A DNA stretch of 64,000 nt from Piedraia hortae CBS 480.64. Its lineage: Eukaryota. Under the pieces are notes generated by a model, which saw nothing but the letters and a program-made list of their open reading frames with translations, was not told the DNA's origin and ran no database searches. Position numbers and translations under genes: made by a program. Positions within the stretch are counted from its first letter, which is position 1. The number at the start of each line of letters is the position of its first letter. The stretch spans positions 62,001 through 126,000 of the forward strand of contig MU005993.1 of NCBI GenBank assembly GCA_010093745.1, read 5' to 3'. Positions 1 to 64,000 of the stretch are shown piece after piece.

Positions 1-3000
1 GTCTACAAGCCTCAGCGTGATGCGAGACGTGTCGATTTCACGGATCATGACATCGCCAGTTTCATTGAACGTCTGCGTTTGTTTGCGAGCCTTGGCCGTG
101 GTGTGAGATGGGAATACTTTGTCATCAACAAGCACCTCCAGATAAGTACCCGTGTGAGCCAGTTGGGCCTCGAGGAGTTGTAAGACCATCAATCCAGACC
201 CGTAGTGGGCCACATCTTCGGGGCCGATGCGTATCTTGGGAGGTCCTGCAGGAGCCTCTGTCTCCGCAAGCGCCTGTGCCTGAGCTTCGGCTGCTGCGGC
301 CTTGGAATCAGCCTTATCATCAGCCTTGGGATGAGCCTTGGGATCGGTCTGGACAGATGACGTCTCGGCCGCCTTCTTCTTTTCCTCCTCCACCTCTTCC
401 GGATCGGCCACGTTTAAGCAGGGGTAAAAGGCAACGCTGAAGTTCAGAGTGCCCTTCGGCGTGCCCGAGCCGATACGCAGCGGAGCAGCAATCATCTTGT
501 TCTTGGTATCACACGGGGCATATTGTCCCTCTCGCAGCTCCTTGACGTAGTCGGCAGCCGAGACTTCAAGCTGCCCGAGCGTACGGTCTTTGCCCGTAGT
601 TTCCTCGTCCATGACCTCGACAACGAGCTTTTCACGGGTCGAATGAACAGGAATATAAAACACTTCGTCCCACTCAGGGCTCAAATTGTTTTGGAACGTT
701 AACGTCCGGGCTGCCTCAATGCCGGACAAAAGAATGCGGGCGTAGGGATCAGACTTGCCAAACGCTTCGGCATTCTTCAGGTCCTTGGCGGACTTCATGT
801 AGAAACGCATCACCCCAATCGGCGTCACGTAGCCACCACCGCTGCCCATAGCACCCTTGAGGGCTACGGGCTTCCACTGCAACATCATCTTGACCCGCCC
901 CGTCTTGGCCCCGGCAATATTGTACCATTCCTGTCCTTTGCTCATGAGGTCGAGCATGTCGTCCACCTTAATCTGGTAGGTGCCCAAGATGGGGTCAGCC
1001 GCCAAGTCACGGTCGTCCTTGATCACCACCCCGAGCTTCGCCCTCTTGCGGTCCGTGATAAGGATGTCCTTGCTCGCGTCGGGCCAAATGGGGTTGTTTG
1101 TACGCTTCAGTTTCTTTGACACCTGCACCTCCTTGCCATTCAGCAACAAAACGGCATACGGATTGAGTGCGCCAATTAAAGACTTGGAGCCGTCCAAATC
1201 CTTGGCTTGCTCAACTGTGAATTTCGCAATACCCGTGGAGCTCTCTGGCGGCGGAATGACTGTACCGTCCTCCATCTTTTGGCCCTCAAGCACTGGGAAG
1301 AAGCGAATGTCGGCCTGCACTACTCCGCGAGCCCGTCCCGAAGCAATGACCTCCAGCTGCAGATTCTCGTGCTGAGGCTGGGCTTCCAGCTGGTCGAGAT
1401 TGAAGGTGCACACACCCAGCGACTTGTCCTTGCGCATGTCATTGTAATCCCACACCTGGATGGTAAGCGGCTCACGCAAGCTGCTGAGAATGATGTTGAC
1501 AGTCTCGTTCCAGCGAGGGCTGGCGTTCTCAGGCACCGTCTTGGTCTTGGCGAGCACGTCACGGTTGTTAATACTGACGGTAGCATAGGGATCAGGAGTG
1601 CCTGAGAACTTGTCGGGGTTCTTGAGTCCAGCGGCACCGTGGAACGTGACCTGCAGGACGCCAATAGCCTGATCAACAGCCGTACCAGCCAACATCTTGG
1701 CAATTTCGATGGGGAACACATTTGGATCGTACATCATCGGGGCCAGATTGGCATGTATCTGCTCTTGAATGAAGCTCTCCAATCCCGGGATGAAGTTGAT
1801 ATCAAAACCAAGCATATCGCCGCCAATGGGCTTACAAACATAGTCGAACTTGGGACGGCCCAAGAAGCAGATCTCGACACGCTCAATGTGCGGGAACGGG
1901 AGTTGCAGCTTCATCTTGACGCGCATTGTGCCCTCGCAGGCCATATCTTCTACAATGATATCCATACCCTTCGAAATCATGGCCTTGCCAATGCGCACTT
2001 CAAGTACGATTTTGGGGTTGATTTTGTTCTTGATCTGCCTTGCCGTAAGATCGGCGACGTCGTTGGGTGTAAAAGAGAACTTCCAGTCCATGAGAACGAT
2101 GTCGTCGTTGGCCTTGGGATACGTCTTTACGTGCTCCAGACGCGGGGGTTTGGTGCCCAGAGTGAAGGATTTCAGTCGCATACTGTCCAGAAACGCCGGA
2201 GTTGCCGTGCTGAGGACCTGGTCGACAGACTGGATGATGGTGGTGCACAGTACGGGGGCATAGATGGGCCAGAACTTGACGAGAAAACTGTTGATCCACT
2301 CCAACGTCTCCGTGTCCGTCTCCAGCTTCGTCATCGCCTCTTCGCGTCGAATATCATCACGGAAGTTGCGGCGCACGCGGCGGATCGAAGTGCGGTAATA
2401 CGTGCCGCAGGCCGTCATAACGAGGAAAACCCATCCCAGGCCGCCGCCCAGGATGGCCACCGTCCACGACGCCAAGCAGGCGAAGACGATGATGGCGGCG
2501 TTGTGGTACCAGTCGCCGAAATATTTGTCGTCAAGACGCGTCTCCAGCAGCGTCGCATGGTCGAGCATGCTGCCTTCCTCGTCGACCTTATCGCCGAGAG
2601 CCCCGAAACGCGGAGCCCAGCCGACCTTGCTGAACTGGTCCATGTCTTCGGGGTTTCGCTGGACCTCGCCGTCCACGGGCGCGTCGGCTGCGGCCACCGC
2701 GCCGGCTTTGCTAGCCTCCGGCAAGGCGTAGCCGGCCGTCTGGCCATCGTCTTGATCCGACACCAATGTTGCTGTGGGGTGTTTGCGATGCGGCCGCTGG
2801 GACCCGGCCTGTCAAGACCTGTCAGCAGCTGTCGACGAGAGCTCCGGAGCCTTACCTGTTTCATCTGCTGCGCCTTCTCTTCGGGACTGGCATCGGGGTT
2901 GAATTCAAAGGCCGGAGCTCCAACAGCTCGAGCTTCCCGCAGCACCGTCTGCTCCGCCGCTTCGGCGTCGACGGAGCTGTTGGGGTCGCGGGCGGCCTCT

Positions 3001-3053
3001 AGCGCTCCCTGCGACTTGAGCTCCGCCGCTCGGCCGGCGAGCCCTGACATCAT
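1..3053 (-). CDS. TCB: Tricalbin (SMP + multiple C2 domain ER-plasma membrane tether); 3' end runs off the window
   Basis: Exon 1 3053-2856 (MMSGLAGRAAELKSQGALEAA...PAFEFNPDASPEEKAQQMKQ), GTAAG..CAG intron 2855-2809, then a long frame with KVGWAPRFG, TM hairpin, ETLEWINSFLVKFWPIY (SMP) and C2 repeats (GTPDPYATVS, GKSDPYARIL). Missed by the ORF track because exon 2 has no start codon. Confidence 0.93.
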
Positions 3054-3447
3054 GGTTGGACTAGGAAATGATTACAGAGAGGTTCAAAGGAGTGCTACAA
3101 GAAGTGGAGGGCTTGTGGTTTGGGTCAACGTGATGGCGGCAGTGGTGAAGCAGGGGAAGGTGTGGCTCAGCTCGGGGAGGGGGGGCTCGTGCAAGCAGTC
3201 GCTGTGGCTTGCGCGGCGCCTTCTCGCTTGCCGGGTGGGGTCAATCAATTTCAATCAACTGTCGGTTTCGCACCGCCGCTGAAACAGAGCCATTGTCCTA
3301 GCAACCGCCCTGTATAGTGCCAAGACGCACTTCTGAAGCAAAATCGAAGATGAAGATCATCATTAAAGACTCTATTTCTAAGTGTACAGCTTCGTAATGT
3401 ATATGGTGTCATGTCCAGTCTCTATGCAGGAAACAAGAGGGCAGTGA

Positions 3448-5784
3448 TTATTCGTCGCCATGGTGTCCAGCACCATTGTTCAACGGCTTAGAGATTGCTT
3501 CGTCTGCATCCTTTTGATCCCAATTGCCCAACCATCCATTGGTTTTTGGCGGTGGGGTTGGCGGAGCGGCCGAATGGTGTGTTCCTGGCCGCGAGCCATC
3601 TCCATTGCCGGGGAAGGCCGATTGGCCATTGTAGCCTGACGTTTCGCTGTCGTCGTAAAATGGAGATGGATAAACGCCAACAGCCTTCACCAGCTCGATG
3701 ACGGCACTCGTAAGATTGCTAGCAGCAGCGTCTACTAAGACCACTGGAGACAAGCCGTTTGCCATTGAGTGCTGCTTGGTTGCCGTAATCAAGCTGTTCG
3801 CAGTGCCCGTCACCCTCGCCAAATGACGAGCGGTGTCGTCGGTCTGTGACTGTGCTCGAGAAGGTGGACGACTACTGGCCGCAGTCACGGCAGAAGTCAT
3901 GGAACGCACACAGACGATAGTCTTCTTAACGCTGCAAAGCATCTCGTGTGGGTCTGTTTTCCTCACACTTTGGAGAAGATCATCGATGGTGGTTTGAAAC
4001 TGCGTGAGGTCTGTATCCCGCACCAAACCGTTTTCTGTTACGAGTCCTTCAAGATTTGGTCGGAGAACCTGGCCCAGTCCCGCAGTGGAAGCTCTCAGGT
4101 TCCTGTTCTGGGCCTTGATTTTTGCATGTCTCTGGCGCCAGTGATCCACCTGACTCTCTAAGTGCGCAACTCTAGCCATTAGACGCTCTTCTCTCTCCAT
4201 TGCATCGTCGTTTTCCCGGCTGAGGGCTCGCATCTCTTGCAGATACGCCCTTGCTTCGCTCCGAACCTCTTCTGCCAGCTTTTCTTGTCTGACTAGTTGT
4301 TCCTGAAGGCCGGAAACGTGCTCCTGGCTGGGTCCGTCCCTCTTCGTGGACTGCAAACTGAGAATTTGCTGCCTAAGGACCTCATTTTCTGCCTGATGAT
4401 GTTGCAGCTGACGCTCCATGTCGCCCTTGGCCTCGACCAGTTGCATCTGCAGGTCTTCAACAACAGCATAGTGGCTATCGCCGAGCTCATTACGCAGGTC
4501 CGTTAGCCTCAGCTCGTGCTGAGCGAGAGCATCTGCATTTTCCCGCGCTTTCTGCTCCTTCAACTTATCCAGCTCAAGCTGCAGAGCCTCGTTTTGTTGC
4601 CGGAGGCTGAGATGACTGTTCTGGAGCTCCTCTCGCGCAGTCTCCATTTGTTTCTCTCGCTCTGCAAGAGTCTTTTTGAGGCTATCTATTTCTCCGTCTC
4701 TCTCCGCCGCCACCCTCTCCATCTGCTCGACTTTTGCCTTCAGCTCATCAAGCTCCTCCTGTTGCGCTTTCAGCTTATCCTCGTCCACGCTGCCTATCTT
4801 GAAGAAACCGGGGCTGTTAAGTCCCGCCAAAGCCTTGTCCAGGCCGAAATCGTCTTCGACCTCCTCGTCACCGCTTCCGTCGTCTTCCATCATTGTACTC
4901 TTAGTGGGGACAATGGTTTTGCTGGCGAGGGGGCGTGCAGCGATGGGAGTCTGGCTACGCGGCGGCAGATTATGAGCAGGATCTCCTGGGCCCAGCCGCA
5001 AAGGTTGTCGGCTTCCGGATCCAGGTATGGGTCCCATTGGGCTTAGCGGATGCATCGGACTCAACGGTGGAGCTCCCAGCGGACTCAGAGGAGGCCGCGT
5101 GTTGAGGGCGCTGCCACTACTGCCCGGACGGTCGGGGTCCGCTACATTATAGCGTGGAATCCGCCGCTCCAACTCGTAAAAGACATCTGCCGCCAGCTGA
5201 GTGAAGCGTGGAGGAGGCAGCGAGGCCAACCTCTGGCGGGCCTGATTCCGCTTGGGATGGAAATCGCGCTTGGGGGGTAACGCTGGCGGTACGTTGGGCA
5301 CACGCTTCGTCCGCATATCTTCTCGTCTGATTAGCTCGTCGTACACGTCGGTACTGAGCTCCATGAACTGCGTGGCTGATAGGCGGAGCAGCTTGTCCCG
5401 CGCTTTGTTTGGCCTGGAATTGCCCTGTTCGTCACGCAACTTGACGGCCAGGTAGTCGCGGAATACGGCTTGGTGTTTCAGCAATCGATCTTCGTGTTCT
5501 GGACGCAGGAGACTCCGCCCGCTGTCCCGGACCCCAATGCCGGAAAAGCCAGTGACATTGCTCATACTGGACGACGGTCGTGTCAAGTCCACTGATCCGC
5601 CGCTAACCGATGGCCTGGAGCCGGTGGTTCCTGACGGAGACGCGGGTAGGGGATGCATCGCATTCGACGCAGCGGGAAAGTTGGGCTCTGCCGGAGTTCC
5701 CGCCGCACTCGCGGGGCCCGACGCGAAGGACGTGGGGCTCGCCGGAGTCCTGGGAGGAGGCCCGAATTGTCCAAGAGTCGTCAT
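3448..5784 (-). CDS. SPA2: Polarisome scaffold Spa2-like protein (GIT/Spa2 homology repeats, coiled coil)
   Basis: 778-aa ORF with RPNKARDKLLRLSATQFMELSTDVYDELIRR and PKRNQARQRLASL Spa2-homology motifs, a central coiled coil and a C-terminal GLSPVVLVDAAASNL motif. Confidence 0.9.
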   Translation of the reverse strand: MTTLGQFGPPPRTPASPTSFASGPASAAGTPAEPNFPAASNAMHPLPASPSGTTGSRPSVSGGSVDLTRPSSSMSNVTGFSGIGVRDSGRSLLRPEHEDRLLKHQAVFRDYLAVKLRDEQGNSRPNKARDKLLRLSATQFMELSTDVYDELIRREDMRTKRVPNVPPALPPKRDFHPKRNQARQRLASLPPPRFTQLAADVFYELERRIPRYNVADPDRPGSSGSALNTRPPLSPLGAPPLSPMHPLSPMGPIPGSGSRQPLRLGPGDPAHNLPPRSQTPIAARPLASKTIVPTKSTMMEDDGSGDEEVEDDFGLDKALAGLNSPGFFKIGSVDEDKLKAQQEELDELKAKVEQMERVAAERDGEIDSLKKTLAEREKQMETAREELQNSHLSLRQQNEALQLELDKLKEQKARENADALAQHELRLTDLRNELGDSHYAVVEDLQMQLVEAKGDMERQLQHHQAENEVLRQQILSLQSTKRDGPSQEHVSGLQEQLVRQEKLAEEVRSEARAYLQEMRALSRENDDAMEREERLMARVAHLESQVDHWRQRHAKIKAQNRNLRASTAGLGQVLRPNLEGLVTENGLVRDTDLTQFQTTIDDLLQSVRKTDPHEMLCSVKKTIVCVRSMTSAVTAASSRPPSRAQSQTDDTARHLARVTGTANSLITATKQHSMANGLSPVVLVDAAASNLTSAVIELVKAVGVYPSPFYDDSETSGYNGQSAFPGNGDGSRPGTHHSAAPPTPPPKTNGWLGNWDQKDADEAISKPLNNGAGHHGDE

Positions 5785-6225
5785 GGTGTGTTGGAGACCT
5801 GTCCGTCCACAGCGAACACAGGCGAGAAATCCGTCCCTTGTATGGGCGTTCCCCGCGAAGTTCTAAATTTGGCCTTTGCTTCGCCATCTCTGATTTGTCC
5901 GTCCGCGCCCCGCGGGAACAGCCGCTGCAGGTCCTGAAAACGTCAACGACCAATCGCGGGAGACATCGCTTGACCTCTGCCAAATCCCTGCCAGTGTAAA
6001 GCCGTCACAAAGAATTCAAGGATGAGCTGGCCATGCCAAGGCTGAGGATACGCATTGTCCAATCACCAAGCTATGAACTACCCTGTACGAGTTTTCGCTG
6101 GTCGCACTCGGAAGGGTAGAGTGTGTACGTGGAATCATGTTTTACTGGTCTTGGGTGATATACATGGGCATAAAATGGCAGATGATTTCCTAGAGTATAC
6201 GAAAATTTCTCTGATCTATTCAAAA

Positions 6226-6455
6226 ATGCAATTCAAAATCTTGACGACTCTGCTGTTCCTTTCTGCCGTGCCGGGTGCATTCGGGCGAGCACTTTGCCAA
6301 TCTGAAGATCACGAGGGAATCTGTCTTCCGATCGAGTGGTGCACAAGTGGTATTCTATGCATTCTTGTTATGAGACTCATTTCAATACTGATTTCTCAGG
6401 GAATGTCGTCTATGATATCTGCAATCCTGGGAAGACTGAATGTTGCCTTGATTGA
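6226..6455 (+). CDS. Small secreted cysteine-rich peptide, copy 1 (apparently intact; beta-defensin-like Cys spacing), 59 aa
   Basis: Exons 6226-6349 and 6400-6455, 50-nt phase-1 intron GTATTC..ACTGAT..CAG. Translation MQFKILTTLLFLSAVPGAFG-RALCQSEDHEGICLPIEWCTSGNVVYDICNPGKTECCLD*: hydrophobic signal peptide plus 6 Cys. Confidence 0.85.
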
Positions 6456-6659
6456 TATCAAGTTGAGAATCATGTGGAGCTATTGTGAAAACGAACGAGC
6501 CTACCCATTTTGAACATCGGAGCAGGTCGTGTTGATCAATGCAGGGTATGATTTACTGAGCTCAGCTTGTTCTCGCTTCACACGTTCCCTTCGTGATACT
6601 CGAAAACCCTGTGACGAAAGTACATCATGCTTAACCGAGAGAATTGGCGGAGACGGTGA

Positions 6660-6725
6660 AAGATACGATCCATAGCCGAGCTGAAGCACCCTACACCTTT
6701 TTTGCTGATCCGAGGAGATATATTA
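6660..6725 (+). promoter_or_regulatory. Upstream block + TATA-like element shared by peptide copies 2, 3 and 4 (also at ~7165-7231 and ~8275-8341)
   Basis: AAGATACGA..TAGCCGAGCTGAAGCACCCTACAC / AAGATAGGATACTTGGGCGAGCTAAAGCATCCTGCAC / AAGATACGAGACTTAGGCGAGCAAAAGCATCCTACAC, each followed about 20 bp later by a TATAT(A/T) motif. Confidence 0.6.
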
Positions 6726-6829
6726 TCAACAGACGCTATTTTACTAATCCACCAACGCTTCCAAACAACGAGCAATTCTCTTCGTCGTGCTGTCAAAGGC
6801 CCTCAGCATGGTCTTGTTCGCCTCCCAAA

Positions 6830-7062
6830 TTGCAATTCGAGATTCTGACTGCTTTGTTGTCCCTTTCGGCCGTGCCGGCTGTGCTTGCCAAGGCATGCGA
6901 ACATGAGGGGCGCCAGGGACTATGTTTCCCAATCGAGAGGTGCACAAGCAGTATGAATCGTTGTTCTGATTTCCACCCTAGATCTGATTGTTTAGGGGAT
7001 GTAATGCACAGTCTCTGCGGTCCACCTGGGCGACAGAATGTTGTTTTGATATGGCAGCCTGA
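6830..7062 (+). pseudogene. Cys-rich peptide copy 2 (start ATG>TTG; frameshift in exon 2)
   Basis: TTG-QFEILTALLSLSAVPAVLA-KACEHEGRQGLCFPIERCTS, intron 6951-6995 at the same position as in copy 1, exon 2 RDVMHSLCGPPG. The conserved TECCFD then lies in a different frame (GGG CG ACA GAA TGT TGT). Confidence 0.8.
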
Positions 7063-7288
7063 GGTGCTATTGTGAAAGGCAGTCCATTCGATTCACTGAG
7101 TTGAGATTGTTCTGCTTCGCATATTGTCTTTTGTCATACTCTGAAACTTTGTGACGGGTGGCGTAAGATAGGATACTTGGGCGAGCTAAAGCATCCTGCA
7201 CCACTGCTGCTCAAATAGGTAGGTATATAGGAGGCAGACATAACAGTTCTTCACACCGCCAACGCGTACCCTGACATTCACCTCCAAA

Positions 7289-7513
7289 ATGTAGTTTCAA
7301 GTCTTGATGACTCTGCTTTTCTTTCCTGCCATTTCGGCTGTTCTTGCTCGGACATGATGCGAATATGAGAGCCACGAGGGAAACTGTCTCCCGATCGAGA
7401 TTTGCACAAGTGGTACGCATCCTTGCACCCCCCTTCACCTCAAGATTGACCTTTCAGGGAACATGATCTACGATTCCTGCGTTCCTGGGAGAACTAAATG
7501 CTGCCTTGACTGA
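7289..7513 (+). pseudogene. Cys-rich peptide copy 3 (two premature stops)
   Basis: Exons 7289-7412 and 7458-7513 (same lengths as copy 1): M*FQVLMTLLFFPAISAVLART*CEYESHEGNCLPIEICTSGNMIYDSCVPGRTKCCLD*. All 6 Cys are retained; intron GTACGC..CAG. Confidence 0.85.
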
Positions 7514-8401
7514 TGATGTTTCGTGCTCGGAATGTCCTAATGCATAGTGCGGTATTGCTCAGATACATCATAGGAGAGTCAGTTGTTCCTGGTCCTGGAG
7601 TATCTTGTGTCCACTTTTGACCATTCAAGTGCAGATAACAGGTCTGCATCGATGCAACAAGAGACAGCAGCTCACCGATACCCTGGAGGTGCACCCCTGC
7701 TCAGAAACCCATCGGAAAGTCTCACTAATCCATCTTCAGAGGAAGCGTGCCAGCACAAAGAGCTACATATCACCCGTGAACTGGGATGGAAACATTCAAA
7801 AAGCATGCCAATCTAATGTTTGAACTGGGACGCGTCGATCGAGCTAGGTTTTACCCATATATGTTGGTTGTTGAGCGAGCAATTCGCAAGTGTGCACGCA
7901 GTGGGGATGTGCACGGATTATGAGAGTATGCCTTTTGGATTTAAGTACGAGCTATGGATCCATAGTATCCAATTTCAGACTTCGAGATGAATTTGACTTC
8001 CCAAATTTCACATGTCAAAACTAAGTTTCGTTTTTTTCACAACTAAATTTGCTTATCATATGCACGTACAGCTGGGGAAATAAGCTAACAGTGTTTGCGC
8101 GCTAAAGTACAATATTAAAGAATATCGGCTCGATATTTTTCTCCGGTGTAGCACAACTGGAGAATATATTCCCATATGCTTACACGTAGTCTCTGATCGA
8201 AACACTTCAACTCTGAACCTCTATGACGGGGAGTACAACCTCCTGCTTAGCCGAGCAGATCGGCGAGATGGCATAAGATACGAGACTTAGGCGAGCAAAA
8301 GCATCCTACACTATCTCTGCTGATTCAAATAGGTATATAAGCCGCGGTTCTTCAATTGTCGACCCCAAGAAGCACTCAAATAACAAGCAATTTTATCAAC
8401 C

Positions 8402-8649
8402 ATGCTGTCAAAGACACTCACCATACTTTTTTTCCTGTCTAGTGTGGCTGTTGTGTATGGCAGTGGCTCATGCCGAGTTGGTGGTACCCTGAGTGGCACC
8501 TGCAAGCCGTACTTCGACTGCAATGTTACGTATTCTTCGTATCAACTCCAGAATTACAACTAATCAATTGAACAGGGCCTTATGTCGCTGGATGCATTGG
8601 TGATCCTGTTACAAAATGCTGCCTCGATGACGCGGTGACTGCGAAATAA
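8402..8649 (+). pseudogene. Cys-rich peptide copy 4 (divergent; phase-1 splice donor apparently mutated)
   Basis: MLSKTLTILFFLSSVAVVYG-SGSCRVGGTLSGTCKPYFDCN, then exon 2 from 8576 (xG)PYVAGCIGDPVTKCCLDDAVTAK*. Joining in frame needs a phase-1 donor at 8526, which reads TTACGT instead of GTACGT. The nearby GT donors give other frames. Confidence 0.7.
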
Positions 8650-8811
8650 TCACCGAGAGAGATTGATGTGTAAGACGAAGACATGAGACCTGGGTAGCTC
8701 CTCATCATCTATTATGTAACTATGCCTCCGCTGATCGTTCTCTCTATCTACAACGACCACCTGAAAATCATGCCATCTAAAGCCCCATTCATCTAACAAT
8801 TCGCCCCTCCC

Positions 8812-9534
8812 TCACCTTCCCCCCCCCTCCTCCCCCGTCACCCGCCTCACAAACCCTTCATCTGGCCTCAACAGCAAAACATGAAAATGCTCAATGGCAT
8901 GAACACTCTTCAGCGCGGCCCAGTTCTTAAACCAAACCACGCCCTCACTTCCAAAGGTCTCTTTCACAAACCCCTCAACTTTCTCTTTCACCTCAGGCTT
9001 CAACCTCCCCTGCCCCCCCTCCTCCTCCTCCAAGGGAAACTTCGTCCAAACAACAAGATGCACCACTCCCTCCTGCACGGCATACGGCCAGTCATTCCTG
9101 AGCACCTTGCAATCCCTCGAATCCTCAAAGAGCCCCCCCCTAGGGGTAACCGGTTCCGTCCAGTTAAGTCGTTCGCGGAGCATGTAATTCATCACGCTGC
9201 CGTGCGTGTTTGTGATTTCGTGGCAGTAGGCGCGGTATTTTAGGAGAGAGAGGGGCGTGCGGATGAATTTCTCGAGGGAGTTGGTTTCTACAATGGCGAG
9301 GATTGTGGGCCAGTCTAGGAGGGGAAAGGAGGATTCGGGAGTGGAGAGGATTGCGAGGTCTTTTGGGTTTGAGAGGGCGTAGAGGAGGTAGGGCGGGCAG
9401 GTGGGGGTTTGGAGGGTAGGGGGGAGATTGGTGTTCCAGAATTGGGTGTGTTTGTTGGGGGGAGTGGAGGGATGTTCATTAGGCTCGTTGATGTGTTCTT
9501 GGGAGGGGTTGTGAGAGAGGTCGTTGGATGGCAT
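8812..9534 (-). CDS. GIG1/DUF3605-family protein (N-acetylglucosamine-induced protein-like)
   Basis: 240 aa with KVLRNDWPY, VHLVVWTK and WFKNWAALKSVHAIEHFHV motifs typical of this family. Confidence 0.8.
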   Translation of the reverse strand: MPSNDLSHNPSQEHINEPNEHPSTPPNKHTQFWNTNLPPTLQTPTCPPYLLYALSNPKDLAILSTPESSFPLLDWPTILAIVETNSLEKFIRTPLSLLKYRAYCHEITNTHGSVMNYMLRERLNWTEPVTPRGGLFEDSRDCKVLRNDWPYAVQEGVVHLVVWTKFPLEEEEGGQGRLKPEVKEKVEGFVKETFGSEGVVWFKNWAALKSVHAIEHFHVLLLRPDEGFVRRVTGEEGGGR

Positions 9535-9869
9535 GGTTGTTGGGTTCGGAATGTCGATTGTGAAGTAGTCGTCCGTCTATGGCTTTGCGGGGTCGAGTTG
9601 ATTGGTTGGTGGGTTCTCGGAAGGACAGAAGGAGGAAGAGGCTTGAAGGGGTATGATGATGTGCGATTCCCTGCGTGTGCTTACACGGCCTGCAATGTGT
9701 AATGTTTTCCTGTGTTTCTCTGATGCATTGGTGTACCGCTAGCACGGACACATATTAGGCCGAGGAAAGGCGCCGAATTGCTGGAGTTGCTAGTTAGTAG
9801 GATGGGATGATTGGGAGTCGAGTAGTCAGGATCTGGCTGGATTACTATGTACTGGTATCTCAAACATGA

Positions 9870-11574
9870 TTACTGTTCATTATAACTGGCAGCACTACCA
9901 AGGCTCTGGCCAAGGTTACAGCTGAGTCTCCTGCTAATGCCCTGCGTTCCCATGCCGATTGGAATGGACATTTTCCTTGGTGGATTCCCGGCTTCATCAT
10001 TTTGCTCATCATCTTCCTCATCCATGAGGTCATCATCATCCCCAAACCCTTCACCCTCCTCTAACAGAGACACGGGATATATCTGCAACAAGGCAATAGC
10101 TGTAAGGATCCACCACGGCAAAATGAGGTAACCGTGTTTGACACCGAGACTGAACATTCCACCGCCCAGAGCAGGTCCCACAGCGCGTCCAATGGCAGCA
10201 GCAGACGTGGCCAGTCCGTTTAGAGTGCCGAGCAACTGCAAACTCGGTGCCGAGTTCGTGAGCAAGATAGTACTGCAAGGGAAACCAAAGATGCCGCAGA
10301 AACATTTGACCAGCATCACCGCGAAGGCTCCAATCACCTGAGTCCTTTGCGTGGGTAGCAGAGCCGTAAAGGGCATTAGTGCATATGCGATTGGGTTGAC
10401 CCAGGCAACCACCTTGAGACAGTTCAGAACGCCGTACCTTCGGGCTACGCCGGGGAAGACGAAGAATTGAACCAGCATGCCAAACATCCCGTACGCTGTG
10501 CTGAGCATACCGATGGTGAAGTGGTCTAGGGAGTAGCCGCCTGCAAACTTCAGAGGGTTTCTCCCCGGCAGTGTTACGTCAGGGCTGCCAGAGTGGATCG
10601 AAGGATATTGCATGTGCACGGGTAACAGCTGGTCAAAGGTCATGGTGTGCATTGCAAAGAGAGCGTAGGTTGTCAAGTTTAGAACGGATTGGCGGTGGAG
10701 GACTTCGCGGATGGATGGGCGGGGTTTCTGAGGAGGCTTTGGAAGGCCAGACTCTCGGTCGGGATTCAGCAGTGGCTCCGTCTCGCTATCGTTGGATATG
10801 CTCAGACATGGCATTCTCCTGATGAACGATTTGACCAGATATACCAGTTTGCTGCCGAGTATCCGGCCATAGTCCCGTTTATCTCTCTTCGACTCCAACG
10901 TCTCGTGGAGAAACAAAACACCCGTGGTGATGCCTATGGCGAAGAAACAAGCGCATACCAAATTAGGCAAAGCATAAGGGAATCTCTGGAATAAACTCGG
11001 ATGCTCGAACTGCCTACCAGGCTCTACGTTGAACGGATTCGCCAGCGCACCACCAATCATTGGGCCGAAAATGCTCCCAATGTTCCAGACCAGCGGCATC
11101 AGACTAAACGCACGAGGCTGAAGTTCCTTGAAAGGAACCATCTCGGCAACTGTAGTGCGGATAATTCCCACGTTTCCGTTACCTATACCCGCCAGCGCTC
11201 TGGCAACGATAGCCATTGGCAAGTTTACACTGAACCCCCACATGAGGCTCGTAACCATGGTGCTCGTCATCCCAAGCAAGATGGCAACTTTGCGCCCGTA
11301 GACATCGCTAAAGCGGCCCCAAGGCACGCCAGCACACGCCTGGCAGAGCGAAAACGTTGCAGCCGCCAGACCTGCCCATTTGCCCACCTCGTTCTCAGCC
11401 ACGCCAAAAGACTTGATCATCTCCGGCAGGTAGGGAAAGAGCGAGGTGCCCGCTATCGGCTCCGCGAAGCGACATATTGCTGGCGGTGTCAACAGCCAAG
11501 CTGATCGATCTGGTGCACAAACCTAAGATTGTTAGCTGTTGGACGGGAAGCTTCCGTTCACGTCGCTGAGCCAT
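9870..11574 (-). CDS. MFS transporter (12 TM, ZIFL/tetracycline-transporter-like)
   Basis: Exon 1 11574-11523 (MAQRRERKLPVQQLTIL), intron 11522-11480, then AICRFAEPIA..., motif A WGRFSDVYGRK, and GNGNVGIIRT. Confidence 0.9.
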
Positions 11575-11786
11575 GCTGGCTGTCTGTGGAAAAGAAAAGG
11601 GAGGGCTTTGTACATGCGAGTGGCAAACACTCATCGGCTGAATGACTCGATGTTTTGCTTCCCCGCCGTGTCATCTGGTGGTCGGAAGACGCTTTGCCTG
11701 TTTAGGCAGTTGCCTACTTTGGCATCCGACCCCACCTCCGTTGGGGTACCGAACTGGCCATATCGAAGCGTCATTCATTAGTCATA

Positions 11787-12992
11787 TCAACTCTTAGTCT
11801 CGATGACCAAATCCTTTTTTGGTAATTTTCTACACGTCGGACACAGCCAGCTACCCTTTGGCTCGCTCTTCAAACCCACACACTCCCAGTGGAACCACTG
11901 ATATTGGCAGTTCTGGTTATCGCAACCGACCATGTCGCCATACGAAACCTTCTGGCAATAACAGTAAGGTTGTTGGTCGTCATCATCGTCGTTGTTGTTG
12001 TCGTTGTCCCCACCATGGACTCCAGGCGGCCTACGCATGAGACTCTGGTGCTGGTAGTCAGAAGCGCCATCGTGCTGTGACCTCTGCAGCGACGAAGGTG
12101 TAGGCGGGGCGCTACCATCCTGATCGTCTTCACTCAAGCTCGCATTCGTAGACGGCGTATTGTGGGCGAGAGCCCGTCGGCGGTCTTTTCTGTTGGAAGG
12201 ACGAGGCCGCTTCCGGCTCGTGGGGAGTTGTTTTCTCGCTCCTACTACGACGGACGACCGTGAAGGCTGCGCCGAAGTTGCGCGTGAAGAGACGGGCGGG
12301 ACATCTAGACTGGGAGTCGCAGGGCCGAGCGAAGCCTGGCGCATACTGGCTGATGCCGCTGGCGGGGGGTTCGGATTGGGATTAGTGATGGACCTTCGAA
12401 GCTTTGCTGCGTCTGAACTGCCTTCTCTCTGCTGCCTCATCATGACAGCCGGCGGAGCCGGTTTGCCCCCGGTAGTTTGAAGTTGGCGCATCTGGGCGAC
12501 TTTTGCCATGTTCGGCATACCGCCAGTCGATCCAATATTCCCCGTTCCAAGCCTCAGCCGTCCCGCCGCGGGTGTGTTGGTACCGGTCGCAGTGAGAAGG
12601 CTGGGTCCATTCCAGTCAGCGGGAAACTCTTCCCTAAGAGTCAGCGCCCGCAGGCCCATGTCAAGGCGCCTGATATGACGGTCGAGCACCTTCTGCATCT
12701 TCTCCGCAAGCCCTTGCTTCTCCGCCTGCAAAATCTCGCATCTATCGTAGTATTCAAAGACCGTTTTGCAAAACGCATCTTCCTTTGGGTGTGGCGTTGC
12801 ACAGCCGTTCTTGCGAACAAATGCCTGCAGCGCGTTGTCGCGTTTGTTGATCTCCTCCTTCAGTGCGTGTATCTGGATGTCTTTGGTACGGATTTCGTCA
12901 AGGATATGTGTGACCTCTGCTGGTACGTTGGCGACATCGTGCGTGTACTGCTCCAAAAGATTAGCTGCATCTTCTGGCGGTGGGTGTGCCAT
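11787..12992 (-). CDS. YNG2: ING-family PHD-finger protein (NuA4 subunit Yng2-like)
   Basis: Likely start [27 protein letters not shown] (ING N-terminal helical domain). C-terminal [35 protein letters not shown]...WLCPTC. Confidence 0.85.
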
Positions 12993-13481
12993 ATGGCGCA
13001 AATGCGGCGGTTGGATCAAGCTGGCATCGCAACCGCGGAACTCGTTCCGCACCCTAGGTGCATTAAGGGCTGGTCGCCAAGACGAGTGATACTGAGTGAC
13101 TAGACAGTGTCGTGAAAGCGTGAGAGCAGATCTATGTAAAATCTGGGCAATAACAACACAGAAGAGGCAGACATTTGGTGCGCATCTAGGCTCGGGCCGC
13201 TCTGTAACCGGACCGTACCTAGTTGCATGCCAATCCATCAAGCAATTTCTCAACACCTCCCACCCCCCTCCACACACAGGCACTATATCCTTCAAACCTA
13301 AAACAACCTTCATGCCATATTTGCGGAGTAATAAGTCCATTACCACTTGTAATAGAAACTAGCACCCTGAATGCACTCAATAGACACAATCTTCGCTACT
13401 ATTGCAACACTGCAACCCATCAAATCATCAGTAGTCATCGTTCAATGCCATGATACTAATACACGGGTATACCGCCAACTC

Positions 13482-15044
13482 CTACCTCAACTCCCCTCTC
13501 CCAGCGGGATCTCGCTCTTTCCATCTCCTCTCCCTCTCCGACTTCCCTGGGCCCATGCTCTGGTCCCGGTCGGCCCAAATTTTCTCCATGATGCTTTCGC
13601 GCGGCAGCTGATCCATCTGTACCCAAGGGCTCATGCTCACATAGCGCAGGTTATGCGCAGATTTCTTGATTAAGAGCTCGAGGTCAGCGTCCTTAACGCA
13701 ATTCTGATACGTACGCGGCAGCTGAGCGAGTAATTTGCCCTCTCCCTTATGTCGGCCCATAAACGCCTGCGGCCTTGGGACGAGTTCGAGAGGGATGCGC
13801 TCGCTGAGCTTGTCCTGATTATCTGTCGCAACGGCGGTTTCATAGCACCACGCCCTAGCGACGTTGCGGGGAGTATATCCCCCTCCGCCCACCAGCATGA
13901 GCGGGATGCGGAACCGCTTGATATAGTTGACGCATTCGCCGTGCTGGCGAATGCTAAGGTTGAACTGGCCCAGACGATCGCCGGCAAGGCTATCAGCGCC
14001 GCACTGCAGTACGATTGCTTGCGGCTTGTAGGCCTCGATCGTGCGGCTCGTTATGCTCTCAAAAAGATATTTATACTGCCGGTCGTCGATTCCGGAGCCG
14101 ATGGGGACGTTCATGGCAAAGCGCTCGCCCATGGTGCCCTTGAGGCCGATATCTGTTATGTCCCCTGTGCCGGGAAAGAACTTGCTGCCGGTGTTATCGT
14201 AGGCGCCGTATCGGTGGAAGCTCAGGGTCATGACGCGCGGCTGGCGCTGGAAGGCTTCCTCAACCCCGTCGCCGTGGTGCACGTCAATGTCAATGTACAG
14301 CACGCGTGCGTACACGCGCAGCAGGTCCAAAATGGCGAGGACAATGTCGTTGATGTAGCAGAAGCCGCTGGCGTCGGCCTTGTGTGCATGGTGCAGCCCG
14401 CCCGACCAATTGATCACCACATCCGACGTGTTGGACGTGAGCTTCTGGGCTGCCGCGAGACTTGCGCCTGTGTATAAGAAAAGGAATTTTGACATTCCGT
14501 CAAAGACGGGACAGTCTGCACCGGGGCTTATAGATAGATTGAATGGGCCCAGCTCTATGGAGTCGCCGTCTTGCAGCGGCGGGATGTGAGCTGCGTACCG
14601 CGCTTGTCGACAAAGTTCTTCGTAGTTGCTTGATGTCACTTCTGATAGAAAATCAATGTAGTCTGGGTCGTGAAAGGCGCACAGCTGGGCTTTATCTGCT
14701 GCTACGGCCTCGTAAGTGTCCATGGCGTGCTGCAGTCCGTATGCCAAAACCAGGTGCTTTGTGAGGGCCAGACGCCATGGCTTCATTGGGTGTGACTGTC
14801 CAAAGTGCATGTTCTCGACTCCGCTCTGATAGTGGAACGAGACCTTGTGCCCCTTGGGCCGAGTAATGCCCAATTCTTCCACATTGCGCATTATTGCTGT
14901 GTTCAGCTCTTTTTCTCGCAGCGCAATCTCGTCGTCTTCAGGCATCGGTGGCTCTTCCCGAGGCCCGCAAGACGATATTGGCTTGATCGCATGCTTTGGC
15001 ACTGCCGGTGACCACTCTTGAATGACGCTGCCGCGCACGGCCAT
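13482..15044 (-). CDS. HOS2: Class I histone deacetylase, Hos2-like
   Basis: HPMKPWRL, DCPVFDG, NWSGGLHHA, SGFCYINDIV, YIDIDVHHGDGVEEAF, QCGADSL and GGGGYT. The KPWRL motif is typical of the Hos2 clade. Confidence 0.88.
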   Translation of the reverse strand: MAVRGSVIQEWSPAVPKHAIKPISSCGPREEPPMPEDDEIALREKELNTAIMRNVEELGITRPKGHKVSFHYQSGVENMHFGQSHPMKPWRLALTKHLVLAYGLQHAMDTYEAVAADKAQLCAFHDPDYIDFLSEVTSSNYEELCRQARYAAHIPPLQDGDSIELGPFNLSISPGADCPVFDGMSKFLFLYTGASLAAAQKLTSNTSDVVINWSGGLHHAHKADASGFCYINDIVLAILDLLRVYARVLYIDIDVHHGDGVEEAFQRQPRVMTLSFHRYGAYDNTGSKFFPGTGDITDIGLKGTMGERFAMNVPIGSGIDDRQYKYLFESITSRTIEAYKPQAIVLQCGADSLAGDRLGQFNLSIRQHGECVNYIKRFRIPLMLVGGGGYTPRNVARAWCYETAVATDNQDKLSERIPLELVPRPQAFMGRHKGEGKLLAQLPRTYQNCVKDADLELLIKKSAHNLRYVSMSPWVQMDQLPRESIMEKIWADRDQSMGPGKSERERRWKERDPAGRGELR

Positions 15045-15831
15045 CTATTGACGCTGTATTGGTATGCGAAGGATTTTCAAATTGTCTGCAACTCTTGTAT
15101 CGTGTAAATTGCCCAGGTGTAACGAACGACGTGTGGTAAGAACGATGGAAGTTGAACTCTGCGCCTCTAGCTCAATGTGGCGTCTGTCAATCCCCGTACT
15201 CCGTTCGGCCCGAAACGGGCCGAACCTTATCGTGTTCCGGCGCACTGGAAATGCGGGGATCGACCACCTCACTCTGGACATACACTTCCTGTTTCACAAG
15301 TCTAGTTGCCATAACGGCCGCACCTCACATCAGCGATTAGAACTGCGCTGGCTCAAACCTCGATGCCCCAAGGCTTATTCTGGGTGCTTACAGCTGGTTG
15401 ATCATGTAGCATTCTGGAAAAGAGAGATGACAGGTGACAATGTCTCTGTCAACTTCACAAACTCGGATGCATAACTGTTACTATCTGGCCCATCGCTGAA
15501 ATAGGCAATCTTACAGACACTCTACAGACAGCTTGACACAGGTTCAGAAAATCTGTAACGTTAGGTAACAAGAAGTACATACATTGCTGTGTAAACCTGT
15601 GATAGTAACCTATGCCATGACCAATCGTGGAGGCACAATCCTTTGGTTCTGAAAACTATGAGCAAGCTCGCACGCAGGCATACCTACCTGCACGTACAAA
15701 TTATCCTCTTCACTATATAGCCCTTTCCAAGTATAAAAGTCAGGGCTGTAACAGTCTCTTTTCCTCCAAAACATTTTCCACCCCACTCTGACAAACAACA
15801 AAGAGAATGGCTTAGCACCATACCTTTAATC

Positions 15832-15948
15832 CACGGCCGTTACCTATATACATGCGAAGAGAAGTACAACGGAAAGAACCAAGGATATCTTATCATCGAA
15901 CACTGCTGGCCTATCGGGAAACCTTACTGTTGCCTATCAGATAACTAA
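15832..15948 (+). pseudogene. Possible degraded relic of the Cys-rich peptide family
   Basis: Frame reads HGRYLYTCEEKYNGKNQGYLIIEHCWPIGKPYCCLSDN* with a C-x7-CC-L terminus like copies 1-4. TATAAAA at ~15732. No signal peptide or start codon was recoverable. Confidence 0.3.
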
Positions 15949-18726
15949 TTCTTCAGATACTACCTCTCTTCAGTCTTAAGAAAATTTCGAATTGGAGTCC
16001 CTTGCGAAGATTTGGCTCAAGGGTGACTGACCAGAATCCTGCAAACAACAAGTTTCCGATCACCCAGCAAGAGATGAGGTATCAAGCACAATCAATTGTG
16101 TTTTTGCATGCTTCTACCAACAGCAACTACGTCACCAATACGAACTCAGATTCTATCCGATCCATGGAGAGGCAATTGGATGCACTCTGGTCCCTTGATG
16201 GGAGAAGGCAAGGTGACAGATACCATCATCAAACTCGCCTTCGTTCCTCTGCCTTCAGCAAACCACTTGAATATATGAGGGAAACAAATGCAAAGTTGAC
16301 ATTCCAGAACACAGCAGAAAGTTCTATTTTCTGCGACGAAGACTTGCAAACCATTGCTTTCCGGAAACCTCTAGAATATCCCTTCTATACTCTACAGACG
16401 TGGAAATATGAATAGATCCCGGCGTTCACGGTATGTGCAGCCGGAACCGACGAGTTTGAAGAACAGGGTTCCTCCCAATCTATCTCGCAACCAGAATTCG
16501 TATAGCCACACATCTATAACAACAAGTGTATGGCCTCGCAAAACGGCTACGAAGCTGTGTATTCAAAAGGCGCATTCGGAACCGACGCTGGTGGTTGCAT
16601 CTTGACCTTCCTAATGAACAATATCCATCCAACTCACCCAACGTTTTCATAGGAGTGTTAAGACTTCTAAAGCGAGAAAACTCGCTTTTCTTTTCACTTC
16701 TTTGCCATGCTTGACTGCCTCTCCGATGGTCAAAACTGAGATCGGATTTTACAGAGGCGATCATCATCCTCATCTTGATCATTCTCACCATCCTAGAAAA
16801 GATGGGTTGAAAACGTCCAACATGCGTCCTTATTGTCGCTTCTCTCCTCGACGAAACGATTGGAGATACAATAACAACAGACTGAAAATTCGCGTTTGGA
16901 AAAGTGCGAGAACTTCGTGTATTTGTGACGAAGATCCGCAGAACACTAAAACTACAACAACATTTATCCACTCCGTTTCTCTGCGTTAGAGAATAAGCTC
17001 ATGACAGCGGTTGAATCCGAGGATGCCACTTCAAGCCTCATCTCCGGTGGGAGGATGAAGGTGAACTACTTATTCGCAATTTATGCCTCGACTTCGTGAC
17101 TGAGCCACGCATGCAACCAGTACATCACAGCAGCCATCAATGTCCTCGAAGGGAGCTGGAGATGAACTACCGCTCCAGGATATCATGTCCCGACTTATAT
17201 TGCTGAGGTTTGTAAGCAGTTAGTACATACTTAGAACAGCCTTCTCAGCTAATTGCGGCTTGTTGCATCACCATTAACCAGAGTGGAAGTCTTCATCCAA
17301 GAAGAAATCTGGTTGGCAACAGCTGCAGCAAACCACTGTTGCTTTGTTCTTCTTCAGTTAAACTTTCATGGGGGTCTGGGAGTTCCCCAAGTATCTGAAG
17401 CGGAAGGAGCAGACCCAGCAAACCCTCTGTTTTGTTGGATCTGGTCTCTCGAAATGCCTCCACGAAAGTCTCTTGGCTGTTCAAGTGACTTAACTCCACC
17501 ATATTGGCTGGAGGAAGTTAGTGATTCTCCCATCTGCAGGTATTTTGCCCTTGGCTCAAGCATCTGAGTTACACAGACGTAATATACAGTTATGGACGAG
17601 GGTTGAGCGAAGCTTTGTCCGACAATCAGCAAGTTGTTTCTTGCTGATCCTGCTCCAACTGGGGCAAATGTTCCTCCTCTCAACACTGATGAAGTATGAC
17701 TTGGCATTCCCCTGTGGGGGAAGAAGGCGAAGACGACAGTTGTTGCTCAAAGCATCTTCAATCTCCGAATCAAGGCCCACTGCCAACTGTGGGATTTTTC
17801 TGGAGAACTGATATGAGCTGCGTGGTTCTTTTTCAGGGAAAAAGTTGCCTTGTCCAAGTGATTGCTTTTCAACCCAAGGTTGAGGAATTGGAAATGAAGC
17901 TTTGAACTTGTCCTTTTCGCCTCAGGTCGTGTTGCTCAAATGCGTGCTCAAAACTGGGAAGATCTCGCGGCTTTCTTGCACCAAGAAACTAATGACCTTG
18001 CGGGTCGTGACAAATAACCCATTCAGACTGGTCCATTCGCGATTCATGGAATGACTTGCAAATATCCTCCTTATCTGGGAAGTGTTTCACACGATCGAGA
18101 GTTTGCCAAAGAAATGCGTATTAAGTCATGCACTGCTCGGTTCTGGAGCTCGATTGCGTGCACGAAACCTGTCCCATCTCCTTCACATCAGGAGGACAAG
18201 GACATTACAGGGCCGTGACAAGCCACCAAAATTGGTTGTTCTTCAACCCATAGCTATGCCGCACAAGAGAGAGTCATCATCGACTAGTCAATTCGTGGGC
18301 CAAAGGTGGAACTGTCTCTCAAGACCGTCTTGCTAAACCCCAGTTCAAAGCTGGAAGTGAGATTTGAGTTTTCACTCCTCGAACGAGGGACCAAGCAGCT
18401 CCTTGGACTTCATCAGTTAGACAACAGCAAGTAGCTAAATTTATACAGATATGTTTCCGAAATATTCAAAAGTTCCTAATACAGTCTTCAAATATTTCCA
18501 AAGTGGACATCGACAGAGCCGTGCTCCCAAATATCAGTTCATCTTTGGGCTAAAGTTTGAGCAGACAGCATTGAGCATCATGTCCGGTGCTTCCTTTCTT
18601 AGCCCCTACGCGAATGATCAGCTGATACACATGCAAAAGCGATGAAAAAGAGGTCCCGCATGCACCATGACCTCATGCCCTACCCACCCCATCTAACCAC
18701 TCCGCGCCCCCAGCACGTAGACACCA

Positions 18727-19527
18727 ATGCCCCAACGCCGAAGGGCTAAACCGTCCACGAAACCCTCTCCGCAAAGCGACCCTCCCCCACTCCCTTCAGA
18801 GGAAGAAAGAAAACCATTCCCCTTCTTCTCGCTACCCGGCGAACTCCGCAATGTGATCTACCGGTACGCCCTCCACGTCTCACGGCCCCTCGACCTGGAC
18901 GTTTCCAACACGCATCTCATCCGACCATTACTCTCATCCCTCTTCGTCAACCGCCAAATGCACTCCGAAACCTACCCGATTTTCTACTCACAGGCTATAC
19001 GGTTATTCCCACATCATACGAGCAAGTTCTTCTACACGAGGCGCCCGCTGCTGGCGCGACTGCCTAGACGGTACCGCAACGTGGTGACGTGTTTGGATGT
19101 GACGTTTGGACCGGGATGGTCCGATCCGCCAAAGGGACATGTGACGCGGGGGAACGCGGTGCTGGGGTTGGGAGATTGTGTGCGTGTGAGGGAGGTGAAT
19201 GTGCTGGTGATGTGTGATCCCAGTGACGTTATGTTTGAGGGGTGGAGGGGTGGGGATGCTTCGCCGACTGGGTATACCGAGAGGTGTGTGGATGTGCTGG
19301 AGGGGTTGTGTGAGCAGTTGCCGAACTTGGAGAGGGTTGTGCTTGACGCGTTTAAGCCCGCTTTGGGAGGGAAATTGGTCACCGCGTTGGTGGAGGTTGT
19401 GGAAGGGTTCGGGTTGAGGTTTGTTAAAGGGACGAGGTGGGTGGACGAGGAGAGTGAAGGTTTGGAGACAGAGTTTGGGGGACTCAGGGTAGGGACATGC
19501 ACGAGTTGCGAGGTGTTAGTAGTCTAG
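18727..19527 (+). CDS. Fungal F-box-like hypothetical protein
   Basis: 266-aa ORF with PFPFFSLPGELRNVIYRYAL and VNRQMHSETYPIFYS motifs. Confidence 0.75.
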   Translation: MPQRRRAKPSTKPSPQSDPPPLPSEEERKPFPFFSLPGELRNVIYRYALHVSRPLDLDVSNTHLIRPLLSSLFVNRQMHSETYPIFYSQAIRLFPHHTSKFFYTRRPLLARLPRRYRNVVTCLDVTFGPGWSDPPKGHVTRGNAVLGLGDCVRVREVNVLVMCDPSDVMFEGWRGGDASPTGYTERCVDVLEGLCEQLPNLERVVLDAFKPALGGKLVTALVEVVEGFGLRFVKGTRWVDEESEGLETEFGGLRVGTCTSCEVLVV

Positions 19528-19841
19528 CTAGGCTATGTGCGTGTGGTCGTCATGTCTCGTCTCAACGGGAGTCTGCTGCTCACTGCTGGGAAATCCGGAG
19601 AAATCTCAGCTACAGCTCTTCTTGGGAAACGATGGGCTCCTTCTCCCCAGCTAATACAACCGCAAGTCCATGGCGCGTGTGCGCGGACAAGTGGCCTTGA
19701 TTCTGCACTGGGTGTATCAACTTGGGGAAGAAGGAGCGAGCGGGGAAAATTTGAGGTACACTGAAAGGAGCGGGTGGGGCCGCAAGCCAAAAGTAGCAAT
19801 CAGTTTACGGCTTCAACACATTTCTGGATTTCTACGACACC

Positions 19842-22800
19842 ATGACTGCATTTGCGGTCGAGGTTGCCGGAGAAGCAAATCCGCTGACAGAGAGACAACT
19901 GGTGCAGACGTTGCAGGCGACCTCGTCTTCGGTCCCTCATCAGATACAGACAGGTACCAAACAGCTGCAGACATGGGCGCGGCAAAAGGGCTTCTACACC
20001 ATGCTGCAGTCGGCTTACCTCGACCACTCGCTCCCTGTGGAATCCCGCTACATGGCTATTATCCAACTAAAGAACGGTATTGATAAACACTGGCGTAAGA
20101 CGGCTACACACTCAATTTCCTCGGACGAGAAGGATGGCATCCGCTCGCGGCTGGTTCAAGGCTGTTTGGACGAACCCGACGACCGACTTGCTCTACAGAG
20201 CGCCCTTGTGGTGGCCAAGGTCGCCAGACTCGAATGTCCCACTGTATGGCCCGATCTCATGCCTTCCCTGGCGCAACGCCTCCGTCAGGCTTCCTCGTCA
20301 TCACCAGTGCAGCTCACCCGCTGTCTGTTGGTGTTGCTGCAGGTGATCAAAGAGCTTGGGGCTACCCGTTTTCCACGAACACGGCGCCACCTACTTGTCG
20401 TAACGCCTGAGCTGGTCCATGTACTCAGCGGGTTATACACGGCCGCAATCACATCATGGCAGCAGCAGGGCAGCGAGCAGGGCATTGCAACTGGAGTAGC
20501 GACACTTAAAGTGTTGAGACGACTGATCATCTATGGATACGAACACCCGCATCGTGACGACGATGTTGCCACCTTCTGGAGTTCTTCTCAGCAGTTCTTT
20601 GGCTCGCTTCTGCAGCAGAGGCAGCAGACGCCGCTGGTGGATAAGAACCTCGTGCAGCTCGCCAAACTGCACCGTAACATGGCGCGGGACCATCCGGCCT
20701 CGTTTGTGCTCCTCCCGCAATCTAGGGACCTTGCCATGGCCTACTGGGGGCTGATCAAGCAGTTTGGGCAGACGTTTTCATCCCGAGAAGAGATTACGGG
20801 CGCCAATGCAAACGGATCTGCCGGGAATGGGGAACAACAGACCTCCACCAACGAAAAGATTGCCCTTTTCGGGCTTTTACTGATTCGGGCATGTGTGAAG
20901 ATGGTGCATAACCCCGTAGGGTCATTTAGATACTCAGCGGGCGAGACCAAGCAAGAGCAGGTTCGAGCAAGGACATTGCTCCGGGAGCAGCTGTTAGGTC
21001 TGGATTTTGTGCAGGAGATGGCCGACACGCTCATCGCGCGGTTTTTTGTCTTCCGTGCCAGCGATCTGAAGGAGTGGGAGGAAGAGCCAGAGGAGTGGGA
21101 GAAGCGGCAAGACGGTGAAAGCGATGACTGGGAGTTTAGCATTCGATCGTGTGCAGAGAAGCTCTTTCTCGACCTCGCCATCAACTATAGGGAAAGCTTC
21201 GTCCAGCCGCTCCTCAGCGTCTTCTACTCCGTTGCGAGCACGCAGAATAACGATTACCTTGCCAAGGATTCGGTCTACACGGCCATTGGCCTCGCCGCGC
21301 CCGTCCTGCTGGACGATGTAGACTTTGATCGCTTCCTGAACGACGTCCTTGTGTATGAAGTGCAGAAGCATCAGCCGGGGTTTAATATCTTGAGACGGAG
21401 GGCGGCCATCCTCATCGGTCAGTGGATTTCAGTGAAGATCAACAGTCGTGAAGTCGTATTGCAGATATTCGCCCATTTATTAAGCACAAATGATCCGTTA
21501 AATGACCAAGTCGTTCGAATAACGGCGGGTCGGCAGTTGGCAAAAGTTGTGGATGATTGGGGTACCACAGCAGAACATCTCCAGCCATACGCAGAGACGC
21601 TGTTGTCGAGACTTCTGAACCTAATCGACGAGATCGAGCTAGGCGATACGAAGCTAGTCCTGGTGAATACCGTGTCCGTTTTCATAACCAAGATGGAGTC
21701 GAATATTGCACCTTTCGCAGAAGGCATAGTCAAGATTCTGCCAGCGCTGTGGGAGAACTCCGGCGATGAGCATCTGATGAAGCAGAGGATACTGGTCATA
21801 TTTGTAGCGTTGGTGAATGCAATGCAGAAAGACTCAACGCCGCTGCACAGCATGGTGTTTCCCATCATAAAAGGCTCTGTACAGCCCGGGTCGGAGATGG
21901 AAGTCTATCTCTTGGAGGATGCCCTGGACTTGTTGGCGGCAATTTTGTATCAGACAGATCAGGCAAGCCCCGCTCTTTGCGACTTGTTTCCTAGCATCCT
22001 GCCTCTATTGGAGAAGGGTTCGGATAGCCTGAGACGGGCACTGGAGATTATCAGTAGCTACGTGCTACTAGCACCAGAGTATGTTCTCCGAGAGGACGTC
22101 AGGAGGAAGCTCATCTCAGCACTGGTAGCTCTGCTTCCAGTGCTCAAGACCAAAGCGTATGCAAACGGAATGGCCTGTGGAATAGTTGAGGCGATGATCC
22201 GCCAGGCATTCCGTCTTGGCGACGAGATGGCCGTCAACCGGCTCACCGCAGACCTCATGCCGCTTTTCACAGTCGCCCTCCAAACGCTACATGGGTGTTG
22301 GACCGCGCACAGCGCCACGGGAACGGGTGCAATGGACCCACCGATTGATGGTTTTGTGGAGAAGGACTACTATTCCATTTTCTCCCGCCTCATCCTTGCA
22401 AGCCTCGGCAGCTTCATTGAAGCCATGGAGGCGTTCGCCAAAGGCAAGGGAGAGACTTCACAGGATACAATGAACTGGTTCCTAGAAGACTGGTTCGACA
22501 TGTTTGAAAACCACAATGATCCGGAGCGACGGAAGCTGATGACTTTGGCTTTGACGAGACTCCTTGAAACACGACATTCGTTCATCCTGAGCCGCCTCCA
22601 GAATCTCATGACGGTGTGGACGGACGTTGTGACGGAGTTACGCAACGACGTTGAAGACAACACCGCGGTCACGTCAGACAGCCTTGTCTACAACCCTCCC
22701 GAAGAAGGATTTCCCAGCAGTTTTGGGGCGGAAGACAAGCGTAAGACAGAAATGCTTTACAGCGATGAAGTGCATGTAATTAACCTGCCGCAATGGATCA

Positions 22801-22922
22801 AGGTGTACCTACAGCAGACAATCATGGCGTGTGGGGGAGAGCGCCAGTTTCAGCTGGACTGGCTAAATAATGTGGACCGAGATGTGCTGGCTGCATTTGG
22901 GCGACTGGGAATCATGCAGTGA
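19842..22922 (+). CDS. KAP120: Importin-11 / karyopherin Kap120
   Basis: 1026 aa with importin-beta N-terminal domain (IIQLKNGIDKHWRK), DLKEWEEEPEEW and LRRRAAILIGQWI; HEAT-repeat character. Confidence 0.88.
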   Translation: MTAFAVEVAGEANPLTERQLVQTLQATSSSVPHQIQTGTKQLQTWARQKGFYTMLQSAYLDHSLPVESRYMAIIQLKNGIDKHWRKTATHSISSDEKDGIRSRLVQGCLDEPDDRLALQSALVVAKVARLECPTVWPDLMPSLAQRLRQASSSSPVQLTRCLLVLLQVIKELGATRFPRTRRHLLVVTPELVHVLSGLYTAAITSWQQQGSEQGIATGVATLKVLRRLIIYGYEHPHRDDDVATFWSSSQQFFGSLLQQRQQTPLVDKNLVQLAKLHRNMARDHPASFVLLPQSRDLAMAYWGLIKQFGQTFSSREEITGANANGSAGNGEQQTSTNEKIALFGLLLIRACVKMVHNPVGSFRYSAGETKQEQVRARTLLREQLLGLDFVQEMADTLIARFFVFRASDLKEWEEEPEEWEKRQDGESDDWEFSIRSCAEKLFLDLAINYRESFVQPLLSVFYSVASTQNNDYLAKDSVYTAIGLAAPVLLDDVDFDRFLNDVLVYEVQKHQPGFNILRRRAAILIGQWISVKINSREVVLQIFAHLLSTNDPLNDQVVRITAGRQLAKVVDDWGTTAEHLQPYAETLLSRLLNLIDEIELGDTKLVLVNTVSVFITKMESNIAPFAEGIVKILPALWENSGDEHLMKQRILVIFVALVNAMQKDSTPLHSMVFPIIKGSVQPGSEMEVYLLEDALDLLAAILYQTDQASPALCDLFPSILPLLEKGSDSLRRALEIISSYVLLAPEYVLREDVRRKLISALVALLPVLKTKAYANGMACGIVEAMIRQAFRLGDEMAVNRLTADLMPLFTVALQTLHGCWTAHSATGTGAMDPPIDGFVEKDYYSIFSRLILASLGSFIEAMEAFAKGKGETSQDTMNWFLEDWFDMFENHNDPERRKLMTLALTRLLETRHSFILSRLQNLMTVWTDVVTELRNDVEDNTAVTSDSLVYNPPEEGFPSSFGAEDKRKTEMLYSDEVHVINLPQWIKVYLQQTIMACGGERQFQLDWLNNVDRDVLAAFGRLGIMQ

Positions 22923-23180
22923 TGAATGATAATGTTATTATTACTTCTCTTTTACGGGAGAACATGTGGTGTATCGACCAGTGGTAGAGGTAACATTTAC
23001 ACCTCGTCCCTACAGTTAGTGTTTCAATTCCCGCCGCTTTGGTGAGAGGGGGTCCTTCGGAGTGAAGTTGCAGTGCTATCCCACTTCAAGCAAGTCCAGG
23101 AACGGCCCGATCCCGCTGCGGGGGGGGGGGGGGGGCACAAGCTAGCGCACCAACAACCAAAAAAGTCCATCGAGTCGAAA

Positions 23181-24746
23181 ATGGCCGATCGCAACCTCAG
23201 CGCAGAGATTCTAGCAGCGGTAAAAGACGGAGCCGCAATCCGAACAGATGAATACTTCCCCTCAGTTCCCCAGCCGCAGGTCAAGGCGGCACTCGACCGG
23301 CTTGCGGCCCGTCAGATGATCGAATACGAAACCCGAGACAAAGACGAAGTAATCCTCACTCCCGAGGGAAATCAAATCGCGTCAGAAGGTAGCCACGAGT
23401 TCAAAGTATGGGAACTCGTTACCCAAGCGGGGCGGTTATCACTCAATGATGCAGTCTTATCCACTCCCTCTGCTAAAGTCGGACAAGGCAAAGCTTTTGG
23501 TCTTAAATGGATTAAAAAAGACGGGAATGGCCTCGTCCCATCTGCTGAAAACGTTCGCGACTCAACCAGGGAGACACTTCAATACGTATCCCAACACGGC
23601 GCGTTTGAAGACCCAAAGCTCCAGAAAGAGTATCAAAAACGTAAACTGGTGACCACCCAAAAAGTCATCGCATATGACGCCCGACGAGGCCCGAAATGGG
23701 CCGCAGAGATCCCTAGGGAAGTAACAGACCTTACAGCAGAAATGCTCATGGACGGAAGCTGGAAGACTGCGAATTTCAAGCCGTATAACTTCAACGCCTT
23801 AGGCGAACCGCAGCCTTCTGGCGCTCTGCATCCTCTGAACAAAGTCAGAAAAGAGTTTCGACGTATTTTCCTTGACCTCGGTTTCATGGAGATGCCGACG
23901 TCGAATTACGTCGACTCTGGGTTCTGGAATTTCGACGCGCTCTTCGTCCCCCAGCAGCATCCAGCACGAGATGTGCAGGATACGTTCTACGTATCTGACC
24001 CTGCGGAGGCGGGATTGCCGGGTCCGGATCCTGTCTTCGATTCTGCGATGGAGACGATGGAGCGCAGTTCGATTGTTAGTGGGGATAGCGTGCCTACCTC
24101 GAAGGGGAAGCTGGATTACGCGAAGTATTATGAGAATGTGAAAAAAGTGCATCAAGATGGTGCGTTTGGGTCGACGGGGTACCGGTATCCGTTTTCTGAT
24201 AAAGAGACGAGACGGCTGGTGTTGCGGACGCATACGACGGCCGTGTCGGCATATTGTCTCCATCATCTCGCGCTGGCGCCGAGGCCGGTGCGTTATTTCT
24301 CTATCGATCGTGTTTTTCGCAATGAGTCTGTTGATGCGACGCATCTGGCGGAGTTTCACCAGATTGAGGGCGTTATTGCAGATTATAATCTTACTTTGGG
24401 GGGGTTGCAGGGTTTCATGGAGACGTTCTTTCGTCGTGCGGGTATCACGAGTGCGCTGCGCTTCAAGAGCGCATATAACCCCTACACTGAACCTAGTATG
24501 GAGATTTTCTGCTGGCATGAGGGGTTCAAAAAGTGGATTGAGATTGGGAACTCGGGAATGTTTCGCCCGGAGCTGTTGTTGCCTATGGGTCTGCCAAAGG
24601 ATCTCAGGGTTTATGGCTTTGGGCTTTCGCTTGAACGGCCGACTATGATTAAATACAAGATGGACAATATCAGAGATCTGCTGGGGCACAAGGTCGATTT
24701 GGGCTTTGTGAAGGGTAATCCTGCTGTTAGGTTGGAAAAGGACTAG
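23181..24746 (+). CDS. FRS2: Cytoplasmic phenylalanyl-tRNA synthetase alpha subunit
   Basis: Start MADRNLSAEIL; GALHPLNKVR, FWNFDALFVPQQHPARDVQDTFY, LRTHTT, DRVFRNESVDATHLAEFHQIEG, YNPYTEPS and GLSLERPTM. Confidence 0.96.
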   Translation: MADRNLSAEILAAVKDGAAIRTDEYFPSVPQPQVKAALDRLAARQMIEYETRDKDEVILTPEGNQIASEGSHEFKVWELVTQAGRLSLNDAVLSTPSAKVGQGKAFGLKWIKKDGNGLVPSAENVRDSTRETLQYVSQHGAFEDPKLQKEYQKRKLVTTQKVIAYDARRGPKWAAEIPREVTDLTAEMLMDGSWKTANFKPYNFNALGEPQPSGALHPLNKVRKEFRRIFLDLGFMEMPTSNYVDSGFWNFDALFVPQQHPARDVQDTFYVSDPAEAGLPGPDPVFDSAMETMERSSIVSGDSVPTSKGKLDYAKYYENVKKVHQDGAFGSTGYRYPFSDKETRRLVLRTHTTAVSAYCLHHLALAPRPVRYFSIDRVFRNESVDATHLAEFHQIEGVIADYNLTLGGLQGFMETFFRRAGITSALRFKSAYNPYTEPSMEIFCWHEGFKKWIEIGNSGMFRPELLLPMGLPKDLRVYGFGLSLERPTMIKYKMDNIRDLLGHKVDLGFVKGNPAVRLEKD

Positions 24747-24788
24747 CTATGCTATGAGGCGTTGCGATCAGCTAGACTAGCAGTACAG

Positions 24789-25047
24789 TTAGGCCGTTTT
24801 GTCTTCTGGCTTCTTCCCAGACATGTCCCGGCCCGTGGCCTCGCTGGGTCTAACAGTGCTGCCGTCGCTGTCTTTGGTACGTTCCTTGTTGTCTCCCAGC
24901 TGGCCCTCTGACTTCTTGTGAGGGTCAGTCAGCCCGAGATTGCCTTCATATCTGTAATAAGATCAGTATGGTTCATTCTACAAGATCGGCGCAGGCGTAC
25001 TGTTGCGATTCACCGACCTTGGGTGTTTCCATTGTGTTGGAGGACAT
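24789..25047 (-). CDS. Small hydrophilic protein, 69 aa, two exons (hydrophilin-like)
   Basis: Exons 25047-25001 and 24951-24789, intron GTACGC..ACTGAT..CAG. Translation MSSNTMETPKVGESQQYEGNLGLTDPHKKSEGQLGDNKERTKDSDGSTVRPSEATGRDMSGKKPEDKTA*; AAAATG start context. Confidence 0.65.
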
Positions 25048-25180
25048 TTTGGGCTGTTTGCGGTTGGTTGTAGTGGCGATGAGTGGTGGTGGCGAGATGA
25101 TGGTAATGACGATGGAGGGGTTGACCCCGCCGATGACGAAATAGTTGCACGGCTTATTGGTACAGATTACATACTGCTCA

Positions 25181-26342
25181 TCAGTCGTCCAAGTCCACAT
25201 CCATGTCCATGAGGTGTCTGGGTTGTCAGTAGATATCACCACAGGGACATGCTTCTTACCCTTCGTATATCCTCATAAACTTGGCCACAAACGCCTCGAG
25301 ATGGAAAATCACTTTACTCCCGAGACGGATGCGGTGTTCGTAGAAGGCACTCCACTTGACCACGTCGCATTTGAGACTGTCGTCTATTTTGGGTAGCAAC
25401 TTAAACGTCAGAGTCTTCAACACGGTGGTGGCGGGAATGCAATGTGTAAGGAGGTCGTAGAGCTTCGCCCTGACTTGAAGTATTCGCTGCGGCGACCTCT
25501 CCTCGATGATTTCACTTGCAATCGCCTCAATCAGCGCCTCCCAGTCTGGGGGTGGAACAGGTGTCTTATCCGTCACGGTTTCACTGCAATGCCGATCAGT
25601 ACCACAGACTTCCGATAAAGAGGTCAACTGACTTTTGCGCATGCACAGCCTCAAACATGAGCAATGCTCGCCGCAGATTGCGGTGACATTCGTGCGCAAT
25701 CTTCCTTTCCAAGCCTTCGCACGGTTTAAGACCTTCCTTCTCCCCTACCGTCGCCAGCACAGAGACAATTTCGTCCTCCGTCGGCGCCGCCACCCGCACC
25801 AGTAAGCAACGCGATCTGATTGGCGCAATAATGTTGCTCGTGCTATTCGCAAGCAAGATGAGACGCAAATTGGGACTGTATTTCTCCATGGTGCGTCGGA
25901 GTGCGGCCTGGGCGTCGCGCGTGAGATGGTCGGCCTCGTTGATGACAACCACCTTGAACCGCTGCTTGGCATTGAGGTCGACTTGTGCTGTTTGAGCTAC
26001 TTCTTTGAGCAGATCCTGCACCACGACACGGTCATAATTGGCCACGTCGCTGGGTGTGATCTCCAGATGATAATTGCTCGACACAATGTTGAATTCCAGT
26101 TTCCGGTTGCTTGTCGTCTGGAACACGCGCGCATCAATCTTGATCTTCTCTGCCCCAGGCCCGTATAGCGCTCGCAGCGTTGCGCTGATCCGCGTCTTCT
26201 TGCCCGCCCCGGATGGCCCGTATATCAACAGATGCGGAAAATCGCTGCTGTCAGCCAGCGCCCTGAGTCGCTGCGTAAGGCCATCATGGTATGTCAGATC
26301 TTCCAGCGTCCGCGGACGGTACTTATCAACCAAAAGCGCCAT
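25181..26342 (-). CDS. RFC5: Replication factor C subunit 5 (yeast Rfc5 / human RFC3 type)
   Basis: MALLVDKYRP, YGPSGAGKKT, VVINEADHLTRDAQAALRRTMEKY, IRSRC. Introns 25632-25584 and 25259-25218; ends GHLMDMDVDLDD*. Confidence 0.95.
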
Positions 26343-26712
26343 TTGAGAGCTCTTCCAGACGCAACGCGCAAAGGTCGCGCCCGCACGTGAGCCAATTTCA
26401 CGTGATGTTCATCTGACCAAATGTCTCGCGATTTGACATTTCATCCAAGGGGGAAAACAAACAATTGTTCAAGATCTACGCCTCTGCTCTTGGGAGGTAC
26501 GTGGGGTTGACGAAAAACGCCCTGTGACCAGCCACCCTTTGACGCAGCTGTCGCGTCGGACGAAGTTATGAAAGCGGCGAAACGGTGTGCAGAAATTTTC
26601 TCAGTAACCGCCAACCCCCTCTCTATATGCCACAGTTTTGCAGGGCTTGCAGCTTAGCGACTCGGCTCCGCCAGTGACGGCGTTCCTCAACCGAGATGGA
26701 AGGAAAGAGCGT

Positions 26713-26815
26713 TTATCAGATCAAGTTATCAATCAGCGCTAACCTAACGTGGGGGCAAGCCACATGGCCATGGCGTAATCTGGACATCTGATAAATTGAT
26801 AAGATCATCCGATAA
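26713..26815 (+). promoter_or_regulatory. Cluster of GATA sites matching the SreA/Sre1 iron-repressor consensus (ATCWGATAA)
   Basis: TTATCAGAT 26713-21, TTATCAAT 26726-33, ATCTGATAA 26786-94, ATTGATAA 26795-802 and ATCCGATAA 26807-15, immediately upstream of a siderophore transporter. Confidence 0.8.
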
Positions 26816-26870
26816 CTCCCGCACATACCAAAAGGTTCTTGCCTTCTGCGTTTCCTGAGTTCCTGTTATC

Positions 26871-28766
26871 ATGGGCTGGGACGTCCTCTCGCAGCTGCGT
26901 AGCCGCAAGGTCTCCCATGACACTCACTCTGTTACAGACCTCGGCACAGATGGCAAAGACACAACTTTTACCAAGTCTGGGGAGAGCAACGATGATTTGA
27001 GCCTCAAAGAGGCTAATGAGAAGGAAATAGAGACCAACCCTAACACAGTGTCCAAGAAAGACCCCATTGGTGTCCAAAAGGCCGAGGCCGCTGCATTGGT
27101 ATGGAGTAAGAAGGCGGTTTATGCAACTTATGCATGGTTTGTATTTCCACGATCAAACTCGCCGCTGCTGACATGATAGGGTCTGGGTGTGTTTCTTCAT
27201 GTTGGCACTGCAGTCGTCCATCATGACGTATGCCACCGTTGCAGCGTATTCGACTTTCTCTGCAACGCCGGCATACACCACTGCAAGCATTCTCGGCAAC
27301 ATCGTCGGCGGTGTGCTGAAACTTCCCATTGCGAAACTGCTAAATCTCTGGGGCAGAGCAGAGGGTTTCGTCTTCGGATTTACCATCTATCTCGTTGGGC
27401 TGATCATCCTCGCTGCCGGGAGCGGTAGCACTTCCTATGCTGCGGGCTACACGCTGTACTGGATCGGCTATGATGCCCTCTACCTCATCATGGATGTCTT
27501 CGTTGCCGACACTTCGGGACTGCGTAACAGAGCGTGGGCATTTGCTTTTGTCTCGACTCCTTTTATCTGCACCGCGTTTACTGGTCCTTTGGCTGCCAAT
27601 TCTTTTCTGGCGCATACAACTTGGCGCTGGGCTATAGCCGCTTTCTGCATTATTCAGCCTGTTGTCTTTTTGCCGCTGGCTGTAGTCTTCAAGTTCTATC
27701 AGAAAAAGGCGCAAAAGATGGGCCTTTACCGTAGGGAGCCTTCCGGACGCACAACCTTGCAGTCGATCGTTCACTACTTTCATGAATTCGATGGTTAGTT
27801 TTGCCACCCAGTTGGCATGTCTACTAACAGTCGGTAGTCATCGGTGCCTTGCTTTTGATGGCTGCTTTCGTCATCCTGTTGCTGCCCTTTAGTTTGATCA
27901 CCTATGCCCGCATCACGTTCGACTCGCCGACCTTTGTGGCAATGGTGATTGTCGGAGTTCTCCTCTTTCCAGTCTTTGCCATCTGGGAAAAGTACTTTGC
28001 CCGCACTCATTTTGTTCGTTGGGAGCTCTTCCGGCAGCGTACGCTCCTCGGCGCCTGCCTCCTGGCCGGTGTTTTGTTCTTCAGCTTTTACTGTTGGAAC
28101 CTGAACTTTTACAATTTCTGCAAAGTCGTATACGCCTTGAAAGTTGCTGATGCCGGATACATGACGCAAATTTACAACGTCGGCTCCACCTTTTGGGGCG
28201 TCGTCTTTGGTGTCTGGGTTCGCAAAACGAAGCACTTCAAGTATGCCTGTCTCTGCTTTGGCCTGCCGGTCCTTTTCCTCGGCGCCGGTCTCCTGATCCA
28301 TTTTCGGGGCGAGGACCACGGCATCGGATACGTCATCATGTGCCAGATCTTCATTGCTATTGGCGGTGGTATGCTCGTCATCGGGGAAGACATGGCAGCC
28401 ATGGCGGCATGCGATCGTGAAGGAGTTGCCATGGCCCTTGCTTTGATTTACTTGTCTTCAGCTATCGGCGGTGCCATCGGTGATGCCGTTGCTGGCTCAA
28501 TATACGGCGCTACCTGGCGCAAGGCGGCCATCAGCAAGGGCCTCTCCCCGTCCTTTGCAGAGGAAATGTATCTCGGCGGGTACATGAAGCAGGAGATGTT
28601 TATCCCCGGCACCATGGAGCGTGAGGCCTTTAATTATGCCTGGAGTCAGACACTCAGATGGGGCGGTGTCGCGTCCACATGCATTCTCATCCTCGCCATC
28701 CCGGCAATCGCCATGTGGAAGAACTACCGGGTCGACAAGAAGCAGAACAAGGGCACTGTGATATAG
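26871..28766 (+). CDS. mirB: Siderophore-iron MFS transporter (SIT/MirB-like)
   Basis: Exons 26871-27136, 27180-27793 and 27838-28766; [43 protein letters not shown] and C-terminal KKQNKGTVI. Confidence 0.85.
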
Positions 28767-30393
28767 TCGTCGTGCTTGTACATTCCGTAGTTTATACAGA
28801 ACAATTCTAAGGCTTCATTGCCAGTCTGTAATGTCTACCGTTTGTCAGCCTATGTGATACGACGCCACAGAGTCATGTACATCTGATAACTCGACTTCGA
28901 GTGTGCTTCTTTCGAGTCTTGGGAACCGATGTTAAGCTCTGTAACGATGGACAAGGCCGATTTGTTCTTGAAACGACTGGTCGTAAGATCCTCCACTCGC
29001 AGGCAGGGCTTCAACTTTCCTAGGTGAAAGGGGGAATGAACGCTACGGATAGGCGATCTTCAATCCCACCCATCTACCCCGTGGAGTTAGATTTCATCTT
29101 AGTCGGAAAGGCCGCGTGGGATGGACGAGAGGCTTGGCATCTGGGTTTCTCACCTCCAATCTTTCCACTCCACAACATCTATGGGTTTTCCTCTGAGTGA
29201 AAGTGAGAGAACAACCCTGGAAGCCCTTCTACGCTAGATGATATATACGATGGAAGGGTACATGTTTGGGTCTCCACGAGAAATCTGGGTTTCTAACAGT
29301 CTGTTTCGCTGAGGATGAAATTGCTAGGGGGGCAGAATGATGTATTGAGCGCAGACGCATTAAGGACACAAGAGATTGATCATGGGATGTTCATGAACTG
29401 GATCGGCGGGGAGGATTTCGACGTCTGTTTCTGGTATTGTCCACTTCGAGTCTACGGAAGTGAACGTGGCTAGGTAGAAGAAATGATTGTGGCCCAATCC
29501 GTAAGGATGACCAAATGGGTCACTTGGGTGCAGATCGGTTCAGCAGCCTATTATGTACGATAGGAAGATTCCACTGTTCACGTGGTATGAAAATATTTAC
29601 AATCTGTCATTATAACTTCCATGGAAGATAAATCGGGCACAGATATCTCTCTTTGAGTGTGAAGTGTTATCTGTGATCGTCACCAGGACCGAAACAAGGG
29701 TCTATATCCCCAAAACATACAGGAACATTGTACGCGTTTGTGCCTCCATTATAACCCGCAAATAGCAAGTCCTGCAGATTACCAGGTTGCTGGAAAACCT
29801 GCAACCAAGTGGCGAGGGCGACGTGTTTGGGCTGGGCCACATGACGCTCTAGTGGTACGACGTCGGGCCTGGGCCCTCATGATCAGCAACGTTACCCGCC
29901 ATCATGTATGTCAGCTCGCCTTAATAGGGCATACGAAAAGTAGCAAACCGAGAGCTGCGAAGCAATTACGATGTCGTTGAGGGCGCAAGGCTCTCTGAGT
30001 CAAGGGTCAGCCCAGAATAGCCCAGTGCTGACATGCTGACGGGCCGACTACAGCTAACTTCCGGGCATTTACTGAAAGAGAGTCACTGCCAGACAGGACA
30101 TGACCTACTGCCGTTCCGTTTGGGATCGGCCGTTACCCTTGCAGAGGCGCAGACGATGCAACTAGCTCCCTTCTAGGCCTAGCGTGGCTGCTCCCCAAGC
30201 TTTAGTGTGGGTAGCGTGCAGATGGTCACAGCCAAAAAGGTTGGGGGTGGAACTATTCTTAGCAAACCCCCACTCCCGGCGACCGCAAGGCGGCGCCGGC
30301 GAACGAATGAGCGGATGGCGGCACGGCGCAGCACGGCAGGGACTGAGGACGGTTACACTGCATAGATAATCGGCCGCCGGACGGTTGTTGGGG

Positions 30394-32644
30394 ATGGCGG
30401 GGAAGGAGCGCAGCAGGGTCGACTCGACACTGTTGCCTGATGCCGCGCCGTCCGAGGACGGCATGAGCGGGCGATGTACAGTAAGCATTGCAGTTATTGG
30501 TGCCCCCGACGTGGGCAAGTCGACGCTGATCCTTCACGCGCTGGGACTCGACTCCTTACCTCGATCGCAGTGCACCAGACGCGACGTGTCTCTCGCTTCT
30601 ACCGTGTCGGTGTGCCTGGTTGAGCTGCCAATTGACGACGTAGAGGTCAACGACGATGATACAGTGGCTTGGCCCGACACGGTTGACGGCCACAAGATGC
30701 CACTAATCAACGGCGCCATAACCATGTGGGATGTCGGCCGAAAAGGCTCGATTGAGGATGTGCCCGAAGTTTTAAGTGAGTCGCCCTCGGTTTCTTCTTT
30801 GGAGGCCACTGACCGCCATCAGGCGCTATCCACAAGTCCCGCATTCCCTCGCTTCTGGTCTCCTCCAAATGCGATCTATTGCCGGCCCAGCGGGCCATGG
30901 ACCCGGCCACCGTCGAGCGCAAGGCCGTTGGCCTCGTTGGTACCCTGCTGACAGCGAGGACGTCGGCGTCTGATGGCCCTCGAAGCTGCAAACGCGCTTT
31001 ATATACGCTGCTTAAAGCCATAACGTCCAGGCCCGAGACGGCTGAGTTGCCACTAAGGCCGGCTGAACCAGCAACTGCAGGCTGCCAAGATGAGTCGGAT
31101 AAGAGCTCTGACGAGGCCTCAGAGCCTGATGGAGCTTCCATGGACTCAGGCCAAACGTCTGGCGTGCTGTCGGTGACGGAGCTGGCAGAGAACGGGGCGA
31201 CGTTTGACGAACTCGTCGATCGGCTCCTTGCCCAACCAACATCTAAAACAGACTCCAAATTCACCGCCATATTTTTAGCCTTGTACCGCAAGTTTGCCGC
31301 ACCTGGGAGACTTCTGGATGCCGTTATCGATCGCTTTGATAATGTCGAGCGCGACGGCGGCGCGCCCATGGCCACGACGGTGACGCAGCTGCGCATTCTC
31401 GCCATTGTAGAGCAGTGGCTGAGCCAGTATCCCGGGGACTTTGCGTCGCCGTACTCGCGGAAACGTGTGCGCGCGTTTGTAGCGCGTGTGCGACAGTCGC
31501 AGATATTCGCCATAGCCGCCAAGGAGATGAGTGCACATGTAGAAATGATCCGGGAAGACGACGACACCGGCTGGGCCGTGACTGACCATGAGCGGGCACA
31601 CCGTGGGCGTAGCTCGTCTCTGTCCTCCACAGCGAGCACGCTGCTAGAAAACCCCGAGGAAAGCCTCAGTGGCACGACGCTGGTCGACGAGAAGCCGCTC
31701 GAGCCTGGCCCTCCGCGTGTTCCTCCTTACACAGCCGGCGTCGAGGCTGCCCAACGCGCAGCGCAGTCGCTTGTGCCGACGCCCAAAAAGCCAATAACAA
31801 AGGTCGAGTGGCGGCAGCTCATGGATCTTCCAGACGATCTCATAGCCCAAGAACTAACACGAATGGACTGGATCATGTTTTCCTCGATCCGCCCGCGCGA
31901 CCTGACCCGATATCTGTCCCAGTCCGAAAAGGTCCGTTGCAAGAGCCTCGTCAACGTGACGCGCATGGTCGATCATTTCAACCACCTGGCGGCATGGGTA
32001 GCAAACTACATTCTGTTTCGCGACAAGCCCAAGCACCGGGCGCAGATGGTGGAGAAGATGATGCGCATTGGCCGCAAGCTGCGCGAGCTGAACAACTACA
32101 ACGCGCTGGGCGCCATCATCGCGGCCATCAAATCCGCCAGCGTGTGCCGCCTCAGTCAGACCATGGAGCTCCTCCCGCCTCAGGTCGGGCGCGACTGGGC
32201 GCGGCTGGAGGTTCTCATGTCGCACCCAAAATCGCACGGCGCTTACCGTCTTGCGTGGGAGAACACAACGGGTGAGCGCATTCCTTATCTGCCACTCCAC
32301 CTGCGTGACCTTGCCGCGTCCGAGAGTAACACGACCTACCGCGACGACGAGCAGCAGAAAATCAACTGGAAAAAGTTCGAAATCATGGGTGAGGTCGTTG
32401 TTGGCATGCAGCGCGCCCAGGGTATGCCCTACACACACCTCAGCGGTATAAAAGGCGACGGCACTGTCCGTGAGCTTGTTCTCGATGTTATAATCGAGCG
32501 GGATGAAGATGTGAGACTCCAATTTTCGAGTGGCGTTTGAAAGCTAACGTAAAGCAGGCATTGTACCAGAGAAGTCTGGTTTTAGAACCCTTTGAAGGTA
32601 CAGGCACCACAACGGAGAAGTTGAAGAGTTTTTTCAAGCGATAG
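30394..32644 (+). CDS. RasGEF (REM + CDC25 domain) with N-terminal P-loop GTPase-like domain
   Basis: IAVIGAPDVGKS P-loop; intron 30776-30822; SKCD G4-like motif; TFDELVDRLL (REM); IAQELTRMD, LNNYNALGAI and IPYLPLHLRDL (CDC25); intron 32511-32557. Start could be 30394 or 30463. Confidence 0.85.
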
Positions 32645-33548
32645 CTTTTTCCAACTAAAGGGAAGAGCAAAGTAGGTTTGGTTACGATGCTAATGATCTT
32701 TGATGAAATGTGAGAATTAGATGTGAGTCGCAAGTCTGTATCCTACGACTGTTGCATGAATTAATCTTTTTGAACTTGATGGGGTTGGCTACGTTGAATT
32801 GGTTTTCACACAGAATGTCCCTAACGAAATACAGTTCTACTCAGTGAGGCTGAGAGGGATGTCTAGTTAAAGGGGACGAACCGATAGTGTGGGTACACTA
32901 AGACGTGAATAATTGTATAGTTATATATACTGCATACATGAAGGGACGATGTTCATGGTCATAACGTGACACATCCCTCAACTTGTCTGCACTAATGTCC
33001 TGAAGTCCACGAATTTTTAGGGTGAAAAGAGTCGAGCTTTCCTCTTGAGCAATCAACCTTACGAAGAACAGAGGCTACAATACTCTGAGCTTGGTGTAGC
33101 TTGTGACTTCAGCCCCGCCAGATTGCCATAACCGACACGGGGAGGGAGGGGGGGGGGGTGAATATTTCTGTCCCTCCCTTTCGTTATAACTGTTGGATTC
33201 AAGCATTGCCGCTAGCGCGTATGCAGGGCACTTGCATAGCAAGTCAGCGATACCTCCTACACTACCAGCTGCACCCTAGGTTTTGTCCTCACAGAGGTTT
33301 CCATTAGAGTCATGTCGCATGCGACATGGTGAATGCACCCTGCTACTGTTTGAGGTGAGTCATGGAGTAAGTCTGCATGCTGACGGTCTTACTGCATGTA
33401 TGACCACTTGCTTACGGTACAAGCATTTGGTCAGGTGTGCTGGTGGTACGCATCTTTTGCACATCAGCCACTGAAAACTGTAATACTGATATCAGGCGCA
33501 GAACCTTTCCTCCCACAATCCAGCATGAATCCTTTAATCAACAACCCC

Positions 33549-34578
33549 CTACCCAACCACTCCCTCCCAAATTTTCCTCACCTCCCCCTCCAACTCCACA
33601 AACTGCCCTCTCACAAGCCAATGAAGCACCACCAACGCAGCCGCAGGCGCAAACTCCCCCCTCCCCAACCTCTCCTTCACCTCCTCCACCCCCATCTCAT
33701 GAAAAACCTCAACCTCCTCATCATTCTCCCTGGGAACGTACCCCGTACCCGTCAAATCAAGCTCATAGAGGAAAAGCTCACAAGGACAAACAAGGCCCTG
33801 CTCCCCCGAGAATCCTCTCCCAGTAAGATTCGTAAAGCGTAGCGTTCCGATTTCTTTTGCGTGTTGCTGGAGTAAATGGGCGGGTAAGGAGGCTTCTTCT
33901 TCGCCTTCGGCGAGGAGGCATGAGAAGGGTGTGGAGGTGGATTGCATTCCCCCGCCGATGGTCGCGTCGAGGAAGTTTGGGTAGGTGTATAGATAGGCGG
34001 AGCGGCGGGGAATGAAGAGGGTGGGTTTTTTTGCGGGTTCGTTCGGGGGGGTTAGTTCTGCTGCCGCTGATGATGGATCACGGGTGCATTTGTTGCCGGC
34101 GTGTGTGGAGGTAAAAGCAATGGCGTAAACACCTTGGGTCTGGATCCCGAAAAGGGCTGTCGCAAACCGCTCGATAGTGACTTTTCCGTGTGTGTATGTC
34201 GGGATGGTGACTAGCTCGCTGTGCTTCCCGCAGAATAGGTCGAATTTGCCGGATTCGATGCATTTGTTTACTACTTCGGCAAGGGTAGAGGTTATGTACT
34301 CTGGGGTTTTGTCTGCAGGGGTATTGGGAGGTGCAGTTAGGGTGATGGTTCGGGGGGCGGTGTGGGAGATGTGGAAGGATGGTGTCCAGGGCACGAGGGA
34401 GATGATGTTGGGTAGGAGGACCCCGTGTGGGACGGAGCTGAGTGGGAGATAGAGAGAGTAGTAGTAGGCCGAGTCTGGGACATAGCTTTACATGACGGTC
34501 AGATTGGCAATGAATTGAAAGGTAGATCTACTCGTTGATGCCCTGAATGAGGGATAGGAAGGGCGGTGGGGAGGACAT
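33549..34578 (-). CDS. Nudix hydrolase (YJR142W / thiamine-diphosphate Nudix-like)
   Basis: Exon 1 34578-34532 (MSSPPPFLSLIQGIN), intron 34531-34486; IERFATALFG, LFIPRRS..TYPNFLDATIGGG, EGEEEASLP Nudix box, NDEEVE. Confidence 0.8.
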
Positions 34579-34819
34579 CTTGCAGGCCTGAGTGGTGAGT
34601 CTATAAGTATTGATGTTTTCGTCTACATACAGGACAATGAACCTCTGAGTATTCGATTCGTAGGCAACGCCTTCTGCTCCCTAATTTTGAGGTGAAGTGA
34701 AGGAAAGCTCTACATGCCAGATGCTTGCATTAATGGATCTAAATTCGTCCTGCCACGGCTAGGGTTAGGATTATGTCAGCCTACCGTAATCGACACCATC
34801 AACAGCATACGTAACAACA

Positions 34820-35692
34820 ATGTCCAACAGCAATCCCCAAATCAACGTTCTGCTTACGACGCTCCCGGGACTCAGCCTCCCGCGAACACTTTCGCTCCAC
34901 TTTGACAGCAGCACCAGCGTCTCATGCGTTCTCAACCGAATCTACACCCTCCTCCCGCCCTCCACATGGCCGAGCATCGCAGTAGCCACAACCTCCCGCG
35001 GTCTGCCCTTACCATTGCACCGCAATATATCCGATATACTCCCTAGTGGGCGAGGCCCCATAACGCTACATCTAACCTCGCGACTTCCAGGCGGAAAAGG
35101 CGGCTTCGGGTCGCAGCTGCGAGCGGCTGGCGGGCGGATGAGCTCGCGCAAGAAGAACAGGCGGGGCAACGACGAAGACATCAACGGCTCCAACAGAAAT
35201 CTTGATGGGAGGCGTCTACGCACGGTTAATGAGGCGAAAAAGCTTGCGGAATACCTGATTGAACAGCCTGAGGCGGAAAGGAAAGAAAAGGAGAACAAGA
35301 AAAGAAAGTGGGAGGCTCTGGTGGATCTTGCGGAGAAGAAGGAGCGAGAAATTCAGGAGGCTAGTGCGAAGAGGGGCAAACTGGATGAAGATTTTGTTGA
35401 GAGGAAACGTTCGGCAGAGGAGAGGACAAAGCAGGCAGTTGTTGATGCGTTGAGGAATCATGTGGGGATGGAGAAGAAGGACGTGGTTGGGGCAAAGACG
35501 GAGGCTAATTTTTTCGGGTGGGATGATCTTGATGAGGATGATTCCAGTGATGATGATGATGATGTCAGTAGTGAGAGCAGCATGCTGGAGGAGAGTAGTG
35601 ATGAGAGTAGTTTGAGCGGTGAGGAAGAGGAGGAGAGTAGCCTGAGCAGTGAGGATGAGGAGGAAGAGAGGCAGACTGTAGCCAAGAGTTGA
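34820..35692 (+). CDS. SDE2: Sde2 (ubiquitin-fold-activated splicing/silencing factor)
   Basis: RLPGG|KGGFGSQLRAAGGRM cleavage motif, RNLDGRRLRTVNEAK and an acidic tail. Confidence 0.92.
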   Translation: MSNSNPQINVLLTTLPGLSLPRTLSLHFDSSTSVSCVLNRIYTLLPPSTWPSIAVATTSRGLPLPLHRNISDILPSGRGPITLHLTSRLPGGKGGFGSQLRAAGGRMSSRKKNRRGNDEDINGSNRNLDGRRLRTVNEAKKLAEYLIEQPEAERKEKENKKRKWEALVDLAEKKEREIQEASAKRGKLDEDFVERKRSAEERTKQAVVDALRNHVGMEKKDVVGAKTEANFFGWDDLDEDDSSDDDDDVSSESSMLEESSDESSLSGEEEEESSLSSEDEEEERQTVAKS

Positions 35693-36479
35693 CAAGACTG
35701 CTTATGATATCTGATCTATGAGTTGGTTATTTTGCCATGTACTTATGATCTTATAGCACTTTTGCTGCAGCTTGGACACCTCGATCGCAGCCGGTTACAG
35801 CTGACATTATCCTATGGTGGATGCCGATGATCCTTGAAGTTCAGCATTTAAGCTAACGAGAGCACGCACTGAGAAAGACGCAAGGATTGTTGGAGTACAG
35901 TAAGTGGCAGTAGAGAGTAAAACACCATGATACGGAGCTTAATGGATAAGCACTTCCTCGTAGACGACGGTGTGAATTGGTCTTGGAGGATCATTGGATC
36001 TCTCAGGTGGCTGTCGCAGGACGGCCAAGCTCGACACGTCAATAACCCTTCACAGAGCCATAGCAGAGGACTCTGTAGGTGGTCGAGCTTCACCCGTATC
36101 CCAAAGCTTTACAGACCATCCGAGTCTTCGAGCCTCTCCTCGCTATTGAACATGCACGACGTGAAGGCCATGGCATTGTTGTATTCTATTCGTTGACCTG
36201 GGCCAGAACGTGTGCCGAGTCCACACTGGTGTTGTTCAGGATGCTGCGGTACCAAATTTTCCAATTGTCCGTATTCAAAATGGTTGGCTGAATATCTGCA
36301 TGTTAGTCGCCAACACACGCGACTTTCATACTTCGGTATCGCTTATCCAAAGGCTTTCCATGCGTCCGTGGAGACTGTTGTTGTCATTCTCTGTGTACAT
36401 AAACGTATCCCATCGTTGGATGCGGGCTTTTCTACGTCCGCATCTTTTCTTTGCTGGGGGAAGTCCCTCCCACACAGAT

Positions 36480-36980
36480 AAAATGGGAAGTTTGAGTAAC
36501 AGCAGCTTCAGGATGAGCATCGCTTGGAGGGGACTTGCTGGCCATGGTTTCTGCACGCCTGGAATCGGATAAGGTAGTGGTGTCTATGTGTGAGGATGCA
36601 TACGCATCTATATAGCTCCTTGTGGCCCGAGTACCAAGTCCTCTGGGATTCAGTGGGCCAATAGATGGGCCGGATTGTTCCATCTATAAAGCCCCAGATG
36701 ATTTTATCATCCCGACCCTGTTTCCTCCCAATGGCTTTCATATGTTCCTCAAAGTAAAGGGCTGATCTGCCATAGTCGAGTTGGGTAACTCGGGCGATAG
36801 AGTACTATGCACCGAGCAATATCGGGAAACCCTTTGTATCGACACCTGTATTTGATACTTGATAAATCGAAAAGCTTGGTGACGCGACTGACAGCGTAAA
36901 GATGCCAAGCAGTCAAGACTTTGATGAGCCCCTGCACGACGTTAGGGACGGCGATGAAATCTATTGCAAGGTCAGTCAAT
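36480..36980 (-). mobile_element. Degenerate PIF/Harbinger-type (DDE_Tnp_4-like) transposase fragment
   Basis: Fragments FDLSSIKYRCRY...CIVLYRPSYPTRL and IIWGFIDGTIRPIYWPTESQRTWYSGHK, typical of Harbinger/IS5-like transposases; frames broken. Confidence 0.7.
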
Positions 36981-36994
36981 AATTCAGCGATGGT

Positions 36995-38700
36995 TCAATC
37001 AACCTCACCAGATGGGAGTATGTTCATGACCGTAGCTGTGGCAACCGGACCAGGATGTGGGGCATGGGTGACCGGTTTCCAACCGTCACTCATCACTGGC
37101 TGCTTCCGCCGCGGCCCAAGGTTCATCTTGTCCACAGCTAGCGCATCCTTGGCCAAGCCAGTGTGGTTCGTGACGTTGTCGAAGATCCACATGGGCTCGC
37201 GATTTCTGTGGTCGAGGACGAATGGGAATATTCGCTTCACTTTCGCAACATGCTGGCCCATGCTGGCACCATCTTAGTAACTGCCCTTGTCGACCGGCAT
37301 ATACTCATCAGAAGCGCGTGGTATGCCGAACTCTCTAAGGGCATTGTCTAAGATGCTGGCAGACACTCATTGTGGGCTGCCGGGAGCGACAGCTCCCGAC
37401 ACCATGATGTTAAAAAACCTGCTTTAACGAGAGTTGGTCGATATCCTCTTCAAGCTTGTCGTGCATCTTTGTTAGGCACCCAGCCATTACTCGCCAGCCG
37501 CGGTCTTGGGCTTGGCTTCTGGAGGTTTCCAACACGTCTGATTCTCGCCTGCGCGCCTCAAGGATGATCAGGATTTCCGATGGCGCGGAGATCGCCTTGG
37601 CCGCACTTAAGAGGCGTGCAGCTTCGTCAAAAGGTTGTACCCTTCACCTTCGGTCGTAGATGCATATGCTCCTGATGTACTCATGTGAAGCGTCTTCTGT
37701 TATCGTGAAAGGTGCATTCATCGTGGGCAAGCGGAATGTATCGCGTCTGACCGTTGGGCAAAAGCGGCTCATCGGCCGGATTCCCGTCCTCTGTCCATTT
37801 AACAAAGAGTGGAGTGAGGCGCTCCCACTCTCCCAAGTTCTCCTGACGTGACTTCACCACGTCCGGAAGAATGTGCCCACATGAAATCACCACAGAACTT
37901 CCAGTCCTCCAAATGTACCGAGCTTCGTTATGTGCTTAAGGATAAGTATCTTCTCTAAGACATGTCAGCTCAGGTGTAGAGGACGTGCGCCATCTTTCTT
38001 GAGTATGCCGTGAGACAATCTATCATTTCTATGTCGGTGTACTAGCAAAGTCCCACTTGTTCAAAGAGTGCGAGTCCATGCCATTTTGCCCGATCTTAAG
38101 ATACCGTTGCCGAGAAACTGGATCCACCAAACATAGTTGACATGATATTGACACTGACCAGCGCAATGCTTGAAAACCAGTCGAATCGACTCCGCAATTG
38201 TCCCTCAATGAAGGTAAACCGGTCATGATTTCGTACGAGAAACGCGAATTGAAACCTACAGACCAGTTGATTCCCACCGCACACACCTCCACTATACGTG
38301 TCGGGCCGTTGGCGATAATTCTTCCTTGACCTTATCTTCTTTGACAGCTACGGGAGCAGGAATAGTATCATACTTTATTGCAGACTTTAAGCACTTATCT
38401 GCAGGGGCAGCAGCCGCCTTAGACTTTTCCTCGGAAGTGGGCGAAAACAGCTTAGGGTTGACGACTGCCGGAGCTGTTGAGACGTTTTGTTCAACCTCTG
38501 GAGCCGCAGAAGTATCAATGTTAATACTTTCATTTGCAGTCTCTTCTACAGGCGTATCCTCTTCATTGTGCGGTGAGACAGTAGAAGTGGGATTCTCCCA
38601 AGGCTACGCAGGCACACGACTGGCCTATCGCTTCCGCCGTGCGATCGCCGCGCTCTTTTCCTTCGTGCTAACTCTTTTTTGGAAAGTCGGGGCATTGTTG
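36995..38700 (-). mobile_element. Degenerate IS630/Tc1/mariner-like DDE transposase relic
   Basis: Ordered motifs on the minus strand: AHDECTF, LRPKVKG..IMVS, KGSY*DG and WIFDNVTNH..DALAVDKMNLGPRRKQPVMSDGW; basic N-terminus MPRLSKKELARRKRAR near 38696; many stops and frameshifts. Confidence 0.65.
37411..37639. mobile_element. Putative TA-flanked MITE-like insertion inside the transposase relic
   Basis: TA at 37411-12 and 37638-39; imperfect inverted ends AAAAACCTGCTTTAACGA / TCGTCAAAAGGTTG. Removing it rejoins RPKVKG-NIMVS in frame. Confidence 0.5.
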
Positions 38701-39263
38701 CGTTTTGCTGGTGAAGAACAGTGCACCTTGGGGAAACGAATTTTTGCCAAGAAAGTGCAGGGTCGCCTTAACGATTAGTCATCGTTATAAACCCATCTGG
38801 CGGAATGGAATGGGTGATATGCACCGTTTGCGGCTAGTGCAGGTGCGGGGAACACCACTTCAGGCGACTCACAAGAATTGTTCCAAGATTTGGTTGGCAT
38901 GAATACAGTTCCACGAGTACCAAGGCAATTGGAGGAACCGAGGAACATGATCCATCAGCCCATGGCTTGCTAAGCGGTTGCAGCGTCAGGGCGCCTTGAG
39001 GCTGTCAGACTGATGCTAAGTCAGCAATCACTCTCATGTCGACAACGTTCCCGATTTGCAAATACGGGAACGGTGACGATGGTTTTCATCACTAGAAAAA
39101 CCGAACTCTTCGACATTCCCCGTGGTTGTGACCTGTGCCCCGATGCGGGGTTGCTGATCGTTATCTCATCTATCTGGATTTGCGGGGCAATGCATATCAA
39201 GTGCAGCCGCCGTGGCGACCAGCAAGGTGAAGATGAAAGTGATCATTCCAGCTCTTCGCCCAA

Positions 39264-40903
39264 ATGAAAGGCCCGAGCCCAACTACCGAAGACGTTGAAT
39301 ATGGCGGCATCGTCGTGGCCACGGGTGAGAGCAAGAATGAAATCAACGCCTCAGGCCACATCCAAGAGCTGAACCGCAACTTCAGTCTCCTGTCGTTAGC
39401 TGGCGTGGGCCTTTCTGTTGGAAATGTATGGCCAGCAATTGGAGGATCAATCGTAGTTGCCATCTTTAATGGCGGGCCTCCAGGCGTCCTGTACGAGTTT
39501 CTCACAGTCTCCGTCTTCTACTGGTTTGTAGCAGCCTCTCTCGCCGAACTGGCATCTGCCATTCCCTCATCGGCGAGCGTCTACCAGTGGGCCACCATCA
39601 CCCCAGGACGCAAATGGGGCAGACCGATAGGGTTCTTTGCCGGCTACTGGAACTGGTTAGGGTGGACGATTGGTGATGCGGCCATGACAGCCATCGTATC
39701 CCAGAGTATCGTGCAAATGTGGGCAGCGAACCACGCAGATTTCAAACCCAAGGCATGGCACGTCTTTGTCATCTACACTATCATAACATGGATTGCATGC
39801 TTGACCGTCTGCTTCTTCAACGTTGCCGTGCCGTATTTCAACAAAGCAGGCATCTTCTTCGTCTTGGCTGGCTATACAGTCATCCTAATCACGGTAACCG
39901 TTATGCCATCACGCTCACTCGGCGGAAAAGGCCACGCAAGCTCCTCAGTAGTCTGGAAAGAGTGGAAAGCTGATCTCGGCTACCCAGACGGCTTCGTCTT
40001 CATTTCCGGCATGCTGAACGGTGCATACTCGGTCGGCACTCCCGATTGCACCACACATCTCGCCGAAGAAATCCCACATCCGGAGCGAAACGTCCCAATT
40101 GCCATCCTCTGCCAAATGGCCATAGGCTTCGTGACAGGCTTCAGCTACCTCATTGCCATCCTATACGCCATCAACGACTACGACGCCCTCCTCAACTCCA
40201 CCTACCCAATCGCAGAAATCTACCATCAAGCCACTGGCTCCGCAGCGGGAACCACAGGTCTACTATTCCCCATCATGCTCTGCATATTCATGTGCGTATT
40301 GGGCTCGTACGTGACCTGCGGCCGGGCATTATGGACTCTCGCCCGCGACGGAGCCACGCCCTTTCCATCATTTGTTGGAAAAGTCCACCCCAACCTCGCC
40401 GTGCCGTTCAACGCTACCCTTCTGTGTGCCGTGCTTATCACAGTCCTCGGCGCGATATACATGGGTAGCACCACCGCGTTCAACGCTTTTGCTGGCAGCT
40501 ACATCCTCTTCTCCTCCAGCAGTTACATCGCTGCGATTTTGCCGAATTTGCTCTGTGGCCGGAGACATGTCCCCGCTTGCGGAGCGTTCAAGCTCAAGGG
40601 GTGGAGTGGGCATTTTGTCAATGCTGTAGCGTGCGGGTATCTGGTTATGTGGTTTGTGGTGTATTGTTTTCCATTTTCGTTGCCGACGGATAGGAAGAAG
40701 ATGAACTATGGGGTTGTGCTTTGGGGTGGGTTTACGCTCATTGTGGCTGCGTGGTGGGTGGTTACGGCTCGGAAGGGGTACGTTTGGGCATGCTTTGAGA
40801 GGGGAAGTGATGCTGACGTGATTTCAGGTACGAGGGGCCGCCTCTGGTTGTTCCGGAGGAGGGTCATGGGAAAAGGGAGTTTAAAGTGGTTCAAGTCAAT
40901 TAG
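39264..40903 (+). CDS. APC-superfamily amino acid/choline permease (Hnm1/Uga4-like)
   Basis: NASGHIQELNRNFSLLS, NGGPPGVLYE, SLAELASAIPS, HLAEEIPHPERNVP and ARDGATPF; last intron 40778-40827 gives the C-terminus GYEGPPL...VN*. Confidence 0.9.
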
Positions 40904-43338
40904 AAGATGCTGTTTTGGATATACTCCTGCTTTCACTTCCTTTTTCGCTGGCGATCTTTTCTAGCTGCCTATATCTTCTGGCAAGCCGACTCATGTATAA
41001 AGAAGGGCCCGAGTTTCGGTTGGATTCGTCCGCGAGGTCCTGGCAAGGTGGTTCAGGGAGCTCCGGCCGAGCATTACTGGAACCATGGTAGCCCAACACG
41101 AAGGAGGAGGAGGAGGTTCTATGTCCATTTAAGGAAGGCTCAATCATCCCAAGAGTAATGTCATAGTCATCCCGCAAACCTCAGCGTGGGCTTTGGGCAT
41201 TGCATTCGTCCGAAACCCTGTTCAGCTCTCGACCGCCGCGTTGGTGGGCCGTTGAAAGACGACATTCTAAATCTCGGCTTTGGCTTGGTCTGCTACCGAT
41301 GAAGGGGCTACAGACCGCTACTGAGATAGATCTAGTTATACCTGGCTCGAGGTGGTTGTTTGTTTGCTCTGGAGCGCATGGCAGAGCCTATAGGCAAATG
41401 ACTTGATTTAATCGCGAATGCATCTCAAGTACAGTATTCTCTTCACAAAACCCTTTGAAGCTTAACTTTGATGCATTCAGGATTTGCAACACGTTCACAT
41501 GCATTGGCTGCGACGTGACGCCACCAAGCATAGCAAGATTCTCTTAAGGTGATGTCTCGGACGAATTTGCGAGTTTACGATACCAGACTTTTCAGGTCGA
41601 AAATGACACCAAGCTAGAGCTGCATCTCCGAGAATGTGCGTTGACTAAAGCTAAGCGAGTCGGCTTGTTGGGTACAGCCAACATTCACATGGTGGCTTGA
41701 GAGGTTAGCAAATCCTTTTGGCTGCGTCAAATTGGCGACATATGTGCGGCTTGTGTTAAGGCTCTACTTATTCTGTAGACCAACAGGGCTCGTGGGGCAC
41801 CTGTAAGACCAGACCTAAGACGTGATGGAAAATAGAAGTGAAGGCAATCATACTTGACGGAGGAGCCTTTTTCGTCCGGAGTGGTATAGCCCGCATTAGG
41901 TAGATCAATTGTGTGAGGATGTCAATTGCACAGATCTGTGCCAGTCTTCCATTTCAACCTGGCTTGCCAACAGCATCGCTTGGATAGTTTGAGCACCTGC
42001 CACATCTGCCGATGATCTCTCATGTCCGCGCATTTGTGGCTGTCGATGAAGATGTGGGGATGCAAGGCACGTAAATCAATCCCTACCCTTAGAGAGGTAC
42101 ATAATCGGAGTGCCTTCCCAACGACCGCAAAAGTGCGTACATGATGAAGTTGGGATTGAGTTGATGCAAACAATGAAATTCTCTTTCAGGCTTGGAAAGA
42201 GAGCTTTCTCAAGTTGTACAGCCACATCGCTCAAAGATGTTGACGTTTCACATATCGCTTGCGATGATGACGTTTGTAATCACGTGGCTTCGGAGATTTT
42301 GCACTGCACGTGGAATTTAGCGCTGTGAGTACTCTGCATCAGAGTGCCTGATATGTTACCAGTTAGTGTTAGCGCTTCCAGGAAAAGAGACATCATTGTG
42401 GGTCTTGGTAAGCGCTAATTTCGATCAGCTCTCAGACAAGGCAATTAGACTGGAAGTAGCCCCAGCCAAGTCGTAGTAGGATAGATCTCAGATATGTGGC
42501 GGCAAACCTACGAGTTGACGCGAGGGAAATTGGGCGGGTGACTACATGAAAAGGCCTCAGCCTGCGCCGCACAAGCCGTGGCTTGTGAAGCGAGAGGCAC
42601 ATGCAGCGCTGCAAAAAGTCAATCGTGGCTTACCATTTGGCAGGTGCAACGGCAGGTCTGCCGGGGACCCATGGCTGTACCGGGTTTTTTTAACCACTGC
42701 TTCGGTGCCAAGACTGGTACATGTGATTTACCCTGAGTATCTAGCCTTGTCAGTCTGCTTACCAGACCCAGCTAATGACGTACCGAGTAGACTCATGACC
42801 GCATCCATCCAGCAGCCTGGCCAATTATCGTCCCCACCCGGTGAATTGGAGGCTGCTGGCTCCGCGGTCTTGGCGTCATCATTATCCCGAGGTGCGGCCG
42901 ATTCCGTGGTCTGTGCCCTCCACCGGCTCACAATTTCAACCTTTGCACCATACTTCACCAACCTTCAATCTACCCTTTTGCACTCACAGCAAATTCCCTC
43001 ATCCTAACATTTTCCCACAGCTAGATGCTATGCGAACTTGTTACTGCTGATCATACTCTCCCTTCCAACAATCCTGATCCTGCTCGCTTGTCGGTGATTA
43101 GTCGACGTCAGCACTAAGAGAGCCCCAACGCAGCAACCCGCCGAAGCACCCAAACGCAGCACTCCACCGAAGAACCCAAACGCAGCCAACCCCAACGCAA
43201 CAACTGATCATAATTACGCCCTGCGTAATATCGACGTAGCTCATTGTAGCTGCCATAGCGACCGACCCATAGCGACTGTGACTACGTATCGACCGTAGAA
43301 CGCCGTAGCGGTAAATCGAAGTAACAGTATCGTCTATC

Positions 43339-45102
43339 ATGGCTTCTTTGATGAAATCGATGAACCTGTTCGCCAAGCATGACGTATCCGAATTCCCCGG
43401 AGTTCTGATCTCTCTGGAAGAGGCTCATCATGTCGCTGCCAAGGAATCCAAGACTGACGAAGTCGTTGATGATGGACGTTCTGGCAGCAGTCAGCCCGGC
43501 CTCACTCTTGATACTCTGCGAGCAGAGGTTGAAGATGATTTAGCCGCTGGCGGCCATGACACTGCTTACGACCGGAAGGCCAAAGTCATTAATCGAGCCA
43601 TCCAAGATATTGGAATGGGTCCATATCAATGGAAGCTCTTCGTACTTTGTGGATTTGGCTGGATGGCTGATAACATCTGGCTCCAATCGGTAGCCTTGAC
43701 TCTGCCGTCAGTCTCGGCTGAATTTGGTGTCGCCAGTACCCACGTCCGATACACGACCATGTGTCTCTTCATTGGACTCTGCATAGGAGCAAGCTTCTGG
43801 GGCATTGCTTCGGACGTTATTGGCCGCCGCTTGGCTTTTAACTTCACGCTCTTTCTCGCCGGTGTCTTTGGACTCGCTTCTGCCGGTGCGCCCTCTTGGA
43901 TTGGCGTCTGCGCTCTGTATGCTTGCGTGGGCCTTGGCATTGGAGGAAATCTGCCCGTTGATGGTGCCCTCTTTCTTGAATTTCTGCCTTTTGCATCGGG
44001 CAATTTGCTGACATTGCTATCCGTTTGGTGGCCGGTAGGCCAACTGATTGCATCACTTGTCGCTTGGCCGCTGATCACCAAATTTGGTTGCGACTCGACG
44101 CTCAAGTCCTGCGCTGTGGTCAGCAACGGCGAACCCTGCTGCGGAAAAAGCAACAACATGGGGTGGCGATACTTCATCCTCACCATGGGCGCATTAACCT
44201 TCTTCTTCTTCATCTGCCGGTTCGTCTTCTTCCACCTTTTCGAATCGCCCAAGTTTTTGCTCTCCCGGGGACGCCAGTCTGAAGCTGTTGCCGTTGTACA
44301 TGGAATCGCCTATCATAACAAGGCGAAGACGTGGCTCACAGAAGATATTCTCAACGAAATTGGTGGGCATCCTGATGTCGCCGTCGACGATCGTCTTGGG
44401 ACGACGGAGATTATTCGTCGAAGCCTGTCCAAGTTCTCCACTCAGCGTGTTGGGCCTTTGTTCCATGGCCGGAAACTTGCAATGTCGACGATTCTCATCT
44501 GGACAATCTGGGCTGCTATCGGCATGGGCTACCCTCTCTTCAATGCCTTTTTGCCGCAGTATCTATCGCAGTCCGGTGGGGGTAAGCCTGAGCCGCCCAG
44601 CGTGACCTACCGAAACTACGCAATCACCTCCATCGTCGGTGTTCCGGGATCCATCATTGCCTGCTTCACTGTTGAGATTCGATACCTTGGCCGTAAGGGC
44701 ACAATGGCTATCAGCACCCTGATTACTGGTATATTCCTGTTCCTGTTCACCATCTCCCCGAATCCAAACTTCCAACTTGCCTTTTCTTCGCTAGAGGGCT
44801 TGTTCCAGAACGTTGCATACGGGGTAAGTCCTTTTGCTTCATGAAAGAGGCTTGAAGGCTAATATAACCAGGTCCTTTACGCTTACACACCGGAAGTCTT
44901 CCCGGCACCGAACCGTGGGAGCGGTACGGGCATTGCAAGCTTCCTCAACCGTGTGGCCGGTCTATGCGCACCCATCATCGCTGTCAATACTGCGACAGCA
45001 AATCCAAAGTCACCAATCTACGCCTCTGGCGCGCTGTTTTTCATCGCATTTCTGGCCATGATTGGGCTGCCTATCGAGACCAGAGGAAGGCAATCTCTGT
45101 GA
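43339..45102 (+). CDS. MFS transporter (SV2/SVOP-like sugar/organic-ion family)
   Basis: IQDIGMGPYQWKLFVLCGFGWMADN, SDVIGRRLAFN, GGNLPVD and ESPKFL; intron 44824-44871; ends LPIETRGRQSL*. Confidence 0.9.
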
Positions 45103-45297
45103 GATCTTCAACAGATTGTATGTATGTGATGAAACACGATTGAATACGAATAAACGCGCAATCTCTCCACGGAATGCTGATGCCGATCGCGCCACTGCCC
45201 TTGCTTCACGTGCTGGGCCCCTGATCTAAACCTGATGCAACAGAAACCGAACACGCGACTGGGAGAGCAGACGTTTCACACATGGTAAAGGATCACA

Positions 45298-46357
45298 TCA
45301 TTGCATATCATCCCATCTTCCCTTCCTCAGCGGATCAATCTTTTGCAACGTGGTTATCCACTCTCTCCTCTCATCCTCTTCCACATGACCCTGCAGATCA
45401 CAGCATTGCAAGAGCGCCAGGAAGAGGTACTTGCTCATCTCACCTTCATCTTTCATTTCGCGTAGATTATCCAATTCCTTCTTTACAAAGTGATGATCCT
45501 CCTGCTTATCGGGTCCCACAAAATCCAGCAGAAAGGAATGATAGAACCAAAGACTCTGATCCGCCGGGTCAGTCCAGAGCGCGGTAGTAACCCACTCGAA
45601 CTCCTTTTCCAAAATCTCGTTTCTCTTGTCATCTCCCCTATCGCTGATAACTTTTGGCAACAGCTCACTCCGTCTATGCCAAGCCGAGAAGTTGCTCAAA
45701 TCCCTCTTGACCATATCCGTCGTGTAAGCCCATTCACTTTCCGTCATAGACGTATCCCTCAACTTCTCCAGCTCAGCCACAGCAAGGCGTCTGTAACCCC
45801 AACCATGAAAGTTCCTATTGTCTAGGGACAACATCTTCCCGACCAAACCCAGCTCCGTCTCCCAAAGAGCGGCAGCCATCTGGGAAGGCAGCATTTCCGT
45901 GGCCGTGCGAAGCAGCCACAGCCGATGATTCCAGATCCAGTAGCATTTGGGCGTCTGTTTCAGCAGCGGCAGAGTGGATTGCAAATCCTCGTTGATGAGG
46001 AGGGATATTTCCTTTTGCCCTTCTGTACAACCCTCGGACAGCACGCCATTTTTACCTGCTTCCTTGGTGAAGTAGTCCCCCAGTAGGATCCGGCGCCAGT
46101 TCCAGACGGTGTAGTACTCGGGGTTCATCCCCAGCAGGGCAAGGATTAGGGTATACGTTTCATGGGAGAAGTCTTTGTCGCGCATTCGCTGCCGCACGCT
46201 GTCTTCTAAGGATCTGTATTTCTCGATCTGCGCGCGTTCTTTGGCTTGTGCTGCTGAGGATTTGGGTAGGGCTGGTGCAGATGGCCGTGGGACGCCGTGC
46301 TGCATCAATTTGTTAACACGGAAGGGAAGGGATGGAAGAAGGACATACGCTGACCAT
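45298..46357 (-). CDS. BET4: Rab geranylgeranyltransferase alpha subunit
   Basis: MVS exon 46357-46349, intron 46348-46300, then HGVPR; prenyltransferase alpha repeats NPEYYTVWNWRR, PKCYWIWNHR, DNRNFHGWGYRR, SNFSAWHRR and DPADQSLWFYH. Confidence 0.92.
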
Positions 46358-46680
46358 GGCTTTGGGGAAAATCACTCGACGTCCTCCCTATCTTGATGGT
46401 TGCACATGCCGTGCTGTTCAATGCCAAGCTCTGATTGGGTGGCATCCAGCGGACGCTAGTGGCTGCTCGGATGTGTTGTTCCAAGTCACCGCTTAGTCAG
46501 CGTTCAGCAGGACATCACCAATTGGTCTGCAGATGGAAGGAGCGGCCATGCTTTCTTCAATCGATGATTCATCTCCAATTATGCTCTTTAATGGAGCAGA
46601 AAAGTTCAACATTCATAATTGGCCACTAGCCAAACAGAACAAAAGGGTTATTTATCCTTACTGCCTCCAACCGGATCTAC

Positions 46681-49014
46681 ATGGCACGGTACTGCCGCGC
46701 AGGGGGTTTGAGTGATAGGTCTGAGGATGGAAGCACTGAAAGTTTTTTGTCTGAGAGAAAAGACGGGACATCAACGCCTACAGAGTCCAGCCCTAGGCTC
46801 TCTCCAACCACTCCCGTGAAGCCACAGTTCTCTCCTAAATGGAACCTGGATTCGCCATTGACAAGCCCAGAACAGAATGGCAGAAGAGTCGTTTCCTTGA
46901 GGTGCCTGGATTTGAAAGATAAACTGGAAAGTATCAGGTTGCGACCTTCAAGGGCTTATATGCGGCTGCCAGAGCTTCCATTGAGCCCGATATCTTTGCT
47001 GTCCTCACCTTCTAAATCAGTATGCAGTCCTGACGAACAGTTGTATACACCCCCTACAAGCCCAGAGCCAATCCCAAGGAAGTTGCATCTGAAACCGCAT
47101 CGGTTCAGTTCGGTTAGAGGTAAGATATGGAAGACTCGTGTCAACTCGGAGCCTCAAAAGCCTACGAAGAAGGATGAGTTGGAGCCTTTGCCTGATATTT
47201 CCAAGAGGCAGCCATCCAAGGCCATTGTGCAGCTCGATGGCGAAGGTTCGGGCCCACGAAAGAGAGTGATTTCCCCAGACAGGTTCATTCCGAATCGTGA
47301 TGCAACTCCTACAAAAGAGGCCTTTCATACTTATGTACCACAGGCAAGGAGGAATCCCAGAGATGTCGATCCTTTTGTGCCGTCCTTTCAACGTTCTCTG
47401 CGGTTTGCCGAACAATACGCAACCCTTCGAGGGCCACGGCCGGCTCCTCGGCCTCCTGGAAGGCAGCCAACGCGTGTGACGGCTCGGCCTGTCAGCCAGG
47501 GAACTGTTTGGACGGTTGGAGGTACAGCTGTGATTGAAGGGGTTGCAAGCACTACGACTGGCAGAGGCGGAAGAATGACGAGTGGTTCCAGTGCTCCGCA
47601 TCATCTTGCTGGATTTCTGGGCCCAGCTATGAATGCACAAGATGTGGCACAGCATAAGGGCCGTCTAGCTCTTGCCATGGATATTGACCCTGCTACCAGG
47701 ATGGTCGGTAACAGTCCACTACACGTGGCACCCAAACCTCGTGTCTGGAGAAACGGTAGATGGGAGACTACAATGCCTTCTACCCAGACAGCCACGCCCA
47801 AGAAAGCCACTAAACGTGATGTTTCCACCCTGCCTTTTCGGGTACTTGATGCCCCAGCGCTGCGCGATGACTTTTACTGCTCACTGCTGGCCTACTCCCC
47901 GACGCTGGACCGACTAGCCGTGGGTCTCGGGCCGCATGTCTTCCTCTGGTCTGAAGGTCTGCATTCGCCAGATGTACCTGATGCACTCATGGCTCCGGGC
48001 ATGGCGCATGTAACGTCAATGTCGTTTAGTTCCACGGCGGGTGGCGGCAACATACTTGCCGTTGGGAGGGCGGATGGACGGGTAACGCTGTGGAACCCAC
48101 AAGAGCTCGATCCAAGATGTCACGGTGGACAAGAATCACCCGTGTCGGCTTTGTGCTTCCGGCCGCAACCTGTGCGACGACCGTCGGCGCGGGATCCGCT
48201 TTTGATGGTTTGGACGGAAGAACTGCTTGTTAGAGACGAAGCCGGCCAGGTCTGTTTGTATTCCGTCGAGTGGCCCGATTCCGACCTGCGCCATCTCTGG
48301 GGCTGGCCGGGCCGCATGAAGCTGCTCGTGCGGATCCAGTGTCATACGCAGCAGGTGTGTGGACTGGCCTGGAGCCCCAACGGCGAAGAGTTCGCCACTG
48401 GTGGCAATGACAATGGGCTGTACATGTACGGAAGACGCAAAGTTCTTGCCTCGAGTACGTTGGGCGAGGTAGGCCAGGTTCTCCCCGGCGAGGAGCGACA
48501 CGTCGTGTTCCTCAACGCAGCCGTCAAGGCAATTGCATTTGCACCTTGGTGGCCGCGCCTCGTCGCTGCGGGTGGCGGCAGCAACGACCGATGCATCCAC
48601 TTCTTCGACACCCACTCGGGCGCCCGCCTCGCCACCATCGACTGCCAAGCACAGGTCACTTCGCTGGTCTGGTCCCAACGCAAGAAGGAAATTACGGCTA
48701 CTTTTGGCTTTGCGCAGCCGGACCACCCCTATCGCGTGGCTGTCTTTGCTTGGCCGAGCTGTCGCACTGTTGTGGCCATTCCATGGTGGAGCGGCGAGAG
48801 GGCACTTTGGGCAGTGGCCTATCCTGGGAAAGGGGGAGTTCAGGGACAGAAGGGAGACAAGGAAGAGCGTGAAGGTATTGCAATTGCCACGAGTGATGCG
48901 AGTATCAAATTTCATGAGCTCGGCGGCAGAATCAATCTCAAAGACGACTGGCAGGGTAGTCCTATCTTGGAGGGAGTATGCTTTACTGAAGAAGTGGAGA
49001 GGGCTATTCGCTAG
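46681..49014 (+). CDS. AMA1: WD40 APC/C activator, Cdc20/Cdh1 family (Ama1-like)
   Basis: C-box DRFIP, PFRVLDAPALRDDFY, HTQQVCGLAWS, AAVKAIAFAPW, GGGSNDRCIHF and a C-terminal IR tail. The long divergent N-terminus fits the Ama1-like clade. Confidence 0.8.
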   Translation: MARYCRAGGLSDRSEDGSTESFLSERKDGTSTPTESSPRLSPTTPVKPQFSPKWNLDSPLTSPEQNGRRVVSLRCLDLKDKLESIRLRPSRAYMRLPELPLSPISLLSSPSKSVCSPDEQLYTPPTSPEPIPRKLHLKPHRFSSVRGKIWKTRVNSEPQKPTKKDELEPLPDISKRQPSKAIVQLDGEGSGPRKRVISPDRFIPNRDATPTKEAFHTYVPQARRNPRDVDPFVPSFQRSLRFAEQYATLRGPRPAPRPPGRQPTRVTARPVSQGTVWTVGGTAVIEGVASTTTGRGGRMTSGSSAPHHLAGFLGPAMNAQDVAQHKGRLALAMDIDPATRMVGNSPLHVAPKPRVWRNGRWETTMPSTQTATPKKATKRDVSTLPFRVLDAPALRDDFYCSLLAYSPTLDRLAVGLGPHVFLWSEGLHSPDVPDALMAPGMAHVTSMSFSSTAGGGNILAVGRADGRVTLWNPQELDPRCHGGQESPVSALCFRPQPVRRPSARDPLLMVWTEELLVRDEAGQVCLYSVEWPDSDLRHLWGWPGRMKLLVRIQCHTQQVCGLAWSPNGEEFATGGNDNGLYMYGRRKVLASSTLGEVGQVLPGEERHVVFLNAAVKAIAFAPWWPRLVAAGGGSNDRCIHFFDTHSGARLATIDCQAQVTSLVWSQRKKEITATFGFAQPDHPYRVAVFAWPSCRTVVAIPWWSGERALWAVAYPGKGGVQGQKGDKEEREGIAIATSDASIKFHELGGRINLKDDWQGSPILEGVCFTEEVERAIR

Positions 49015-49234
49015 CCCGTGTTGTTTGACCTAGGATGGATAAACAAGTATTTTACCGTATCTTCCCTATGAGGAACACATACCGCATGAAGAAGTCTGGC
49101 AAAAACTTTGACTATACCGCAAAAGCATGTGATTGGCCAGCCCAAACTGAACAGCCAATGGATATACTGACGCAAGTGGGGTCCTAACCACACCCATCAA
49201 CGTCTGTCAAAGAAATCAGAAGCTATCGGTCCAA

Positions 49235-51166
49235 ATGTCAAACACGCAATGCCACCATGCCGCGCAAGCGGACCCAACCGGTCTCCGCCAAGCGACAGGG
49301 TACATGCCCATTGAAAACTACGGCATCATCGGCAACATGCGCACCGCAGCCCTAATCGGCACCGACGGCGGACTCGACTTCCTCTGCTGGCCCAACTTTG
49401 ACTCGCCCTCCATCTTCGCCCGCCTTCTCGACAAAGACATTGGCGGCCATTTCACCATAACCCTCGCCTCTGGAAAATCAACCGTCAAACAACAGTACAT
49501 GCCCAGCAGCAATATCCTGCAAACAACCTTTTGGAACGATGCGGGTGTAATGGGCATAACAGATTATATGCCACGTCCGACTGTGCGTAGGGGGATGATT
49601 CCCACCGAGCCGTTGCGTCAATGGTTGGTTAGGGGCGTGGAGTGTATCCGCGGGTGTGTGGATGTGTGTGTTGAGTGTTTGCCCGCGTTTAATTATGCGA
49701 GAGATCGGCATAGATTGGTGTTTGGTGAGGATGGGAGTGCGGTTTTTGAGTCGGAGGGCCTTTCCCTTGAACTTACCGCTGTGGTTTCGGATGAGGGGCT
49801 TGTTGCGAAGTTTGAGAAAACTGAGAAGGATGCTTCTGTGTCCAAAGTGCGGCTTACGGCTGGGCAGAAGGTTTCGTTTGTGTTGAGGGAGCGGAGTTCT
49901 ACGGCGGAGAGGATTTCGGTTGCGTTGCTGGATCATTGTCTGGAGATGACGAGAAAGTTCTGGTTCCACTGGATCCGACAGTGCAACTACCAGGGACAAT
50001 GGCAGGAGGCAATCCACAGGTCGTTGTTTATTCTTAAACTACTGACTTTCGAGCCCACTGGTGCTACCGTCGCGGCGCCGACTTTCTCGCTGCCGGAGGA
50101 GATTGGTGGGACTAGGAACTGGGACTACAGATACTCGTGGGTAAGGGACAGCAGTTTTGTGATTTATATCTTTTTGAAGATGGGGTTTAATGAGGAGGCG
50201 GAGGCGTATATGCGGTTTATTGAACAGTGTGCGTTCAAGAATAAGGCGCCCGGGGGTGGACTGCCGATTATGTTTACGATTTTCGGAGAGGTGGAGATTC
50301 CGGAGATTGAGCTCAGTCATCTTGCTGGATACCGTAACAGTGCGCCTGTTCGGATCGGGAACGGGGCTGCGTTTCATACACAGCTTGATGTCTATGGTGA
50401 GCTCATGGATGCAATCTACCTCTATAACAAACACGCACAGCCGGTTTCGTGGGACAGATGGGTGGGCGTTCGTAATATGATTGACCACGTATGCACCATC
50501 TGGAAACAAAAGGACATGTCCATCTGGGAGGTGAGGGGTGAGATTCAGAATTTCACGTACTCAAAGGTGCTGCTTTGGGTTGCCATTGACCGTGCTCTGC
50601 GTTTGGCAGATAAACGGTCCTTTTCGTGCCCGCAGCGGGACCGCTGGCTACGAACACGAGATGCTATCATGGAGGAGGTCATGGAAAAGGGTTACAATAA
50701 GGAGCTGCAGAGCTTCATCCAGTCCTATGAACATCCAGACGTGCTGGACTCAGCGATGCTAATTGCACCGCTGACGTTCTTCATCGCGCCGAATGATCCT
50801 CGCATGCTATCGACTATTAACCGCATCATGAAACCACTTGAAAACGGCGGGCTGTGGTCTGCGGGGCTAGTCCACCGATACGACACGGCCGCGACTCATG
50901 ATGGCGTTAGTGGCGACGAGGGGGCCTTTAGCATGTGCACCTTCTGGTTGGTGGAGGCATTGACGAGAGCGGGGCGTTATGACGCATCGTACCTTGAGCC
51001 CGCAGTCAACACGTTTGAGCGCATGCTAGGGTTTGGGAATCATCTGTCCATGTTCAGTGAGGAGATTTCCAACTCGGGCGAGCAGCTGGGCAACACGCCG
51101 CAGGCGTTTAGCCATCTAGCTCTCATCAGCGCCGCGTTCAACCTCAACCGCGTGGGGAGGAAGTAG
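49235..51166 (+). CDS. Glycoside hydrolase family 15 (trehalase/glucoamylase-like, no signal peptide)
   Basis: YMPIENYGIIGN, AAPTFSLPEEIGGTRNWDYRYSWVRD, QLDVYGE, EGAFSMCTFW and LGNTPQAFSHL. Confidence 0.92.
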   Translation: MSNTQCHHAAQADPTGLRQATGYMPIENYGIIGNMRTAALIGTDGGLDFLCWPNFDSPSIFARLLDKDIGGHFTITLASGKSTVKQQYMPSSNILQTTFWNDAGVMGITDYMPRPTVRRGMIPTEPLRQWLVRGVECIRGCVDVCVECLPAFNYARDRHRLVFGEDGSAVFESEGLSLELTAVVSDEGLVAKFEKTEKDASVSKVRLTAGQKVSFVLRERSSTAERISVALLDHCLEMTRKFWFHWIRQCNYQGQWQEAIHRSLFILKLLTFEPTGATVAAPTFSLPEEIGGTRNWDYRYSWVRDSSFVIYIFLKMGFNEEAEAYMRFIEQCAFKNKAPGGGLPIMFTIFGEVEIPEIELSHLAGYRNSAPVRIGNGAAFHTQLDVYGELMDAIYLYNKHAQPVSWDRWVGVRNMIDHVCTIWKQKDMSIWEVRGEIQNFTYSKVLLWVAIDRALRLADKRSFSCPQRDRWLRTRDAIMEEVMEKGYNKELQSFIQSYEHPDVLDSAMLIAPLTFFIAPNDPRMLSTINRIMKPLENGGLWSAGLVHRYDTAATHDGVSGDEGAFSMCTFWLVEALTRAGRYDASYLEPAVNTFERMLGFGNHLSMFSEEISNSGEQLGNTPQAFSHLALISAAFNLNRVGRK

Positions 51167-51489
51167 TAGCAGCTGTTCATTTTCATGCAAAGTGGGGTCA
51201 AGCGCGTCAGTGACATGCGTTGACACTATTGCTGAGATCGGTAACACCGAGTTCTATTCCTTTAGCCATTTTCCTATTAGTGCATGCACGGCAATACACT
51301 GCTCCTCACCGACATTCTGCAACTTCGATAAACTCTGAGAAAAACCGCACCCGCGTTGGGCGATTTCTGCGCTACTCGGCGTTGAGCGCACGGCAGTGAA
51401 TACAGTCTCCACCCCCCTGCATCCCCCCGCTTAGACTTTTTTGTTCTTGTAGTCTTCTTTATAGCGGATTCGGGGCTGCTGTCTGACCC

Positions 51490-53757
51490 ATGTCTTCTCT
51501 GTATAGCCGGGATCCAATGGGCTCTCACCACAACGTATACGGTCGGACCAAGTCCTACCGTAGACGTACTGGGCCTCCACAACCCATCTGCGAGGATGAA
51601 GCGACGTCTTTGGCCAAGGAGCTCGCAACGACGGATATATCCTCAGACGAGCCGCCCGCTAAGGGTCTTGTTGATCAAGAACCTCTGCTTGTGCCGGTCA
51701 AAGAAATCCGTCCATATCTCGCAATGAAGACGCATCAAGAGTCGGCTAACTCAAGGACCCCTCTGCCTCTAACACCGCCTCTCAGCGATGGTGGAGATGC
51801 CCCGGAGCTGCACTCTCGTCCGGCCTCGCCGTACGCTTATACACCGCCGCCGGATTACTTCTCCCCGTCTTTGGGTCAGGGTCAAGACCGTTTAAGCCCT
51901 CAACGGCGTCGACCAAGACCAGCTAATATGAGGCTTCACCATGATGCTGCGCATCAGGTTGCTTCTGCTCCGGGTTCCCCAACCAGAGGTCCAAAGGTGG
52001 TCCTGTATTCGGCCCCAAGCTCACCAACTTTGCAGCCGTCATTGCCAAGACCAAAGAAGGTGGTCGTCTCTGCGCCAGTGTCCCCGACAAAGTCAAGGTC
52101 TCCTAGGACTTACTCCCTGCCGAGCACGGATGTAGACTGGAGTACGCTGAAGGCTGTTCACGCGGCCAGGAAGGGTGGAAGGTCGGTGGGGAATTCGAGG
52201 TCCGGTTCGCCCTCCGGAGAGATCAGGATCAACTCTAGCGGCTCAGTTACGTCCACAGGGGATTTACTCAGAGACTCCATTATGAACCGAGAGGCCGGGA
52301 AATCGCGGGGGGTGCAGTGGAAGAAGGATCTTGTCGAGTCGAAGGCGTTTGATGGTGCAAAGGCTGTAAGGGGACCTGTTCCTGCTAGACACAGTTCAGC
52401 CTCTTCCAGTGATGACTCGCCTCGACCAAGCCGTCAGTCAACTCGTCTTGCCACGAAAGGCGTGATTTTGAAAGACTTTGCAGATGTTAGGCCAGCCATT
52501 CGAGAGACGTCGGACAGTTCAAGCAGCTCTGGTGGACGTCCCAGACTGACTCGGGGAACCTCTGCTTATGTACCCAGTGAGTCTGGGTACTTGAGCGCGT
52601 GCTCTTCCGAAGACGCAAAGACCAGACCTGGCCCGGACAGGACACAGTCTTATACTGCTGCCAAAGCCGTAGAGCCCGAGTCCACCAAGACTAAGGTTAG
52701 CAGGACTGTCCCCAAGAAGACTTCTTCTAGCAGCGATACCCCCAGCAAGACTACCTCCAGCGGCACTGCCCCCATAAGGGCCGCCGTCCCAGAGGTTAAG
52801 AACAGCTTGGTGTTTCTTCACCCGCGCAGCTGTCCTCGTCCTGAAGTTGACTCCACGGACTGGTGCACCATTGCAGGAGCCTCATATCTCCTTTTGTGTC
52901 CGCAGTGTGTCGATCACATCAAACGATACCATCCCAGCCCGACCCTCCGCCATATATCGCCCATGTCGTATGGTTCCCAATGCTCCCTCGGAATGTCGCC
53001 GTGGGTGCGTCTGGCCTGGCTGCTCACCCTCAAGCGTCGGCTGCCAAACTTGGACCTGCTGGAAGACATGGCCAAGATGGACACAGCTCCCGACCATAGC
53101 CGACAATGGTATGGCATTGTCAACCGCGAAGGTAGCTTCATTCGTGGCTTCTACGTATCTGCTGCCAGCATGCGCAAGCTGGACCAGCTACTGCCTTACA
53201 TGACGAAGCTGTTCACGCCGTGGCAGTCTCGCAGCTTGCCGTCGTCGGTTGTTTGTGCCCTGCAGAATGATAATGGGCTCTACCTCGATGAGCTCGTCAA
53301 CGCTCACACGACGCTAGACATGACACGGTTCTCTGCACTGTTGAAAAAGTGCCTCCGTGTGCGCCCTTGCAGCCGCGACGTCGTCATCACCGACGGCTTG
53401 TGGCACTACGTGCCGGGCGTATCGGGGCTGACGGTGTGTGAGGAGTGCTACGAGACAGTCATCGAGCCTTGGGCTGAGCGCGGGTCCGAAGTAGCACGAC
53501 GCTTCAACCGCACGCTGCAGCCGCTCTATGGCACATATGGAAACAGCTGCCAGCTCTACTCACGACGCATGCGAGATATCTTTTGGCGCGCGGCCGAGAG
53601 CAACAATGGCACATTGCTCGAGCGGAAGGGGGCGGAAAGACGGGAGATGGAGACACGATTACAGGCTAGACTACGGGAAGCCCAACGACGTTGGACAGGG
53701 GACAAGCTGAGGCGCGAACTCGAGTGGATCAGTGGCGAATGGCGGCGCTGGGAGTGA
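51490..53757 (+). CDS. Hypothetical protein: Ser/Pro-rich N-terminus and Cys-motif C-terminal domain
   Basis: 755-aa ORF with LCPQC, SPWVRLAWLLTL, TVCEECYETVIEP and SCQLYSRRMR motifs; function not recognised. Confidence 0.75.
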   Translation: MSSLYSRDPMGSHHNVYGRTKSYRRRTGPPQPICEDEATSLAKELATTDISSDEPPAKGLVDQEPLLVPVKEIRPYLAMKTHQESANSRTPLPLTPPLSDGGDAPELHSRPASPYAYTPPPDYFSPSLGQGQDRLSPQRRRPRPANMRLHHDAAHQVASAPGSPTRGPKVVLYSAPSSPTLQPSLPRPKKVVVSAPVSPTKSRSPRTYSLPSTDVDWSTLKAVHAARKGGRSVGNSRSGSPSGEIRINSSGSVTSTGDLLRDSIMNREAGKSRGVQWKKDLVESKAFDGAKAVRGPVPARHSSASSSDDSPRPSRQSTRLATKGVILKDFADVRPAIRETSDSSSSSGGRPRLTRGTSAYVPSESGYLSACSSEDAKTRPGPDRTQSYTAAKAVEPESTKTKVSRTVPKKTSSSSDTPSKTTSSGTAPIRAAVPEVKNSLVFLHPRSCPRPEVDSTDWCTIAGASYLLLCPQCVDHIKRYHPSPTLRHISPMSYGSQCSLGMSPWVRLAWLLTLKRRLPNLDLLEDMAKMDTAPDHSRQWYGIVNREGSFIRGFYVSAASMRKLDQLLPYMTKLFTPWQSRSLPSSVVCALQNDNGLYLDELVNAHTTLDMTRFSALLKKCLRVRPCSRDVVITDGLWHYVPGVSGLTVCEECYETVIEPWAERGSEVARRFNRTLQPLYGTYGNSCQLYSRRMRDIFWRAAESNNGTLLERKGAERREMETRLQARLREAQRRWTGDKLRRELEWISGEWRRWE

Positions 53758-53872
53758 TAGGGTTTAGCCGACGTTTCTCCTTTTGTTACTAGTTCCGCTG
53801 GCTGCCTTCCCGCTTCCCATTCCCCTTTCGACTTTTTCCTTCATCCTCTGCGCAACCCGACCTGTATTAATA

Positions 53873-54258
53873 ATGGGCAAAGACTCCTTCTCCGATGGTA
53901 GGATTAACACCCTAAAGTTACTCTTGTTGTCTCAGCTGACTCTTCAGGCGATGCCAAAAAGGGCGCTGGCCTCTTCAAGACGCGATGCGCGCAATGTCAC
54001 ACTCTAAAGGAGGGCGAGGGCAACAAGACGGGACCCAACCTCCACGGTCTTTTTGGGCGTCACACCGGCTCAGTCGAGGGCTTTTCCTACACGGATGCGA
54101 ACAAGGGCGCGAACGTGGTCTGGAAAGAGGACACGCTGTTTGAGTACCTGGAAAACCCCAAGAAGTACATTCCTGGCACTAAGATGGCGTTTGGTGGATT
54201 GAAGAAGGCCAAGGACCGGAACGACCTGATCACCTTTTTGCGGGAAGAGACAAAGTAA
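53873..54258 (+). CDS. CYC1: Cytochrome c, 111 aa
   Basis: Exon 1 53873-53897, intron 53898-53947; [19 protein letters not shown] (CxxCH), [10 protein letters not shown] and [18 protein letters not shown]. Not in the ORF track. Confidence 0.97.
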
Positions 54259-54471
54259 TGTATCAATAGACGGTGTTTCCTGTAGCTATCCACTCTTTGT
54301 CCTGTAGGTTTCATCTGTCCACCGAGACGGAAGAGGCGGTAGCTGTCATCTGCAAAACGCTTAACCGAAATTGGCAGAGGCGACGCTTCCAGAACAGGCT
54401 AGAACGTGGGGCTTGACATCATTCTATTCCAGGCCCCGCGCCTTTGTTACATTGAATCGCATCGATCCACC

Positions 54472-55282
54472 ATGAGCGGCCGCAACTTTCGTGGGGGATA
54501 CGCCGGAAAGATAGCTGCTAGCAACATATCTCTACCTAGTCGGTAAGGCGACCTAGCCCCTGATTCTTCTCTATGCTGACTGTTGCAGCATCAAGTGCTC
54601 GCGTTGCGGTCTAGTCAAGAATTTGCAATCGTATTCCAAGAACCAGCAACTTCTCCTGCAGCAGAAAATCCACCGAACTACTGGCTTCAATGCGGCTACC
54701 GAGGGTGTTGTTCCCTGTACGATTTGCACGGCGGCTCAGCAAACCGAGATGCAGTGTCAGGATTGTGATCAATGGAAGGCCAAGGAACTATTCTCCAAGA
54801 CCCAACGCCGAACGCCCGATACGGCTACTTGTTTCAAGTGCATGACTGCGCGCGCAGACCTCGAGCCGGGAGGGTACTCTGACGACGATATCGATGACGA
54901 CTCTGATTCGGATAGAGGCTACGGATCAGACCATTATTCAGACGACGGGATTACCAGCCAGCCCGGGACCATGACGGGTATGAGCTTGCGTGGCGGAACT
55001 TCGGCCGGCGGCGTGCGTCTGCCCATGACCAGTGCCGGGCCCAGCACGGGCCAGTCGGCTGCCAGCACCACAGCGGAGCCTGCGCCACAGAAGAAAGGCA
55101 ACTGGGCCAGGATCGAAAAGGTGAGTTTGGATGCAGTTCTGTCTGACGATTGTGTTGACATCCTCCAGCGGCCTAAGCAGCCCAACGTCGAGGCCCGCGC
55201 TGCCATTGGGCAAAAGGAAACGAAGCACAAGGATGCACACCCGGATGATGATATCGAGGTGGCTTCATCGGATTCGGAGTAG
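54472..55282 (+). CDS. Stc1-domain zinc-finger protein
   Basis: Introns 54543-54588 and 55121-55168; IKCSRC..YSKNQ..CTICT..MQCQDCDQWKAKELFSKTQR..CFKC, followed by an acidic, Ser/Gly-rich tail. Confidence 0.75.
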
Positions 55283-55385
55283 ACTACGGGCGTTTATGAT
55301 GTAGAGTCTTTGGGTTCTACGTGGGTAACGCATTATGATATCCCATTATCCTCGTCTCAATCGTACAAGTAGAATACACTAAGGG

Positions 55386-56456
55386 CTAGGTATAGTCCAT
55401 CATGCCCGCGAACTGTTCCAGGCTATCCCAGAGGTCCTCCCAGGCCGACTTTTTCTTGACTATCTTGTCCTTGACCTCCTCTTCCTTGTTGCTCTCGTCC
55501 TCTCCCTTGCTGTCTTTAACCAACGACGTCTTCTCCTGCCATTCCACCGCATTAGTCTCTACCTTCCCCTCCTCAGCCACCACCGTCTCCCTCCCTTTTA
55601 GTAATTCCACCTCCCCCCTCAACTCCTCAATTTCGGCCCACGCCTCCTCTAATTCCTCCTCCTTCTCCTTCAACAAAAACAAATACTCCTCATTCTGCTC
55701 CACCACATCCGACAACCTCTCCTTCAACTGCGCCTGCACCTCATGCAACAACTGCAGAATCGATCTCGCATTCGTCACCGAAACTTTTGACGGTGAAGAC
55801 CTCTCCGCCTCCATCCCATTAAACGCAGGCAAAGGCGGTGAAGAAGGAAACTCCACGTCCACAACCCCAGGAGGGGAAGGCGACTCGCGTCCCTCCCGCC
55901 CCTCCCCCTCCCCCTCCCCCTCTTCGTCATCGAACAAGCCACTACTCTCCACCTCCGCAGGCAGTCTCGTCTGGCTATGTCTCGCTTCTAACTCGTCTTC
56001 GACTTGCGAGATGAGACGCTCCGCGTCGCGTTGTTGGGAGGGGTTGGAGACTTGTTTGCTTAAAGTAGTGTAGATTCGTTCGAGACGGAGGAGGTATAGG
56101 TCCGTTTGGGTGAATTCTTCTTCGTCGTCGGGGTGGAAGTGGGGGGTTGGGGAGGGTGGGAAGTAGGGTGAGGGGGATTCTGGCAAGAAGGGGGAGTGCG
56201 CAAATGAGGGGGTTTGGGGTAGAGCTCGAGGGAGGGTTTGTGGAAGGGCGGAGTCTGAGCCTGGCGATGAAATTGGGGGGTCCATTGCGGATGCGCCGGC
56301 TGAACCTTCAACTGCGTCGGCTACGTCGGCTGCGCCTCGTCCGGTTGCCTTGCTTCCCCTTGCACGCACATGCTGGTCTGTTGATGGTTCGCTTATTGGC
56401 AGCATACTTTCTTGCCCGTTGCGCTTGGGTTTTGGGTTGCGGTCGTTGGGTGTCAA
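55386..56456 (-). CDS. Hypothetical protein with Pro-rich region and C-terminal coiled coil; start uncertain
   Basis: Long open frame with acidic heptads (EKEEELEEAWAEIEELRGEVELL) and terminal KKKSAWEDLWDSL. The first in-frame ATG is at ~56406. Confidence 0.6.
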   Translation of the reverse strand: MTPNDRNPKPKRNGQESMLPISEPSTDQHVRARGSKATGRGAADVADAVEGSAGASAMDPPISSPGSDSALPQTLPRALPQTPSFAHSPFLPESPSPYFPPSPTPHFHPDDEEEFTQTDLYLLRLERIYTTLSKQVSNPSQQRDAERLISQVEDELEARHSQTRLPAEVESSGLFDDEEGEGEGEGREGRESPSPPGVVDVEFPSSPPLPAFNGMEAERSSPSKVSVTNARSILQLLHEVQAQLKERLSDVVEQNEEYLFLLKEKEEELEEAWAEIEELRGEVELLKGRETVVAEEGKVETNAVEWQEKTSLVKDSKGEDESNKEEEVKDKIVKKKSAWEDLWDSLEQFAGMMDYT

Positions 56457-56849
56457 CTTCTTCGTTGGTAATACATTTCTAGGTAAATACCCCTTGGGAG
56501 GGACGTGTCGTTGTGAATATGTTGTTTGTGAATGTTCCAGGGTGGGGGATGTGTTGTTGTTCCTAGTTATGATGTTGTTGATGGTTGTTGTTGTTGGAGG
56601 GAAATGCGATTGGGATGTGATTGGTCAGATGGGTCGGGCCGGGTGGCAGGGGTGATTGTGGCCCATGTGGGGAGTAGGGTCCATTGCGCTGGATGGCGGT
56701 GGGTATGTCGCAACTCCATTGCGTGCAGTGATGTTTTTTCGTGAAATAGTTGCATAGGGATGGAATAAACATTGCCAATTCGTAATTACGATAGAATATG
56801 TACAGATACATGGAGCAAGCCAAGAACAATACACCCCAAACTCCACCTG

Positions 56850-59189
56850 CTAGTGATAACGAGACCATCTCCTCCAAGAGATGCTGCTGTTTCTCCGAGA
56901 GTTGTCGCTGCTCGTCCGTGCTGTTGGTTGGTCGACAGACGGGCGCCGATTTTGCCTTCGTTTTTCGTAGTCTTTCAGATATTTTGACCGAACGACGATT
57001 TTGATCTCTGGATCACAGTTCATAAACATATCGTACATATCAGGCCTTGGGGCTATACATGGACTGGCGATAATCAGGTCAAGGGCACTTTTCTGGTTCT
57101 CATCGCGGATGTTCAACAACCTTTTGCGGTGGTCGTTGTCTGGCAAGGAGTCAAGAATCACCTTTGCCCGTGCTGGCTCTCCATCGATCGCACAAAGGTG
57201 GAGCACTGTCTGTCCATCGTAATTCTGTGAGAATACCAGGTTCGATACCTTGAGCAGCCACTTTATCATCTCAGGATCCTTCGACTTCCTGACTGCCTTA
57301 TGCAGAAGAGACCATTTTTCATCGTTTTCCTGGGAGAGGTTTGCTCCTTTTCTGTGAAGCTATTTAGCGAGCTCCAATTTCCCGGCCTCAACAGCTTTGA
57401 ATATTGGCGTCTCGCGAAATTTGTCTTCGGCTTCCATGTTGGCAGAGTGTTTAATCAAGAGTCTTGCAATGCCAGAATTGCCTTTTCCTGCAGCGATATG
57501 GAGCGCTGTTAAGCCTTTGTCATCGCAGATATTGACGTTCACTCTGGGAGCATTTTTAAACAAGAGATCTATGATATCCTCTTCATTCCTCTCCACGGCG
57601 TGCATGAGCACGGTTCGCTTAGAGCTTCCTTCTTCACACAACATGTTAATGTCGACATCGTCCAAGCTACTCGGATCCTTGAATGGTTGTTTGTCACCAC
57701 GCTTAATGGCTTCTATCAGATCATTTGGTGGAGGCTTTAGGTCCTGTGCATTAAAATAATCAATGCTGAAGCCTTGGGTCAAACCAGTATCATTGCTTAG
57801 AGCATTGTTGGACAACATTGTAGTTGCGGTATCACCACTTGGAGTATGCTGTAACGAAGCCAATTTTCCAACCATATCTTCACGCATGTCGTGATAGACC
57901 TCATATTTCACGTCCATATTACCTGCTGTTGTGATATCCATCAGAAGCTGCAGACAATCAACACCCTCCTGACATGCGTCCTTCCCATACTCTTTATGGG
58001 CGGTTTGAGCGCAGTCCAATGCATTCTCGAGATCTTCGGCTCTCTGTGTAGGATTATCCTGGTACTTTTGGAAAAACAAAATCGCCAAGGTCAAATTGTG
58101 CGAGGGAGGCAATTTGGCCACGTCTGGCTTGTCACCAAACACGGAGATTGCTACGTCCGTTTTGCCTTGTTTTTGGAAAGCCCTGGCCAATTGGTTCACA
58201 AGATAATCGCGATCTGTGAAAGGCACGCAGTATCCTCGTTCTCTGTATTCAGAGTCACTAATAGCGTCTTGGAAGTTTATCGCGGCCTCGACAAAGTTCC
58301 CACCATTCATGTTTGACTCTCCCCTCTCAATGTGTCTCGGAATGAATGCGTTCAAACTTTTGAGTGACGCTGAAGGCTGTGAAAGCAGCACATTGGCGGG
58401 CTCACTCAAAGTGACAGCGTCAGAGGCAGTTTGTGACGTGCGTGCCAAAGGTTGAAGAGCTGCAGCAGAGGGAGATGGCGGCTGACACTTTCCGGGGCCG
58501 CTGTTATTGAGCCCCTCAGACTCCACAGCCCCATTAGCATTTGGGTAATTCCCAAACTCTTCGTCATCGGGCGGTTGTTCCACGACGTCTTGCTGACGAG
58601 CACCATTTGACAGATTGTGCTTCAAGCCTTGGACCAATCTGTTGATGTTTTGCACCTCCGTGTTCAGCTTCGTGAGAGATTGTTCGATTTTAGTATTGGT
58701 GTGGAGCATCTTGGACGTGAGGGCAGCGTTGAGATACTGGGATAAAAGACCAGTTTCTGCCAGTAGCTCATCTCGGTGCTTGAGCAGTTCACTGTCCTTG
58801 AAAACAATCTTAAGGCGCTGATCAAGTGTAATATTCTGTTGGGATTTCGACTTGAACAGGAGCTGGTCAATGCGTGTATAAAAAGACAAAGCCTTTTCAA
58901 TACTCGCGGCTAATCCGGCTAAGAGCGCTTTATCGATATCAGAGTCCGTGAGTTCAGTTTCGAGAACTGCTCGGACTCTCGCCAGTACTATATTGATCGA
59001 AAAAGCTAGATTGCGGAGGTCTTTAGCATGGCGCTCGGCATTCTTGATTTGCTTCACAGTGCTGCAGAGCTTAGATGCGCCCTCTATTGTGACATGTACC
59101 GTACTCAACGCCCCAGAAACAATTCCAAATGTCTCCGCTATATACTTGGCATGTCTCGAATTCGTTATGAACCGGTCGAGGTTCCTCAC
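56850..59189 (-). pseudogene. Ankyrin-repeat protein with NLR-type N-terminal helical domain (SesA/HeLo-like) and TPR-like middle; one in-frame TAG
   Basis: ORFs 57360-59189 and 56850-57269 share a frame and are separated only by TAG at 57362-57360 (ELAK*LHRKGAN). Ankyrin motifs TVLMHAV, TALHIAA, TPIFKAV and TVLHLCA; N-terminus (I)AETFGIVSGALST. Confidence 0.75.
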
Positions 59190-59372
59190 GCATTAAGACG
59201 ACTGCATTCAGCCTTATCATCAGTACCCCGCCCTGCTGTGCCACATGGACAAGTCACCATGCGTTTACCGCTCGGGTAATGACAGTCAACTGATTATTAA
59301 ATAAGGGGCTGGGGCCTTATCTTTAGCTGGACCAGGAACACACTCTTTCCTCCCAGTATCATTGCGGAAGAG

Positions 59373-61538
59373 ATGGTCACCACTTCATACTCCATGGCCG
59401 ATCACCCAGCTGAACTTGAGGATTTTAGCAACCGCCATCGATTAGACGACGACTATCTCATAAGTCTCATCGATAATCCATTCCGGCGCATGACAGTGCG
59501 AGAAATAGAGAATGAAGCAAGCGAATTAACTGACAATCACCAACTAACCCCTCAAAAAGAGCTCTTTATCAAGGTCAGTTGGCAGCATGATTATGCGTAA
59601 GCATTAACTAAGCTTATGACACAGGCTGGATTATACCTGAAGGCGCCGTCAAATGCTAGGTCTACACCGACTTGGCTTGATATTTCAGCCTTTTCTAAAG
59701 ACGAGATCGCCGCGTTGCGGCGCGATGGGATAGGAGGATTCTGGAAGCAGTCCAAGCTGCTCAAAGTACCCATCTTCGTCTTATGTGTCGGAGCAACTGT
59801 CCAAGGATGGACCCAGGTAGGTATCAACGGCGCAAACACAGCGTGGTGAGTCGACAGCGTGTGATAAGGTAAACAATAATAACGCTGTTAGGCCCATCGA
59901 TCTCAATGTCCCGAACAACCAATGGATCATTGGCCTTGTCAATGCCATTCCGTATTTATCGGCCAGTTTGGTTGGCTGTTGGCTTTCAGATCCGCTTAAC
60001 GAATACTTCCTGGGGCGCCGCGCCGCCATCTTCACCTCTGGACTTGTTATACTAGCTTCCACCATTGGTGGTGCGTTCTCGAATACATGGAAACAATTGC
60101 TCGCCACACGACTACTCCTGGGTATTGGAATGGGATGCAAAGCCACTGTTATTCCCGTTATGGCAGCGGAGATTTCGCCCGCTCATCTCAGAGGCGCACT
60201 GGTGATGAATTGGCAGTTCTTTGATGCACTTGGCATCTTTCTTGGTTTCACAGCCAATCTTGCCGTCCATGACCTTGGTAACTCCTCGTGGCGCTGGCAG
60301 ATTGCGTCGGCCGTGTTTCCCACGCTTATTCTCATCTCTCTGGTTTATGTTTGCCCAGAATCACCACGGTTCTTGATGCAGCAAGGAAGATATAAAGAAG
60401 CGTATGAAAGTCTCATGTTGCTCCGGAATCACCCCATCCTTGCAGCTAAGGAGCTGTTTTACACCTACGAGCAGATGTTGATTGGGGAAGAGATAACAGT
60501 TGTAAAGCCGCAATCCTCGCGCGAAAGCAACGGGACCAATAGAAAGTCTCCCAAGGTCAAGAAACCATCGACCACTTACTGGATGAAGATGTGGCAGCTG
60601 TTTACCATTCCTCGCAACCGTCGAGCGCTAGCAGCCGCAGTCGTCTGTATGATCAGTCAGCAGCTTTGTGGTGTCAATGCCCTGATCTTCTACTCGACAA
60701 CCCTTTTCAATGAAAACAGCAATCATGGAGATAGTCGCCAAGATATCAAACCCTTGTTTCTATCTTGGGGACTCGGGCTGACCAATTTTGTTTTTGCTCT
60801 TCCGGCCTACCGACTGATCGATAGCAAAGGTCGGCGTTGGCTGTTGCTGGCAACGATACCATTCATGGCCATCAGTCAATTGGCGTGCTGCCTCAGCTAT
60901 CTCATACCCAAGCACAGCTCTGCTTATATCCCCGTCATCACTTTCTGGATTTTTTGTGTTTTTCGTTTTCTATTCGCCAGGAATGGGACCAGTCCCGTTC
61001 ACTCTTTCAGCTGAAGTTTTTCCACTAAAATGCCGCCTTGTAAGTTTCGCTTTCTGCTTCCATCATGCATCTAATGACCTTTCAGGTCGGTATGTCTTTC
61101 TCGGTCTTCTGCAACTTGTTGGGGGCAGGTCTATTGGCCCTCTTTGTCCCGATAATCAATGACTCAATCCACCCGACTGGACTTCTAGGACTCTTCGCCG
61201 TCCTGAATGTTGTTGCGTTTGTTCTGGTGTTCTTCTATGTTCGGGAAACTGCCGGCGACATTTTCGTTGATGAGACCTCCCAAGACATGGCTAGCACAGC
61301 AAACATGATTGGTGGAGAAGACGAAATTGCTCCTCACTCAGGCGCAACCCCGCAGACCGGAATCAGCCTTGAAGAGCTGCATTATGTCTTTGACCTACCC
61401 CACGCTGCACACACCAAGTATCAGATTGAAGAAGTTCTTCCATTCAGTTGGAAACACTACGTTAAGCGTGAGAAGGATGTTCAGAGTCCGCAAAAGTTCT
61501 ACGCTTGGGGGGATACACGATACAGGTCTACAGATTGA
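59373..61538 (+). CDS. MFS sugar porter (myo-inositol/polyol-type); apparent +1 frameshift at ~60950-55
   Basis: Introns 59574-59624, 59846-59891 and 61040-61085; [49 protein letters not shown] and SLEEL. A T6 run shifts the frame. Confidence 0.85.
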
Positions 61539-62616
61539 ACCCTATCAGAGGCGATAGGGCATAGCATGTGGGCTGTGAAATTATGATTTATGAGTTAATG
61601 ATAGCTTCAGAATTGGAAATAATGTGGGCTCGTATCGGGACCGTGATTGCATTTTCAAAGGAGTTTTTTAATCCAGTTCAGCCAGTGCATATTCAACTTC
61701 CAAGGCCCCTGTTGAGCAGGTTGGGCATCACAAATCCACAGGCAGAATAAAAACTGGGTCATCGAAATAAGTAGAGTAAGATGTGCAAGTTCATGCTGAC
61801 CCATCTTGAGAATCGCCCATGAAACGCATGCGGCTTTGAAGTTCCAATCGCTCAACAGCTCTCGTGCGTGTTGGTGACAAACTCTGGCTTATGATGCCCC
61901 AAATGACCATCTATCCAGACTGGCCCTCTTTCGTTTCTTTTGTGTACCTCTGAGGTCGGACCTACCCTGCCAAGATTGCACTTTCATAAGTTCTCCACTT
62001 TCCCCGTTTCTCATGACGACATACTGATGAGATCGTGCTTCCTTTATCCTGACAAATTCACCAAGCATCCTACTGATCTTTGAAAATACAAATGTAATCT
62101 GAGGTGTGAAGCTGTTCAGGAATAGATCACTTGACATAACCAGATGCCACTTCCATCCAAAAAGTCCCCACTACCTGTACCCATCCCCATCGACCTCTGT
62201 TTCTCATTCTAACATCGTAAACCTTCCAACCCCCGAATTGCCATGCCTGAACGGAAGTTTAGTCCTAGCTGTTACGTAAGCAATAGAAGTCTCGCTAGTA
62301 CCACTCACCACCCCTTTAAAGTCTAAGCCGGGGGGTGGGGAGATCGGACTCTCCGCCAGATCGAACAACCAGAACACAGAGCATAAGCTTTTGTCGCGGC
62401 GACGATGACTGAGTATATGACTCCCGCTAAGCAGGTCTAGATCATGCCATGTATTTCATTCTGTTTTGAACGCAAATAGTATTTTTTGAAAAGTGTCCGA
62501 CTTCAGGGGCTTTCCGACTTCCCTGTACCCCGACTTATCTGAGTTGTCGCTTCATCCAGCGCGTCAGCCTGTCTTTCAAAATCATTTTCATCTCAACACG
62601 AAAACATGCTCCAACT

Positions 62617-62960
62617 CTGATTGGCTGATCCCAACGGCCGCTAAGGGACGTCTAAAAACTGTGCAGGAAGTTCACTTCAAAATTCAGCCAATCAGCGTTT
62701 GGTATTTCCTCCATAGCGTTTGATTGGTCGACTCTTTGCGGGCATCAATGGACGTGCGAAAGTGCTAAGAGCCAGCTATGCGGGCGCTGGCCAATCAGCG
62801 CTCGCGGTTGTTCGTACCGCGTTTCTGATTGGCTCGTTTCTTGAACACGCTAAGAGACGTCAAATTTGTAAGGAGTCAGCATTGCAAACTATGCGCGCAT
62901 CAGCCAATCAGCGCTCGTTATTGCTAATATAGCACTTCTAATTGGCCGGCTCCCTAAGAA
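62617..62960. repeat. Degenerate ~105-110 bp tandem array carrying alternating inverted CCAATCAG boxes
   Basis: TGATTGG/TAATTGG at ~62617, 62720, 62825 and 62938; GCCAATCAG at ~62687, 62790 and 62903; a CTAAG motif in each unit. Confidence 0.75.
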
Positions 62961-63114
62961 CACTACGAATGCGCAAATTTCTGTTACACAATTGGGAGAA
63001 AGTTTGGGCTACGGTTTTCGAGCAGCTATCCACTATAGCAGGTAGATGTGGTTTAGCAGCAATGGAGTAGAAAGACATTGGCTAGAGGAGTTTTATCGAT
63101 TAAATTCTGACTTA

Positions 63115-63262
63115 GCGGCAAGTGGCTAAGTACCGCTAAGTGGCTAGGTACGGCTAACTGAGAGATAGCGGCTAAACTTGGACTTGACGTCTGAACTTCG
63201 GCTAAATGGGAGAATAGAGGCTAAAACTAGACTTAACTGCTAAATTTCAGCTGAGTGGAGGA
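63115..63262 (+). repeat. GGCTAA-rich degenerate direct repeats (~48-bp unit)
   Basis: CGGCTAACTGAGAGATAGCGGCTAAACTTGGACTTGAC (~63151) versus CGGCTAAATGGGAGAATAGAGGCTAAAACTAGACTTAAC (~63199), preceded by GCTAAG copies. Confidence 0.6.
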
Positions 63263-64000
63263 CAGTGCTTGAATGTTGACTATTCTAAGGTGAATCGTTG
63301 CACAAGATTCAACGAGATGCTCTGCCATGCACACTACCTAAAAGGACGCGTGGAGATGACAAAGGCCACAGAGAGCACAGGTGCCAGGCTGAGAAGGCAG
63401 ATCTTGATCAGTTAACCGTCTGGAGCCTATCATTCCTACGGTAGTTAGTCGAGGCCACAACATTGTAGAGCATTGATCGTTTTTCACAAGGTTACATACT
63501 TGATTTGCATCCACGCTCCTGTCTTTAAGTCTTTCTATTCAGCTTCGGAATGTAGTGCTCAATCTAAAATTTGGCTGTACATGGCTTAACATTCTTGCTT
63601 CCAAACAGCACGAACACAAACACCAAACACCAAACACAGAAATAATCCAGCCATATTGGTATGGCCCTGGATTATCTTGACAGCGACAAGCTGCCAAATT
63701 CATTGTGCGAACTGTATTGTCTTGGCTCAACCATAATTCTACCTTTATCGGAATTTTATTAGCCATAACTTATGAGACTCACGAAGGCAAAGGCTTTTGA
63801 GAATCAAAATTTCTATTGTTGTCTCCCGATAGTCAGGTGGCGCACCTACCACCACGTTTCCTTCGGCAATCACAAAGTTACAGCCCGTCACTGTGCGCAC
63901 GATGCATTGGAAAGAGATCTTCTAGAACATCATGCAGATTGAGCAAACTGCAGAGATCAGCGAACCCCGTAGGCCTGCATGCAGTCATGATGCTTTGCTT

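Follow-up and report, generated by a model that had tools for sequence, protein, structure and literature searches.

Four paralogous two-exon units between a SPA2-like and a DUF3605 gene

In Piedraia hortae CBS 480.64, the interval flanked by the genes for a SPA2-like and a DUF3605 protein holds four paralogous two-exon units, all on the + strand, at 6226-6455, 6830-7050, 7289-7513, and 8402-8649 (copies 1 to 4; coordinates are those of the window, i.e., the entire 64-kb stretch of DNA that was analyzed). A previous sequence-only reading of this DNA had placed four such units here, and all of them were found there. Every unit encodes a signal peptide, is interrupted after Cys3 by a phase-1 intron, and follows the pattern C-x8/9-C-x5-C-x7/9-C-x6/7-CC-[LF]D. 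The six Cys codons survive in every copy, and both the G-x-C at Cys2 and the C-x-P that follows are invariant in the aligned exon-1 rows (4/4). When copy 1 was used as a tblastn query against the window, copy 3 was recovered at E 8e-19, copy 2 at E 4e-12, and exon 1 of copy 4 at E 0.006; beyond these three, no further relatives of copy 1 were found in the 64 kb at E below 0.2. Copy 4 also shows its kinship through the position and phase of its intron, as in the other copies, and through a 71-nt upstream block in common with copies 2 and 3. Judged by these comparisons, the paralogy of the four units is not a matter of chance.

The reference copy of the upstream block (repeat family D1) lies before copy 3, at 7159-7229 on the + strand, and has a TATA-like element at its end. 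Before copy 2 the block recurs at 6654-6724, and before copy 4 at 8269-8339; one of these two copies has 66% and the other 77% identity to the copy 3 reference (values in no particular order). TATA-like matches were found at 6719, 7224, and 8334. The block has no counterpart before copy 1.

Exon 1 of copy 1 (6226-6349) encodes, by translation, a 20-aa signal peptide (hydrophobic core, A at -3, G at -1) and Cys1 to Cys3, and its last base opens a split Gly codon. The intron (6350-6399; 50 nt, GT..AG, phase 1) carries a branch-point-like CTGAT 8 nt before the acceptor, and exon 2 (6400-6455), translated in the spliced reading, supplies Cys4, the CC doublet, LD, and the stop (6453-6455). The result is a pre-peptide of 59 aa with six Cys in the spacing 8,5,9,6,0. 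Recounting the charged residues of the mature peptide gave 7 D/E versus 2 K/R (net charge -5), the same numbers as reported before.

Copy 4 has the same layout. Its exon 1 (8402-8525) encodes the signal peptide and Cys1 to Cys3 and equals residues 1-41 of KAF2859413.1, a GenBank hypothetical protein of P. hortae CBS 480.64, and its exon 2 (8576-8649) encodes Cys4, CC, LD, a 7-residue tail, and the stop (8647-8649). The spliced product (65 aa; Cys spacing 9,5,7,7,0; net charge of the mature peptide 0) matches KAF2859413.1 letter for letter. The intron between these exons (8526-8575; 50 nt, with CTAAT 12 nt before the acceptor) reads TT..AG in the genome, or GT..CA if the cut is moved one base to the left; the genomic donor is TT, not GT, and the earlier description has to be amended on this point. 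It also has to be amended in the number of intact units, which was given as one but is two of four (copies 1 and 4).

The other two copies are damaged. In copy 2 (6830-7050; exons 6830-6950 and 6996-7050, with a 45-nt intron at 6951-6995), TTG occupies the ATG position, and 2 nt inserted with respect to copy 1 shift the frame before the CC. The frame of copy 3 (7289-7513; exons 7289-7412 and 7458-7513, intron 7413-7457) is broken by stops at codons 2 (7292-7294) and 23 (7355-7357). Nevertheless, all six of its Cys codons are present, in the spacing 8,5,9,6,0 of copy 1, and its mature part has a net charge of -3. With two of four copies decayed, the family could be in the process of disappearing.

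Transcription, secretion, and constraint

Expression was assessed using a public run (X2), which is not recorded as RNA and is taken as such solely from its intron-skipping joints, alongside a DNA run (X1). In X2 contigs, the introns of copies 1, 3, and 4 are skipped exactly as predicted, with joints at 6348/6399 ("skips 50, GT..AG (cut +1)"), 7411/7457 ("skips 45, GT..AG (cut +1)"), and 8524/8575 ("skips 50, GT..CA, both 1"), none of which is present in X1. For copy 1, a junction at 6350-6399 had been named beforehand as one check to make, and the spliced RNA contig skips precisely those bases, with exon 1 ending at the predicted base. A single RNA contig spans copies 1-3 and retains the intron of copy 2 (it is continuous over 6399-7411). 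An additional intron of 57 nt (7578-7634, + strand, GT..AG) lies downstream of copy 3, within transcribed sequence; its joint in X2 is at 7577/7635, with just 30 letters on the shorter side. X2 contigs have no cover over 7920-8222, and no inference is drawn from this gap.

For copies 1 and 4, transcription and splicing go together with an intact pre-peptide (59 and 65 aa, respectively). Copies 2 and 3 are pseudogenes that are still transcribed, and copy 3 is spliced as well. The RNA contig over copy 1 begins at 5984, with seven other ATGs (6022-6182) ahead of that of the peptide, although contigs cannot reveal transcript starts. From a long transcript of this kind, given the seven earlier ATGs, the copy 1 peptide would be poorly translated. 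The N-terminal segments have hydrophobic cores with Kyte-Doolittle maxima of 2.1-2.6 and small residues at -3 and -1, and comparison of the mature parts of copies 1 and 3 gave dN 0.22 and dS 0.61. Overall, we consider it very probable that these are real secreted-peptide genes.

Searches for relatives

A profile of the exon-1 peptides was searched against 1.84 billion representatives and returned one protein at E<=0.001, which is KAF2859413.1 itself; it should be noted that this profile spans the signal peptide and Cys1-Cys3 only, and distant relatives could escape it. Word-based database searches gave no candidate for copy 1 exon 1, three candidates for KAF2859413.1 among proteins of near length (only KAF2859413.1 itself was kept), and none among longer proteins with residues 21-65 of KAF2859413.1 as the query. 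When metagenome contigs were searched with the family alignment, none of the 57 pattern matches was confirmed. In Pfam-A, KAF2859413.1 matched no family at E<=10, including Defensin_beta (PF00711), Defensin_beta_2 (PF13841), and the big-defensin models, nor did it match the CLIP models (PF12032, PF18322); the exon pieces of the units likewise matched 0 Pfam families. Sequence searches of the PDB gave nothing better than E 0.21, and neither a defensin nor helianthamide at E<=10. The matches to a TNF-receptor repeat (E 0.21) and to IMPI (E 2.1) were taken as chance.

Nothing in these results points to homology with animal defensins. The searches bear out two suggestions of the sequence-only reading, i.e., that the family is lineage specific (outside its own product, neither the PDB sequences and Pfam nor the metagenome contigs and the 1.84 billion representatives yielded a relative) and that it does not belong to an already characterized family (no match in Pfam, using exon pieces and KAF2859413.1, or in PDB sequences). 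The genes were further said to be hidden and probably missed by gene finders. This is true of copy 1, which none of the searched protein collections contains and which represents an expressed, spliced 59-aa gene that was missed by annotation, but not of copy 4, which is already in GenBank as KAF2859413.1.

Predicted fold

All fold work used models of copy 4, either full length or the mature 45 aa. AlphaFold2 reached a pLDDT of 66.6 for the full-length product and 71.3 for the mature peptide (76-80 in core blocks), both models being built on 3-4 rows, nearly single sequence, with no residue at pLDDT 90. A VIA structure search with the mature model returned six of 48,161 PDB chains at Z>=2: helianthamide (Z 3.0, 40 of 44 residues aligned, 28% identity), APETx1 (Z 2.5), human beta-defensin 4 (Z 2.4), the platypus defensin-like peptide Int-DLP (Z 2.1), the Grass CLIP domain (Z 2.1), and a Cypridina luciferase domain (Z 2.0). 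Counting APETx1 and the platypus peptide, which we take to have the beta-defensin fold, 4/6 of these chains are beta-defensin-fold peptides. With the full-length model, one of the 48,161 chains reached Z>=2, and this was again helianthamide (Z 2.4). By the search tool's own caution, a Z under 8 may mean a common arrangement only, and all values here are 3.0 or less. Big defensins and crotamine were not among the VIA matches listed, which excludes no likeness to them.

In Foldseek, helianthamide headed the ranking with both models (TM 0.55-0.58), and with one of them the PAP2 clip domain came fourth; neither model had a match at E<=0.001 (best E 2.4 and 5.7). The ESM Atlas's own model (pLDDT 0.60) has neighbors that include a chordate beta-defensin cluster (TM 0.59) as well as CLIP proteases. 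With no Z above 3.0, a beta-defensin-like fold is something that these models suggest but do not show, and we give it slightly better than an even chance. The fold proposed from the Cys pattern is thus backed in part: the PDB neighbors are mostly of the beta-defensin fold, but pLDDT values of 67-71, Z<=3.0, and Foldseek E>=2.4 leave the support moderate to weak. Separately, structure predictors may merely echo the Cys spacing of defensins seen in training.

Comparison with known peptides

Six Cys, a terminal CC, and G-x-C at Cys2 are also features of the animal beta-defensin-fold peptides (vertebrate beta-defensins, big defensins, helianthamide, APETx1, and platypus peptides), which are likewise small, secreted, and encoded by two-exon genes in tandem clusters. 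In this class the disulfides pair C1-C5, C2-C4, and C3-C6, and the two bonds of the CC strand point in opposite directions. The Piedraia spacings (8,5,9,6,0 and 9,5,7,7,0) fall inside the beta-defensin range. The Piedraia peptides depart from the animal beta-defensins, however, in that an intron after Cys3 interrupts their mature part, in that their net charge (-5 or 0) is not cationic, and in that they have no sequence or Pfam match to them. Helianthamide, the best structural match of the copy 4 model, has no detectable sequence relationship to the copy 4 product, and its Cys spacing differs from that of the Piedraia peptides. According to PMC6835510, helianthamide and magnificamide are alpha-amylase inhibitors of the beta-defensin family, ~44 aa long with three disulfides, and anionic (charge -1.2 and -1.8), and no antimicrobial activity was seen for magnificamide.

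CLIP domains of arthropod serine proteases, also built on three disulfides, share G-x-C and the final CC doublet with the Piedraia peptides. Their disulfide pairing is that of beta-defensins, and their Cys3-Cys4 loop is longer than that of the Piedraia peptides. However, the arthropod domain is the N-terminal part of a protease, whereas the Piedraia module stands alone and is not matched by the Pfam CLIP models. The fungal CS-alpha-beta defensins (plectasin, micasin, eurocin) are also small, secreted, six-Cys peptides that bind targets, and some are near neutral; plectasin binds lipid II. To our knowledge, all fungal defensins described so far are of this cis class. The Piedraia peptides differ from the plectasin type in that copies 1, 3, and 4 lack both CxxxC and CxC, in line with the sequence-only reading, which had set the family apart from cis-defensins, and in that the copy 4 model has no helix stapled to the sheet. 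The CxxxC ... CxC arrangement is given as the cis-defensin (CS-alpha-beta) framework in PMC5234102.

Literature searches on fungal secreted cysteine-rich peptides gave no fungal beta-defensin-fold peptide among the matches listed, and those combining fungal effectors, AlphaFold, and structural similarity gave no "beta-defensin" among the matches listed. A search joining the trans-defensins of sea anemone and platypus with big defensins had no match, and searches on the clip domain with the beta-defensin disulfide fold, or on fungal secreted VldE, gave nothing relevant. In PMC5234102 and PMC8877149, the trans-defensin class is described from animals only. The shape predicted here would be one that has not so far been reported from fungi.

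A possible role and its alternatives

We propose that the locus encodes a lineage-specific tandem family of tiny secreted disulfide-rich peptides with a predicted beta-defensin-like fold that bind specific targets, a reading to which we assign about an even chance. Cleavage of the signal peptide would free peptides of 39-45 aa with three disulfides outside the cell, where they may form a small antiparallel sheet with the CC doublet on the last strand. With a net charge of -5 in the mature copy 1 peptide (anionic) and of 0 in that of copy 4 (neutral), membrane lysis of the cationic-defensin type is probably not involved; helianthamide and magnificamide offer a precedent for non-lytic peptides of the beta-defensin family. 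Tight binding of one extracellular target, such as a microbial cell-envelope component or a hydrolase, would be more likely, perhaps in competition with other microbes on hair. The narrower idea that the peptides are specific-binding antagonists of microbes or of their enzymes is plausible, at somewhat less than an even chance.

Other explanations have to be weighed against this one. The defensin likeness could be a coincidence of Cys spacing, amplified by predictors, in an orphan Cys-rich family with another fold and an unrelated role (nodule matrix or signaling). The lack of a sequence homolog in any collection searched, the middling model confidence with weak structural scores throughout, and a charge that differs from classical defensins all favor this idea, but AlphaFold2 and the Atlas's own model reach the same small set of neighbors, and beta-defensin-fold peptides predominate among the chains at Z>=2; we regard it as rather unlikely, but not negligibly so. 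Alternatively, the peptides could be non-antimicrobial, helianthamide-like inhibitors that bind tightly to a hydrolase belonging either to rival microbes or to the surface of the host. Every structure search in the PDB put helianthamide on top, helianthamide-type peptides share an anionic character with copy 1, magnificamide lacked antimicrobial activity in the text cited above, and an Atlas feature match (0.78) points to a cluster with Inhibitor_I68 in 12% of its members. The last of these is a lead only, as shuffled proteins reach Atlas scores under 0.9 a third of the time (the tool's own note), and with helianthamide at Z just 2.4-3.0 and missing from the PDB sequence matches at E<=10, and with no candidate target enzyme, we consider inhibition improbable.

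A further option is a free-standing, CLIP-like three-disulfide module of microbial or fungal cell-wall hydrolases that binds the bacterial wall, the likeness to animal beta-defensins being secondary. In the Atlas, the top TM scores of the mature part are to unannotated stretches of multidomain proteins, i.e., the Peptidase_C39_2 (0.75), SH3_3 (0.67), and NLPC_P60 (0.64) clusters and PF26571 "VldE" secreted proteins of Ascomycota (0.66), in agreement with the earlier suggestion that similar modules occur on cell-wall-lytic enzymes (TM 0.64-0.75); arthropod CLIP proteases score 0.54-0.66, and both the Grass and PAP2 domains appear in the PDB searches described above. However, the Atlas model has a pLDDT of 0.60, a TM over 0.5 says little at ~40 residues, the Atlas proteins were compared by structure score, and neither the word-based search of longer proteins nor the Pfam CLIP models gave a match. 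This option seems to us more doubtful than enzyme inhibition. Finally, the locus could simply be decaying, its transcripts being noncoding read-through from which no peptide is made. Half of the copies are pseudogenes that are still transcribed, a single RNA contig extends over copies 1-3, and the DNA has a noncanonical donor in copy 4. Nevertheless, copies 1 and 4 retain open frames and signal peptides, none of their six Cys is lost, and the base at -3 from their ATG is an A; dN is below dS (copy 1 versus copy 3), the introns are removed precisely and in phase, and taken together this makes such a reading very unlikely.

Wider meaning and setting

If a beta-defensin fold were verified in these fungal peptides, either the class would extend beyond animals or there would be clean convergence on the same disulfide scaffold, and either outcome bears on the old question of how the defensin classes arose. 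A bolder version, for which we see little likelihood, is that the beta-defensin/CLIP three-disulfide module is not an animal invention but occurs in fungi both free (this array) and fused to NlpC/P60, Peptidase_C39_2, SH3_3, and PF26571, which would make the Piedraia peptides the first fungal trans-defensins, directed against hair bacteria. No known Dothideomycete genome is smaller than that of P. hortae (16.95 Mb, 7,572 genes) (PMC7082219). The fungus lives on human hair among bacteria, and secreting an antagonist or inhibitor there would fit its ecology. At their length the peptides can be synthesized, so a direct test is feasible.

Gene structure of the array

The window contains a genuine family of secreted six-cysteine peptides that is expressed and restricted to this lineage; two of its copies are live and two are dead. 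The stretch 5800-9200 was analyzed by direct reading and three-frame translation, with units delimited by start codons and splice sites and exons joined by coordinate. Four units, all on the plus strand, are flanked on both sides by minus-strand genes: one at 3448-5784, whose product has Spa2-homology (GIT_SHD) and C3G9 VBS-like domains, and a DUF3605 gene at 8812-9534. Copy 1 (exons 6226-6349 and 6400-6455, intron 6350-6399) is intact and encodes a signal-like N-terminus of 20 residues, then a mature peptide of 39 residues with cysteine spacings of 8,5,9,6,0 and the C-terminal end CC-L-D. Copy 4 (exons 8402-8525 and 8576-8649, intron 8526-8575) is intact and more diverged, with spacings of 9,5,7,7,0 and a seven-residue tail beyond CC-L-D. 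The other two are pseudogenes. Copy 2 (exons 6830-6950 and 6996-7050, intron 6951-6995) has TTG at the start position, where the other copies have ATG, and its CC doublet is out of frame owing to an insertion of 2 nt compared with copy 1. Copy 3 (exons 7289-7412 and 7458-7513, intron 7413-7457) is interrupted by in-frame stops, at codons 2 and 23; none of its six Cys codons is lost, and it still ends in CC-L-D. Every one of the four units has a phase-1 intron, 2-3 codons past Cys3, and C24, G31, C33, P35, and C39 are invariant in an alignment of the four exon-1 peptides.

Evidence for transcription and splicing

Two public runs contain this DNA. X1, a DNA run, is probably the assembly source and hence not independent; one of its contigs spans the whole stretch with zero joints. 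The label of the other, X2 ('RNA?'), is a guess. Its contigs omit 50 nt at 6348/6399 in copy 1 (6350-6399 if the cut is moved by +1), 45 nt at 7411/7457 in copy 3 (7413-7457, likewise by +1), 50 nt at 8524/8575 in copy 4, and 57 nt at 7577/7635, and outside these four gaps all letters are identical to the window. Three of the four joints match predicted introns exactly to the base, and X2 is therefore taken to be spliced RNA from the same strain or one nearly identical to it. The copy 1 junction predicted by the sequence-only reading (6350-6399) is thus borne out by a contig joint at precisely that intron. The intron of copy 2 is retained in an X2 contig running from 5984 to 7577. A contig spanning several genes is no proof of one transcript, and contigs are silent on strand, ends, and level. 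Copies 1 and 4 encode pre-peptides of the secreted type, and their genes are transcribed and spliced; we infer release as three-disulfide mini-proteins of 39-45 residues.

The copy 4 intron is noncanonical in the DNA (8520-8580), with the donor G/TTACGT versus G/GTAYKM in copies 1-3. The X1 Logan contig, probably from the assembly source, has the same letters as the window at this donor. An X2 contig drops exactly 50 nt at the homologous site (GT..CA, or TT..AG one base on), the intron itself occurs in no X2 contig, and the public copy 4 protein model uses the same junction. Two explanations fit: efficient splicing of a TT..AG intron, or a difference at 8526 between the cultures that supplied DNA and RNA.

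History of the array

The likeness among the copies is more than chance. A tblastn search of the 64-kb window with copy 1 recovered copy 3 (E 8e-19), copy 2 (4e-12), and exon 1 of copy 4 (0.006) and no fifth copy, with nothing beyond copies 2-4 below E 0.2. Copies 1 and 3 share 72% coding DNA identity, and the paired exon blocks of copies 1 and 2 found by repeat search are 64-78% identical. The mature region of copies 1 and 3 has a lower dN (0.22) than dS (0.61), so purifying selection acted on the family over much of its past.

A 71-nt upstream block with a TATA-like element at its end is common to copies 2, 3, and 4 (6654-6724, 7159-7229, and 8269-8339, respectively), with further upstream blocks at 6598-6618, 7138-7158, and 8210-8230. 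These conserved blocks (families D1 and D7) carry AAGATA-type motifs and a TATA-like 3' end. Copy 1 is without them, having only ATAAAA at 6170, so the sole intact copy-1-type gene may be regulated differently from the other copies. Just 5' of copy 2, a 58-nt remnant (6762-6819) is 72% identical to 8377-8434, the 5' leader and first 11 codons of copy 4, with GTG for copy 4's ATG. Given this remnant, copy 2 seems to be chimeric, with a head of the copy-4 type on a body of the copy-1 type, which suggests unequal crossing-over or gene conversion inside the array.

Distribution in databases

An exon-1 peptide profile searched against 1.84 billion representative proteins gave one match at E<=0.001, the database protein P0002 (6.5e-19). 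This is the spliced copy 4 product, letter for letter, in a single-member cluster (NCBI KAF2859413.1, 'hypothetical protein K470DRAFT_258899 [Piedraia hortae CBS 480.64]'). The array had been called hidden. This holds for copy 1, with no candidate protein in either the 1.84 billion-representative profile search or a word-based search (we judge it absent from these collections because it would strongly match its own profile), but not for copy 4, which is annotated as KAF2859413.1. Beyond the family's own product, word-based protein searches found no relatives, no Pfam family matched, PDB sequences held none, and 0 of 57 pattern matches in JGI metagenome contigs were confirmed. As judged by sequence across protein, Pfam, PDB, and metagenome collections, this is an orphan family of the lineage. 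Among 101 Dothideomycetes, P. hortae, an inhabitant of human hair, has the smallest genome (16.95 Mb) and fewest genes (7,572) (PMC7082219).

Predicted fold and relation to known families

Fold prediction used copy 4 alone, in two AF2 models: the full pre-peptide (3 alignment rows; mean pLDDT 66.6, core blocks 68-78) and the mature 45 residues (4 rows; mean pLDDT 71.3, core blocks 76-80), for which four of five models score 66.8-71.3. The modeled chain forms four short strands, then a C-terminal helix turn. Foldseek gave no PDB match at E<=0.001 for either model; rank 1 for both was the sea-anemone alpha-amylase inhibitor helianthamide (4x0n_B; E 2.4 and 5.7, TM 0.55-0.58), and rank 4 for the full model was the PAP2 clip domain. 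In VIA, a Foldseek-independent search of 48,161 chains in which Z under 8 may reflect a mere common arrangement (all Z here are <=3.0), the full model matched one chain at Z>=2, helianthamide (Z 2.4). The mature model matched six: helianthamide (Z 3.0, rmsd 3.1, 40 aligned, 28% identity), APETx1 (2.5), human beta-defensin 4 (2.4), platypus Int-DLP (2.1), the CLIP domain of Drosophila Grass (2.1), and an N-terminal piece of Cypridina luciferase (2.0). Four of these six are beta-defensin-fold peptides, counting APETx1 and Int-DLP, which we take to have that fold; the fifth is a CLIP domain, and CLIP domains share the disulfide pairing of beta-defensins.

The ESM Atlas model of P0002 has pLDDT 0.60. 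Atlas feature search gave sub-threshold leads only (0.77-0.79), including clusters with Defensin_beta or Defensin_beta_2 in 17-18% of members, and whole-protein search found a chordate beta-defensin cluster (TM 0.59). Structure search with the mature part led to a Peptidase_C39_2 cluster (TM 0.75), SH3_3 (0.67), PF26571 secreted proteins of Ascomycota (0.66), NLPC_P60 (0.64), and arthropod CLIP proteases (0.54-0.66). As leads by structure alone, these agree with the earlier suggestion that similar modules occur on cell-wall-lytic enzymes.

A cis-defensin (CS-alpha-beta) identity is excluded because the CxxxC and CxC motifs are absent, and by sequence the peptides match neither the beta-defensin nor the CLIP families of Pfam. 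The trans class (beta-/big-defensins) is defined by its disulfide pairing; as candidate members, the peptides have its cysteine framework, and the model suggests its topology. The predictor may, however, simply be reproducing PDB defensins from cysteine spacing, given that the models were built on almost no alignment depth and that such predictors are trained on the PDB. A beta-defensin-like fold is the best reading at hand, still as a prediction, and convergence with animal defensins is at least as likely as homology. Fungal defensins are described as cis-defensins only (PMC8877149) and the trans class from animals only (PMC5234102). We found no report of a fungal beta-defensin-fold peptide in the literature searched; this would, if true, be the first for fungi.

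Likely function

Copy 1 has a net charge of -5 and copy 4 one of 0, making cationic membrane disruption unlikely. Helianthamide, the nearest structural analogue of the copy 4 model, is, like copy 1, anionic and inhibits its target enzyme by tight binding; magnificamide, a relative with 84% identity to it, showed no antimicrobial activity (PMC6835510). The Atlas leads point, by structure, to peptidoglycan-hydrolase contexts. Together, these considerations lead us to favor, by inference, peptides that would bind a specific extracellular target, perhaps a microbial envelope component or hydrolase, during microbial competition on the hair shaft.

Other features of the transcribed region

The X2 contig start at 5984 lies upstream of seven other ATGs before copy 1, and from one ATG, at 6073, the reading frame stays open into the copy 1 start (6073-6225). 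A start that far upstream would give an N-terminally extended product with an internal signal peptide, or an upstream-ATG burden; the TATA-like ATAAAA at 6170 would fit an mRNA start near 6200. The transcribed stretch 7514-7832, 3' of pseudogene copy 3, holds a 57-nt GT..AG intron (7578-7634) and no obvious cysteine-rich ORF; it could represent an extended 3' UTR or noncoding read-through RNA. The copy 4 X2 contig extends to 8827, overlapping the 3' end of the convergent DUF3605 gene, and C-rich and CT-rich runs at 8800-8860 and 9020-9040 fall in the 3' end and interior of that minus-strand gene.
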